Below are positions 1 to 64,000 of a stretch of 64,000 bases of DNA, piece after piece. The notes beneath the pieces were generated by a model. That model was not told the DNA's origin. It did not search any database and worked only from the letters and a program-made list of their open reading frames with translations. The DNA comes from Curvularia clavata (lineage: Eukaryota). The position numbers were made by a program, and so were the translations under genes. Within the stretch, counting starts at the first letter, position 1. Each line of letters opens with the position of its first letter. The stretch is from NCBI GenBank assembly GCA_023920165.1, contig CP089274.1, forward strand, positions 744,001 to 808,000, given 5' to 3'.

Positions 1-958
1 GGCAGACTCTCTGCTCGAAGTAATAGGCCAGCTATGGCAGAAAGAGTCGGCTTGGGGAGTGTGGAAGGGCACAAACTGCACCTTCATCTACAATTTCCTC
101 CTCAAGACCACCGAGGGTTGGTTTAGAAGCCTCATCTCAGCCCTGCTGAACATACCAGACCCCGGGCTTGTGGGCGCCGCAGGAAGCGGTATTGGAGGTC
201 TCGATGTACTCGACAGTCCAAATCCGTTGACATCCCTTGGTGTTGCGGTAGCTGCAACAGCCATTGCGGCCACTCTCCTAGCCCCGCTTGATTTGGTGCG
301 AACACGCCTGATCATAACGCCCATCTCTTCCTCCCCACGGTCCATTTACCCGTGCCTCTCCCTCCTTCCCTCTCTCTCCGTCTCTCCTACCCTCCTCCCA
401 GCAACCATAATGCACGCCTGCGTGCCTACCCTCGTCTCCTCGTCTACCCCTCTATTCCTCCGCTCAACATTGAGCATCGACCCCATTCTCACTCCCGCCA
501 CCTACTCCTTCAGCACTTTTCTCTCTTCCACCGCTGAACTCTTTATCCGTCTCCCTCTTGAGACGGTCCTTCGCCGCGGCCAAGTTGCTGTCCTGCAAGA
601 CTACGAAACACAGCGCATGGCAGCAGAATACCAGAACCCACCCAGTCGCTCCAAGAGCCCAGCTTATGGACTGGATAGGGTAAACAATGATACTGGATTC
701 AAGACTGTTGTGGACCCTGGCCAGTACAGGGGTGTGCTGGGTACCATGTGGTTCATTGTCCGCGAGGAAGGCATCACAGTCGAAAACCCCAACCCCGCAA
801 AAGCGGCAAGCGCAAAAGCAATGGGCTTCTCAAGGCCCCCACGTACCAGGAAGGGTCAGGGCGTACATGGCCTGTGGAGGGGGTGGAGAGTTGGAGTTTG
901 GGGACTGGTGGGCATCTGGGGTGCCGCTGCCTTGGGCGGAGGAGGTGGCGAGTTCTAA
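1..958 (+). CDS. UGO1: Mitochondrial fusion/carrier-like outer membrane protein Ugo1 (5'-partial)
   Basis: The frame is open from position 2. It has carrier-type motifs PLDLVRTRL and PLETVLRR, and the C-terminus GLWRGWRVGVWGLVG...GGEF typical of filamentous-fungal Ugo1. Confidence 0.8.
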   Translation, partial: ADSLLEVIGQLWQKESAWGVWKGTNCTFIYNFLLKTTEGWFRSLISALLNIPDPGLVGAAGSGIGGLDVLDSPNPLTSLGVAVAATAIAATLLAPLDLVRTRLIITPISSSPRSIYPCLSLLPSLSVSPTLLPATIMHACVPTLVSSSTPLFLRSTLSIDPILTPATYSFSTFLSSTAELFIRLPLETVLRRGQVAVLQDYETQRMAAEYQNPPSRSKSPAYGLDRVNNDTGFKTVVDPGQYRGVLGTMWFIVREEGITVENPNPAKAASAKAMGFSRPPRTRKGQGVHGLWRGWRVGVWGLVGIWGAAALGGGGGEF

Positions 959-2175
959 GACCACGGCGACCGTGTCGTCTCTGTACTCGACTTGTTCGAT
1001 TTACACGTGGTTTTCATGAATGCTTTCATTGTTGTTATTATGATCAGCGTATGCGTATGCTAGATACACCACTCTTAGCTGGCGTTGTCAAAAATTTACT
1101 ATATGATTCTGATATTAGCGTCTGTTCTGTCTCAAGATCTATGCACGATACATCTCAGACTGTTGGACTATTTACCCGAGGATATACCCCGTCTGTTATC
1201 AGCAAAACAAAACTTAAGATCCTCGGTTAAAAGTGCACGCCGTGCCTTTGTTCCGATTCAAGGGTCCGCGATCCTTTCTCCATGCTGACGACTGTTTACG
1301 TTTAGCGCCTTGGCGTAGATCATGACGCTGTCACTGGCTCTGTACATCTGCTGCTCCACACCATCCAGACGACAGCTTGTCGTACCATTCTTGCCTTTTT
1401 GCTTTTAATTTGCTTCTTCACTAGGGCCTTCTCAAAGTCCAATCCATGCAATTATCCCTTGATCTCCATCTATTGGCTTGAGATACGCACGCGACTTCTG
1501 TTGCAACATCATCAGCCTGCAGTCTCATGGGGATATGACCGCATATAGTTCTGGTTTGCGAGCTACCTTGTCATCTCAACCGGATCCCTGCTATCTTACT
1601 GGGTTCTCCTTGACTGTGTGGGAGCGATTAGACTGAGCCTGAGGCAATGATGGGGGGATAAGCCTTAAGTTTTATGGTGCCTGCGTTAGCTGGACAAAAT
1701 GTCCTAATGATTGTTGCTACGCACTTTTGGCATTCGATCTTGTCGGATCAGAATGAAGCATGCTATCCAGCGATGATCCCCCATTGGGTCATCGCACTAA
1801 CGGGCGGGAATATGGTCATCCGAGCATTGGGCCGAGACGCCTCCCGCCTCTCAAGGACCTATCTCGGTGCACACAGTAGGCGGTGAGCTTGCCGCATCTA
1901 GGCAGTCGTGTAGCGGCTGTGCCTGCGAAAAGAGAGCCATCACGATGATTCGACGCGCATAACGGAAACCCGCGGCTAGTCCGCGACCGTGCACAAGTCG
2001 AGTAGGGGAGTCTGTCGGAGAACAGTCCAGAGCAATATGTATGGTGTCTCATATTCCGGCGCAATGGGAGTGTAATGGCCTTGCCGACGGTTCTGGAGTA
2101 TAAATGCTGCGTAACGTGCCGCCCCACTAAGAAATGCAGTCGATAAATCTCCGATTCCATCGAAGGCCTTCCAGC

Positions 2176-3867
2176 ATGGCAGCAGACCATGGGAGGTCAG
2201 ACACCTTCTTGACGCTCCCACACATTGCTGTCGCCATTTTCACATACTTTGTCGTCGCCACCGCGTACAACTTTCTCATCTCACCAAAAATACCAACAAA
2301 CATACCATGGATGGGCTATGGAAAAGGGTGGCTTGCTCAGATTCGCAATTTCGCTGCTGTCACTAACAGTAAAGAATGGGCACTGGCCGGATATGAAAAG
2401 CACAGTCGCAACGATGAATTTTTTGTATTGCCTGCCACTCTTGGCTCATTCGCTGAGATTGTCATACCGCCGAGTCAAATGGCATGGATGTTCGACCAAC
2501 CTGACAACGTTCTCAGTGTGAGTGAAGCCCACTACGATATCTTGTACGGTGACTATTCGTTCATCGACCCCATCATTCTAAAGGACCCATATCACGAGCA
2601 TGTAACTCACAAGAGCCTTGTCCGAAATCTTAACGCGATCATACCGGACCTTATAGACGAAGTGCCACACGCTATCGCTGGCGTCTATGGTACCAACACA
2701 GAGAAATGGATCAAGCTGGATGTCATGGATTCCTTCATGCGAATGATTCCCAGTCTTACCAACAGGATGCTTGTCGGATCTCTATGTCGCAACCGCAAGT
2801 ACCTCAACGCTGTTGCAAATTTCACAATGGATTGTATACGCATACAAGGCCTTATGGTCGTGATACCAGGCGCGTTACAACCAATTGCTGGAAGGATTTT
2901 AAGCCTAGCCAACCATTATCATTATTGGCTATCATCTCGATTCACAATACCTCTGATCAAGCAGCGCATCTCGGACATGACCAAAAAAGACGCAGGCCAC
3001 CCAGACTACATCACATGGAAAGAGCCCAACGATTTCATCACATGGAGTTATCGCACTGCACAAGCCGAGAATCGGCGCGACGAGATGCAGCCGACCCGAA
3101 TTGCGCAGCGCATCCTGCCCTTAAACTTCGCAAGTAACCACACCACCACGCTCACGGCATATGAGGCCCTGGTCAACATACTGCATGCCGATCCGGGGGT
3201 CATGCGCCAACTGCGAGAGGAGGCATATCGCATTCTACAAGAAGAAGGTGGATACACAAGAAACGGACTGAGTCGTATGCATCGTATCGACTCAGCCATC
3301 CGCGAATCACAGCGGCTATCGCCCTTCGCTCTTACTCTCGTGCATCGCAAGGTTGTTGCAAAGGAAGGTGTGACAACTCCACAGGGCATTCACTTCCCAT
3401 ACGGTACGATCATCGCATGTCCTTGGACACCAATCGCCGCCGACACGGATATCTTCGAGAAGCCAGACGAGTTTGATGCGTTTCGCTTTTCGAGACCAAG
3501 AGAGGAGTACGAAGCCATGACGCCCGAAGAGAAGGAGAAAACAAATGCGCTCAAGTTGAAACAGGGCAGCATGGTGACGACTGGTTTTAGTCATTTGCCT
3601 TTTGGTCATGGGAGACATGCTTGGTGCGTATTCTCACTGCTTAACGACGTTTTAAACAACAGAAATCCTAACGAACTGTATAGCCCTGGTCGCTTCTTCG
3701 TCTCGCACGAACTCAAAATAGTCTTCTCGCATCTGCTGTTGCATTACGATTTCAAGCCTATTCCGGAGCGACCGAAGAAATTGTGGGTCATCAGATATGG
3801 GATTCCGCTCCCAGCACAGGTTGAAGCACGGTATCGCAAGAGTATGTGGACGCCGAGTGATGAGTGA
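2176..3867 (+). CDS. Cytochrome P450, ent-kaurene-oxidase-like (CYP503/CYP512-type); one intron at 3624-3683
   Basis: N-terminal TM anchor, I-helix FASNHTT, ExxR (ESQR) and FDAFRF. The heme motif FGHGRHACPG appears only after removing a GTGCGT...CCTAAC...TAG intron that splits the Cys codon. ATG 2176 is preferred over 2134. Confidence 0.9.
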   Translation: MAADHGRSDTFLTLPHIAVAIFTYFVVATAYNFLISPKIPTNIPWMGYGKGWLAQIRNFAAVTNSKEWALAGYEKHSRNDEFFVLPATLGSFAEIVIPPSQMAWMFDQPDNVLSVSEAHYDILYGDYSFIDPIILKDPYHEHVTHKSLVRNLNAIIPDLIDEVPHAIAGVYGTNTEKWIKLDVMDSFMRMIPSLTNRMLVGSLCRNRKYLNAVANFTMDCIRIQGLMVVIPGALQPIAGRILSLANHYHYWLSSRFTIPLIKQRISDMTKKDAGHPDYITWKEPNDFITWSYRTAQAENRRDEMQPTRIAQRILPLNFASNHTTTLTAYEALVNILHADPGVMRQLREEAYRILQEEGGYTRNGLSRMHRIDSAIRESQRLSPFALTLVHRKVVAKEGVTTPQGIHFPYGTIIACPWTPIAADTDIFEKPDEFDAFRFSRPREEYEAMTPEEKEKTNALKLKQGSMVTTGFSHLPFGHGRHAWCVFSLLNDVLNNRNPNELYSPGRFFVSHELKIVFSHLLLHYDFKPIPERPKKLWVIRYGIPLPAQVEARYRKSMWTPSDE

Positions 3868-4471
3868 TGAAGCGGGGTGAAGAGAATATGACTATGAATA
3901 GTATCCGTTCGAGATAGCGATATTTTTATAATACAAAAAGTATGGTTGTGTTGAAGATTCGTCTGTTCACATGTTTTGACTGCACATAACTATATATCTG
4001 ATATTTTCATCTTCGCTGTCGTGGCTTGACGGCGATGCATGTCACATCAATTCTGATGCCGTAGTGATGGTAAAAGGGTAGGTTGCAAGAGAGTGGGTAG
4101 GTTAGGGTTGACATTTTCGGTGCGCAGACGAAGTATGGCATGAACATGGGAAACGGAATATTACAAGCGCAGTACCGAGTGCTCTGGTCCCTTTGGGACA
4201 TATCAACGTTAAACGCTTTTCGTTAAAATCTTTTGCCTCAGAAACAGGAAGTGCATGGAGAGTTTGTGGGTGTCCTGATGAAGAGACCATCGTCAACCCT
4301 CTCTCTCGCATCCCATTATTCAAGAATGTGCAGCATGGAAAGGCGCAAAAATGTCAAGCTCAACAATAGATTTGCCCACTTGAGTGAGTTACTCTTTCTC
4401 ATTGACTTGCACTCAAATGTAAATTGGAGAGACCAAAACTATCCTGGGTATTGTTTCACGTCGTATCTCCG

Positions 4472-7400
4472 TTAGGCTTTCCCTTTGACTCTACTATCGT
4501 CTTATCCTCCTTTCCTTCTGACTCTGCTTGCTGTGCAGACTCTGGTTTCGCCTCAGACTTTGACTCTGCAACCACCTTGCTGACCACCAGGCCGATAAGA
4601 TGCGAACCAACGTTGCCAGCACCGTCAATTGGCCCGAGCTTTGCATCAAAAAGCTTCGCCTCGCGCAGCAGACTGTAAGTTTTGTTAGCGATACATGGTC
4701 AAGATACTGGCGCTCAGATTCTTTTTGACTTACCGTGCTTTGCCGCCTGCTGTCTTGATCGGCGCTTCTTTGATCACTTTGCCAACTTGTTCCCTGTAAC
4801 TCTCGAAGACTGGGCCCATGATCATGCGGACCTGGATCTCGCTGAGGTATTTGTTGATAACTTTGTGCATGGTGACTGTGTCTTTGGTCAAGCTTTCCAT
4901 GCTGGGGCTGACATCTTTGTTTACTTCCGCCTCACTGTCCCAATCGACTTTCTTGAGACTGCGCATATGCACTGTAGCCCGTCCCGACAGAATGTCGGTT
5001 AACTTCTCATGAATTTGGTTCTGCTGATCGTGTAACAGGCGCTTGACATTGTCAAACTCACCGAGAGATGACTTGTTTGTGGCAGAAGCAACGCGTCGGC
5101 GAAAACATTCGCGGATGTAGGGAAGTATAGCGATTATGAAAGACAGTGTTTGAGAAGCAATTGCCAGGTGCTTGGTATTGATGTTCTTCAGACCGGCTGA
5201 ATGCATAGCACCAGCACCGAGAATTAGTTGGCAGAGGCGCGAGTTGAAGAGCTTGATATATTCGCAAAGTGAGGCAGCAACCTCAGAGGTCATGCTTGGC
5301 ATAGCGGAGACGAGTATTTCGAAGCGTTCAATGCCTCTTATAACGACAGTAGAGGACGAGGATATGGTATATTTTTCCTCATCCACAACTGCGGGCACAG
5401 TCGTTTTGCTCTTCTCCTTAGGCTTCTCTTCAGAAGTACCATTGGTCTTGGCCGAAGCACCGTTTGTGGTTGGTTCTTGGATTGTCTGAAGGATGTCGCC
5501 AGTCTCTGCCCAGCTAGGAGGGTCGCTTTCCATGCCTTTCAGTAACCGTGCCAAGACTTCAGTGTCCTCAGTGTCAAAGTCCTTTGGTTCCCAGCGATCT
5601 GAGTCCATAGCTTTTGCCAACTCTTGCTTTTCAAAATCTCCAAATTTCGATACAAAGTCGGTGATGTGGGTATTTACTACGGCCTTCAAAGCAGCACCAG
5701 ACCTTCCAGAAACAGCCTCGCACTCGTCCGCAAACAGCCTGCACATGTTGAAATACCGAAGAAATCTCTCGAGGGGGAGGTTTGCAGTGGCTTCTGATCG
5801 AACTTTCAAAAGTTTAGTGATCTGTGTCTGAGCAGCATCGACTGCTTGGCCAAGGAGGCTCGACATGTCCAAAGCCTGCATAATTTCCATTTGTAGGTCA
5901 GTGGAAGAAGCTGGCGGACCACCACTGCCTAGGTAATCATCAATGTTGTTTAGGTAGGAGCTCCTGGGAGATCGCAGGCCACCCGCAGAGACAGGAGGTG
6001 TGGTGACGCCACTCGTGACGTCGAGCAATACCTTGACCAAGGTGCTAAGTCGGCGCAGGGCTTCGCCAATGTCAGTGAAAATATTTGTGAAGAAGTCTTC
6101 CGCATCGCCAGGGTCCATTGCCCGCAGGTTGCGAGCAAGGATGGAATTCTTGTCCGCCTGACTTTGCCCCCGCCCGCCTCTTGTCGATACTGATGCCATA
6201 GACCCGGTATCATCGTCCGAGGAGCTTGGCAGGTGTTTCCGGATGATAACTTTCATCTCCTTTAAGATAGCTTCCCTGAAGGTTATGCTAGCCTGGTTCG
6301 TGAATTGCGCTCCACTCAGGCCGTACAGACTGGCTCGCAGCTCTGCTCGGAGCTTATTGTCGGTCGACATATAGGCGGGCAGCGCTGTTTTGAGCTTCTG
6401 GTTGCTGTTCCGTCCTTTCTGAGAGGCGGCGACCCATCTCTCCAGGGTCTCTTGATTTGGAACACGCTTTACGTGCTCGCGCAGGTCTGTAAGTAAGGTG
6501 TCTACAAAACGTGCCTCAAAACCTCTTCCGATTCGGAACTTGAGTTCAGTTATGCTTTCAAAGACGTCGTCCAAGGCTCTCAGAGGCCGTAGGTCAATTA
6601 ATTGAAGGGGCAGCCGCGTCTTCAGCCACGCTGTCCCTTGTGTGTCTGTGGTATCTAGCGCACCAGTTATAAGTCGTTCTACCATCTCGATTCGAGTCAT
6701 GGCAGTCTCCAAGTCACCATCAACAACGGCCTCATCGCAGTACGATAGCCCCATGATTACAGCGTGGAGCTGGTCGACTGAATCGGTTAATCTTCTTAAG
6801 TTCTCTCTCCGCCTCTTCATTTCGACGACCTTCAAGCCTCCTATTGCCATCTGCTCGTCCAACCGTTTAAGGTCTTCTCTCAAGGTTTTTATTTTCGCAA
6901 CAGAATCGGCAGCCTCTGTCTGCAGCTCACGTAGCGATCCAAGGGCGGCAAAAAAAGACGTTGATGCTGTTGAGATAGCTGATATTAGATGCACCTCTAC
7001 CGTGTCCATGTACCACGAAAGTTTCTCTTGTAGTATCGCATTCGTTGCGAGAGCCTTTCTTGTCGTCGGTTGTGGTGCATCCAAGCCGCCATGATCGTCG
7101 CTGCTTGTGCTTCGTACCGGCCTTACAACCTCGGATCGCTCGCTCACGACGTCAAAGGTTCGCGGGTTCTCAATATGAAAGTTCTCATCGAAGTAAATGT
7201 TGGGTATCGTAGAAAGTGGCGTAATTGCCGGTAATGTTCGCTTTGTTGCGCTCGTTCGACGCTTCGGTTTTGGGGTGGTATCTGGGGCAAAGGGTGCTGC
7301 TGCCAGGTTCGGTGTGTTAGCTGGCGAGGGCGCCAGATCATCAGGACCATCCTCCTTGCTCGACGCCCTCCGTGATGGCTGTGCAGATTCGACTGCTTCT

Positions 7401-7906
7401 ACCTTTGCGCGTTGAAAGGCATCATACAGATTTCCGACCTGAGTCAGATAAGGATTGAAGGCGGAGGGGTCGACGTGGGGCGTTTGTGCGAGTGTTACAG
7501 GAGGTATATCCCTTGTAGAAGGCGGACGGTGGCTAGAAGCAGCTGTGGCAGTTGTATGAGGGACCATGCCGGTCCGCATAATGGGAGGGGTGAGCAGCGT
7601 TGAGATAGCTGAGCGGAGGTTAGCTGTTGGCGCGCGGATGAGCATGCTTCAAGGTGTGTATTCACCATTATTGCTCTGCTCCCTCACCGCGCCCATGGTG
7701 CTCTTGAAGCTGTTGTCGAGGGAGCCGCCAACCGAATGAATTGAAGATGCGGTTGAGCCACGTCTCGGCTTGTAGCGCCCGCCCGTCGAGTTGGGCCTGC
7801 TTGTCCAGTCATGCTGCGAGGGCAATGGAAAGGAGCCTTGAGGAGGATTCGGCGATAGGAATTCGAAGCTTTCGGTCGACTTTCGTGAGGCGTCGGGGGA
7901 GGACAT
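4472..7906 (-). CDS. VPS54: GARP complex subunit Vps54; exons 7906-7666, 7608-4734, 4672-4472
   Basis: Conserved segments LQEKLSWYMDTVEVHL, STSFFAALGSL and CQLILGAGAMHSAGLKNINTKHLA. Canonical introns 7609-7665 and 4673-4733 join three frames. Confidence 0.93.
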
Positions 7907-8964
7907 GATGGCGGCGCAGGTCGGGGGTCAATCGGTAGCGGCATGGGGAAACAAAGGGGACGTTTATCGCATCTTGGCTCGAGGGTTGGATATTGCTGGT
8001 TCTCTGCTTATCCAACATACATGAGCAAGGAGACGGCACAATGGGAGCAATGCGGCATCGAGTCTTGCAGTGGTTCAATGTCGTCGGGAGTGGCTTCAAG
8101 TTCTCGCGCTCGGTGGTGACGGAGTGCATGGGCCCTGGGGCTGGAAATCGGACAGGGATAGGTACCGCAGCCAACCAGCCTCCACCCATCTCACTCTCAG
8201 ACTCTTTGTGCCACTGCTAATTTCAAGCAAGTTGATGACTGTATGATATCAAGGGTTATGACAAGCATAACTAAACACGACGTGATAAATAACTACAGAA
8301 TTTCAATACTAAGTGTAGCCTTGGCCTTCAATCAAGGTACGGTAATACCGACAGCTGTTTTTGTAAGTCTGAAGCGGAGAAAGTGCAGCCGCCTCCTCAG
8401 CTTGTGGCTAAGGAAGGCAGAATCAGTTTTGTCCGTCTTTGGATGAGGACTCTGCCTTTTTTCTCCATCGCTGTTCCATGCTCGAAACATGAGGTCTGTT
8501 ATAATCCATAATCGATGATACCTCGTTACTCGCCTGTATAAACAGTTTGATCACTCTCCTGTGCTTCAGATTCCACAATCGTTTCTCTACCTCTTGAGCT
8601 AAGGACCAGCTCATAAAGGCAACTTGTGTTTCAAAAGCGCTAAATACCGTCTATTGCGGAGGCAGTGCCGACGAGGCGTATGAAGCCGCAGCTGAAGTGG
8701 GAGGTGAGAGGCTCAGCCACGCTCAGGCCGTGGGGCCAGAATCGCCTTCTCCCGAATCTCCTCTCTTTTCACATCATTTACCTCCCCATCACCCTACTCT
8801 GCCGTATTGTTGTGGAAACTGCAAACCTACTGGATTGTTCAGACTCTGTTATATGTTTCGCATCGATGCGCAGTACCAGAGGCAGATTGAAGACCATCTC
8901 TGCTGTTTTGGCCTTGTTCGATACTGCGCTGCACTCTTGTGTCTAGTAGTTGTTGATAACAATC

Positions 8965-11900
8965 ATGTCGACAGCTTTGGCAAAGGTTGCACCGTTAAAG
9001 CCTGAGATCCGCCTCGGCCAGGTCGTCTCCGAATTCGAAGCTGACCTTTCAACCGAACAAAAGGTCGAATTTCAAGCACTCAGATTGCAATCAAGCAAGG
9101 CTGCGCCTGATCAAAACGATGTGATGCGGCTGACGGCCGAGATGGACAAACGTATATCCAGCAAGTTTGGCGGTCAATGCTTTGGGCCTCGCTTCACCAA
9201 CTTTGTTCAAGGAGTTCAGCGATTCGCCGCCCTTGGGGATATTCTCGTTGGTGGTTCACAGAACCTAGTCGCATGCGCGGTGTGGTCAGTAGTACGAATG
9301 TCGTTGTTGGTCAGCGTCTTGATCTTTGGTTGTTGTCGCTGCCATCCGCTGACGCCCGACAGTCTTTTGTAAGTCTATCAGCATACATAGACAAACTGTC
9401 TTCGATTTTCATGGTCATCGGGCGCACTACTCCACGCCATCAGGGGATGGCACTACTATACCCTCATTCCAAACCGTTACAGTCATCTTTTGCTGAATAT
9501 TTCATCATCGTGGTCAAGCTCTGTCATTACATATTCAAATTTGGCCAGAAGTCGTCTGTTCGGCAGTTCACCTCTTCCTTGAGCGATGCGCAGTTAAAAA
9601 CCTTCCAAACAGATCTAGATATATGGGCAAACTCGATCAAGGAAGAGATGCTTTTGGCAGAAGCTCAAGAGAACTCGAAATTCAGGACTTTGACTAGGGG
9701 AGCTTTTACCACTGGTTTCTATCAGCAGGGCTACGCAAGCAAAATTCGAGTGCTCGGCTTATGTTCTGAATACGACTATGAGACGGCCTGGAAACAAACA
9801 AGAAAAATCGGCAATTCATCTTTCTATAAGCAACTGGTAGAGTACCAGGAATGGAAGGGCTCCTCAAATTCTTGTACGCTAGTGTATACGGGCAAGTTAG
9901 GTTCGGGCAAGTCGGTGCTGATGGCCAACATTGTGGATGATCTTAATCTCTCTATTGAGGCAGATCAGTCTCTAGTAGCGTATTTCTTCTGCAAACATGA
10001 TATCCAGGAGAGTTTAGAAGCACGGACAATCCTTGGATCGCTAGTACGACAACTATTGTGTACTATCCCGAACTTTAACGTACTTGCTAAACGCTATAAG
10101 AATACCCCCTTTAAGGACGACATCGAAGGGCTGATAAGCTTGCTGATGGAAGCTTTCCCGAAAGACCGCAAAATATATATTGTTCTTGATGGTGTAGACG
10201 AATGCGGCTTCGAGCAGAAGGAAACATTAGCAAAAGCACTCAGGGAGATCCAAGAGAAGTTACAAGTCTTAGTGTGTGTTTCATTTCGAGAGAAGCCAGA
10301 CAATAGCATACAATCAGTCACTGAGCAGTTTCTCGCCACTCGGATCGTATCTTTACCGGAAAACAATCCAGACATCGAAGATTTCATTGAAACAGAACTC
10401 GAACGCTGTCTTCAACGAGGGCTTTTAACAATTGGAGATCCGACTCTAATACTAGAGATACAAGACACCCTTTTGAAAGGCTCGCAAGGAATGTTTCTCT
10501 GGGTAGCACTTCAGATCAAAACTCTGTGCAGTAAGAAGACCGATCACGCTATCCGGGAAGCATTAGCAGACCTGCCCAAGGACCTATCTGGAACGTTCGA
10601 AAGGATCTTACAGAAGTCAGGAACGGATCTATCACTTCAAACAAAAACACTGCAACTCGTTCTTGTTGCTTCCCGGCCTCTAACAACAGATGAGCTGCGA
10701 GAAGCTCTAAGTGTTGTTCCGGGGGACACTACCTGGGATCCTTCAAAGCTTTTGCACAATGTTTATTCAGCATTAGCTTGTTGCGGGTGTCTGCTTACTG
10801 TTGATGAGGAAGAGTTCACCATCCGAGTCGTCCATCACAGCGTTAAGCAGTATCTCTGCACTGGACATGGCACCACAGAACATGCAAAGTTTTCGCTCAA
10901 AGACGCGCGAAGAAAAATGGCAGACATTGTTGTTACTTACCTTTGCTACGGTGTTTTCGGAACTGAGCTATCGAGAGTCAACGCTCGTCCATTCATGGCA
11001 CAACCTCTCCTGTCTAAGATTGTACAATCCACCACGGGCTCGTTTAGCACTAGCTCCAGTTTTGCTATCAAATTACTTAAATTGAGGAAGCAATCTGATT
11101 TCGACTTGACTAAAGCAATTACCCAAATGAAAGGTTCATCACCCCATGAAAAAGAAACCTCGTTCAGCTTTTACCAATACGCAAATACGCATTGGTATGA
11201 ACACATTGTTTGCGTATCAGGACACAACGCTACCATCTTTCGGCTTGCTTCAAGGTTGATCAACGTGCGAGCTTCAACCTTCAACTTTGAACATAAAGAT
11301 CTATGGCCGGTTTGTGAAAGAGCCGTCGAGGGTAAAAATGAGAAGATCCTGGGGCTGTTGCTAGCAGCTGGAAACGTTGACATCAAACCCAAAGAAGAGA
11401 GACCAAATACAACGCTCTTGATTCATGCAGCTTCAAAAGGATACAAAGACCTGGTGGAAACGCTACTCAGCCATGACAAGACCATTGCCTACGCGATGCG
11501 TTATTCTGGGCGCTCAGCACTAATGTATGCAGTAACAGCAGGACACCACGACGTAGTTGAGGTGATTACCAAAATGAAAGAACCAGACGTCATGGCTCAT
11601 ATCCACGAGTTTATGTTGGAAGAGGCGCTAATAGTAGCAGCATATTTAGGCAATGCAAGCGCGTTCGAGATGATTCTGAAGACTGGAAAAGCTGACATCA
11701 ACGCGAGAACGAACGGCCCTTATACAGCGCTGATGTGTGCAGCAGAAGGGGGGCATAAAGACGTGGTCGAGATGATTCTGAAAACGGAAAAGCCCGAAAC
11801 TAGCGCAAAATTGGACAGCAATTACACAGCGCTGATTTACGCAGCAGCAAAGGGACATAAAGATATGGTCGAGATGATTCTGAAGACTGGAAAAGCTGAC

Positions 11901-12314
11901 ATCAACGCGACAAATGACACCGGGGATACAGCACTGATTTGTGCAGCAGAAGGGGGTTATAAAGACGTGGTCGAGATGATTCTAAAGACCGGAAAAGCTG
12001 ACATCAACGCGACAACAAACGGCTGGCATACAGCACTGATTCGTGCAGCAGAGAGGGGGCATAAAGACGTGATCGAGGTCCTTCTAAAAGACGAAGAGAT
12101 TGATATAACCGCAGCGGATAGGTTGGGGAGATCGGCGCTGATGGCAGCAGTGCATCAGGGACATAAGGATGTAGTAGAGATGCTCTTACTCACTGGAAAG
12201 TCTGGCATTGAAAGAAGTGCCGAATCTAGAAATGACGCAATGACAGCTGCGTTAATGGGAGGCGATAGGGACATCATCAAACTACTGACATCGTATGGCG
12301 CATCTGCCTATTAA
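8965..12314 (+). CDS. Fungal NLR-like STAND protein: helical N-terminal domain, NACHT NTPase, winged helix and ankyrin repeats; intron 9310-9362
   Basis: Walker A GKLGSGKS, Walker B IYIVLDGVDEC, GMFLWVALQ, SRPLTTDELREAL and VVHHSVKQYL. About 8 C-terminal ankyrin repeats of the form TALxxAAxxGHKDVVEMIL. The intron GTCAGC...CTGAC...CAG joins the two ORFs in frame. Confidence 0.92.
11667..12074 (+). repeat. Tandem 102-nt (34-aa) ankyrin-coding repeats with high internal nucleotide identity
   Basis: Units start at 11667, 11769, 11871 and 11973, with more diverged units at 12075 and 12177. The first 40 nt of units 1 and 3 are identical (gagatgattctgaagactggaaaagctgacatcaacgcga). Confidence 0.9.
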
Positions 12315-13103
12315 GAGGTAGCTATTTCGTAAGGATTGCCTGTAGCAGCGAGCAATATGTGAGAAAAGTGTAAAAAAATGATTCATGTCTTCCCTCATTC
12401 TATCAACAATCTGTATTCATGTAGAAAGGTGATGCAATCCCTTAGAACGCTTTCTTAACGCTCTCTTAGTTCTGTTGTAGCGCCGGGTCCTCTACAGGGT
12501 GTTAACTGATATAGTCAAAGATTCTTCTGGTCCCCTGCTATCAGCGACTCCCCAGCACAATTGCAGCGCCTGAATAGTCAAGGGACCAAGGATCCAGCCT
12601 AGTAGTCGTGTTGAGACTTTCGTTCATATTAATGTGAAAATTGTTAACCACAAGCGCCAGTCACCTCTACTAAACGCGCTATCATTCAGGAATATCTGTG
12701 CAAGGCAAACAGCCATTGCGGTATAAAATCTTCTCTAATAATTTCCAAACCAGTTAGCCACCAGCAGCTATTCAACTTCCAATTAGAGCCCGTTGGTTCT
12801 ATATCCCCGTTTTCAAAATCCCATGATTCGACTCACTCTGTAGATCAAACGGCCTATCGCAGCCTTCACCGCATCCATATTACGCCTCGTCTTTCCTGGA
12901 AAACGAGATTTGATTGGCTTTAGCAATACTTACTCTCACCGATGCCTAGATATCAGGAATATCCTCTTTTAGATAGCGCACCAGTGTATATAACCAATGC
13001 CAACGTGTGCAGTCAACGCGGTCAGAGTACATATCCAGTGCCAGTATGTAATCAAGTCTGCCATAACATCCATTATACGGCTATCAACATCTCCTTCGTC
13101 GAC

Positions 13104-13926
13104 ATGGCTCGTCTACAGCGAACTCAACAACAGCCGGGGACGTATACCTACGAGCAGCTACCTGGCTTGATGGTCGCGGCAGATGAAGCGTTGTTTCCCC
13201 AACTGTTTGCCGCAGCAGACTTCGTGGCTCAGATGCTTCAAGCTAATGGAATTCCCTATGCCTTTATGGGCGGATTTGCGCTCAAGCTTCGAGGAAGCAC
13301 TCGTGATACTCATGACGTTGATGTTACCGTCGAATGTACGATGCTGCGCCTCATAGAGGTTCTTTCCGGGCAACCCAGGTACGTAAACCATTAATTCTCT
13401 ATGCTGTTCAATGAATAATAGAAATTCTAGGATCCTTCGTCCTGCTGGACCCACGCCCGGCGTTATGAGAGTTTTCGTTCTGGTTGGCGGGCAATTCGAT
13501 CCCGGTGTTCCAGAGCTCTGGGTGGTCGTCGACATGATCATTGGCGGTAAGTTTTACTTTTCCTTTCTTTGCGGGTACCTATACAGCTTAGACTGATATC
13601 CTTCTCATACAGGCTCCCTTGGCGCCCCCGACCACCCCCAAACCTCGTTGGAAGTTGTGGACTACAACACGGACATGGTACAAAAGCAGTTTCCTGTCAT
13701 CGACCTTCTAAGTTCAATGGCTAGCAAACTGGGTGCATTTTATTCGAGGCAAGGGCCAAACGACTATAGAGATCTCACGTTTCTCATCACGAAGTACCCT
13801 GAACAGGTCTTTGCAATCAGAAACCAACTCAACGCAACACAGCGCCAGTATTTCGTTGCCGCTTTTGCAAGGACGAATACTGATAACGCTATCATACGCG
13901 TTAAACATGCTCTCGGCATAGTTTAG
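13104..13926 (+). CDS. Pol-beta-superfamily nucleotidyltransferase, AbiEii/MenT-like; exons 13104-13378, 13431-13546, 13613-13926
   Basis: Two canonical introns join three ORFs in frame (about 234 aa). Motifs YAFMGGFAL, RDTHDVDV, a candidate third acid in VVVDMI, SKLGAFYSR and NDYRDL. Confidence 0.75.
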
Positions 13927-14556
13927 TGCTTGCGAACAAGGCCTATCTACAAGCGCCATTCATAAGCCGGAAGCTAACCGACGATGGCAAAAGATATCTT
14001 TCTGTAAAGATACAGAGTATCGTGCATGGTGTAACTGTCACTTTTTTAATCTTTTCATCTGCGGTGATAGGAAGGGGCTTTTTTTCGCATAGGTTTTGTG
14101 ACAAAGAAGCTTCCCTGAATTTTCCTATAGGCCTCTTCGATCAGGTAAGGCTGCCCAATAGAAATAGGTAATAGCTTAGAGAAATACAATTATAGAACAC
14201 GATAGAATCCTCGGTATTGTGTCGCCATGGTGGGAATTCCATGGATTGCTTGCAAATAGCCAACGGACTGGTGCCTTGTATTTGCCTTGTATGTGTACGA
14301 GCGCGGGGCAGTGTAGTGGCGTTTCATGGCGCTTCACTGGTATCTCGAGGAAAGGGACAGCACTCAGGATGACGTGCATCTCTCTGCCTGCATGCTAATA
14401 CTCCTAATCAAAACTGTGTCAAACTTAGCTGCTGTAAAGTATTATGTCAACACTTGAATTATGTCGGTCATCGACCGGCCGTTGTTTTAGTGTAGGCAGT
14501 GATAATGCTGAACTACTGTGACAATTCTACATCGCTAATATGTCTACCCCCGCACC

Positions 14557-15467
14557 TTACACGTGGTACCTTTCTCTGGACCGTGGATCAGGGGACCCTC
14601 GAGCACGAAACCGCGTGGCGAAATATTCCTCAGGTAATTCCGCCCCAAGTCGACGCGTTTTGGTATGAACAATAGTATTCCAGGACTCCCTAAGATTGAC
14701 GGGTTTGGCTCCAAGTTCCATGAGACACGAATATGGGGAAAACGGAATTGAAGCTCGTATCTTCTCATTTTTTCGCAGCGTCCATGCTAAATCATTTTCG
14801 GCGTCGAGTTTTAAATACTCCGAGCCCCATTGTTCAGTTAAGTCCATGCCATCTACAAGATCTGTGAGTGCGACCATGTCGTTGGTGTCGAGAAGACTTT
14901 GTGCGAACATCTCTAGAGTCGGATATGGGAGGCCCATTTGGCTACGCTCAATATTTTCGGGTATGCAGTCAATATGCGCGTCATCTGAGGGAATCAAGGT
15001 AAAGCACAGCGCCTTGCCTACGACTTTGAACCGTGGGAATGTGTGGAGTAGTGACCACAGCTCGGGGGGACGAGGCGGATAGGTTTCGTAAGAGTGGGCT
15101 GAATCCAGAAGTGCAGAGGCTTTTCCGAGCTTTTCTGTGGGCACGCATACCTCCCAGTCCTATTGATCCAGGTCAGTAGTGCAATGATAGAAACAATACA
15201 GACAACGCATCACTCTTTCAAGCTTACCCTACGTCCTCTCCCGGCGCCGTAGTAGATCAGAGCAGAGATACCCACCACACAACAAGTGATGCCAGCGCTT
15301 TCCAGTAACCGCGTCACTTCTAACATCTCCAAAGTACCGTGTCCAAAACTTGGCAACTCATCGTCATGGCTTCTATTCAGACAAGCGGGGTCATTGTAAT
15401 GCTGAATGGAGATTGGTTCAGAAAACGACATTTGGTGGTGCTGCACCTCCGCTGCGTTATGTTCCAT
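14557..15467 (-). CDS. Uncharacterised protein with a degenerate nucleotidyltransferase-like N-terminal motif; exons 15467-15228, 15159-14557
   Basis: A phase-0 intron at 15160-15227 (GTAAGC...CTGAC...TAG) joins two ORFs (about 280 aa), giving LESAGITCCVVGISALIYYGAGRGRR|DWEVCVP. Confidence 0.7.
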
Positions 15468-16269
15468 CGTCAAATTTTGTACACTGGTTGGGAATTTGAA
15501 GGAAAGCTGGGTTTATGATAGTCCGAAGGGGCTAGCACACGTGCGGGCGCTTGTCCAAGAGCTAAGGCGTTCGACCGCAGATATGAGGATGCAGTTAGCA
15601 ATGACGCACTGATACCACAGGTGAGAAGCGCATGTGCTGCAGTGTAGCGGATTTTGCTGTCGCACTCTGATGAGAAGATGTTACGTCTGCCGACCGTGCA
15701 ACCGCAGTTGTGTATATAGGCTTTGGCGAGGATGCAGGGCTGTTTGCTAGTAGTGCAGGTGGCCCGCCCATGTGCCGCCGCCCTATGGCGGACTAGTAGC
15801 AGGTGGGCCTCCATTCACTACACCTTGCCAAGGAATCGGCATGCATAACCCCGACATCGCTGACAATCAGGCTCTTCCTGCAGATGGGTTGTTAAATTTT
15901 TTCTTTATATGGCTGCGTGGAAATCTTAGTACAGAACTCAAGTCCAAGGGCAGTCTAATTACTCTAAGAACCAAAAGTTGCTTTCGTTCCAGCACACTTA
16001 GCCACTCTCCATGAAAGCCATATTCCATTCAAGCAGAATAGTTGCAAGAGTCGGCATGTTCCCTTGCGCGATTTCATACAACAGGATGCCAATCAAGAAA
16101 TTTCTACTGCTTTTAATATTTTAATAACCAATAAGGCGACGACCGCAAGCCCATTGCACAGATATGGAGCGCAACCGTGGTTTAGAGCGGGGAGATTTCT
16201 TTGACCAGTTTACTTCGAATCATAAAGAGCCTTCCTTTGCCGCGTACTCATACCACTGCAACCACAACA

Positions 16270-16902
16270 ATGGCTTCTACAAACCCACCATCACTAGTGC
16301 TACAAGAAGACACGATCAAACGCGTCCAAGCACGCGACCGGTCCCTCATCGGCGACGAACAGAACGGAACAAGACTTATCTCACGAAGTCTTTTAGAATC
16401 ATCTCCAGAGTCTTCAATATCGACCGTCTCAATCCCAGTCAATATGTATTCCCCGCAGACGTACGAGTGCATAGGACTCACGCCCACGATGGCGAAACTG
16501 ATCTATGACGACGGAGAAAATATCCGACATGACATACTAGAGAAGTACGGAGAAGGCGCTGACTTTGGTGAATTTAGTTTTGAGGAGTACATGATCAACA
16601 GGGTGATTCAAATTTGCGAAGAAGTGCTGGCAGCCGGAGACGGAGAGAACTGGTTCGAAGCGATGACAGCGGCTGGTATCAAACAAGAACTCCAAGATTC
16701 TATCATGGATGAAGATTTTGCGGACATTCGTGGTATGCAGTGTCTTGAAGTGTGGCTTGACGAAATCTTTAGCGCCTACTTCCGTACGTTCAAAAATTTG
16801 GACAAACGCATTTCAGCTTGGGAAAAAGATGTCTTCTCAGAGATTCCCCTAAAGGGAGGAGCAGCAGGAAAGAACAAAGAGACAGCGACACCGTCTTCAT
16901 GA
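16270..16902 (+). CDS. Hypothetical acidic protein (about 210 aa), possibly C-terminally truncated
   Basis: Good start context (acaacaATGG) and a protein-like, acidic, helical-looking ORF. No motif identified with certainty. Confidence 0.6.
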   Translation: MASTNPPSLVLQEDTIKRVQARDRSLIGDEQNGTRLISRSLLESSPESSISTVSIPVNMYSPQTYECIGLTPTMAKLIYDDGENIRHDILEKYGEGADFGEFSFEEYMINRVIQICEEVLAAGDGENWFEAMTAAGIKQELQDSIMDEDFADIRGMQCLEVWLDEIFSAYFRTFKNLDKRISAWEKDVFSEIPLKGGAAGKNKETATPSS

Positions 16903-18493
16903 TATAAGGCTTTGTTCTAGTGCGCCTATTCCATACAGCATCGAATATCTTTCGTTGGAATCTGGCCGAAGAGAAGGAAGGACATTCTACGGTTTCCCTT
17001 GGCTGCGTTGCATGTAAAAACACAGTAACCAGATCTTTTACAGGCCTTGTACAACGCAGGAACAGTTCAACTCTACAAAAATGTAATATCAATGAATTGA
17101 GACTGAGAATCTAATCAAGAGAGTGAAAGTACATGAACATGGAGTTTCTAAGCTGAAGATTGTCATGGAATACATGTAGCGCGATGTGGGTGCTGCAGGG
17201 TTCCGTGAGTGAGAGATTTCTCCGATCGCAATGCCGGAACTAGAAGCTTACTGAGGAGCCTGGAGCTGACAGTTATACAATGGAAAGGGTGTGAGAGCGG
17301 CTGGTCAGTTAGTATATTTTCCCATCTCTGAGTGTGCGGCAAAACTACGCTCTACACTCCATAGTCACCCTGGACAATTCATAGTTTGTGTTCAACGCTC
17401 AAATTAAATGGATGTTATATCAGCTGTGGTCAACTCATTTAAATTCACGCTGAACAGCGCCACTGCAAATGGAACTATCTCACTAAACTGAGTTTGATGC
17501 TGTCAAAGACACCTTGTATCATGATAGATCTCACAATATTGTCTACCGCTCATACTAAAGATCAATTTTGGTACAGCTAAGCAGATAACGTGCTCGCCAA
17601 AGCATCGAGCCGTCTATTTACTTGTTGTCATATAGGCAAGGTAGCGAAGACTTCAGAAATACAACTGCTTCTTTATTGATAGTCGCAGAATGCAGAAAGG
17701 ATATCTCGTTGCCGCAAATACACCACAGAAACAGCAACTCCTCCGCTCACAGGTCCTAGCTCTCTCGCATTTGACGCTGAGGCATCTGAGCGTCCACGAT
17801 ACCACCACATGATGGCGCGTCAAACACCCCCTTGCTGTGTTGCTCGGATCCGCTTGCGTACATACACGCATCTGCAGATAACCTCCGAATGACGCGGTGA
17901 ACTTGATGACGGGGATCTGCATATAACAAAGACCCCAGACTTAACACTCTCCGAGTCGGAAAGTTAGGCTGTCGCCCGCTCCAGAGTCGCGGATTCGCTC
18001 CGATACGTGGCTGATATAGCAAGGATGTGGGAATTATTGTAGCTTCTAGAGCCACTGATAATACCAAGTGTGTGTTTGGGGTTTGTTGCGATCTTGCGGT
18101 GCAAGCAGAAGAGATGAGAAAGCCCACTGGGGAGATCAGGTGTTCATGATAGGCAGATTTGCAAAAAGCCAGATCGGAGATCCGATTAATTCATCTCGGG
18201 GTTGGACTCAGTGTGAGACAGGATCTGAGCCACCACGATGCGTTTTGTTAGGACCGAAAGACAGGGGCGGCGCATGACGACTGGTACCCCGCAGGATATA
18301 CCTGGTCATCGGACTGTACCCTTGCCTCAGCCAAGGGAAAGACGTTACATCAGCTGAGCGGAATTGAGAAGACTGCTCTTGGCTAAGATTCGATCACCGC
18401 CAAGCGAGGGGACAACGCAAGCTGACTGATATCTGACCGAACACAAGTTCTCATCTACCAAAGTCGATCTGTTTTACATTTTCTTCTAGCGCA

Positions 18494-19451
18494 TCATCTT
18501 ACGAACGCACCGCCTCCGCTGGCCCCAAGTTGGTTACCCGTCATCCACCCACTCTCTGGCAAACAAGCGATCCCGACGATCCCAGCCACCTCTTCCAAGG
18601 TACCCGGCCTGCCGCCAATCTCACCTGCCAAGCGGAGCATATCTTCGGTGTCTACACCGGGGCGCTCCCTCGCCAGCGGGATCAACGCGTTGTACATCTT
18701 CAGTGCTTCCCTAGGGGCGTCAGGTAGTCCGTTGAGCAGACCAGTGTCCATGGGGCCTGGAGAGACACTGTTAACAGTGCAGCGCTCAGCAAGCTCACGC
18801 GCCCAGACGCGTGTCATGGCTTCAATAGCACCCTTGGTACCAGCATAGGAGGTCTGCTGGATGAGACCCCATGTCGTCGTTGCAGAGGAAATGTTGACGA
18901 TTCTGCCCGATCGATCATGAGGAAGGTAAGGGAACGCAGCCTTGATAAGCAGCGCAGGGGCTTTGCAGTTCAAGTTGAAGGTTTGATCCCACAGCTCTAC
19001 ATCTAGCTCTTGAATCGGCTGGGCATTGACGACTGCTGCATTGTTGATGATGATGTCGATCTGGAAGCTGGGGGTTGCAGAGGGGTTGGTGAAGTGCTGC
19101 TTTGCGGCCTCGACAAGGGCAGCTGGAGCCGAGGGGTCGAGCAAGTCCGCGCGCACAGGCAGCGCTCTCACGTTGTATGTCTTGGATAGATGAGCTGCCA
19201 GATCGGCGGCTGTCTTGTCCGAAGACGAAGTTGCGTAGTTGATCACCACGTTTGCGCCGCGCGAGGCAAGATGAGTTGCTACTGCTGCGCCGAAACCTAA
19301 AAGTGAAGGAAACTTATGTCAGTGCTTGGTCTCACGATAGACGTTTTCATAGAGCGAAAGGCATCGTCGACTTCGCGGGCAAGCAATACTCACTCCTTGA
19401 AGCTCCAGTGACAATGGCAAGTTTGCCGTCCAAAACCCTTGCTGGTGCCAT
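18494..19451 (-). CDS. Classical short-chain dehydrogenase/reductase (FabG-like); intron 19297-19393
   Basis: After splicing it reads LDGKLAIVTGASRSFG, followed by IIINNAA, GRIVNISS, catalytic YAGTK and VNSVSPGPMDT. Confidence 0.9.
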
Positions 19452-20920
19452 TTTCAACGTCTGTTCTCTACTAAGCCTGCTTTAGGAATCGACTGGATTT
19501 GGTCTCAATGTTCAAGATCTGATCTGTGATTTTGGATATGGAAGATAGAGAGAGCAGCACGAGACGAGCCGTTATGTAGTATCGGACCTATCTTGCAACG
19601 CTGGCATTTCGCAGTATCAACCTCCGCTCGACTAGCTCAGCCAGCGCTATAGCGGGGAACCCTTGACTTGGTAAAACCGTTGGCCAGAGACTACGGTCTG
19701 ATTAGTCCAACCCCGTTGTGGATTCTTACGTCCGGTGTCGCCTCGATCGAGCGGTGAAGATCGTTATTTCATTTCAACGGAGCCGCAAGTGGGGATGATT
19801 GACCGAGGAAGCGCCAGACATCGGATGAGGCTATCAGGAGTCAAGGATGGAAGTGCAGTAATTGGCTGGAATGTTTTATACAGAGAGGACTCCAAATCTC
19901 GCAAAAAACTAAGAATAGTTGGCCCATGAAGTTGTTAGTATAACACAAGAAATATAGGGGATTGAGAAATGCACATTCCTGCGGGATTCTTAGTGGGTTA
20001 TGTAACATGTGTGTACAACCTTGTAATTACTCGGCAATGGGTGCTGTCACTTGGCTTTAGCCGACAGGCTGGGACTTGGATATCCCTTTTTGCCATGTCA
20101 AACACAACCTTGCGCGAGTACGTATGCTCATTCGGGGGCATGCAAGACATTGTGCATCTCGAAACGAGCAGCTCCTGGAAGAGTGCACACACTCTACCGT
20201 ACAAGGCGCAACGGTTCATCCTCCTGGCGAACGCCCATCCAGAGTAGTCTTATTAACCGCCGGGAACTTTATAACAATCCTAATGATTTTGTTTAATCCC
20301 ATGTTACCATGTATGTACGATTCATAGTCCCCCAAGAGGCAAGCGAAAGGCACACCTTCCAGTTATGCAAGCTAGAGACGGGACGGGACCCCCTCTATTG
20401 GCTAGGAACTGTTTGCTAATGCGATACGGAAAATTCTTCTTGTGGTGAGGCTCGTTTCATATGAGATATCCACCGTAAAGTGGGCCGGGGAGGGATGCCG
20501 CCGCGCGAGGTGCCGGCACTACCGGTGCGGTAGTGGCTCAGTCTAATGCGCATCCCGTGCCGGGCCCCTAGCTGGCCATCGTCGTCAATCCTAAACCTCA
20601 TCGGCTTAACTCCGGGTCCTGTGATCGGCACAAAAGACAGACTTGTGACTAACAAGCCGCGACGTTGGTGTACCAGGGCTGTGGAAGCGAGACGTAGAAG
20701 ACATGCCAGGCCGAATATGGTATGTAGAGGGCATCGATGGATGGCTGGACACGGGTATCCCCTTTGGCTTCCCGTTAACATCTCCCTGCATCCTTTTATT
20801 TCTCCACGCACCCCACGGATCCATAAGACTAGTCCACTCAGTCCTCGCGGTTTAGAAAACAGTTGGCTGGCCATCTGCGACTTCATTGAACCTTGAGGAC
20901 TGTAGACCGACACAGACATC

Positions 20921-22419
20921 ATGGCGCCAACATCTTATCCTATGGCTCTGGCGGTCTTGATACCTCTGCCCTTTGATATAATTTCTACTGTGCTACGTTT
21001 TTGGATACGATACAAGAGAAACGCGTGGGGACCTGATGACTGGGCCATGCTGATCAACATTGTAAGAATTCTGGATCTGCGTCTACTGTATGACTTCACT
21101 GACACCGATTCAGCCGTTCTGGAGTGTGAGCACAATCGCGACCATTGGCATGGCATGGAGTGGAATCGGACAGTACGATGCTACACTGACACCATACCAA
21201 TACATGAACTCTCTGCGGGTATGTTTCCCCCCTTTCTTAGAAAGAATTTGTAGTAATCAGTGGGCAGTGGTTCTATGTCTTCCAAGAACCATGGTGTTTC
21301 ACCCTCATCACCATCAAGTGCAGCATCGGCTTTGCCCTTATACGGATTGCCAGTGGCAAGAAATGGATCGAGTATGTCATCTATGCCAGCATGATCTCCT
21401 GCTTCATCGTCATGGGCGGCACAGGCATGTACTTGTTTTTTCAGTGTATGCCAATAGAGTGAGTTCCCCTGAAATCTGTCTGAGAAACAAGACAATCAAT
21501 CGCTGACACTCAAAACAGAAAGAACTGGGACACGAAGGTCGAAGGTTTCTGCCGCGATCGTAGTATCCAAACCGTGCTTTCCTACGCTGTAGCCGTGGTG
21601 TCTATCTCCACAGACTGGATCTTCGCCACCCTGCCCATTTTCCTGCTCTGGGATGTCCAGCTCGACTGGCGCGTCAAAGGCTCCGTGATGGCCATGCTCG
21701 GTCTAGGAATCTTGTAAGTATCCCTAAATAGTGAAACACCTACAGAGAGGATATCTCCTTTATCCCATATATACCAAACACGGGACTCCCAGCTAACTGC
21801 TCTCCCTAGCGCCTCCATCGCCCCCATCGTGCGCCTAAAATATCTCATCGGCCTCAACGACGCTACGCGACTCCTCGAAAACCTCAGCGACATCCTCGCC
21901 TGGGCGACCGCCGAAATGAACGTTGGCATGTTCGTCGCCAACCTACCCGCCTGCCACCCCTTACTCAAACACATTATCGCACGCTTCTCCACCTGGTCCG
22001 GCAGCGGCTCGCGCTCCTACGCCTCTGGCATTTTCGGCGGTGGAAACAAGAAACCGCATGCTCACGGTCCTTCGCACGGCGGTCCGAGCGGTATCACGGA
22101 TTCCAAGAACAAGTGGCTGGAGCTGAATGACCATGGACACCAGAGACCTGATAGCTCGCGTACGCGCAACTATCTTGGGAATAAGAGCAAGGGAACGGGC
22201 GTCGAGACGAAAATCTATGGCGACTTGGATGATTACAACAGCAGTGAGAGTCTGGATCACGCAGACGACGGCAGTCAGAAGCGTATGGTGGCAGGGAAGA
22301 AAGGCAGTTTGGATGGGCTACATGTTAATGTGCAGCGGGACTTTCGCGTCGAGATTACGAATGGCGCGGCGGCACCAAGTAGAGAGGTTGTGTCGAAAAT
22401 ACACGCGGACCATGTTTGA
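20921..22419 (+). CDS. PTH11-like (fungal rhodopsin-domain) integral membrane protein without CFEM; about 4 introns
   Basis: Spliced product contains LRFWIR..WGPDDW, KCSIGFALIRI, QCMPI, TDWIFATLPIFLLWDVQL and WATAEMNVGMFVANLPAC, followed by a hydrophilic tail. Introns begin at 21062, 21219, about 21459 and about 21715. Confidence 0.85.
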
Positions 22420-22594
22420 AGTTTTTTTGGGGAAACATAAGATAGGAGAGTGTGTAACAGGATCGGCTGGTTCGGTCGTCCACATAAAAAAGAAAACCAA
22501 CATGTACTATAGTTAATACAAATATTAAATTTCAGATCTTATTCACATGTTTATCGTTCATTCCATCTCTTCGTACCCCATTGTAGCTAAATTC

Positions 22595-24493
22595 TCAGGT
22601 CCTGGGCGCGCGACCGTTATAGTCTACTCCAGGCGACGCGGTGTAGTTCGCGAAGCAATCATAGTTAAAGTCGATCTCGGCGCTGCGCTTCTTCAGTACC
22701 TCGACAACATGGTCGAACGAGCAAAGGCCGTCTGCGTTTTCAGGACATCCAGAGTAGGATTCGTGCAGAGGGACAACGGCGTCGTTTCTAAACGAACAGA
22801 TTAGCAATCCAATCTTTGATCATTTGGAGAACAGTGAGTTTCAAATAAAGGGGAGAAGATCAACATACACAATAAATCGAATCTGCTTGGTCGGCTGCAT
22901 GACAGGGCACGACAGAACCTGTGTAGTGAAATGGGTGGCAAACGGCACCAATTTGCTAGCCACAAAGGTATTACGGCCCTCGTTCCCCTTGGGACTCAAG
23001 GGGGGTCCTTTGAACAGCGCTGTGAGGTTGAACGCCATGAGCGTGTCGAGAACGACTACCTCGTGCGTTGCGTCCGCGTAGATTGATTGGTCCAGCGGAA
23101 AATACGTCGATGAATTGTCGAATGTTTCATTCAGCGCCGAGTTGGGCTGGGGATATGTGTGCGTGAAGCGAGCAAGGTATTCATCTAGGTAACCTTTTCC
23201 TTGGGCAGCTGACACGGGGGATCCGGGTCCATTGTTGTAGTAGAAAGAGAGGTCGAAGTAGTACTCGTAGTTGAGGAAATCTTGTTCGCTGAAAAGGTCG
23301 CAGAAAGGTGAGTATCCCAGTGCGTGCGTTTCGTACGAGCAGAGTTGCAACATGGAAATGATATCGGATGATGTCAAGTTTATGCCGTAGGCTTGGGATT
23401 GCAGACGCGCAAGGGTGGAGTTGAAGGCGTTGTTAGCGAATGCAGAGGCTACGGTGCTTCCGATACTGCCGCGACTCGCGACGTTGGAGTTGGTGCAGAT
23501 TTCATATGGAGCGCCAGAGTTGTTGACGCCCTTTGCTTCAACGATTATCTCGATGTTGACTTGGTCTAGGTATTCGGGTACACCAAAGAAACCAGCAGCA
23601 AAGTTCTCTGCAGTATGAACCATACGGTCCTGGCTTTCGGTTCTGAACACCGGGATCTTTCCAGTTTGGGTGAAGTTGTTGAGGAGATGGCCATAGAGCT
23701 GACGATACTCGACTCCCAGCATAAAGTTTTCGCTGCGGCCAGATGGGGTAAGAAGCTCAGCGCCGAGCTTGTACCTCCAGTTGCTCAGGAAGGCGAGTTC
23801 TCCAGAAAATGACAGGCCATTCTTGGTAGCGTTGGCAAGTTTTCCAGCGAATTTCGCTGGTGCTGCGTCGCTGGTAGGATACCTGGCTCCATGGCGGTAC
23901 AAAAGGTGCATTTGCGTAATTTCACATCCATCTGGGATCAGAGGACTGGCATTGGGCAAACCATAGTCGGAGCTGCGAACAGAGTACCAAGGACTGAGAT
24001 TGCCCCAGTACTTTGCAATGTCGAAGTCAGGGGATTGGGAGCCGCTTCCATGTGGTTGGGGTTTGATGAGCGGCCAGGAAAATGCGGGTTCGTCATTGTA
24101 CGGATAGGCTGGTGCGGTCTGGATTGCATTGGGCTCTACTCCAGTCGGTGTTGCTAGAAAACATGTGTCAATTTGAAGTGTTCCGGATGCTCCTTTTGCG
24201 GCTGGTGGTCCCAGCAAAGCCAATGGTGTGTACGAAAGATGTACTTACGTCCAGGGAACCCAACTACCGACTCTGGTGGAAAAAGCGAAGAATTGACCTC
24301 AGCTACAAAAGCTCGTCATTAGTATCGTGACCTTAAGCGCGTCGAGAAACTTACTCCCAGCAGGCGGATACACATCCATCGTACTCCTTCCAACATCCTC
24401 GGCAGCCGAAAACGTCGAGGTCGCCTGCGGTGCCGCGCCAACACTCCCAACCGCCACAGCAACAATGCCCGCTTTACTAATCTGCAACTTCAT
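22595..24493 (-). CDS. Secreted histidine acid phosphatase / phytase; 3 introns
   Basis: Signal-peptide-like MKLQISKAGIVAVAVGSVGA, catalytic RHGARYP, proton-donor motif YADATHE and C-terminal NDAVVPL...CP...GLC. Exons are joined by canonical introns. Confidence 0.9.
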
Positions 24494-25816
24494 TTTTCCG
24501 ATTTCTCAGCACAATTTCTTGAAATGTTCTCGTCCCGGTGCACACGCAGACTCAAACAGGATGGCAATGGTCTTCAAAAGATTCCGAGGCAAAAACAACC
24601 AAGCTTCACCAAGCCTCACCAAGCTTTCACGCCCAGCCCGGATATCAAGTAAATCTGCAATTATTCAAAAAGCTTGTCACTCCCAACCCCCATTTATACC
24701 CCTTCCTCTTCCCCACCACTAATATAGTCCTAACCGCATCCGACGCGGGAATAATCAGCAAAACTAATCGAACAGGCTTAGGCATGGTCAGTTCCTCGGT
24801 GTCGCCCGTCCATCATACCCGGAATGCAGGATACACTACTGCGTTACGTGGGTACACTACGTATGTACGGTGGTTTAGAGACGTAAGTAGCCAATTAGAA
24901 CATCGGATACGAACACATGGGTCACGGCATCCGAAGGGCGTTTTTCGGATGCGCGTGGAAAAGAAGCAGGGGTCATGGGTTGCGGTGACGTCCCGTCTGT
25001 GGAATGGGGATAGTTGGCAGGACAGGTGCAGAATATGTCGATGCGGCTGGGTGCATGGTGGCTGGGGACGAGGCGATTGGATGGTTTACAAGGGGTTTAT
25101 CGAATTGGTTATGTATGTGGCTTGAGATGTCTCCGGGATGTGGTTAGTAGGTTTTTTGGAAATTTTGCCCTGCCGTGCCGTGAGATCCCAAAGACTTGGA
25201 TTCCGGTATGGTGATGAGAATAGTTTATGTCGTTTGTGATGTGCTAGGATGGAATCGCAGTACGAGACAAGAGATAGGTCCGCGGAGTACGAGTCGGGTG
25301 ATTGCAATAAATGCGGGGGTGGGGGGAAACTAGAAGTGGAAGTCTGGATATCCCAGCCATCGCAGATCGAATATGACGTAGGGAAAAAAAAGACAAGAAC
25401 AAAGAAGGCACTCTTTGATTATTACTCATATGAGATGCATGTTGTGGTAAGAATCAGAATCTTTATTAAAACAAAACCTAGTCATCTCTTTTTATACACT
25501 TAATTTATATACCGCATTTCGCAAGCCCCAAATCGAGGCCGGAAAACCAGAAAAGACAAAAACACCAATGCCAATGCCGTTGATTTGAGACACGCCCGAC
25601 GCTTTCCCCCATTAATCTCATAAGCCAGAGTCATGAGCCGCATCGTTAGTCGTGTCGTAGATAAGGAAAAGGAAACCAAGATTGCGCCATCCATCCATGT
25701 CGTATTGGAGCAATGCCACAGAGAGGAAACAAAACAATAGATGCAGAAAAGCAGCCAGCGTCGCTCAATGCTGGCATGTTGCACTCAGCGTCTGCTCAAA
25801 ACGCACAAAAAAGGGT

Positions 25817-28180
25817 CTAGGCAACGGGCCAGCGGGCACGCAGGCCTTGGGTCCACTGGCCATATAGAATATCAGCAAGTAGCGCTTGTTGTTCCATACC
25901 AGGCTCAACATAGCCCGGTAGCTTCTTCTCGTCGAGGGCTCCGAGACCATCAGGATAAAAACCTTTTTCGCCAACGACAAATGTGCTCTGACGTTTGTGG
26001 GCTTTGAGTGCTGGAGACCTCTTGCTGGGTTTGAGAGCCTTGGTCGGAGAGCCGCCGCTCATGGGAGTGGCGGGGCTGGAAGGACTACGCTCATAGTCTT
26101 CTGAACTTTTGCTAGCTGATGTGGAAATAGATGTGTTAGACGTGCTAGGGCGAACACGATTGCTTCCCGATCCGTGTACGGTAGTACCACCCAAACTGGT
26201 TTCACTGGTTTTGGTGTTGTGTTTGTAGGGAGACGGCGTAGACGAGACTTGGATACCGAGTGCGGAAGCAAGCTTCGTATCGTTCTTGAGGCGATCGACC
26301 ATAGCCTTGAGCAGCATAAACTCGCCATGGGGGTCGACTTCATCAAGATGTTGCCATGCCTGAGCAACACGTCCGATAGCATCCCGCTGACGAGGTGACG
26401 CAGTATCTGCGTGTGCTTCTTGAAACACGGAATCTAAGACCTTGCTGTAAGCCCGTCGACCGTACAGCGCATCCTTTGTAATCGGCATGTGCGCATTGTC
26501 GGGGCTGGGTGGCTCGTTCTCGTTGTTGACGTCTAGCGGATGGTTGGAACTTGGAGGAGACGGCCGGAAAGTGCGAGCTTCAGGATTTGGATAGAAGGAC
26601 TGGTTGTTATGGGCAGCTTGTTCGTTGGCAGGATTCGAACGCAGCCCAGCACGGCGCTCGTCCGAAGAAACACGCTTAAAGTGCCGCACAGTCGAAGGCG
26701 AGTTGCTAAATGTCAGATCTACACCAAGGGGCTGCTTGCTAACACTGTTGGCGTTGGTAACATTGCTAAGATTGCTGAGATTAGCAACGCCACTAACGCG
26801 GCGGGCCGTTGGTGTGTTGCCTGAAGGAACTCGAAGGGCTGTGACTTGAGATGGCCTTCGCGAAGGTGTGCGACGGCGAGCAGATGTTGGCGAATCTGTA
26901 ATGTCGCCTAGTGGGGCTGCATTCAGATCCATGCGTTGCATGGAAGCCTGCGTCTCTTCGACACTGCAGGCTATGCGTGTGAGCTTCCGTTGCTTCATAG
27001 TCTGACGTGCTGCGACCGTCCCGCGCTTTACGGTGTCAAAGTCCCATTCATCATCATCTTGGGCTTTGGAAGAGAAGTCGACCCTAACAAAACTATAAGT
27101 ATGTTACGCTATAAACTATGGGGGGGTATACTGACATTGTCTCTTCATAATACTTCCGTTGAGAAGCTGCCTGTTGTTCTCGCTGAGCGTCGAACATCTG
27201 CTTGCGCTCAACCAGCTCGCGCAGAGCCTCGACCTTACCAGCTCGCTGAATAAAGCGATGCTTCAACAGCTCTTTGGCTGATGCACGTCGATCAGGGTCC
27301 TTGATCAGACACTGTGCCACAAAGTCTTTAAAGTCCTTGCTCCATTGGTCGCCTTCGAGCCTGGGGGCTGGGTTTTTGGGAATTGTGAAGAGCACCTTCA
27401 TTGGATGTGAACCTGCATGCGGAGGTGCACCTTCTGCCAACTCCATAGCAGTGATGCCCAGGGACCAGATGTCAGCCCTAAAGTCGTAGCCAGCTTCCTG
27501 GATAACTTCGGGGGCCATCCAAAACGGAGTGCCGACAAAAGTCATGCGCTGGGACTTCATATTGGTAAGTTGTGCGGCAACACCGAAATCGGCCAGCTTG
27601 ACCTTGCCTTGGTCCGTAAGAAGTACGTTCGCGGCTTTAATGTCGCGATGGATCTTGCCAGAGGAGTGGAGGTAATCGAGTCCGAGGAGAAGCTCCCGAC
27701 ACATGATGGCAATGTGAGCTTCGCTGAAAGTTCCAGGTACCAACTAAAAAAAAAAAAGTCAGTTCCGAGAGTCGTTTTGTGTGCTCAGCTTTGGACATAC
27801 CAAGTCTGCAGCAGAACCTCCTCCCAAATACTCCATAACAATCCATAGCTTGACACCCTTGACAAAGCTGGTCTTATACTCGGTAACGTATGGACTGTGG
27901 CATGTGCTCAGGAGCGAGATCTCGGCCTGGATATCAGCTAGCTCCTCGGTGCTGTCTTCGAGGTCGATCTATGTGGGGTGAGTTTGGGGGACCAGGATGG
28001 CGAGGTAGGTTCGTACGTGTTTAATGGCGACTGTCTCGCCGGTGGTCTTGTCAATTGCCTTGAACACCTTGCCGAAGCTCCCGCCTATAACACAGTCAGC
28101 AATTACCCGCGGCACGTTGTATAAAACATACTGCCCAGCTCCTCCATGACCTGGTAGCCCTCGGCCATGGTAGGCGACAT
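25817..28180 (-). CDS. Ste20-family germinal-centre kinase (MST3/STK24/Sid1-like); 4 introns
   Basis: After splicing it has [25 protein letters not shown] and GTPFWMAPE (the Ste20 signature), then [10 protein letters not shown], a long S/P-rich tail and a C-terminal helical segment. The start could be 28168. Confidence 0.9.
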
Positions 28181-29905
28181 CGGCGGTGTAGGCTAGAGAG
28201 TAGATTTGCGGCAGAGCGGATGGCGAAATGTACGTGGGTCCTCTGGTGACAGCGCGGAGGGGGACGAATGGGTCCGAGAAGAATGTTCAGATAGGAATAG
28301 GGTGCGGGATTGTGGGTGTGCTACATGGCCGCGGCGGTTGGTGGTGTACTGTATATCGAATGCGGCGCAGGGTCCTCAGCCCTGCCATCTCCAGGGCAAC
28401 GGCCTCGACTCCATCAACAACGCACAACCCCCCACCATGACGTTACCGACAAAACGGACACGGTGCCCCAGGACATCCAAGCTGCAGCAACTGCAAAACG
28501 AATCTGGAGACGGCGCCTAGCGTTACATTATTAGAAGTGATAATAATTTGGGAGCTGCTCGTTGTGGCGCAAAGCTAGCTGGGCTGTTGACAAGCAAGAT
28601 TAAGAGAAGGCAGACGGATACGAAGCTTCAGTCGATCTAGACGGGTGTGCGGGAGCCAAACAACGGTCAGCCTCAGTCCAAGGCCTCACTGCACTACCGC
28701 CGCCCTGCATATCAATCTCCACAGAGCAACGGGTAAGGTGTGGTGGTGGTGGCTAGCGACGTTGGGCCATGGGCCTGCCAGTTGGATGTGCGGGCAGATC
28801 GCCCTTTGCGTGGGCCGCTTGCTAGGCGTTTGCCGAGACGGACTGCTTTTGGGCGCGTTGCCCTGCCAAACCCATCGTCTACACGACCCAGATCATGCGC
28901 AGGCGAGAGGGGCCCCATGTTTCAAGCTAACGGTCATCATGTTTGCAGGCCTGCGCCTGGTCGGTCGCCATGGTGCTGGAGTTGGTGCTGGCCTGACAAG
29001 AAGGGAATACATGCCTTCCTCGAGACGACAGGCATCATGTGTATACCACACGCCCTCTCGCACAGCAACACGATTGGCAGACAGCGAGCAGACACAGCGA
29101 GCTTGTCTTGTTGCAGATACAGCGGGCAGTCGGGCGCTGCACAAAGGGGCTTCTTTTTCTTCATGGTCGAATTACGTGGCCTGGCCCCTCATTTCCGAAG
29201 ATGCCAATGCCGTCGAGCCAGGCACGTCGCATGCATCCAGGTGCTTTTTGACGTGTCGCGCACCAGGCGAGTGACGGGCTGGCATACCGCCAGTCGCTGC
29301 CACGACACACAGGGCAGAGGGCGTAGTGTGCTGCCGTCGAGTACAAAGCCGGCCAGCGAGCCTCAACATGCGGCCCGCCGTCAGTCTGTCGAGGTCAAGT
29401 GTATACATATATAGCACGCCTTACCCCTCGGCCAGGCCATGGCTACTCGCAGCCGTGCAAGCAACACCCCAGGGAACTCTGTGCCAGGAAATGGCTCCTA
29501 ATCCGGCGTGTTTGTGGCCTGAGCTTATGAGCGCGTGAGAAACGCGGACACAAAGTCGACGGCGCCGGCTGCGAGATACAGGAGATGAATGTTCGCCATT
29601 TGCCTCTCGCCACTGCAGGAAATGCTCTCTTCAATGTCTTTGGTATGGCCTCTCGCACCGCCGCCAGTCCAGCGCTCCTAAGGTCGTGGTTCTCTTGGTT
29701 TAGAGGGTCGCTGCTCCTCCGATTGGTCGGCCCACCCACTGCGCTTCTAGCCCTCTACCTCGAAGTATACGGCAGCTCCCCAGCCGCCGCCTCGCTTATT
29801 CTTCACCGACTCGCTCGCCGCTTTCATCTCCCAACCCTTCTCTGTGCACTGGCAGACACAAAACGTACTCGTAATTCTTCCTCTGATCGTGGTCACCCAG
29901 ATGCC

Positions 29906-31471
29906 ATGGATCGAGCACAGACACAAACCCTGCACCACATAGGGGCGGACCCGTCATCCCAAGACGAAATATCATCTGCCCATGCCTCCATGCCCGCCCT
30001 CTCTCCCCAACCTCCTCCTCCAAAAGCCATGTCGGCGCACAACCGCTCCAAGACGATAGACGTCGTCGGCCAAGGCAAGCGCCTCTCGCTCCAATTCCCC
30101 ATCCAGCCAACGGCCACCGCCGCAAGCACTCCCGCTTCCGCCACACGCACGCGCCCCCAGTCATGGATGAACGGCTCCTCGACTTCCCCCTCACCTGAAC
30201 CCCAGGAGACCCCTCATGAGACCAACATTCTGGCTGTCCTGGCCGCCCAGGAGCGCTACGTGCTGGAGCTCAAGGAAGAGCTGAGCAAAGCAGAGGCCGA
30301 CTTGGACATGCTCAAGTCCCACTGGGCCCGCCACGAAGCCAACAAGCGGCGCAACCAGGTGCGCAGAACCGCTCCTCTGCAACCCCTCGACACCTCGCTG
30401 GCCAACTCTCCGCCAACCCTCTTCGACGATGATGCTTCGGGCTTGTCGATGCAAAAAGAAATGGAGCGCAGGAAGAACCTCCTCAGCCACAGCAAGCCCG
30501 CTCAACGCAAGGTCTTCAGTGGCTCCCGCCACTTACGCACCCTGTCGCTCCTCTCCCCAGAGCGCGTGGAGTCGCCATCCTTCCCCCATACAGCGGATCT
30601 TCTCGACAATCAGTCCCCCAACATACGCCCACAGGCTTCTGCACGTACATCTACTTCGTCAGACGCTGCCAGACCACTCGTTTCTCTTGGCGAACATGAT
30701 CGTTATGACATGGGCGGTATGCCAACCATCCAGCGCGAGCAGCTCATTCGCGCAGGCACCCAGATGGCCACAGAACTCAAGAAGGGATTGTTCACTTTCA
30801 TCGAAGACATCCGTCAGGCCACGGTCGGCGATGAGGCTGTCCACAACACAGACAACACCGCCGGGATTGCCGGAACCAAGGGCTCTAAATCTGCACGCAA
30901 ACCATCCGACGGTCGCCCAGCACTCAATAGGTCCGCCAGCTCAAAGAAGTCCACGCAGCAAACCGGCTCTTTTGGAGATGACTTCTGGAAGGAAATGGGT
31001 CTCAGTGACCCCAAGACTACGGCGACGAACAAGAAGCCTCAGGCACTCAACAACAATGCTACTCCACAAAAGCAAATACGCAAGGTTGCTTCTGAAGAAG
31101 ACTGGGACAATTGGGACACCCCCAACGACTCGCTTCTGGTAGATGTGACAGACCCTAAGGACCACTTGGACGACTCTGACGCGCAAACATCACCCCTCGC
31201 CGACCAAGATAGCTCCCGCACTTCCACTAGCGCGAGGTATCATGCGAAGCGCCATGATTCAAAAGCCTCGTCACTCACATCCATCAACCAAGACGATATT
31301 ACACCACGCGAACAAAAACGCACTTCCATGACCTGGCCCGACATGACAAAGGTGTCTCCCAGCAACTTGAAGCGTACCGCATCGCATCTGATGAAGGAGT
31401 GGGAGAAGCAGCTGACTCCTCCCCCAGAGTCAAGAAGCCAAAACTATGCCCATGGCGACTACATGAATTAA
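29906..31471 (+). CDS. Fungal low-complexity coiled-coil protein (DUF4048-like)
   Basis: Long ORF with the coiled coil LAAQERYVLELKEELSKAEADL, plus VFSGSRHLRTLSLLSP and GLFTFIEDIRQATVGDE. ATG 29906 (gccATGG) is preferred. Confidence 0.7.
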   Translation: MDRAQTQTLHHIGADPSSQDEISSAHASMPALSPQPPPPKAMSAHNRSKTIDVVGQGKRLSLQFPIQPTATAASTPASATRTRPQSWMNGSSTSPSPEPQETPHETNILAVLAAQERYVLELKEELSKAEADLDMLKSHWARHEANKRRNQVRRTAPLQPLDTSLANSPPTLFDDDASGLSMQKEMERRKNLLSHSKPAQRKVFSGSRHLRTLSLLSPERVESPSFPHTADLLDNQSPNIRPQASARTSTSSDAARPLVSLGEHDRYDMGGMPTIQREQLIRAGTQMATELKKGLFTFIEDIRQATVGDEAVHNTDNTAGIAGTKGSKSARKPSDGRPALNRSASSKKSTQQTGSFGDDFWKEMGLSDPKTTATNKKPQALNNNATPQKQIRKVASEEDWDNWDTPNDSLLVDVTDPKDHLDDSDAQTSPLADQDSSRTSTSARYHAKRHDSKASSLTSINQDDITPREQKRTSMTWPDMTKVSPSNLKRTASHLMKEWEKQLTPPPESRSQNYAHGDYMN

Positions 31472-31994
31472 CGAAGGGTTTTACGGCACCTGCATTAGCG
31501 ATATCCAGCATTACGACGCCACGCCATTACGCGGCAGTTTTTAATTCAGTATTCACAGCATGTATCAGAGACGGTTTGGTGTAGGAGCAGCGTTTGCAAA
31601 GTCAAAGCATGGCGTTGGCGTACTTGTTGTACATAGAGCATTTATACCTAGCTTCAGGTAGACTTGTACAGTCGTTGGAAGCATAATGAACCAATTTGAG
31701 CATCAGACTACCATACCTTTTTTTTATTTCTTGTTACTGTTTTCTTATTTGCGGACAGCACACGTGTGAACTGACCCACCGCTTTTCTGGCAGAGTTTGG
31801 TTGTTGGGACATTGCCAAGCCCCGCATCCTGTGCCCTCGGCGGCATCTTCCGTCCTCCGCTCTGAACTCCGCAAAATGTTCCTGAGTAGTGGCGCGCATC
31901 GCAATCGGAATCGCAACATCCCACTTCATCCTCCTACCCCACATCTCTCTGGAGTACTTTTTCTTTTTTTATCCCTTCTCTTCTCAGGATAGCT

Positions 31995-32773
31995 ATGGCG
32001 TTTCCAGGAGGCCCAGGCGCGATGCCAGCCGCCATGAACCCAACAGCCGGCATGTCAGAGCAGGAACAGCAGATGGTGAAAGCGGTATGCACAGCCCAGG
32101 ATAAGCAGTACAGACAGCCTAGCTGACAATAGTCACAGATGCAAATGGGCATGGAGTCTTGTCTAGGCAAGACGGTAATGGCAGGCGTCATGGGAGGAGG
32201 TCTAGGTGCTATGTTCGGACTCTTCATGTCTTCGGTAAGATGCTACGAATCTTATCCAGATGAGAGATAGGACATAGTCTGATATGTGGCCAGATGCGAT
32301 ACGATACACCCATGTCGCAACCGCTTCCTATCAACACCCCAGCAACTACAGCACCAAGCGCTTCAAGTGCGGCAGGAGTAAAACCCTCGACAGTCGCTAC
32401 AAGTACTCCCTCCGCCGCTGCCACCCTCCCCAACCCGACCGCAGCTGGAACCATTCCAATCACCGACCTTCCCCTCAAGCAGCAGCTCCGTGCTGGTCTG
32501 CGTGACATGTACCGCTCCTCCATATCCTCGGGTAAAAACTTTGCCAAAGTCGGCGCCATATTCTCGGGAACCGAGTGCGCGATCGAGGGTCTACGGGCGA
32601 AAAACGACCTTTACAACGGTGTTGCAGGAGGATGTATTACAGGAGGCATTCTAGCAAGGAATGCTGGGCCCCAGGCAGTGGCCGTTGGGTGTGCGGGCTT
32701 TGCAGTTTTCTCAGCCGCCATCGATGCGTATATGCGCATGCCAGAGGATGAGAGGAGCAAGCCTATTGCGTAA
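31995..32773 (+). CDS. TIM22: Mitochondrial inner membrane translocase subunit Tim22; 2 introns
   Basis: [32 protein letters not shown] and SGKNFAKVGAIFSGTECAIEGLRAKND..AFSAAID. Confidence 0.95.
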
Positions 32774-33438
32774 AAAAGGAAAGGGATGCGTGGGCTGAAG
32801 GTGTCTGACGCAAGTGCAATTTTTCAGAGCGGGTTTGGAGCTACGATGTATGATTACTGTATACCACTGTCGGGTTAGATCTGGGGCACGACTCGCAACT
32901 TTAGCATTGGGCGGCGTTTGGTGACACTGGGATTCTGAATCTCAAAGGCCATCTAGAAATAAGATACCTACCGTTGTACTACAGACTCAACTCATAGAAA
33001 TGACACTAGAGTGTAATTGGATGACTGAGCAGAAAATGAATAGTCAAATCGAGCAAAAAAGAAACTCGTTATTGCATTTACTCCCGCCTATATAAACATT
33101 GCTTCTTTCTATCATATGCAGCCCCAAGCCCAGTCCATGTGTTGTTGCGTCAGAGTCAGATAGTAGCCATGCGGTAGTCCGCCCAATCAAAACCCATGAC
33201 CATTTTCACTCGCCCCTCCAAAAAAGTTGCGCCCCACTAATTTACCGCCACCATAGCGAAATCTTTCCCACACGCGACACAACGTTTTGATCAAGTCACA
33301 TATTATCAAGTGAATATTTTATGATTCTTGAGTGACTGAACTTGCACTCGACCAAGATCTAGGAGCGGAAAATTGAACCGGAAGAGAAGAGAAGGATTAA
33401 AAAATCAGTGTACTACTTGCTCGGCTACTTCCACCATC

Positions 33439-35286
33439 ATGGAGAATTCCACGCCCACACAGCACAAGCCAATACACTCACTCATTCTGGACACTGGACC
33501 ACTGATCAAAAACGCTGTGTCCATTTCCACCCTCATCAACACCGCCGAGGAACTCTACACCACACCCGCCATCCTATCTGAAATTCGAGACGAAGCAACA
33601 CGATCACGTGTACAAACGACGCTCGTCCCGTTCTTGAAGATTAGAAATCCCAGCCCAGCTAGTTACGATGCAGTTATCGCTTTTAGCAAGAAGACGGGCG
33701 ATCATGCCGTGCTGAGCAGACAGGATCTGGGCATTTTGGCGCTGGCGTACGAAGTGCACTGTGAGCGGAATGGCGGGAACTGGGGCCTGAGAGAGACGCC
33801 TAAGGGAGAAATTAAGAAGAGGCCTGAGGATATCGAGAGGGAAGAGGCGGAGAGGGCGCAGAGGGAGAAGGAAGGGGCGGCTGAGATGGCTGAGGGTGGT
33901 GCACTGTCCAAGTCGGCGGCTAAGCGTAGGCGCAGAGCAGAGAAGGCGAGGCAGGCGAGTGCGGAGGCTGCGGCTGAAGAGATGGAACATGAAATAGTGG
34001 AAAGTGGGGATATGGAGGCACCCGAAGATGAGGGCTGGGAGCAACCGACGGGGAAGCGGGCGGCGAAGGCGAAGGCGCCGAAGTCGCCAAAGTTCAATTT
34101 CAAGCCTACGGAAGAAGCGGGGAAGGAGGCAGATCAGAATCAGGAGATCGATGATCAGGAAGATGGAGGGGTCAAGGTCACTGAAGAGGAGGTACAGGAG
34201 CAGATTCACGAGCAGGTTGCGGCGCAGGTAAAGGATCAGGTTCACGATCAAGTACAGGACCAGGTTCACGAGCAGATTCAAGACCAGATTCACGAGCAGC
34301 TTGCGGACAAGGGACAAGAGCAACTTGAAAGCCAGGCTGTGAAACAGGCTGAACAGCAGATCGAAGAGCGCATCCAGGAACAAGTCCAGGAGCAGGTTCA
34401 AGAACAGCTGGGAGAGCAAGGGCTGATCGAGGGATCGGCAGCAGTCGAGGTGCCGAGCGCGAGCCTGCATATTGAACAAGACGCAGAAGTAGCCGTTCCT
34501 TCAGAGCAACAACCGGAACCAGCTACTGAAGGCATCTCACAAGACCCAAATCTCGAGCAAGACATGGCTTCGCTCTCCATCACGCAACAGCCCACACCCC
34601 CTGCCACTGACGACTCAGCCGCAGATTCAGACTCAGACGGCGACTGGATCACACCCGGCAACCTCAGCGCACACCAAGCCAAAGACTCAGGCCTGCAACC
34701 CAACCTCCGCACCGCCCAAAACCCGCAACTCGACGTCGCCACCATGACGACCGATTTTGCCATGCAAAATGTTCTTTTGCAACTAAACCTACATCTGCTC
34801 TCTACAAACATGCAACGCATCAAAACCGTCAACACCAAAGTCCTCCGCTGCCACGCCTGCTTCCTCATCACCAAGCAAATGGACCGCCAATTCTGTCCTC
34901 GCTGCGGCCAAGCCACGCTCCAGCGCGTCTCGTGCAGCACGAACGCCAAAGGCGAATTCCGCATCCACCTCGCGAAAAACTACCAGTACAACAAGCGCGG
35001 CGATCGCTACAGCATTCCCAAACCCATTGCTGGAACGGCGAATACCAAATGGAAGGAGGGGCAAGGTGGTGGTAAGGGCGGTTGGGGCAGAGATTTAATT
35101 CTTGCAGAGGACCAAAAGGAGTTTATGAGGGCGGTTGAGGGCGAGAAGAGGAGGGGAAAGAGGGATATGATGGATGAGGATTATCTGCCGGGCATTCTGA
35201 CGGGAGAGAGGAGTGGAGGACGGGGTGCAGGGGGCAAGTTGAAGGTGGGGGCGGGAAGGAATGTTAATGCTAAGAAGAGGTCGTAG
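33439..35286 (+). CDS. NOB1: 20S pre-rRNA D-site endonuclease Nob1
   Basis: PIN domain (LILDTGPLI, EIRDEATR, KKTGDHAVLSRQDL, TTDFAMQNVLLQ), the DSDGDWITP motif and a zinc ribbon CHAC...CPRCG. Confidence 0.95.
   Translation: MENSTPTQHKPIHSLILDTGPLIKNAVSISTLINTAEELYTTPAILSEIRDEATRSRVQTTLVPFLKIRNPSPASYDAVIAFSKKTGDHAVLSRQDLGILALAYEVHCERNGGNWGLRETPKGEIKKRPEDIEREEAERAQREKEGAAEMAEGGALSKSAAKRRRRAEKARQASAEAAAEEMEHEIVESGDMEAPEDEGWEQPTGKRAAKAKAPKSPKFNFKPTEEAGKEADQNQEIDDQEDGGVKVTEEEVQEQIHEQVAAQVKDQVHDQVQDQVHEQIQDQIHEQLADKGQEQLESQAVKQAEQQIEERIQEQVQEQVQEQLGEQGLIEGSAAVEVPSASLHIEQDAEVAVPSEQQPEPATEGISQDPNLEQDMASLSITQQPTPPATDDSAADSDSDGDWITPGNLSAHQAKDSGLQPNLRTAQNPQLDVATMTTDFAMQNVLLQLNLHLLSTNMQRIKTVNTKVLRCHACFLITKQMDRQFCPRCGQATLQRVSCSTNAKGEFRIHLAKNYQYNKRGDRYSIPKPIAGTANTKWKEGQGGGKGGWGRDLILAEDQKEFMRAVEGEKRRGKRDMMDEDYLPGILTGERSGGRGAGGKLKVGAGRNVNAKKRS
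34189..34416 (+). repeat. Coding 12-nt minisatellite (Q-[VI]-x-[ED])n inside the Nob1 insertion domain
   Basis: About 10 units such as cagattcacgag / caggttcacgat / caggttcacgag at 34189-34308, and a second block of about 5 units at 34357-34416. Confidence 0.8.
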
Positions 35287-37295
35287 ATGATAGTATTTCC
35301 TTTCCAAAAAGGGGAAGTGGGAAGTGGGGAATGTGTGTTGGGCTTACAGTGAGCATGTGAGCACGTCTTTGGGGGTCGTCATGGGATTCGGGAATTAGGT
35401 CGGCATCGGGTGGGTTATCCAAATCATTGGGTTCGCCTAAAAAAGGGGAGGGGGCGTATGTAGGCGTTTTTTTTCTCTTTACCTGCTTCTTTTCGCTTGA
35501 TAGAGGAATGAAAGGCTTCGTCATTTTGGTTACTGTTGTTTTTGTCCACGTCGAGCGTGATTGTTCCTAGACAACATGGCAGTCCTTTTTCTTTTGGGTG
35601 ATATTCGGCTATTATGCGTATCGTCAGACTATCTCACCGCTTTATTGTTTTGGATATGGGGTTGTCGTGGAGTTATTTATTCGTCAGAATGAGGAAAGGA
35701 TAAACAATCATCAACGTCAATTTCTATTTACAGTACTGTTAAACTTTATCGTTCATGTCCGCTCTTTCGAACGAAAGCGTACATACAGACCTGAAATGCA
35801 ACCGCTGTGACTCTAACTGCGAAGGCGAGCTGTAAATTTTGTTTGAGAGGACTGATGAATTCTTTCTCGCACAATTCGAGTAATGTTGCTACCATCGGTT
35901 GATGGAAAGACGCCACTTGCAAATGTCATGTTGGAAATGTAAGCCGGGCTTACTTTTGCTCTGTTTCCTGCAATCTCTCAAATACTCGAGGAAATGATTC
36001 TCCAGCCTCTCCCCAAAACTTGCAATATTGTGAGACACTTCTAGCCCTTTACAGTAACACAGTTTAGAGAAAATTAGTCATTTTGGCGAAACATGGCCCA
36101 TTCTGAGTCGCGCAATGTGATTCAGCTGAATGCTACGTAACAATTTCTTACATAGAAGAGCAGGACGTGTCTGTGACTCGAAGTTTAATCCCAACCAGCC
36201 TTGACGCGGTCAATACTACCTCGGAGATAGAGTAGATGGCAAGGCAGAACGTAAGAACCTTGTTAGCCACGTGTACCCTCGCCTTTTTTAACCCCTTTCG
36301 AACCGTTCCGCCGAAGGGAGTGGCTGCAAGGGGGCTCAGTTTGTGTAACATATGTCATTTTATCTACGGCTGATGTCATTTTACCGTGCTTTTCGCACGT
36401 GCCCATGTTACAGTTCGCGCTTTGGTTATTTTTGATTCGGGATATAAAAAGCGAAGGACTCGGAAGTCATCGTTGTGCAACGAATGCGGCTGAAAATGTC
36501 TGGTGGGGAACGTGGTACCCGAGACCCGGAGGCCTCGAGTCCGTCTTGGCCTCGCGTGTCGTGGGAGAAGGGAAGTGGGGAGTTTGGGGGTCGAGTGGCA
36601 GATGTTTGTGATTATTTTCTTGCTTATGTCTGAATGGTGAGCAGTGTGACAAAGGGTTTTGTGGTTGGGAGCATGTATGTGAAAGGGAAAGTTCCGTTTT
36701 CAAAATCGAGCCAATGGGACAGTCTGGATATTGGAGATGGTCATGCAGATGGTGTCGTATGCTCAAATCAGAGTGTGTACATTGTCCAATTAGATGGTAA
36801 TATCTTCCGATCAATCGGAAAGAAAGCGAATTCATAAAGTGGCTTGGAAACTCATCCTCGTATTGTCACAGCCCTAAGGCGTGGCGTAAGAATGACACGC
36901 CAATCTGTACTACCACTGAACCCTTGCATGATTCTCACGAGGGTCGCGCCTAAACGCCTCGCTTACATAGAAGCCACTCCATTGATCAGTATGAGGCCAA
37001 TCTGACTCGGGGAACGAACCGGTCGAGTCAACTAAAGTGTTTCACACCTTGGGGCGCCCTCTCATGAGCGAGGCAGGTGTGTTGGCAGTGCAGTGTGAAA
37101 GGATGCGCTTGAGAAAGAACTCGTCATGGCCGAACATCTGCCTGATTTAGTGGACTTTGGCCAATGAGATGAAAGATAAGCGGTCTTAAAAACGGCCAGC
37201 AGGAGATGATGGGAAAGTACAAAGAGGTTCGGCTCTGCGTTTCTGTAATGCCATCTTCATCTGTTCTGTAAAATCAACTTTTTATCCCGTACAGT

Positions 37296-38639
37296 ATGGC
37301 AATCTTCAGCATGCTTGCCTCTATGATTTCAACACCCAGGTCTTACGTTCGACAAGTGAGTGATTGTATCTCTGTATAGCCTCTTTCATGCTCACAAGCA
37401 CCAGCTCTTCAAGTCGCTTCACACTCTACGGTGCACAGAGGTCCAGAAGATATCATCAACTTCGCCAAGTCCTTCATCGACACAGAAGGACCACCGTACC
37501 GAAATCATAGCTCAGTTGCGAGGCCAAGATATCTACGTACCAGACATCCACTATATCTACTCTGGCTGGGAAGCCAATGTTCATCCAGATGTTAGCTTGC
37601 TGAGGCAATCTCTCGAAGATTACTTCGATAAGTTCATCAGCACTGAAAGCGTCAAGAAGAAGCAGAGAAGGGTTGACGCAGCGCTATGTGCTGGATACTT
37701 CTGGAACCACGTTCCATCAGACAAATTCCTTGTTCTCGGTGAATTAGTGGCTTGGGTAAGCATATCTCTCCTCTTCCCAATGTTGCTGACAGAATTGTAA
37801 GTTCTTTTTTTGGGACGACGAGATTGACTGCGGCACCCTTACCAACGACCGTGACAAGACTGAAGCGTATTGCGACGATACGCTTAAATTTATCAGACAC
37901 TGTCTGCAGCCAGACCTGGGAGGTGATGTGCCAGCCCCAGGAAGATTACACAACTGCGGACCTTGGATCAACATGGGTCGGGCCATGCAAGAAGGACAGT
38001 CTAAAGGTAGAGTGCTTAATAACCACTTTGACGAGTGATGAATAACATCCATCAGAGGCGCGCGATAGATTTGCAGCGACAATTTATGAGTTTGTCATCG
38101 CTGTTCGTACATCCCAAGCTACCTGGGCACAAGGTATTTCCACGCTTGATGACTACACTGCACGTCGATTGAGGACTGTTGGAACGAACCCTTGCGTCGC
38201 AGTGATGCAATGGGCATATGGACTGACCCTCCCTCAATCAGTATGGGACCATGAAGACATGGTCTCTATAACGCGCGAGGTTGCAATTAGCGATTTTCTC
38301 TGGAACGACATCGTAAGTCTGAGAAAAGAGATTGACGATGGTGATATCGATTCAACCATTCCAGTCATAGTATGGAACGAGGGATGTAGCGCGCAAGTTG
38401 CCGTTGACCGGTGCGTGAAGCTGATAGAAGAGAGTTGGAAGAGATTGTTAGAGGCAGAAAGAAGGCTATTAGACGCACATACTGGTGAACCGGAGCGGAT
38501 AAGAAGCGATATCAAGGAATTGGTTGGGGGCTGCAAGGACGTGCTTGTGGGACACATGGTGTACTCTCTGAAGATATCCCGCAACATGGCGGCGGCGAGG
38601 ATGAGCGAGAAAGACTGCAGCTTCCGCATTGTATTGTAA
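37296..38639 (+). CDS. Class I terpene cyclase (probable sesquiterpene synthase); 3 introns
   Basis: Asp-rich motif WFFFWDDEID, effector region RLRTVGTNP and NSE/DTE motif NDIVSLRKE. Introns begin at 37356, 37756 and about 38008. Confidence 0.88.
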
Positions 38640-39199
38640 GATATCTTTTCTGTGCTGAGAAGGTGGTTTCGTCATGTGGTTCTGTTGTCCGTAGGTAAAT
38701 AGTGATTCAACAGCGTCCAAATAGCGAAGACAACTGCGCTTGTATAACCACGTTAATGCTAATCCGATAGCATCAGCTGTTCCCAGGGATATGAGTGGTA
38801 GTGCCTCTGCATCTTAAAAGTGCTCGCAAACCACGCTTGATGTATATACAATGTCTTCAGTGGATAGGATGGGACCTCAGTAGAGCAACCCAGGGCCCGT
38901 TTTTCCTTGCTTGGAGCAGCTAGGGTCCTCACAGGACGAAATCATAGGATGACCTTGAGCTCAGAAGCGACCGAAAGAGCCACCGTACGACAAAAGTTCC
39001 TTGCTGGCGTAAGAAGCATCATGTGTCGTCGTGCGGACCAATATCAGGCAAATGCTGCGCCTCATATAGGTAGGCGTTCCCTGATTGGCCCGACGGCCAA
39101 GGCTTCCAATCCCCTCGAAGACATAGCTGTCATCCGGGCCCTACCAGTCTTAGCTCCCGCACGTCAAATTTGACCTCAGTAACCTTCATGCTTCCCTGC

Positions 39200-41950
39200 T
39201 CCACATGTCATCAACCTCCTCCTCCAGGCGGTAAGTCTGTTTTGCGTGCACTAACACACGGGATCACAGCCGGCATTGAGCGTATGCTATGACTGCAGTG
39301 CCTCCGGCAACCCTCCACCGCTTAGCAGCCTGCCTACAGCGTGCGCTGGCACTTTAACTACCCCCTTTCACGCTTTCTCGCCCCTACGTCTATGTCTCCA
39401 CATGGATTCCGAAGTAATGTCGAGACAGGCAACATCCACGAGCAGATGACTAAGTGTCAGAGCATTCGATCGACCGTGGATTGGAGCAGGGCAGAAATGA
39501 TGGGACGGACTGCATGTCTCTCGCATTTACGGCCCTCGCGTACTCCGTAATCTCCACCGCTTTGCGATACTGCAATGGTTATCCCCTCTGATATAGATGA
39601 GGAGGAGACTTGAGCAATCTGTTCTCTGGTCAGCTTTCCTTTACTATCCTTACGTAATTCTGCTTTCAACTTAGGAACTGAGGGCGAGGTATGTATGTAT
39701 GAAGAGATGCCTTGTCGCGTTATCGGTGCTGACTTGGCAGACAGCCCAACTCGGCATGCTATCCTTACCGCAAGAAAATCAGGAGCAATCTTCCCCTGAC
39801 TCACCTGATACTGGGCTTGTATAGTCGTGACTCGCTTCCGGCAATAGCATGACCTTTGACCAATGAGTGCCCTCTCCTGGAGTTGGAATCACCTACTTCG
39901 ATCTCAAGGCGTCCTTGGGGCCATCATCCTGTATCGAATCGTAGATGACTACTCAGGACAATATCTAGCAGCCGAGAGGAGGCATGATCCCAGTTTAGGT
40001 CTCTTCTTCACTAATTTTGAGTGAGCACTAGCAGAACAACCGTGGTGGCTACTTCAGGGCCAGCGCCATGGGTATAAACTTGGCACCGAAGACTCATAGC
40101 GTCCTCCTATCGCCACATCCATGTTCTCATGACGAGACTACATTTTTCCAACACAAAGTATTAGTCCCCCGCTTGGGCCCTGTGTTAGGGCCACAACTGC
40201 GCTGAAAGCAACTCGTGCGGGGTTATCGTCTGCACATGCCTTATCTGCCGAATACTGGATTCAGGAGTGATCGTGGACCCAGCAAATATCGTGAAGAGCC
40301 GTGATCTAGTACGATTGCTGACGGGTACCGCTTCGTTCGATTGGACATTCCATGGTGATGGTGGGCGCATGACCCGGATTGTGACGACTGTAGTGTCAGG
40401 ATATGACCGGTGAGCTTCCTATCCGCTTCTCCTGCCGAGACTTGTCGCATTGAGGTTATTGTTTACCTGCAAGGTTCGAAATCCGGTGAAAAGATTTACA
40501 CGATCATGCAGGCCGTCAGGATGCCTGCCGGATCAGCAATCAGTTGGCGCTTTCCAAGGCATGGGGAAGCACATCCGCTGCTTCCATTAGCGTCTCGAAC
40601 AAACTTGCGCCAATGGCACCGTGCATGATAATTGAAACAGAAGGACAAAGAAGGCAAACTTGCATCAGTCCTCCACCGGCCTTAGCACGTCAGCCCGATC
40701 CTGCGAGCGTCTACTTAATTCCTGTATGCCCCTCGACTCATCGAACCCGAAGGATAACTTTGGTTCAGTTTCAAAAGACAAAAGCGAAAATGACTTACTG
40801 AAAATACGTCGCGTAGCCGCCGAGCACACGGAAGCCGTCAGACATAGCCGCCGTTCGACACAATAAGCGCCCGCATGAGTGTTGGCCAGCAGTGCCCCTA
40901 CGTCGGCTTTTAACCCCTCGTTACGCAGAGCCTCATCTCCCATTCGCTCAAGGCGACACTCAAGCACGTGCAAATCTCGATCGCGATAGCCATGCAGCAA
41001 TACGGCCAAGGCAGGCACTATGGGTTGGTCCACCAACAGTCTCTCGGTCACAATGGGATGACTTGAGGCACTGCGATTACCTGCTCATTGTTTCCTCAGA
41101 GCGCAGCAGATCTGGTGGGAGGCAACGTGTATGCGACCAGTTTACTTCTCCGTCTGCTTCTTCGCAGAGCCCGAGCATTCTTTCGCGCTACCGCTGCCAC
41201 AGCAGACGATCAGCTGTTGGGTATCCTGCTAACCGAATTGCTGACGGAAGAGCTCTTTCCGCTATCTCACGCCAACTGCCGGGCTGGATGGCGAGCCTAG
41301 GGCGTTTTTCTGCGACGGATCCACCCCTCAGTATTCTTGAGCACGTGCTATGGCTTTCCAGCCTCTGGTTAGCCGGCGGCCAGAGTCGGGTATTCCTCAT
41401 GCAGACTATGAAGACCTGATTGAGTGTGGTGTTCCAGCCGACTAGCTAGCACCAATGCTTTTTGCTGAGATGCAGCCGACATGCCTGGCGGCTGAAGAAG
41501 CCGACAACCATTGAACCACTTCAAACATTGTACTCGACCGTTGTACATTTTAGCAAGTCGACTTCTATGTCGAACAGATCTCCGTCGCTCTGGTCTTCAC
41601 AACACTCTCTAGACTGGTACCGGTCTTGTGGAGAAATCGGGCAGCTATACAGCAGCCTGTATCAACAGCCCCTGGTAGTGATGGCATACAGCGGGGTAGA
41701 AGAGATCTGGCTGGCTCACTTTCGCAGGCTTGCAGCAGCCGGCGTAGGATTCTGCAGCATACCTGTTTGAACGGCATCTTCAGCTTATCAGAGGCATTCC
41801 ACAGATTTCCATCCCACGTCACAGTCATGTAGAAGCTCGTCGTCTGACCCTTCGACTAGGACACCCCTTGTTTCGAGCAGAGCCTCATCGCTGGAAGAAG
41901 GATAAAGCACTCCGGTGATGAGGGGGAAATCATGTCACGGAGCAGGACAA
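39200..41950 (-). pseudogene. Possible decayed protein-coding remnant (identity unknown, boundaries approximate)
   Basis: Several protein-like minus-strand stretches (40665-41051, 39457-39804, and read-through segments such as HDFPLITGVLYPSSSDEALLE) are broken by frequent stops and frame changes. No coherent intron model rescues them. Confidence 0.3.
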
Positions 41951-42028
41951 GCGCGTCCACAGAATAGCCACTCATAGCTTGTTGTGGGTCTGAAATACAT
42001 GTGAAGCCTCGTGCCTAAAGTACACAAT

Positions 42029-42807
42029 ATGGTCAGTTCACCTTCCGCCAAGCTTTTGATCTCCAACCTTACCGTACCAATAGTCAGGATTTTATTTCCA
42101 AATCAATGAGATACGCGAATCCGGTAAATTCCCGGGTATCGGACCACTCGAGAGGCCTCTGTCGGCGGAAGGAGCCCATGTTGTAGTAGGCGAGGGCGCG
42201 AGCTACAGGTGGTGGTACTGTGATGGAAATCGGATCCAGCCAGCTCAACAGCTTCCAACAGGCTTGATTTGGTACAAAACTTACTCAGTCTTCTACCGTG
42301 AAGGATTTGGGTTCTGGATTCTGAGAGGCGATGCAGGCAACCCAGGCCCCGGGGAGACCTGGCAGCCTCTTTGCTTTGATCAAGACCAGTACGACCAGGG
42401 CGCATCCTATTTGTGCAATGTGGCACAACGCCGCGCAGTAGCCTACAGAAGAGAGACTCGATGGCTGCCGATGCTACTACCTGATATTTACTACGAGAAT
42501 GCCCATGTTACGAGAAATGAAGCGTATGGTGGTCTGAAAGGGGAGCTTGCTATATTCCTCGCCCTCATTGCTTTCTCTATGAGGCCCGAGCAGTTGGCGA
42601 GCAGGTTACCATACATGCTCCAGAGTGGATCCTGGATGACCCATAACCTGCCGCATGGCCGTAAGTACATAGTGCTTGTGTACTGAGCTAGGCTAACTTT
42701 TGGTAAAAGGGCAAGAGAAGAGGGGCGTAACTGTATCTATATGGACCCTTCCACAAGGTGCAGCCGGTGTGTGGAATTACGAGAGGAACACAAAGTACTT
42801 CTCCTAG
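42029..42807 (+). CDS. Hypothetical aromatic-rich fungal protein; exons 42029-42031, 42084-42660, 42710-42807
   Basis: An ATG|GTCAGT...TAG intron puts the ATG in frame with an ORF open from 42084 (SGFYFQINE...YRWWYCDG...TYSVFY...GFWILRGDA...YGGLKGELAIFLALIAFS). A second intron, GTAAGT...CTAAC...AAG, leads to the stop at 42805-42807. Confidence 0.7.
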
Positions 42808-43502
42808 CAGGTACCGGCAACTAATCATCACATGCCCGCAACACAGAGGCCTATCCAACAAGCGAGCCTCGTTGCCGCTGTGCTGTCCTACTTTCCCAGC
42901 TCTCGGTTTGTTATAGCATCTGGCATGATTTGCCCACTGTGTTTCCTGGGACCTTTACTCAGACTGCTCCCCCTTTATACGTTACCCAGGTGTTACTCGA
43001 TAGGACGCCAAATCCCAACCTTCCTTAGCATCACGATATTATGACGATTTCTCTGTCTCTATAATCACGCTATTTAGGAGTTTCTTCTGGTTTCTTTGGA
43101 CAGTACATGATTCGTACTTGCTTCGTGCTCCTACATGTCTTTGACTAGGCTGCACACCTATCCATGTACTCGTAATCAGAGAATGGCTATCACATACGTT
43201 TCATCTCAATTCATCAGTATCAAACCTCCTGAAATCCCTCAGCTCGATAGGTAAAACAGGCAGTTGTCCTTCGTAAGATGGAAGTGTTCATCGTTTGGCC
43301 TGTCAACATCACCGCTTTTGGTCGTAGAGCACCTCCAGCCAAACACGCACCACCATTTCACAGTTGGCTAATGTATGCGCGACGGGATTTCATATTAATC
43401 ATCAGCGATCGGCAGAACCGCAAAACATGACAAGTAAATAAAGAGATTGTCTCAGCATGGGTATCATCAACAGTCAAACAATGCAATATGAGCATACATG
43501 CC

Positions 43503-44507
43503 CTAACTTCCCGTGCCCCAGACCACGACGTTACCATCGCCACCACCACTGCACCATTCGCGTCTTGTTTGGCAAAACGCGACGGCAGACACGAGATCCT
43601 TCTTTCCCTTTGCCTGGGTGTTTGATGCGGAGCCAGGTACCTCCTTCATTTCGGAATGCTTGAATCTGTGCAAACACGTGCCTTCAAGCATATCCCATAC
43701 AAAAACCATACCATCGTCACTTCCACTAACCACAACACTGTCATTCAATCCCAGCGTACTCTTAACTCTCAGCTCCGCATTGACGAAAGCGTCGTGCTTG
43801 TATGTTTTCAGCAGCCCGCCATTGATACGATCCATAAGCCTGATTGTGGAATCGAGGGAGCTGACTAGGATTTCTGTGCCTTTCTTACTCACAGTCAGGC
43901 TGGTGCAGGACGGACCTATGACATCGACCTGACACATGCCTGTTCGCAAATCATAGCTTCTGATACGACCGTCTACACTCGCGGCTACGATCTCCGCGTC
44001 GTGTATCGTGACATCTGAAACGCTGTCTTTGGCATCCGACAGTGTCATGATGGGCTTGTAGGCATTTGACCTAACGTCCCAAATGCGGACCGTCCCGTCG
44101 AAGCTTGCGCTCACAACAACGCTATCCCCTTCACCCCCAAATACGCCACGATTGACGCGTCCCGCATGTCCGGTCCACCGTCTCACTGTCTGAGCTGTTT
44201 GCACATCCCAGAGGAAAACGGTCTTATCACCTCCGGTGCTGACGAACTTGTCATTGGCCTGGTTTACGTCGATGGACAGGACTTCGTAGCCGTGGGCGGT
44301 GTACTTGTTTACGAGGCCTGGCGGACGCTGCGCAGACTGAGTGGGAGCGACCGAGTTGGGCGGTGCATGTTTCGGATTGTAGAGGCGAATAGTCCGGTCC
44401 GAAGAGCCGGTTAGGATGTAAGACTGGGTACCGGAAGAGTATGCAACAGCATGGACAATTCCATTGTGGCCCGTTAGTTTGGCGGTAGGTGTTGCTGGAA
44501 AGGACAT
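43503..44507 (-). CDS. WDR83: WD40-repeat protein, WDR83/MORG1 ortholog
   Basis: Seven WD40 repeats, including YILTGSSDRTIRLYNP, YTAHGYEVL, FLWDVQTAQTVRRWTGH and SVDGRIRSYDLRTG. Confidence 0.82.
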   Translation of the reverse strand: MSFPATPTAKLTGHNGIVHAVAYSSGTQSYILTGSSDRTIRLYNPKHAPPNSVAPTQSAQRPPGLVNKYTAHGYEVLSIDVNQANDKFVSTGGDKTVFLWDVQTAQTVRRWTGHAGRVNRGVFGGEGDSVVVSASFDGTVRIWDVRSNAYKPIMTLSDAKDSVSDVTIHDAEIVAASVDGRIRSYDLRTGMCQVDVIGPSCTSLTVSKKGTEILVSSLDSTIRLMDRINGGLLKTYKHDAFVNAELRVKSTLGLNDSVVVSGSDDGMVFVWDMLEGTCLHRFKHSEMKEVPGSASNTQAKGKKDLVSAVAFCQTRREWCSGGGDGNVVVWGTGS

Positions 44508-44914
44508 GGTGTGCTGAGGGTGTCGAAGGCTGGAGGTTTATTGGAAACCGACCTGACCGCCGCGATTTGAATTCACCACTCCTCGGGCTACGCGCTCAAG
44601 GCATAGTGAGGATACGAGGGGTTCCGAGTGAGAGTACTATCTTCTGGGTCGCTGCGACTCTTGTTGAACTAGCATCCTGCGACCGAAGTATCCTGCGACG
44701 AAAATAAGGAGCTGGGATGGCGGAGAGGATGGAAACGCGCGTGGTACCTGCCAAGGCCGAGGTGGGGAAATGACGCTCAGCTAGCTCCCGCGACTTTTTG
44801 GTCCCTCTTCACGTAAACAGCTAACGAACACTCCTTACGCGCCCGCTTCCCGATTAACTCGAATCAAAAACATATTGAATTTCCAGAAAAGTCTTACTCG
44901 TATACCAAATCACA

Positions 44915-45731
44915 ATGTCGCTCCAACATCTTGACAGCTGCCCGAAGACCGACGACTTTACCCCACTATCTGAACACCAGCAGCAGACACCAGCTTCGTT
45001 CTTCGGTGCAAAGCCCGTTCTGCATGCTCACTATGAGGCCATGACACTCTCAGTTGCGGCGGACCAGCTTAAACAAGATCCAGCGTTCAGCAAGTTTAGT
45101 TCAAGACGTGAGGGCGACGAGGACTTGGTAGATGGAGTCGATGTCTGGGTATCTTCAGAGTGAGTCTCTTCTCTTACTTTGAGCCATGCGTTATACTGAC
45201 TAATGCCACAGAAATCTGATCCTATTTCAAAACACACCGTCACCTGTTGGCGTATCCATCCCATACCCATCTCTCGCCCTACACGCCACAATGAAGTACA
45301 AATCCACCATCGAAGCGCTTTACATGAACATTTCACTCAACGATGCCGAAACCGTCAACGAAGACGACGACATCCACATGCTGGAAATTACTGTCCTTCC
45401 ACCATCATATGCGACAAAACCTACCGACACATGCATACCCGAGTTTTTTGCCGCGCTGAATACCTGCGCAGATCTTCATCCCGACCCGGATGCCAGCGAT
45501 GATGGCGGCGAGGACATGCTGGATGACACGGCACCTGGCGCGTCGGGCTGGATCACAGCAGAAAACATGGACGAGTATCTCGATGAAAATGGCAATTTTA
45601 AAGGCATGGTAGTGGGAGAGGAGCTGGGTCCGGGTGCTGGTACAGTAAGGACAAGAGACGATGCAGACCAGGGATCCAATGATGTCAATGGGGAGGATGG
45701 ACACGAAGAAAAATACCATCGTACTGGTTGA
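44915..45731 (+). CDS. pICln/Lot5-like (Voldacs domain) methylosome/snRNP assembly chaperone; intron 45160-45211
   Basis: FTPLSEHQQQTPASFFG, GVSIPYPSLALHA, FFAALNTCADLHPDP and GWITAENM, with an acidic tail. Confidence 0.85.
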
Positions 45732-46300
45732 AAAGCAGATAATGGAGATTATATATTGGAAAACTAATGATACCCCATCCTAAGCCCCTCTGCCTTGGGT
45801 TGCATAGCATGGCTTGCACACATGCTTGAGCTATTACAACTATGTCCATACTAGATGACCTTGGATATCTTCTTCTCTCATCAAACATGACCATGATAAA
45901 AATGCAGCAAAAAAAAACGTGTGTCATATCCTTCATTTCGTCCGCGTACTCTCGACCTCTCCGAACGCAAAGGCAAGAGCTCCTTCTGCAGATCCCTCAT
46001 CTTCCTTCAATCTTACTCATCTTTTGCTTAGATCAGTAATGCCTCTTGCTTGCCAACGTCCCTTGTTCAATTTCTTCAATCTTCTCAGCTACAAGCCAGT
46101 TTCTCAATTTCGGACCGAGCTACTCTAAGCAGAGTGCATAAGGGAACACGATTGGTGTGAGTACGCCATCAACAAGAACAGATTTCATCGCAGCGAGAAT
46201 GCATTCTCGCGGCTTTGGCCTTGTTAAACAGGTATGTGCCTATTACCAGCACATGGTGGGCCTGATATGTCGTTACGAACAACATGCGTGATTAGATCTA

Positions 46301-47659
46301 CTATCGTGAAGGAGACGAGGGAAGGGCCGGATAAGGAGTTCTGCTTTGCGTCGCCGTGGGCTCAGGACGCGATATAGGTGTTGAACCAGAATTTCGTGAG
46401 TCTCGATAGGATGGTGGCCATCCCTGGGGAGCAGTTCCTTCTGCGTGCATTCGCTGCTCTATTTCCATGCGCTCTTGATTCGTGACGACATGGTGGTATG
46501 CGGGCGGCAACTCCTCTGGACCATCTCGTATTGGAATGACTGTTTCGTTGCGTTCCCCTCGTCCACCCGGATACCCCGTACCATCGCCCAGGTGTCTTGC
46601 TGCTGCTACTTCCGCTGCGATGAAATCGCGTCTCGCAATGTACCTTCGCTCAGGAAAACCTGCCTGTCTTCTCGCATCTGCAGCGGGATTGGGATTTCTT
46701 GGGGCTGGGGCTGGGGCTGATACCTTGGTCTGTACCTTTTTGCGTTTCAATGTGCAGAAAAAGATGATGACTGCCATCAGGAGAACAAAGGGGACCAATG
46801 TGCCAATAAGGACACCGGTTTGCTGACCCGTACGATTGTCGTATTCGATATGTGATGATGGACCCCGCTCAGCTTTAGGAGGATACGTGTGTCCTGCTGT
46901 TGAGGTGGCTTCCCACCAATAAGTCGTCGTAGGTGTAGGGACCCAAAAGAGTCCATGGTCATTGACCGAATCACCTTGTAAATCGACCTGGTCATCTAGT
47001 ACACCTTTGGGAAAGGTCTCATTGTATCGATACCGCTTTTGTGGATACTCTGATTCAGGAGCTCGTAAGGATCGGTTTGCAATAAAGAACTGGCTTGAGA
47101 GCGTGTATAAGCCGGTCAGACTCGTATCCGGCATAGTCCATGTTGTATTTAGGTTTAGCTGAACAGTACACGCCATTATGCTTTCAGCATCTGTAGCTTT
47201 GGAAATAGGTACTTTCAGATCCGGCTCTTCGAGGGTGGACCAAGATACCAGCGGGTCCTTGCTGAGCATTCTCTCATCGCAGAATGGGTATCCCGTGGTC
47301 CTGTTTCGATCTGGTTCCCCATGGTCGCCTGCGGATGGACATGTGAAGCACACCATAATCCATCCTCTCGCATAATCCTCCTCCTTAGCTTCAGGATGGT
47401 TCTCCGGGGGTATAAACGATGGCACCACTACATCGCCCATGTGAACATCACTAGATTCCCAGCTGAAGAATTCATTGGGATAACTGTCGCTGTTCTGAAG
47501 CACAGAGTACATGTACCAATCTGAGGGAGACATGCCAATGAAGGCGTCAGCTAAGCGTGGGTCGTTCCAGGATGGCATTGGTTCAGCAGTCGACCCTGGT
47601 AATGGGGGTAAGGCTTGTACCGGGAGTGGAAAGCGGATCGAGGGTAAGTCGACAGACAT
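46301..47659 (-). CDS. Hypothetical single-pass membrane protein with cytosolic PPxY motifs
   Basis: Long intronless ORF with one TM segment (GVLIGTLVPFVLLMAVIIFFC) followed by a basic stop-transfer KRKK. LPPAY and PPSY lie in the tail. The start codon is uncertain. Confidence 0.65.
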   Translation of the reverse strand: MSVDLPSIRFPLPVQALPPLPGSTAEPMPSWNDPRLADAFIGMSPSDWYMYSVLQNSDSYPNEFFSWESSDVHMGDVVVPSFIPPENHPEAKEEDYARGWIMVCFTCPSAGDHGEPDRNRTTGYPFCDERMLSKDPLVSWSTLEEPDLKVPISKATDAESIMACTVQLNLNTTWTMPDTSLTGLYTLSSQFFIANRSLRAPESEYPQKRYRYNETFPKGVLDDQVDLQGDSVNDHGLFWVPTPTTTYWWEATSTAGHTYPPKAERGPSSHIEYDNRTGQQTGVLIGTLVPFVLLMAVIIFFCTLKRKKVQTKVSAPAPAPRNPNPAADARRQAGFPERRYIARRDFIAAEVAAARHLGDGTGYPGGRGERNETVIPIRDGPEELPPAYHHVVTNQERMEIEQRMHAEGTAPQGWPPSYRDSRNSGSTPISRPEPTATQSRTPYPALPSSPSR

Positions 47660-48987
47660 GATGGCTATACATGGAAGTGAAAATAGAAGATCTAGAACAT
47701 CTCCAGAATGGAATGAGTCAAGGGTACGCCTGTTTTTTATATCTCCAGGGCCCAAGTCGCGACGTGCCCAAGGTGGCCGTATCTAGCACACTAAGACTTG
47801 CGTTCACACTATCTCCAACGCCACACCGTAAGTAAAGCTTGGTATTGCATCCTTCAACCTCTCAAACGAGCCACCCCAATCAAAGTATTGGTGGAGAGAC
47901 ATTCGAGTGGGCTCATAGTGAGTCGCGTGACTTTTCTCTGATGTTCTTGCGGTCCGTGTGCTTCCCTAATCAGCCTCGTAAGGCTACCCATGTGCCGTCT
48001 AGCCGGAGAAGGACGGGGCTTGGCTGTGGCGACTTACACCAGAAGACCGTTACGGTGTTGACCCAGATTGGGCTGAAAACCGGTGTCCGATGTTCTTGGC
48101 GGTCTGTCGGGCTGCGATCGTTCTTACGGCGCGTGGTAAGGCTGTCTTACAATTTTCTTGGCAGTGGATGCTATTGTGTTGCGACGAAGTATAACCGTTC
48201 ACGTGATTTTGACGTCGTAATACTCATCAATTGACCCCATACGTACAACGGCGAAGTCCCTCGTCTATAGCTTGGTGCTTTGGACACCTGTGTGGATCTG
48301 AGTGTGCTCGGTGGTGAGGCCCAAATTCGCTCTCGTTCGTGAAGCGTGTTCCACAGTTATCCTACAAGCGGCCTAGCGGATTTCCTTTTGTGTCACGGAG
48401 ACGGGTGTCAACGGGAGTCATGATGTTTTAAAAGTTGTCTGGAATCAGACATCGGCGGACCGATGCTGAAGACGCTTTATTGATACTAAGCATCTCTGTA
48501 CCGGGTTCTAGTTATGCTTGTTGCTTCTTGCCGATCACAGAATGTAACTTGACGACGTCATACCTCGGGCTAATGTACTCCTTTGCTCCACATCAGGTCC
48601 GTCTCCATAAGATCGCGCATAACAACTCCGCATGTAACCAGTGATACCAATCGGAGGTTACGGTTCATGGTCAGCACATCATGGATCAAGGGTGGAGATG
48701 TGTACCCCGCGCCCCCGCGCTCGGTAGTGACCTGGTGTCCTACCGCGACACCAGCCAGGAACGGTCAGCTGTTGGCCGTATCCGGTTATGATATACACGT
48801 TGCATGTAAGAGTAAATTTAAATTGTTCTTTCGGGGTAGGTGGTATGGCGATGGAGCATCGCGTCAGCGCCAAGTGGTGTACAATGGAATCTATAAAGTG
48901 CGCAGGGAAGTAGGATAGAGGTACTTGGGAAGTTAGGTCAGTCGATGCACCGTGTTCCTGAGCCGTTGACGGTGTTGTCTGGTTAAG

Positions 48988-51593
48988 ATGATGGACGGTT
49001 TTTCAGCAAAGTACATTTCGGCGGTACTAATCTACCTGCTCGCAACATCCACGGCTGCACAGCAAAACTCCTCACAGCCACAAGACAATTCCGGATTCCA
49101 ATATGTTGACCCACTCATTGGAACAATCAATGGAGGTTTGTAGGCCGCAGTCGTCTCCAAGTGCAACAAACTAATTACAAATAGGTCATGTGTTTCCAGG
49201 TGCGACTCTGCCGTTTGGTAAGTAACAGACTTTTAGGCAATTTATACGGTAGCATTCTGATCTTGTTAGGCATGGCAAAAGCTGGGCCTGATGTGATTGG
49301 AGAAAACCAAGGAGGATTTTCTTCATATGATGAGGATCCCATTTATGGATTTTCCCACATGCATGACTCTGGCACCGGTGGATCACCATCACTCGGGAAC
49401 TTTCCAATTTTCGCCCAGTCTGGTTGCCCAAATGACGATATCAATGCATGCCAATACATGAAAACTGAACGAGCCAAGAATCGTACTCTGGGGAGCGTAC
49501 ATGCTAAACCCGGATACATTGATATCACGTTGGAAAACAACATCAGGACAGAGTCCACGGTAACAAATCGCACGGCTTTGTACCGTATGACTTTTCCAGA
49601 AACTCCAACAACACCAAATACGACGTTGAGTCCGCACATCCTGGTCGAGCTTACAGACCTGCCCAACACAAGGAGCGAAGGCAATGTTACTGTAGATGAG
49701 AAGACCGGGCGCGTCACTGGTAGCGGTGTCTTTTCGCCATCTTTTGGGATTGGGGTCTATCGATCTTTTTTCTGTCTCGATTTCCAAGGCGCGAGCGTCA
49801 GGCGAGCGGGTGTTTGGTCCAATACCCGAGCAACTTCGGAAGTATCATCGCTTAATATTCTACCAGGAGATGTCCGCCAAACGACCAATGATCGGCCAGC
49901 AGGTGGATGGGTGCAATTTGAGAAGCCTACTCAAAATAACCAAATCTTGGCGAGGGTCGGTGTGAGCCTGATCAGCGAAGAGCAGGCTTGTAGTAATGCT
50001 GAACGCGAGATACCTTCGTTCGATTTTGATGAGGTGGTTGCAGCCGCTGAAACTGCCTGGCGCTCCAAACTTGATGTTATCCAAATCGAAAGCGGAGCTG
50101 TAGACAAGAGTTACCTCACAGCATTCTGGAGCGGCGTATACAGGTCTATGATCAGCCCGCAAGATTATACTGGCGAGAACCCTTACTGGAAGTCTGACGA
50201 GCCTTACTATGACTCGTATTACTGCATCTGGGATAGTTTCAGATCGATCCATCCATTGCTTACGATACTGGATCCGCATAGCCAGACACTGATGATCAGA
50301 AGCTTGCTCGATATCTACCGTCATGAAGGATGGCTGCCAGATTGCCGGATGAGCCTATGCAAAGGGTTTACTCAGGGAGGCTCGAATGCAGATGTTGTCA
50401 TCACTGATGCTTATTTGAAGAATATCAGCACTGGTATTGATTGGGACTTGGCATATGAGGCCGTTGTTAAAGATGCAGAAGTTGAACCACCGAACTGGGA
50501 TGTTGAAGGTAACATCTTCATTTGATATGTTTCATCTACCAGAGCGACGCTAACGTATTGTTTTTCAGGCAGAGGCGGTCTTCAATCTTGGAAAACCCTT
50601 GGCTACATACCTACCGACAACATGGATTTCGACGGCATAGGCACTGAGACGCGATCCATCTCGCGAACTGTCGAATACGCTTACAATGACTTTACCATCG
50701 CTCTACTAGCCCGTGGACTTGGCCACACAGCCGACTACCAAAAGTACCTGTCGCGTTCTGCAAACTGGAAGAACATGTTCAAACCTGATCAACGCAGCAT
50801 CGTCAATGGCGTTGACACTGGCTTCGAGGGCTTTCTGCAGCCACGATACCAGAACGGCACCTGGGGACTCCAAGACCCTATTTTCTGCTCTCCTCTCCTT
50901 AACTTCACTTCGTGCTATCTCAATCCACAAGGTGGCGAAACATACGAAGGACCAGTCTGGCTGTACACATTCTTTGCGCCCGGCGACATGGCAACACTGA
51001 TCACCACACTGGGTGGACCCGAGCGCTTCACCGAGCGCCTAAACTGGTTCCACGAATCCGGCGCGTTATACGTTGGCGACGAGCAGTCATTCCTTAACGT
51101 CTTTCTATACCACTACTCTGGTCGGCCTGCTCTCTCCGCCGAACGAGCTCACCAATACATTCCCTCGCAATTCAATGACACCATCGGTGGCATCCCAGGT
51201 AACGACGATAGCGGCGCCATGGGCTCCTTCCAAGCCCTCGTTGCCATGGGCTTTTTCCCGAATCCGGGCCAGGATGTGTATTTCATCATTCCTCCGTTTT
51301 TCGAATCCGTCTCAATTAAGAATGGGCAGACGGGTAAGACGGCGACGATCAGAAATGTCAATTTTGATCCGAGCTATAAGAATATTTACATTCAGTCTGC
51401 TACGCTGGATGGTAAGCCATATACACGCAACTGGATTCAACATAGCTTCTTCCTCGATGGCGGCGTGCTGGAGCTCACGCTGGGACCGCAAGAAAGTACC
51501 TGGGGTACAGGTGAGGATGATGTGCCACCGAGTTTGGGGCCTGCTGCGAATGTTACGGCTAGCATGAGTGGGGAGAGACGCTGGGAGATGTGA
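48988..51593 (+). CDS. Glycoside hydrolase family 92 alpha-1,2-mannosidase, secreted; 3 introns
   Basis: Signal peptide, YVDPLIGT..GG|HVFPGATLPF|GMAK, GFSHMHDSGTGG, WDSFRS, TQGGSNAD, SRTVEYAYND and PGNDDSGAM. Confidence 0.95.
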
Positions 51594-52047
51594 AATAATC
51601 TGGGTCAAACCAAAGGATGGGTACTCTCTAGAGATTTTCCATGTGCAATAGGTTCTTCCCATTCGTGGTGTCAGGGGTATCATGGGATTCATGCAAGGAT
51701 GAATAGTAATATCTTACCTACTATTCCGACATTGTACCCCATTCTACAGCGTGAAACGCTTTGCTTACCCCGAATTTCTTCTTTGCGGACATTGTGAATA
51801 TCCATTGTACATACCTTGTCATTGTGTATACAGCATGATATCCACCATGTGTTCACAATGTGCGATTCCCGTCCCCCTCCGCATACCTACATAAACCCCA
51901 TAGAATTCTTCCCATAGAGGAGGCTGTCCGTTCATCAACTCACAGAAATACAGTCCATTCGAGCAGACGATCTTCTCATTTCAAGCAAAAGACTAGCAAG
52001 AAACTTACACTCACGCAGGCCAGTTAATTGCGCACTTCTCTCACAAA

Positions 52048-53082
52048 ATGGCTAACGGTCAGCCACCTTTCCGTGGTAGGGTCCAAGACGTTAGTCCCAG
52101 TCCAGCTGCTTCCCAGTTGCGGCGTGGTCGTCGCCCTCTGATTGACGATGACGACGTCGATGAAGGTATGCCAGGCCTGAACAGGTTCCCTCCGAGCCGG
52201 ATCCCACGATTTGGGGCTCTTGTGCAGACTGATGCTGATGGGAACACTCATGAGCTGTTGCAGGGCGTCGGAGGCCGAATTCATCATTATGTCCGTACTG
52301 GGGACAACTTGGTGACACGTGATATGGGCGAAGAACCTACTTCCGCTCCGAGGAGCCCTCTTCGGAACAACCATCCCCATTACCTTGAGGTGGGTGGTCA
52401 TGCATCAGGACACTTCAACATGGCTTTCTCGGAGCTATATGATCCCTTCTCTGAGTTCGGCCCCGGGAGCCCACGCGGCGGTCTTGCTCGTCGTGGAGAT
52501 GTTGGTGGTCGGGACGACTTTCCCGTGGAGCTTCCATACGGTGCTATGTTTGGCACTTTTAGGGCAGCAATCGAAGCTCTGGATTCGCCATCTGATGCTA
52601 GAGTTCCTGGTATCACCAAAGAAGCTGCAGCGGAGTTTATCAGCCATTTCACGCAGCCTATTACCGATGACGATGAACACTGCACTCCCAACACAGAGTG
52701 CCCGATTTGTCTGGAGCCGCCTACTGAGACACATGAATGCGTGCGGATTACGAACATTCCCGGATGTACTCACCTCATCGGACGTGAGTGTTTGGAAGGG
52801 TTGCTACTGACTCAAGGTACACAGGGCAGGAGGGTATGCCCACTCTGCCGCACGGAGTGGATGGTTGAAGAGCAACAGAATTCGGGGGGCCTTGGTGATT
52901 CTCCTCCTGAACATCAGGGTCAAGGTGAGTTTGACGGCTCTCCTCGTGATAGGCGCGCAGGCCCCGGTATGGGTGGCCTTCGTCCTCCGCATGACAACCT
53001 CCGTCGCAGCGATCGGCGTCCAACAAACCATTCACCAGTATACGCTCCTGAGGCACATTCACCCGATGATGAGATCTTCTAA
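52048..53082 (+). CDS. RING-finger-like protein (putative E3 ligase) with disordered flanks
   Basis: CPIC-x-CTHLIGREC-x-CPLCR pattern in a 344-aa ORF with start context aaaATGG. Confidence 0.75.
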   Translation: MANGQPPFRGRVQDVSPSPAASQLRRGRRPLIDDDDVDEGMPGLNRFPPSRIPRFGALVQTDADGNTHELLQGVGGRIHHYVRTGDNLVTRDMGEEPTSAPRSPLRNNHPHYLEVGGHASGHFNMAFSELYDPFSEFGPGSPRGGLARRGDVGGRDDFPVELPYGAMFGTFRAAIEALDSPSDARVPGITKEAAAEFISHFTQPITDDDEHCTPNTECPICLEPPTETHECVRITNIPGCTHLIGRECLEGLLLTQGTQGRRVCPLCRTEWMVEEQQNSGGLGDSPPEHQGQGEFDGSPRDRRAGPGMGGLRPPHDNLRRSDRRPTNHSPVYAPEAHSPDDEIF

Positions 53083-55508
53083 ACCAGTGTTGGGGGCTGC
53101 GGTCACACTGGCGCATCTGATCGATTCTGAGATATTTTCGACTTTTAATCGCTCAGGTCGCATGGACGCATCTACAGCAGGACGGCTTGGACAAATTGGT
53201 GATGGACTACGTGAGTGATTATTTCCTATGTTTCTTTTTTTCTAGTGTCTTTGGTTAAGGATTTGGATGGCAGTGTTTAGTTTTCTGGTAAATCGCTCGC
53301 GCGATGCTCGATGGAGTACAGCAGGGGGTGGGACGAGAGGGCCAGGGTCAGATCTTTGGTGGAAACAACTTGCTCAGCAAGAATCTCTCGATCCTTCGGT
53401 ATATTGATCCGCATGAGGGGTCACACACAAAAAAGATAACCGTAGAATGCAACTTGTTGGTTTCACCCATACCATGTTCGTTTTCAGGTACACTTGCATG
53501 TAATTTTTCCAGTCCACAGGACAGGCATGCCAGGCGAAGCTACTGCACGACCAAAAGATAAACTTGCGATAAAGCGGTGAGCGATAAATGATATACCAAT
53601 AAACATCTTTAGGACCACAAATGTCGTGCTCATATTGTGAAGTGCCAGTAAGTGACGTCGCTTTAGAGTAGACTAGACCGGATCGACAGGCTCCACATGG
53701 CATGAGTGGTGAATGTGGGTGGTGTTTGAGGAAATGCCGCAGTGCCACGGGTTCATAGGGTACATCGACAAAGTCCAATTACGATGCTGAGGGCGCTCAG
53801 CTTGGCTGTCCACCCCCTCAGCAACCGGTGTAAACATTGTATGACGAGTGGCTCTTTGACTGATAGCGAGATGCATGCCGTGTGCATGCCAATGCTGGCT
53901 GGACACCGTATGACGGGTTTGGGCCGAGCCATCCGATTTCAGCGCCTCGGCCCCGCACAGTGTTGGCCCGCTTGCCGTACAGGCCCCCTCCCCCCTTCGC
54001 CCATCGATCGTCATGGGCCTCCTGACATACTAGAGCGTAATATGCACGGAACACGTTTGGAACGCACTGCTGAACCTGACATTGTGACGTTTTTTTGCCG
54101 TGCTAGACCGGTTTATTGTACGTAAACCGTGGCTTCTGGACTTTGGCATTGTGTGGAAAATGGCATCATAGCACGCGACAGCAAATGTCTAGATGCCCTA
54201 ATGCTGTACGTGTAAGATGGGTGAGAAAACCGGCAACGCAACAGCTTGCGACAAAGCCTTCTTGGCTGCGGCTTCTTGCGGTTCAGTCGTAAGAAGCTGG
54301 CGTTTAGCTGCAGATGGAGGTAGATCTAGAAAAGGTCTCCCCGTTCTTCTTGCATGGGCCCCATTGTGTTACGCGCGAGTCGTTAACGAGCACCTAGACG
54401 CCTCAAACGACGTCCACTAGCAACGTGGTTTTGACAGATAGCTAGCTGGTGCTCGGACTCGCCAACAAAGACGCAACTATATTGTGAGCTGGCGTGATTG
54501 ACCACTGCGATAGCAGACGGAGAGTGCGTGATCACGGAATGCTCACTTGTGGCGTAGCACGCCGGGTCTTACACGATGCACAGACGATCCACTATAAACA
54601 AGGGTACTTGGTCCATTGTCATTTTCAGCGCAAGGCGAATAGCGAATAGCGAATGGGGGATATTGGCATGTGTCATCTGTGAATTTTCAACAGCCGTCTT
54701 GCTTGCCTTTACGGAACGTGGCGAGTGCTCCGCAGCTGGCGTATGCAATGCCACAGAATTAGCTCGTCATGGGATGCCGCTATGCGTACTATGCGTGCCT
54801 GGATCAAACCAGCTGCGTCACGAACAGCTCTTGAGTTCCTCGGCGCAAAGCAGCTTCAAACATAGGGCTGACAATAATGAGGCTTTTTGCTACCGCGAAA
54901 CATCTGTATGGTACAGATGCGTAGAGCCCAATTTAGCCTGGCGCTCATAGTGAATCACACCGCTCTCGAACGGGCAAGCTGGAAGTGAAAAAAAACCTGG
55001 GGAAGCGCTACCGCTACCCGATGGTCCAGGGGTAACATGGGAGAAAAAATGGCGCACGTCTGGGCTACCACGATTCTGTACTAGGAAACAATCAGCCCTC
55101 TCGACTGCCTTGCATTGGCTCGGGCTGGTTGCGGTGCATGCATCGGGGCCTCTCCTTGTGTGGAACTTATCGTGACGGTGTCGTTTGTCTTGTTTCTGAT
55201 TATGCGGTGAGTCTGCCCGATCGTGATGGGCCCCAAGGTCACTCGATCCCCTGGCAGTTGCTGACTTGGGCGGCGTATAAAGCTCCCATCTGCTGCCCTC
55301 CCTCGAAGCAGAAAAACATCAACAACCCTAGCACCAATCAAGAGTCTGAGACTAGACTCATTGCAAGACGGGATCGACGCCAGAGAACTACCCTCATACA
55401 AACCTCCAACCACCTCGACTACTATTCCCAAATTAGCACTCTGCCTGCTGCACGCACTTGGCACTTCCACATTCCTATCATCTTTCAAATTTCATACCAC
55501 ACATCATC

Positions 55509-55860
55509 ATGCCTGCTCTTCCATTCAACTCGTCAGCTGCTTCGTCGGCTTCATCTTCACCTACCTTGTCGCCTACCTCGACGCCTTCGATAGTTCTCCA
55601 TCCCGCATCGGGTATATTTGATCAATCGTGCTAAAGCCTTCAATCTAATCGTTCCAGCAGGTATCTCATTAGAGAAGAAGGAGCTTCACAGGCCCAGACA
55701 AGATCCAGCGCATGCCTACCGCATGCGTTACGCGCAGTACCTCGCAGCCACTTTTGGGTTCTCAATGCAAGCCGCCCTCGCCGAGGCTGACTGCCAGCTT
55801 GCGCCCAAGCGGTCGTCGAGTACGGGCATGTCTGAAGCCGAGTCGTATCGGTCAATTTGA
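55509..55860 (+). CDS. Small hypothetical protein (about 100 aa); intron 55612-55657
   Basis: catcATG is followed by a Ser/Pro-rich exon. The intron GTATAT...CTAAT...CAG joins it in frame to the 55618-55860 ORF (AYRMRYAQYLAATFGFSMQAALAEADCQL). Confidence 0.5.
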
Positions 55861-56829
55861 GAGGGTGCGAGGTTCAGGATCCTGCAGAGGGGTGTTTATG
55901 ACGTTACGAACTGCACGCAAAGGCGCGATTAATAGGGAGTTTGGGACGGATTTTGTTTGGTGTACTCTGGTACACGTGCTGCAATTAAAAGCGATATTTC
56001 TTTCTTCCCTTTCCATGACTGTGTTGTTGATGCTGATTTCGCTGTCGTTGCCTGCGGGTGCAACATGATTCAAAAGCCATCTATGCCCGGAGCACAGTGG
56101 TGTCGAGTCGCGGAGGATGTCCAAAGAAGATTGTGTGGGGAGAAAAGAGGGGACGGCGTACAACTGTAACAACGGCTACCCCCCACACATCGGCGCGTCT
56201 ACGCCTGGGACCACTCAGCGCACGTGACCGGACTGGGGTAGTGAGGGAGGCTCAACCCCAACGACGCTCCGACTCTCGCAGAGCCGCAAGACGTTTTCCG
56301 GCCAACATGAGGCTCTACCATGCTCACCTTCCTCTATTGACACTGCCAATGCTTATGCTTGACTCAGCAACAGACCATCGCACCACCCTCCCCGCGTTCT
56401 TCGGCCATTTCTCCGCGAAAACGCTCCACACGTACCCGGCCGCGCTACGAACTGCCCAACAGTTGCATCTTTGAGAGCACACCGTTTGGGACTGTACGTG
56501 TCTAATTCTGGCTACCATGGCTGGCGACTGGTGCTCTGTTGATTGGCTATACCCCGCTTCCATCATCTGATAAGTCGTCTACGTGGCAAGCCTCATCAAG
56601 TCAGCCACTATAGGTTGCTGCTTACCAGCACACCATGAACGAACCGCTCGCAGTGTCAATCGACTGACTGCGTGGTATCGTCACTGAAGCATTCAATGGT
56701 TCCCAGGTGGATCGCTCAACGAATAAGTTCGGTATCTTCGTCCGAAAAACAAACTGCGAGCCAACTTTGCCGCATGATGCGTTCTCAATGCCAACAGGCT
56801 AGATGTCTCGGCATCATGGCATCGCAGCT

Positions 56830-56897
56830 CACAGCCACCCAAACGCTCATGGAATCCGGGAATCGGCGACGGAATTTCTTGGATTCCGCCAGCCAAG
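56830..56897. promoter_or_regulatory. Candidate Crz1/CrzA site (CACAGCCAC, 56830-56838) and PacC site (GCCAAG, 56892-56897) upstream of the ENA ATPase
   Basis: Exact matches to the known consensus motifs G[TG]GGC[TA]G[TG]G (reverse strand) and GCCARG, about 370-430 bp upstream of a gene class known to be regulated by these factors. Short motifs can occur by chance. Confidence 0.45.
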
Positions 56898-57263
56898 CTT
56901 CTTATCGTTTTGCCATCGAGCAATCGCAAGGGAGCCCACCTCGTGGCGAGGTATCGATACTAACCGGTACAATCAGATTTGTGGATTCGTTTGATTTTAC
57001 CGGCATCACCTGACTGTTCTGCTTGCTGTAATCGTACGTGCTAACGCAACATGTCTTGGAGCGTCTCCATTCGCATCGAACAGTGAGGCGTCTTTGAAGA
57101 CCGCTTCCAAGACATCCCCACGCTTGGGAGGACCCACGTCGCCCGCTTAGCGTGAGCAACCCCGCCTAAACCTGGAGGCAAGCCACCTATAACTACTCCC
57201 CGCCACGGCCCTAACATGGCTCTCTACCACCAACACGTTAACAGTGTTATCACATATACTTGA

Positions 57264-60200
57264 ATGGGTGAAACTGTGCTGCCTACCGTCGAGGAGACAT
57301 CTCCTAACGTCGATGAACCCCCTATATGTGGTTTAAAGCAGCCGCATTCTTCATCTCCCCAAAGGCAACATCAGCCACACCCTAGCGATGGCGACACTTC
57401 GCCCGCACTCCACGCTCCGCACACCCTCACCTCCGAAGAGATTGCAGAGCAACTGGGAGTGGACATCAAGTAGGAGTGGCCCTTGCAACCTGCCTCAGTA
57501 ATGTTGCTAACCATCCCAGCCATGGACTCTCTCATTCTGAAGCGGAATCTCGCCTCCAGCTCTATGGCCCTAACAAGGTTAAGGGAGCTGAAGGGCTTTC
57601 CATGTGGAAAATTCTGCTAAGGCAAATCTCCAACAGTCTCACGTTTGTTCTCATCATTGTCATGGCCATAAGCTTTGGCATTAACGACTACATCGAAGCC
57701 GGCGTCATCACTGCAGTCATCCTCCTGAACATCGTTGTTGGTTTCTGGCAGGACTACAGGGCTGAGAAGACGATTGAATCTCTTAAGAAGCTCACTGCTC
57801 CAGAGGCTACCGTAACCCGTAACGGCACTGCCGATATCAAAGTCAAGGCAGTGGACCTTGTTCCTGGTGATATTGTTCAGCTGTCGGTTGGTAGCATCGT
57901 TCCTGCCGATATCCGCCTTATCGACGGTGTCAACGCATACACCAACGAAGCCTTCCTCACTGGAGAATCTGCGCCGGTCGAGAAGACACCACAAAAGGTT
58001 TTCGATGACGATGATCTGGCCACTGGTGATCGAACCAACCTTGCCTTCTCTGGCAGTGAGGTCACTTCTGGACGCTGTCACGGCATTGTAGTCGCAACTG
58101 GCATGAACACTGAGGTCGGAAAGATTGCCACCATGCTTCGCCAGAAGAAGGACGCCGCTCCTGAGTCTTCAAGTATCTTCGTCCGCATCTTCAAGCGATT
58201 CATCAACGGAGGCAAGACCATCCTTGGTCTTGTCGGAACCCCGCTCCAGATCACATTGAGCAAGTTTGCTCTTCTACTATTTGGCCTCGCTATCCTTCTA
58301 GCCATCATCGTCTTCTCTGCAAGCAAATGGCAGATTGGTGGCGAGGTCCTCATCTATGGTATCTGTGTCGCGGTCGCTGTCATCCCAGAATCGCTCATTG
58401 CGGTCCTCACAATTACCATCGCGGTTGGTGGTAAGGCAATGGCAAAGGCCAACGTCATTACCCGAGTTCAGTCAGCTATCGAGGCTGTCGGAGGTGTCAC
58501 CAACATTTGTTCCGACAAGACCGGTACTCTTACTCAAGGTCGCATGGTCGCAAAAACAGCCCTTGTAAGAGGTGCTGGCACGTTCACAGTCGATGGAATC
58601 ACCGATCCACACAACCCCACCAGCGGTAACGTCGCGATGAACAACCAGGAGCTCAACCTGGATGACTTCAGGCCAGACGCTACTGTCAATCGCTTCTTGC
58701 GCACCATCTCTCTGTGCAACAACTCCAAGGTCATACCACCATCAGAAATACGCATCGAACCTCCAAGCGACAAGAAGATTGCCGCTTTTGACCATGGCGT
58801 CAGTGGAGATGAACGCGACACTGACGCATCTACCATTGACACCATCTCTCGCCCACCCACTGCCATCGTGCAGGGTGTGTCTGAAGGAAACTGGGCAGCG
58901 CATGGTGAGCCTACTGAGGTTGCTCTACACATCCTTGCGTCCCGTTTCAACATGGGCAAAGAACAAATCCTTGCTACTTCCAACATCCATCTTGCTACCG
59001 AGTTCTCATTTGACTCCAAGGTCAAGAAGATGAGTGTCATCTACAAGGACAACCACACTGGTCATATGGACGTTTACACGAAGGGTGCAACTGAATTCAT
59101 GATTCCCGCCCTCGATGTCTCCGAGCACGAAAAGGCCGACATCCTTGAGGCTGCTGAAAACATGGCTAACCAAGGCCTGCGTGTCCTTTGCATTGCCCAC
59201 AAGCCGCTACAGCCCAATGCCGACATCTCTGAACGCGATGTTGTCGAGTCCAAGCTCAACTACCTCGGTCTCGTCGCCATCTATGACCCGCCTCGTCTGG
59301 AGACCAAGGGTGCCGTTCGTGAATGTAAGATTGCCGGTATTACTGTTCACATGCTCACTGGTGACCATCCTGGTACGGCGAGAGCCATTGCCAAGGATGT
59401 GGACATCATCGATGAGCACACCCCTGCCTCAGCTGTCATGGTCGCCAAAGATTTCGACAAGATGACTGATGCAGAGGTCGATGCTATGGAGACTCTTCCT
59501 CTTGTCATTGCCAGATGCAGTCCTACAACCAAGGTCAAGATGGTGCAAGCCCTCCATCGCAGGGGTCGCTTCTGTGTCATGACTGGTGACGGTGTCAACG
59601 ACTCGCCGGCGCTCAAGCAAGCCAACGTCGGCATGGCTATGGGCACTGGTTCTGATGTCGCAAAGGACGCTGCTGAAATGGTTCTGACTGACGACAACTT
59701 CGCTTCCATCGTCAAGGCTGTCGAAGAAGGCCGACGTCTGTTTGACAACATCCAGAAGTTCCTGATGCATCTCCTCATCTCCAACATCGCCCAAGTCATT
59801 CTCCTCCTCATTGGTCTCGCGTTCAAGGACCAAGACAACCACTCCATCTTCCCTCTTTCTCCAATTGAGATTCTCTGGGTCAACCTCATCACCTCGTCCT
59901 TCCTTGCTATCGGCCTCGGTCTCGAAGAGTCACAAGAAGACAGCATGTTCCGCCCGCCACACGACAACAAAAAGGGTGTCTTCTCTACAGAACTCATCAC
60001 TGACAAGTTCATCTATGGTTTCTTCATGGGTGCCCTCTGTCTCTTCTCTTTTGCTATCGTCGCCTACGTCGGTCCTGGAGGTGGCAACCTCGGCTCCGGC
60101 TGTAACGAAGGTTACAACGATACTTGCGACGTCGTGTTCCGCGCGCGCGCAACCACCTACGCGACCATTACCCTGCTTCTGCTCGTCACAGCATGGGAGG

Positions 60201-60574
60201 TCAAACACTTCTCTCGCTCCTTGTTCAACATGTATCCCAACTCTTCGCACGGCGCGCCAAAGGGTCTTTCCATCTTCCCTACTCTCTGGCGCAACCGCTT
60301 CCTCTTCTTCGCCGTCATTGCCGGTCTCGTCATCGTCTTCCCTATTGTCTACCTCCCTGTCATCAACAAGAAGGTGTTCAAGCACAGTGCTATCACATGG
60401 GAGTGGGGCGTCGCTTTCGGCTGCGTGGCCATCTACGTGTCGGCCATCGAGATCTGGAAGGCAATCAAGCGCAGCATGGGCATTTGGTCTGGCGCTCACC
60501 GCGTGATTAGTCGCGAGGATGCGGAAGCCAGGGCAGGGCTTAACGGCGCTGCTCCCGTTATGAGGGAGAAGTAG
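57264..60574 (+). CDS. ENA1: P-type IID Na+/K+-exporting ATPase (ENA family); intron 57470-57519
   Basis: TNEAFLTGES, AVIPESL, CSDKTGTLT (phosphorylation site), KGA, VHMLTGDHPGTA and MTGDGVNDSPAL, with 10-TM organisation. VHMLTGDH and DVVFRARAT are typical of fungal ENA pumps. Confidence 0.92.
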
Positions 60575-61187
60575 AAGGGGAGGGTTACTGATGGTGGGAG
60601 GAGTTGGAACTAAATTGTTGTCTGCGTTGTGTTGTTTACTTTCTTTGGATCGACCCTTGGTCTTTCTCTAAGTGCCGGTCAGGCACTTTCATGACTGAAT
60701 GAATCGCGATAGACTCATGTAGCTATCTATGATGGGCTTTGTGCTCAGTCGGACGAAATCAAATTTGATTCGCTCTTTAACCTCTGTTTTGCTTTACTCC
60801 AGTGTGCATGTGTACTTGTTCCAGAGTGAACATCTCCACTTTGACTTAATTCTGTGTATCTCAGAAACACGACTGTAGGTATCAGCCTTGCATTGTGAAT
60901 TGAGCATCGCACATGTTTGGCCATCATACTCCCCAGTCAATACACATAACGTGTAATGTATGAGAAAACCACATGCTCTTGTATCTACCCATGCAAATAC
61001 TTCAGATCAATCCACGAACAACTAGAAGCAAAATCAAGAGTTGGCGAACAGCTACTTCATAGCATCAATGTACTCATATCTGCCATACAAAGCTCTCCAC
61101 CCTTCATCACTATCATCATCATGAATAACTCTATGTCCTTCTATCAAACCCCACACGCCCACCTACCCAACTCCCAACCCCTTCTAA

Positions 61188-64000
61188 TCATCCATTCCTC
61201 AAATTCGCCAACCTCCCTCCAACAAGACTGGGACTACCAGCCCTGGAGCGAATCTTCGGTTGCGGCGTGACACTCGTACCCCTCGTCCCTACGCCCTGTC
61301 TGCCCTGACTCTTCAGCCTCGTCACTTCCTCTTCCTTGTTCTGCAGTGCCTTTTTGACGATACCCAGTTCTGCTTTCAGCGACATGATGAACTTGTTTTG
61401 GGTCTCGAAGCTGCGGTCGATATGCATGCTCTTGAGCTTGGCTGCCTCGCCCGAAGCAGCGTGCGTCAGTTTGGCGACTTGGGCTTCGAGCTCGGTAATA
61501 CGCGTATTAGCTGTGGCTGCAGCTTTTTGCGCGTCTTGGTACGCGGTGCGTGTGTATTCGAGCATGTTGTCTGTTGCGGTTGAGTTTTTGATGGCTTTAT
61601 CTCTTTCTTGTTGCATGGTGGCGAGGTCTTTGCGGAGCTTGGTGATCTCGATGATTTGTTGGTCGGGAGAGAGGAGATGGGTTGTGCGTAGTTCCTTGAG
61701 CTGCTTCTCTAATTCGCGCATCTCAGAAGTGCGCGACGTGAGACGTTCTGTAAGTGTGGTGTTATTCTCCTGCAGTGTCTCGAGTCTTTTTTCTGCAGCC
61801 TGCTGTTTTCCCATCAAGACACGATAGTCACGCGCGAGGTTTTCGTGTACCGTCTGCTGCCTGTCCCACATCTCCTCATGTTCAAGAAAACGTCTTTGCT
61901 CAGCTTTGCGTGCTTCGCGTTCGACACGATACATATCCTCGAACTGAGCCAGCCGTTTCTGCAAGTTGGATTCATGTTCTGTGGTACCAGGCATGGAATC
62001 ACTGATACGTGTGACTTCGTTATCTTGATCCATGCCGGAGTTTTGAGTCGTCTGTGGCTGGGGCGTAAACCGCATACGCTTGGCAGGATCCAACTCCTCT
62101 TCATCCTAGACACATGTTATTGGTGATGGTCCTGGTAACTTGTGACGATGATACTTACTGCCAAAGGCCGCTTAATACGTTCAGGCATACGAGAATTCGC
62201 CAAGGGCTGTGACATTTGCGTCTGATACTCGATGACATCCTTGATACTGCCAATGGATGGTATCGGCCAGCTCAACTCAGCGCCCTCTGTCGTGTCCATG
62301 ATCCATTCAGCCACCAAAGACGCACAAACAGTGTCTCGTGGTGTATTTTCATCGATGGCTTTACCAATATCTGGGCGAACATGTGCCAGACTTGCTAGGA
62401 TGGTGTGGATCCGCTCTACCGCATTCAGGCTGGGAGATATGTAACGCTCAATGTGCCCAACAGTCCTGGGAATCACAAGATGAATCACGGGTATGACCTG
62501 GCGTTCGGGAGACACTGCCCAGTTTTGTTTGCGGATCTGTGTCGCTTCTTGAAAGCCATCAAGGCAAATGATAAGGTCGGCAGGACGTATGATATCGGGC
62601 GCATTGTTCGGAATAATGGTAACTAGCAAGTTTCCTTCGGCTTTTGCAGGATCGGGTTGAATGCCTCTTGTCGGCATGTTGTAGTTGATGTTCTTGGCTT
62701 TGCAGAAAGTGTCAAGAATCTGGAAGAGTGCGTCATCATCCTTCTCGGTAACCACCACGACATGCTTCGGAGCGCCAGAATCTCGTATATCGCCGAACAG
62801 CTTATGTAGAAATCTGAACTTGGTTGAATTATCCATACCGAACTGGGCGGCATGTGCAGATTGCGTCATGGACATTTCATCATTTAAGAAGCATGACTCG
62901 GCCTCAGCAAAGACCAGGTCGATGTGTGTCTCTATTGCGCGGAGGTATGATAAAATCTCTTCCATTTGCGAGATCGGCTTTACGCTGTGTGGATCTTTGA
63001 GAAATTGCTCCAAAATGTCCTTCTTAAGTGCAATGTGCTGAGTGTACATGTCACTTTGTCGACCTTGAATGAAGAGAGGTACGATGAACTCTTGCTCTGC
63101 TAGTTGCAAATCATCGTTGAGGAGACTTTCGCTGTCTTCATCGTCTGCATCACTAACGTCCATGTCATCAGAGCCAGCATGTGGGTGTGCCTCAGGCGCT
63201 GTGGAACCAGCATCTTCGGCTTCAGCGGGTTCGGGATGAACACCGGATAGCGATACCATAGTCTCGTCTTGCGGAGATGCTGCTCGAGGAGCATATACAA
63301 CGGTCCTCAGTGAAGTGGGCACTTGTACAGCCGGAGAACGATCTGGCACAGTCGAGGGCGATCGTGTACCTTCTTGTTCAGCTGCCCTTGACAGTCTGCT
63401 CGCCGCAGCGGGAGCAGTGGGTCCCTCTGCTGCTGGTACAGATGGCGTGACAGATGACCTGGGAGTCCGCTTTCTTGGAGTGAAAGGGTTCTCGGCCCTA
63501 TGCTTAGCTAAAGCCTCTTCCATCTGTCGCTTGATAATGTCTGCGGTGCTTTCACTGGCCATATTGGATGCAGACGATATTGAGGCAGGTGTGCAGGGTC
63601 TTGAGGGAAGTCCTGACTCTTGCGTTTTGAGTGAGTAGCTTGGCGGATGCGGGACTGGTGACGAACTGTGAGATATGATCCTTGATAACTGCTCTGGTGT
63701 CTCCTGTGAGGAGTCGTGACGCGATTCTGGACTCGCCCTATCTTCGGTACAATCCTTTTCAACAGTGGACCGTATGCTGTCAACTGTTTCTTCCTGGGTA
63801 CTCAGGACAGCCTCCAAAGCTACGACCTGCGCGTGCTGCTCAGGCTCGTCCAAGGAATCAAAGGATTGGCGGCGTTCTCCTGATGCCGGCGGCGAGTTGC
63901 GAACAGACTTTGATATCGACAATACCTCGGGACAATTATTGTTTCGGGGTTGACTGTGCGCTGGTAATGTGACTGATTGGTGTGGTGAATCGTAAGACAA
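61188..64000 (-). CDS. HDA1 complex subunit 2/3-like protein with C-terminal coiled coil (5'-partial); intron 62106-62158
   Basis: Disordered S/P-rich region, then EFIVPL...IETHIDL...STKFRFL...ADLIICLD...VIPVIHLV (a helicase-C-like Hda2/3 domain). It is spliced in frame to a long coiled-coil exon. Confidence 0.65.

Follow-up and report, generated by a model that had tools for sequence, protein, structure and literature searches.

In the window that we analyzed, a 64,000-nt stretch of Curvularia clavata contig CP089274.1 (positions 744,001 to 808,000 of the forward strand), an intron-containing gene, here called gene A, encodes a short MenT1-like member of the AbiEii/DUF1814 nucleotidyltransferases (NTases). 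Its convergent neighbor, gene B, is by profile comparison a distant and degenerate paralogue of the same fold, and the two genes recur side by side in related fungi. Our overall reading, to which we give about equal weight for and against, is that gene A would be a competent MenT1-like NTase forming one half of a conserved two-gene module, with gene B as its non-catalytic, controlling partner. The coordinates of both genes are collected in Table 1.

In silico splicing of the two introns of gene A joined three fragments, as the initial annotation had proposed, into a protein of 234 residues that is letter for letter the annotated "hypothetical protein yc1106_00251 [Curvularia clavata]" (P0001). 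Comparison with relatives also supports splicing as modeled at the sequence level: the sequence encoded by exon 2 is conserved among them, and most related fungal loci break frame at the same profile positions as intron 1 (about 93) and intron 2 (about 132). Two relatives (L021 and L047) were intronless at the second junction and read straight through. Data set X1 consisted of low-depth contigs that included both introns, and it behaved as DNA. The initial annotation had further taken the introns to argue for long residence in fungi rather than contamination, and this view held, because the intron positions are shared by most related metagenomic fungal loci and the named relatives come from four different classes of Pezizomycotina.

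Table 1. Features of gene A, gene B and the spacer between them, numbered from the first nucleotide of the window.
Feature	Position	Strand	Description
Gene A	13104..13926	+	ATG at 13104, stop codon ends at 13926; three exons, CDS 705 nt, 234 aa
Gene A exon 1	13104..13378	+	Residues 1-91 plus 2 nt; motifs I and II; identical to P0001
Gene A motif I	13269..13283	+	GGFAL, residue 56
Gene A motif II	13302..13322	+	RDTHDVD, residue 67
Gene A intron 1	13379..13430	+	52 nt, GTACGT...TAG
Gene A exon 2	13431..13546	+	Residues about 92-130; NTase-core beta-strands, including D126
Gene A intron 2	13547..13612	+	66 nt, GTAAGT...CAG, CTGAT branch-like site
Gene A exon 3	13613..13926	+	Residues 131-234 and stop; helical C-terminal domain, motifs III and IV
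Gene A motif III	13726..13749	+	KLGAFYSR, residue 169
Gene A motif IV	13762..13776	+	DYRDL, residue 181
Spacer between the convergent A and B stop codons	13927..14556		630 nt
Gene B	14557..15467	-	Two exons, 280 aa
Gene B exon 2	14557..15159	-	200 aa and TAA stop; begins DWEVCVP
Gene B intron	15160..15227	-	68 nt, GTAAGC...ATAG, ACTGAC branch-like site
Gene B exon 1	15228..15467	-	80 aa, ATG 15467-15465; ends ...VVGISALIYYGAGRGRR

The gene had been assigned to the AbiEii/DUF1814 family of pol-beta NTases, with a search against PF08843 proposed beforehand as a check, and the assignment was confirmed. The gene A protein passed the gathering cut-off of Pfam AbiEii (PF08843) narrowly, with 23.1 bits against 22.5 (E = 8e-5, residues 50-206). 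Among four close relatives scanned, one passed (24.2 bits), two matched too weakly to pass (19.5 and 18.2 bits), and the fourth, P0006, had no AbiEii match at E ≤ 1. PADLOC AbiEii models also matched the gene A protein (E = 2.5e-4), and a search of NCBIfam gave no match. A profile search collected 441 relatives at E ≤ 1e-3, and the family profile gave nearly full-length alignments with Pb27 (5uvd, E = 2.2e-10) and MenT1 (8an4, E = 3.4e-9).

The four motifs placed by the initial annotation were all intact, and their residues form nearly invariant columns in a 70-sequence alignment of gene A relatives, in which conservation was counted. G56, G57, D73 and D184 were each kept in 68 of the 70 sequences, R67 in 69, T69 in 64, D71 and K169 in 66, R176 in 65 and D181 in 67; D126, which is likely the third carboxylate, was D in 62, giving a range of 62-69 when it is counted with the motif residues. 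Within motif III, the L was present in 61 sequences and the A in 53. DUF1814 motifs I and II have been defined as hG[G/S]x9-13(15)DhD with an arginine within motif II, motif III as KLxAaxxR, and motif IV as +DxxD (PMC3985639). Gene A reads M55-G56-G57, 13 residues and D71-V72-D73 with R67 present, matches motif III exactly (K169-L-G-A-F-Y-S-R176), and carries motif IV as D181-Y-R-D184, preceded by N180 at the "+" position, where 23 of the 70 relatives have K or R and the aligned MenT1 has Q. T69, D71, K169 and D184 align with T39, D41, K137 and D152 of MenT1, the residues mutated in that toxin (PMC11375011).

Structure prediction agreed with this assignment. The AF2 model built from the 70-sequence alignment (pLDDT 96.7, pTM 0.91) comprises a pol-beta NTase alpha/beta domain and a helical C-terminal domain, as do MenT and Pb27. 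Superposition had been proposed in advance as a check on a pol-beta NTase, MenT-like fold, and the model bore out that expectation: the best match was MenT1 (Z 16.1, rmsd 2.8 Å, 173 of 195 residues, 23% identity), followed by Pb27 (Z 14.3, rmsd 3.3 Å, 194 residues aligned), with MenT3 at Z about 12, JHP933 at 11.5-11.9 and AbiEi (6y8q) at 9.4. The top Foldseek matches of the model were the same proteins. ANT(2'')-Ia (Z 11.8-12.0) and LnuA (Z 11.6), which act on small molecules, scored nearly the same as MenT3, and RNA is therefore not the sole possible substrate of gene A. We hold the family and fold assignment with near certainty. Taken alone, gene A is a further member of an already described kind, as earlier publications already cover DUF1814 genes of fungi and the crystal structure of one fungal member, Pb27 (5UVD) (PMC3985639, PMC7319586, PMC7913102).

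The initial annotation had described gene A as stand-alone, and this part of it was overturned: the gene has a conserved neighbor, gene B, linked to it in named species and in metagenomic loci. Gene B has 175 homologues at E ≤ 1e-3. Most related loci break frame at the same profile position as its intron (74/75), and the intron is absent at that position in L021, L026 and L033. Exon 2 carries a conserved, DxxD-like stretch, DL[IV]DGM, and at its end encodes a conserved, basic tail, ATRFR..G..DPR. The family alignment had a mean column identity of 38%, with 44 columns at 90% or more, and by this measure gene B is under clear purifying selection. In hhalign, the A and B profiles matched with a probability of 86.8% (E = 4.2e-6, 149 columns), compared with 0.3% for a reversed profile and 0.5% or less for 20 column shuffles. 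HMM cross-matches between the two families landed on the same N-terminal core, and hhalign aligned the end of gene B exon 1, VVGISALIYYGAGRGRR, with MGGFALKLRGSTRDTHDVD of gene A. On these alignments, gene B is a distant NTase-fold paralogue of gene A, and the end of its first exon is a degenerate counterpart of motifs I and II.

Conservation of the corresponding sites in gene B was counted in 34 sequences. The second glycine of motif I was kept in one of them, the phospho-acceptor T position was R in 23, the second carboxylate was E in 28 and D in none, and the motif III K position was S in 31; the protein is without the motif III lysine and arginine and has gained its basic C-terminal tail. 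Other sites were retained, namely the first glycine (31/34), the motif II arginine (32/34), the D (25/34) and the E (28/34) of a D-W-E pair, and the DxxD (33/34 and 34/34), and because of these gene B could be an active, divergent enzyme rather than a pseudo-enzyme. Gene B had no match among PDB sequences at E ≤ 10, and its 34 members showed no consistent Pfam family and no match to AbiEi or other antitoxin Pfam families at E ≤ 1. DUF2007 matched five of the 34, with a best E of 3.9e-5. The ESM Atlas placed gene B in ascomycete clusters only, one of which carries the automatic name "Nucleotidyltransferase family protein", with a lead at 0.88-0.89 to a bacterial cluster that has Aminoglyc_resit in 17% of its members.

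In seven named species, homologues of A and B formed eight pairs with neighboring locus tags; one further pair lay two tags apart, and five more had members on equally long contigs. Among 43 non-redundant fungal B loci from metagenomes, 20 contained gene A, and the other 23 showed no A in the available DNA, many of these contigs being short. When a full B was flanked by 3 kb or more on each side, A was found in seven of ten loci and was absent from three. The 20 linked loci included all four arrangements (nine divergent, five B then A, four convergent, two A then B), and the genes flanking the pairs were unrelated and varied from locus to locus. Adjacency of this kind, maintained across lineages and independent of the flanks, is what characterizes a generic two-gene module. 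Emydomyces testavorans has two separate A-B pairs; in Arachnomyces sp. PD_36 and Chaetomium strumarium the two homologues were found on different contigs. No A-B fusion occurred among 304 proteins, where nine double matches all fell on the same N-terminal core. We consider it probable that A and B are functionally coupled. Fungal DUF1814 homologues have been stated to be unlinked to putative antitoxins (PMC3985639, PMC7450476, as far as the available text of each goes); contrary to that statement, a DUF1814 NTase is accompanied by a conserved partner in one fungal clade. The NLR at 8966-12314 was also considered as a functional partner and was rejected, as none of 55 flanking ORFs scanned from related loci had a NACHT match.

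Set against known systems, gene A most resembles MenT1 (Rv0078A of Mycobacterium tuberculosis; PDB 8AN4, 8AN5, 8RR5), a short DUF1814 NTase toxin; it is equally compact and lacks the additional helices that MenT3 and MenT4 have. Unlike MenT1, gene A is eukaryotic and intron-containing and has an N-terminal extension of ~30 residues. Its neighbor is a 280-aa NTase-fold paralogue, whereas MenA1 is a small protein, one copy of which is described as binding two MenT1 protomers, and the fungal A and B form no operon and vary in orientation. Pb27, the antigenic NTase-like protein of Paracoccidioides brasiliensis (PDB 5UVD), belongs to the DUF1814 superfamily, shares the two-domain fold and also has GG, R-x-T-x-D-x-D, K...R and DxxD in the HMM alignment with the gene A family. 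At 18-22% identity to gene A, Pb27 belongs to a different fungal subfamily, and Paracoccidioides has its own member of the gene A family (P0017, P0183; E = 3.5e-59).

AbiE (AbiEi-AbiEii) and MenAT3 are, like A-B, modules of two genes, a DUF1814 NTase and a partner next to it. An NTase-fold partner has precedent there, because the C-terminal domain of AbiEi is NTase-like by fold (PMC7319586) and the gene A model superposes on AbiEi 6y8q. Antitoxin-induced auto-phosphorylation of such toxins is reported to use Thr or Ser residues (T65, T39, S78; bioRxiv 10.64898/2026.01.19.700257, PMC11375011), and this phospho-acceptor is kept in gene A as T69. In contrast to AbiE and MenAT3, A and B are not co-transcribed, and gene B has no detectable winged-helix DNA-binding domain, AbiEi Pfam match or COG5340/COG4861 signature; gene A has a different conserved partner in place of a co-transcribed cognate antitoxin of the COG5340, COG4861 or MenA1 type. 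Genes of PF08843 have been reported as expanded in Colletotrichum siamense alongside NACHT, HET and Ank families (PMC13468701), as present in all skin-associated fungi studied (PMC13448219) and in Sporothrix (PMC11822852); the available text of these three comparative-genomics papers describes no conserved partner, no structural assignment to the MenT1 branch and no function. Some of the Colletotrichum members are described as predicted to be secreted, whereas the N-terminus of gene A is hydrophilic, without a signal-peptide-like stretch as judged by eye.

By analogy with these toxins, gene A would be a cytosolic, catalytically competent NTase of the short MenT1-like branch of AbiEii/DUF1814, and we think it highly probable that it is an active enzyme. 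It would use an NTP and Mg2+ and, on the model of MenT1, MenT3 and AbiEii, most likely extend the 3' end of an RNA by nucleotide addition. The foremost candidate target is the acceptor end of tRNA, for which nucleotide addition by MenT-type toxins provides the analogy (PMC7450476, PMC11375011), and modification there would block translation; we give tRNA a little short of an even chance. In the two-gene module that we envisage across Pezizomycotina, gene B would be a non-catalytic partner that binds and controls gene A. It might do so as an antitoxin-like restraint, possibly via the conserved T69 in the manner of the auto-phosphorylation induced by MenA1, MenA3 and AbiEi, or it might serve as a substrate-binding subunit; the suggestion that gene B inhibits gene A is a tentative one. 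The most specific version of this reading is a eukaryotic toxin-antitoxin-like module, kept as a unit in Pezizomycotina, in which a pseudo-enzyme paralogue would restrain a MenT1-type tRNA NTase, possibly by inducing it to auto-phosphorylate the conserved T69. We regard this version as possible but on the unlikely side. The scattered occurrence of the module, its presence twice in one genome and its changing genomic context would fit either a part in fungal cell-autonomous defense or incompatibility (e.g., against mycoviruses or non-self) or a selfish addiction element.

Several other explanations would account for parts of these data. Gene A, with gene B as a structural subunit, might be a housekeeping or detoxifying enzyme that nucleotidylylates some substrate other than tRNA, such as a small molecule, with no toxin logic. 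The superpositions on ANT(2'')-Ia and LnuA point in this direction, as do weak Pfam Aminoglyc_resit matches in several family members (e.g., P0124, E = 3.7e-5) and the view that DUF1814 proteins could target RNA, DNA, proteins, nucleotides or small molecules (Dy et al., PMC3985639). We consider such an enzyme unlikely, given that the DUF1814-specific motifs III and IV are strictly retained in the gene A family, that MenT1 is the best structural match by 4 Z-units over the antibiotic NTases, and that the scanned flanks of related loci held no recurrent resistance or biosynthetic genes. A quite improbable alternative is that gene A acts alone and that gene B is a decaying or independent duplicate, nearby by descent and uncoupled from it. 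Tandem duplication would explain the original adjacency of two paralogous genes, and the 23 B loci with no A in the available DNA fit this idea; against it, the adjacency has been retained across four classes of Pezizomycotina, has outlasted inversions into all four orientations and persists amid unrelated flanking genes, gene B is under purifying selection, and E. testavorans carries its two separate pairs.

The initial annotation had also offered a signaling-nucleotide synthase as a possible function, and this fared poorly. A CD-NTase-like producer of a second messenger would have the pol-beta fold in common with gene A, and Foldseek did list CdnE (E = 7.7e-4 to 1.5e-3), but these matches had TM-scores of about 0.3 and rmsd values of 15-16 Å. 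Moreover, the 234-aa protein has DUF1814 C-terminal motifs and no cGAS/CD-NTase C-lobe, and no effector-like gene recurred beside gene A in the scanned flanks, which leaves this function very improbable. Finally, the family is best known in bacteria, and gene A might be suspected of being bacterial contamination, recently transferred or a pseudogene; we find this scarcely credible. Both spliceosomal introns lie at positions common to most related fungal loci, the surrounding genes are fungal (Vps54, a NACHT-ankyrin NLR and an SDR), 36 of the 37 named relatives are ascomycetes, and the frame is open with intact motifs. Searches of A and of B by tblastn against 72,556 plasmids gave no match at E ≤ 0.01, and a pattern scan sensitive to close relatives only, in which 185,579 prokaryote species were represented by a single genome each, gave 35 matches, none of which was confirmed.

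DUF1814 toxins such as AbiEii and MenT are among the commonest bacterial toxins of defense and growth control; to our knowledge, eukaryotic DUF1814 proteins have been represented only by unexplained annotations and one antigen structure. Here, gene A appears to be partnered by a degenerate version of its own fold. If A and B prove to be an ordinary heterodimeric enzyme, the gene B family, with its 175 homologues and no Pfam family, would still gain a fold and a partner. If they are instead an enzyme and its restraint, they would provide a clear example of toxin-antitoxin logic retained within a eukaryote, a new route by which an antitoxin can be built, through duplication of the toxin, and a simple two-gene system for studying the role of regulated tRNA-end modification in fungal stress, immunity or incompatibility.

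Joining the three exons of gene A, the predicted AbiEii/DUF1814 nucleotidyltransferase (NTase) gene, by script gave 705 nt and 234 residues, and all four family motifs were found in the spliced translation as they had been placed in the initial annotation (GGFAL at residue 56, RDTHDVD at 67, KLGAFYSR at 169 and DYRDL at 181). A protein search with exon 1 returned the 234-aa 'hypothetical protein yc1106_00251 [Curvularia clavata]', to which the spliced product is identical in every letter; the window thus comes from this dothideomycete, and an independent annotation has the same exon structure, which confirmed the gene at 13104-13926 with its two introns. In most related metagenomic fungal loci, the family profile matched in three pieces, with breaks at about profile positions 93 and 132. 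Two metagenomic loci that encode gene B, the convergent neighbor of gene A, had a single open frame through junction 2 with no break (L021 and L047), and the sequence there is VDLILNGNKGAP in L021 versus VDMIIGG before and SLGAP after the junction in Curvularia. The 38-residue exon 2 encodes one of the most highly conserved stretches of the protein. The sole relative with an open frame over junction 1, L037, is some 20 residues longer at this point, possibly through an in-frame intron; junction 1 is accordingly supported by the conserved break position and the independent gene models. Contigs of the sequencing run containing this stretch include both introns, so the run is genomic-DNA-like, and the support for the predicted splicing is comparative.

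Features of the window and of related metagenomic loci (locus handles mark positions within those loci)
Feature	Position	Strand	Details
Vps54	4730-7648	-	ordinary fungal gene around the pair
NLR-type gene, upstream of gene A	ATG near 8966, stop 12314	+	NPHP3_N/NACHT, GPIID winged-helix, then ankyrin repeats
Gene A exon 1	ATG at 13104 to donor at 13379	+	open frame; GTACGT donor
Gene A intron 1	13379-13430	+	52 nt; GTACGT donor, TAG end at 13430
Gene A exon 2	13431 to donor at 13547	+	38 residues; GTAAGT donor
Gene A intron 2	13547-13612	+	66 nt; GTAAGT donor, CTGAT branch-like site, CAG end at 13612
Gene A exon 3	13613-13926	+	stop ends at 13926
Gene B exon 2	15159-14557	-	200 aa + stop
Gene B intron	15227-15160	-	68 nt; GTAAGC...ATAG, ACTGAC branch-like site
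Gene B exon 1	15467-15228	-	80 aa
Short-chain dehydrogenase	18494-19318	-	ordinary fungal gene around the pair
Histidine acid phosphatase	22841-24244	-	ordinary fungal gene around the pair
Fig1/SUR7-like genes	L001/L002 3298-4109; L009 1633-2391; L016 639-1193; L028 790-1455; L037 8470-9072		
T5orf172/MUG113 and HET genes	L013 2-1105; L039 2178-3503, 6352-7683; L048 1951-3264, 4564-5907		

The full gene A protein narrowly passed the Pfam AbiEii model (PF08843; 23.1 bits, cut-off 22.5); among four close relatives, one passed, two fell below the cut-off and one had no match at E<=1. PADLOC AbiEii models matched weakly (best E 2.5e-4), and NCBIfam gave no match to gene A. A profile built from five close relatives and searched against 1.84 billion proteins returned 441 cluster representatives at E<=1e-3, many of them exon-sized fragments. 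A word-indexed search found 42 proteins, 37 of them named and none of these bacterial: 36 come from ascomycetes (Dothideomycetes, Eurotiomycetes, Leotiomycetes, Sordariomycetes and allies), and the other, labeled Quercus suber, is probably a contaminant. The near-invariant columns of a 70-sequence alignment (G56, G57, G64, R67, T69, D71, D73, G131, K169, R176, D181, D184) correspond exactly to the residues of the four DUF1814 motifs described by Dy et al. (hG[G/S]x9-13DhD with the arginine in motif II, KLxAaxxR and +DxxD; PMC3985639). The 70-sequence profile matched both the fungal structure 5UVD (E 2.2e-10) and Mycobacterium tuberculosis MenT1 (8AN4; E 3.4e-9) over nearly their full length, aligning T69, D71, K169 and D184 with MenT1 T39, D41, K137 and D152, which are mutagenesis targets in PMC11375011.

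Prediction from five sequences only gave a pLDDT of 46.8; the model from 70 sequences reached a pLDDT of 96.7 and a pTM of 0.91. Its top Foldseek matches were 5UVD, MenT1, MenT3/TglT and JHP933. With a second structural aligner, the best match was MenT1 (Z 16.1; rmsd 2.8 A over 173 residues, 23% identity), followed by 5UVD (Z 14.3), MenT3 (about 12), ANT(2'')-Ia (11.8-12.0), LnuA (11.6) and AbiEi (9.4). Together, profile, motif and fold evidence showed gene A to be a DUF1814 NTase of the MenT1-like type that retains all catalytic and family-specific residues, and the claim that it is catalytically intact holds so far as sequence can show.

The nearest named relative in protein searches was 69-70% identical and came from other Pleosporales families, the 90% cluster of the gene A protein has one member, and no Curvularia, Bipolaris or Alternaria orthologue was found among annotated proteins; this suggests that the distribution is patchy through loss or transfer. 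Some annotated family members are much longer (P0018, Aspergillus avenaceus, 586 aa; P0142, Decorospora gaudefroyi, 749 aa; P0035, Chaetomium strumarium, 400 aa) and could be genuine fusions or artefacts of gene-model merging: P0018 has retrotransposon gag and jacalin-like matches N-terminal to the NTase, and P0142 has about 530 residues beyond it without a family match.

Gene B lies downstream of gene A with a stop-to-stop distance of 630 nt and had no Pfam family and matched no PDB sequence. Across its splice junction it reads VVGISALIYYGAGRGRR and then DWEVCVP, in residue-for-residue register with MGGFALKLRGSTRDTHDVDVTV of gene A. Profile-profile comparison (34 B and 70 A homologues) aligned the two over 149 columns with both motif regions in register (86.8% probability, E 4.2e-6), compared with 0.3% for a reversed A profile and at most 0.5% for 20 column shuffles, and the A and B HMMs cross-matched the same N-terminal core in nine proteins. 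By these comparisons, gene B is a distant paralogue of gene A or, at a minimum, shares its predicted fold. A gene B homologue of exon-2 size (P0242; 198 aa), seen on 73 contigs, was deposited under a 'Deltaproteobacteria bacterium' MAG; the probable explanation is fungal DNA misplaced in a bacterial bin.

Judged by 34 gene B sequences, the putative active site is partly decayed. At gene A positions, the first glycine (G56) is kept in 31/34, the motif-II arginine (R67) in 32/34, the first carboxylate (D71) in 25/34, and the DxxD aspartates (D181, D184) in 33/34 and 34/34. The second glycine (G57) is G in one sequence and otherwise I, V or T; the phospho-acceptor threonine (T69) is R in 23/34; the second carboxylate (D73) is E in 28/34 and D in none; the motif-III lysine (K169) is S in 31/34; and the arginine (R176) is not conserved. 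We lean towards gene B being inactive because D-to-E substitution at either motif-II aspartate of AbiEii abolishes toxicity (PMC3985639).

The initial annotation took gene A to be stand-alone, which proved wrong: it and the pseudo-enzyme-like paralogue gene B together make up a conserved two-gene module. When locus tags of A and B homologues were compared in named genomes, they were consecutive in Ophidiomyces ophidiicola (A LOZ53_003154, B LOZ53_003155), Emydomyces testavorans (PRK78_000595, PRK78_000594; second pair PRK78_006445, PRK78_006444), Cadophora gregata (ONS95_012691, ONS95_012690), Bogoriella megaspora (M1820_002788, M1820_002789), Cirrosporium novae-zelandiae (M1834_007065, M1834_007064), [Emmonsia] crescens (EMCG_00805, EMCG_00804) and Chaetothyriales sp. 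CBS 134920 (DV735_g3529, DV735_g3528), and two apart in Blastomyces silverae (EMPG_10127, EMPG_10125). A and B lay on contigs of identical length in Lophium, Cadophora sp. DSE1049, Stipitochalara, Aspergillus avenaceus and Nemania. Against this, the A and B homologues found for Arachnomyces sp. PD_36 and for Chaetomium strumarium were on separate contigs.

As a direct test of linkage, 60 metagenomic B-encoding loci (43 clusters at 97% nucleotide identity) were searched with both HMMs. Gene A was present in 20/43 clusters within the DNA available, and in 7 of the 10 loci where B is full-length and flanked by 3 kb or more on both sides. Spacing ranged from about 220 to 2300 nt, and arrangements were divergent (9), tandem B-then-A (5), convergent as in the window (4) or tandem A-then-B (2); the close Pleosporales-like relatives are tandem, not convergent. 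Flanking genes varied among loci (monooxygenase, ArgJ, GH18, enoyl-CoA hydratase, topoisomerase, GNAT, SOD, HIT, fungal transcription factor). By a rough estimate rather than a computed control, assuming 1-3 A copies per genome of some 35 Mb, the chance of a gene A lying no more than 5 kb from any given gene would be about 1 in 1000. These data showed that A and B are kept together, and since adjacency outlasts inversions and context changes across four classes, they point to selection on the linkage.

The NLR-type gene was rejected as a partner of gene A and is probably a chance neighbor, as a NACHT domain was absent from all 55 flanking ORFs that were scanned around related A-B pairs; its N-terminal ORF (8950-9372, 140 aa) had no Pfam match. 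A Fig1/SUR7-like membrane-protein gene accompanied gene B, at a distance of up to about 3 kb, in five non-redundant metagenomic loci, four of them also with gene A, and stood between B and A in L002 and L009; tblastn found no homologue in the window. It could reflect lineage synteny or be a third component. Near gene B, we also observed T5orf172/MUG113-domain genes in three loci and HET-domain genes in two, with gene A also in L013 and L039. These families are typical of variable, conflict-related fungal genome regions.

The function we infer for the pair follows its bacterial relatives. Gene A would transfer nucleotides from an NTP onto an RNA 3' end, with tRNA as the foremost candidate, given that all DUF1814 toxins characterized to date act in this way (PMC7450476, PMC11375011 and a 2026 AbiEii preprint). 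A detoxifying or metabolic role may apply instead, as the small-molecule NTases ANT(2'')-Ia and LnuA rank just below MenT3 in fold comparison. The signalling-nucleotide synthase also raised by the initial annotation is unlikely, with a Foldseek TM of only about 0.3 between the gene A model and CdnE.

Gene B, in turn, would bind and control gene A. There is precedent in the AbiEi C-terminal domain, which has an NTase-like fold (PMC7319586), and MenA1, MenA3 and AbiEi neutralize their toxins via induced auto-phosphorylation of the motif-II Thr/Ser (bioRxiv 10.64898/2026.01.19.700257, PMC11375011); the equivalent phospho-acceptor in gene A, T69, is kept in 64/70 relatives. Equally, the basic C-terminal tail of gene B could mean that B serves as the RNA-binding partner of A in a heterodimeric enzyme.

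Taken alone, gene A is of a sort already described, since fungal DUF1814 genes and the Pb27 structure are in print: Dy et al. (2014; PMC3985639) noted DUF1814 proteins in fungal genomes, 5UVD is the nucleotidyltransferase-like Pb27 antigen of Paracoccidioides brasiliensis (cited in PMC7913102; also mentioned in PMC7319586 and bioRxiv 10.64898/2026.01.19.700257), and recent comparative-genomics studies report PF08843 genes without assigned function in Colletotrichum, skin fungi and Sporothrix (PMC13468701, PMC13448219, PMC11822852). The A-B pairing was not found in the article text searched, PMC3985639 and PMC7450476 included. It is at odds with the statement, made in PMC3985639 and repeated by Cai et al. 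(PMC7450476), that fungal DUF1814 homologues are not linked to putative antitoxins.
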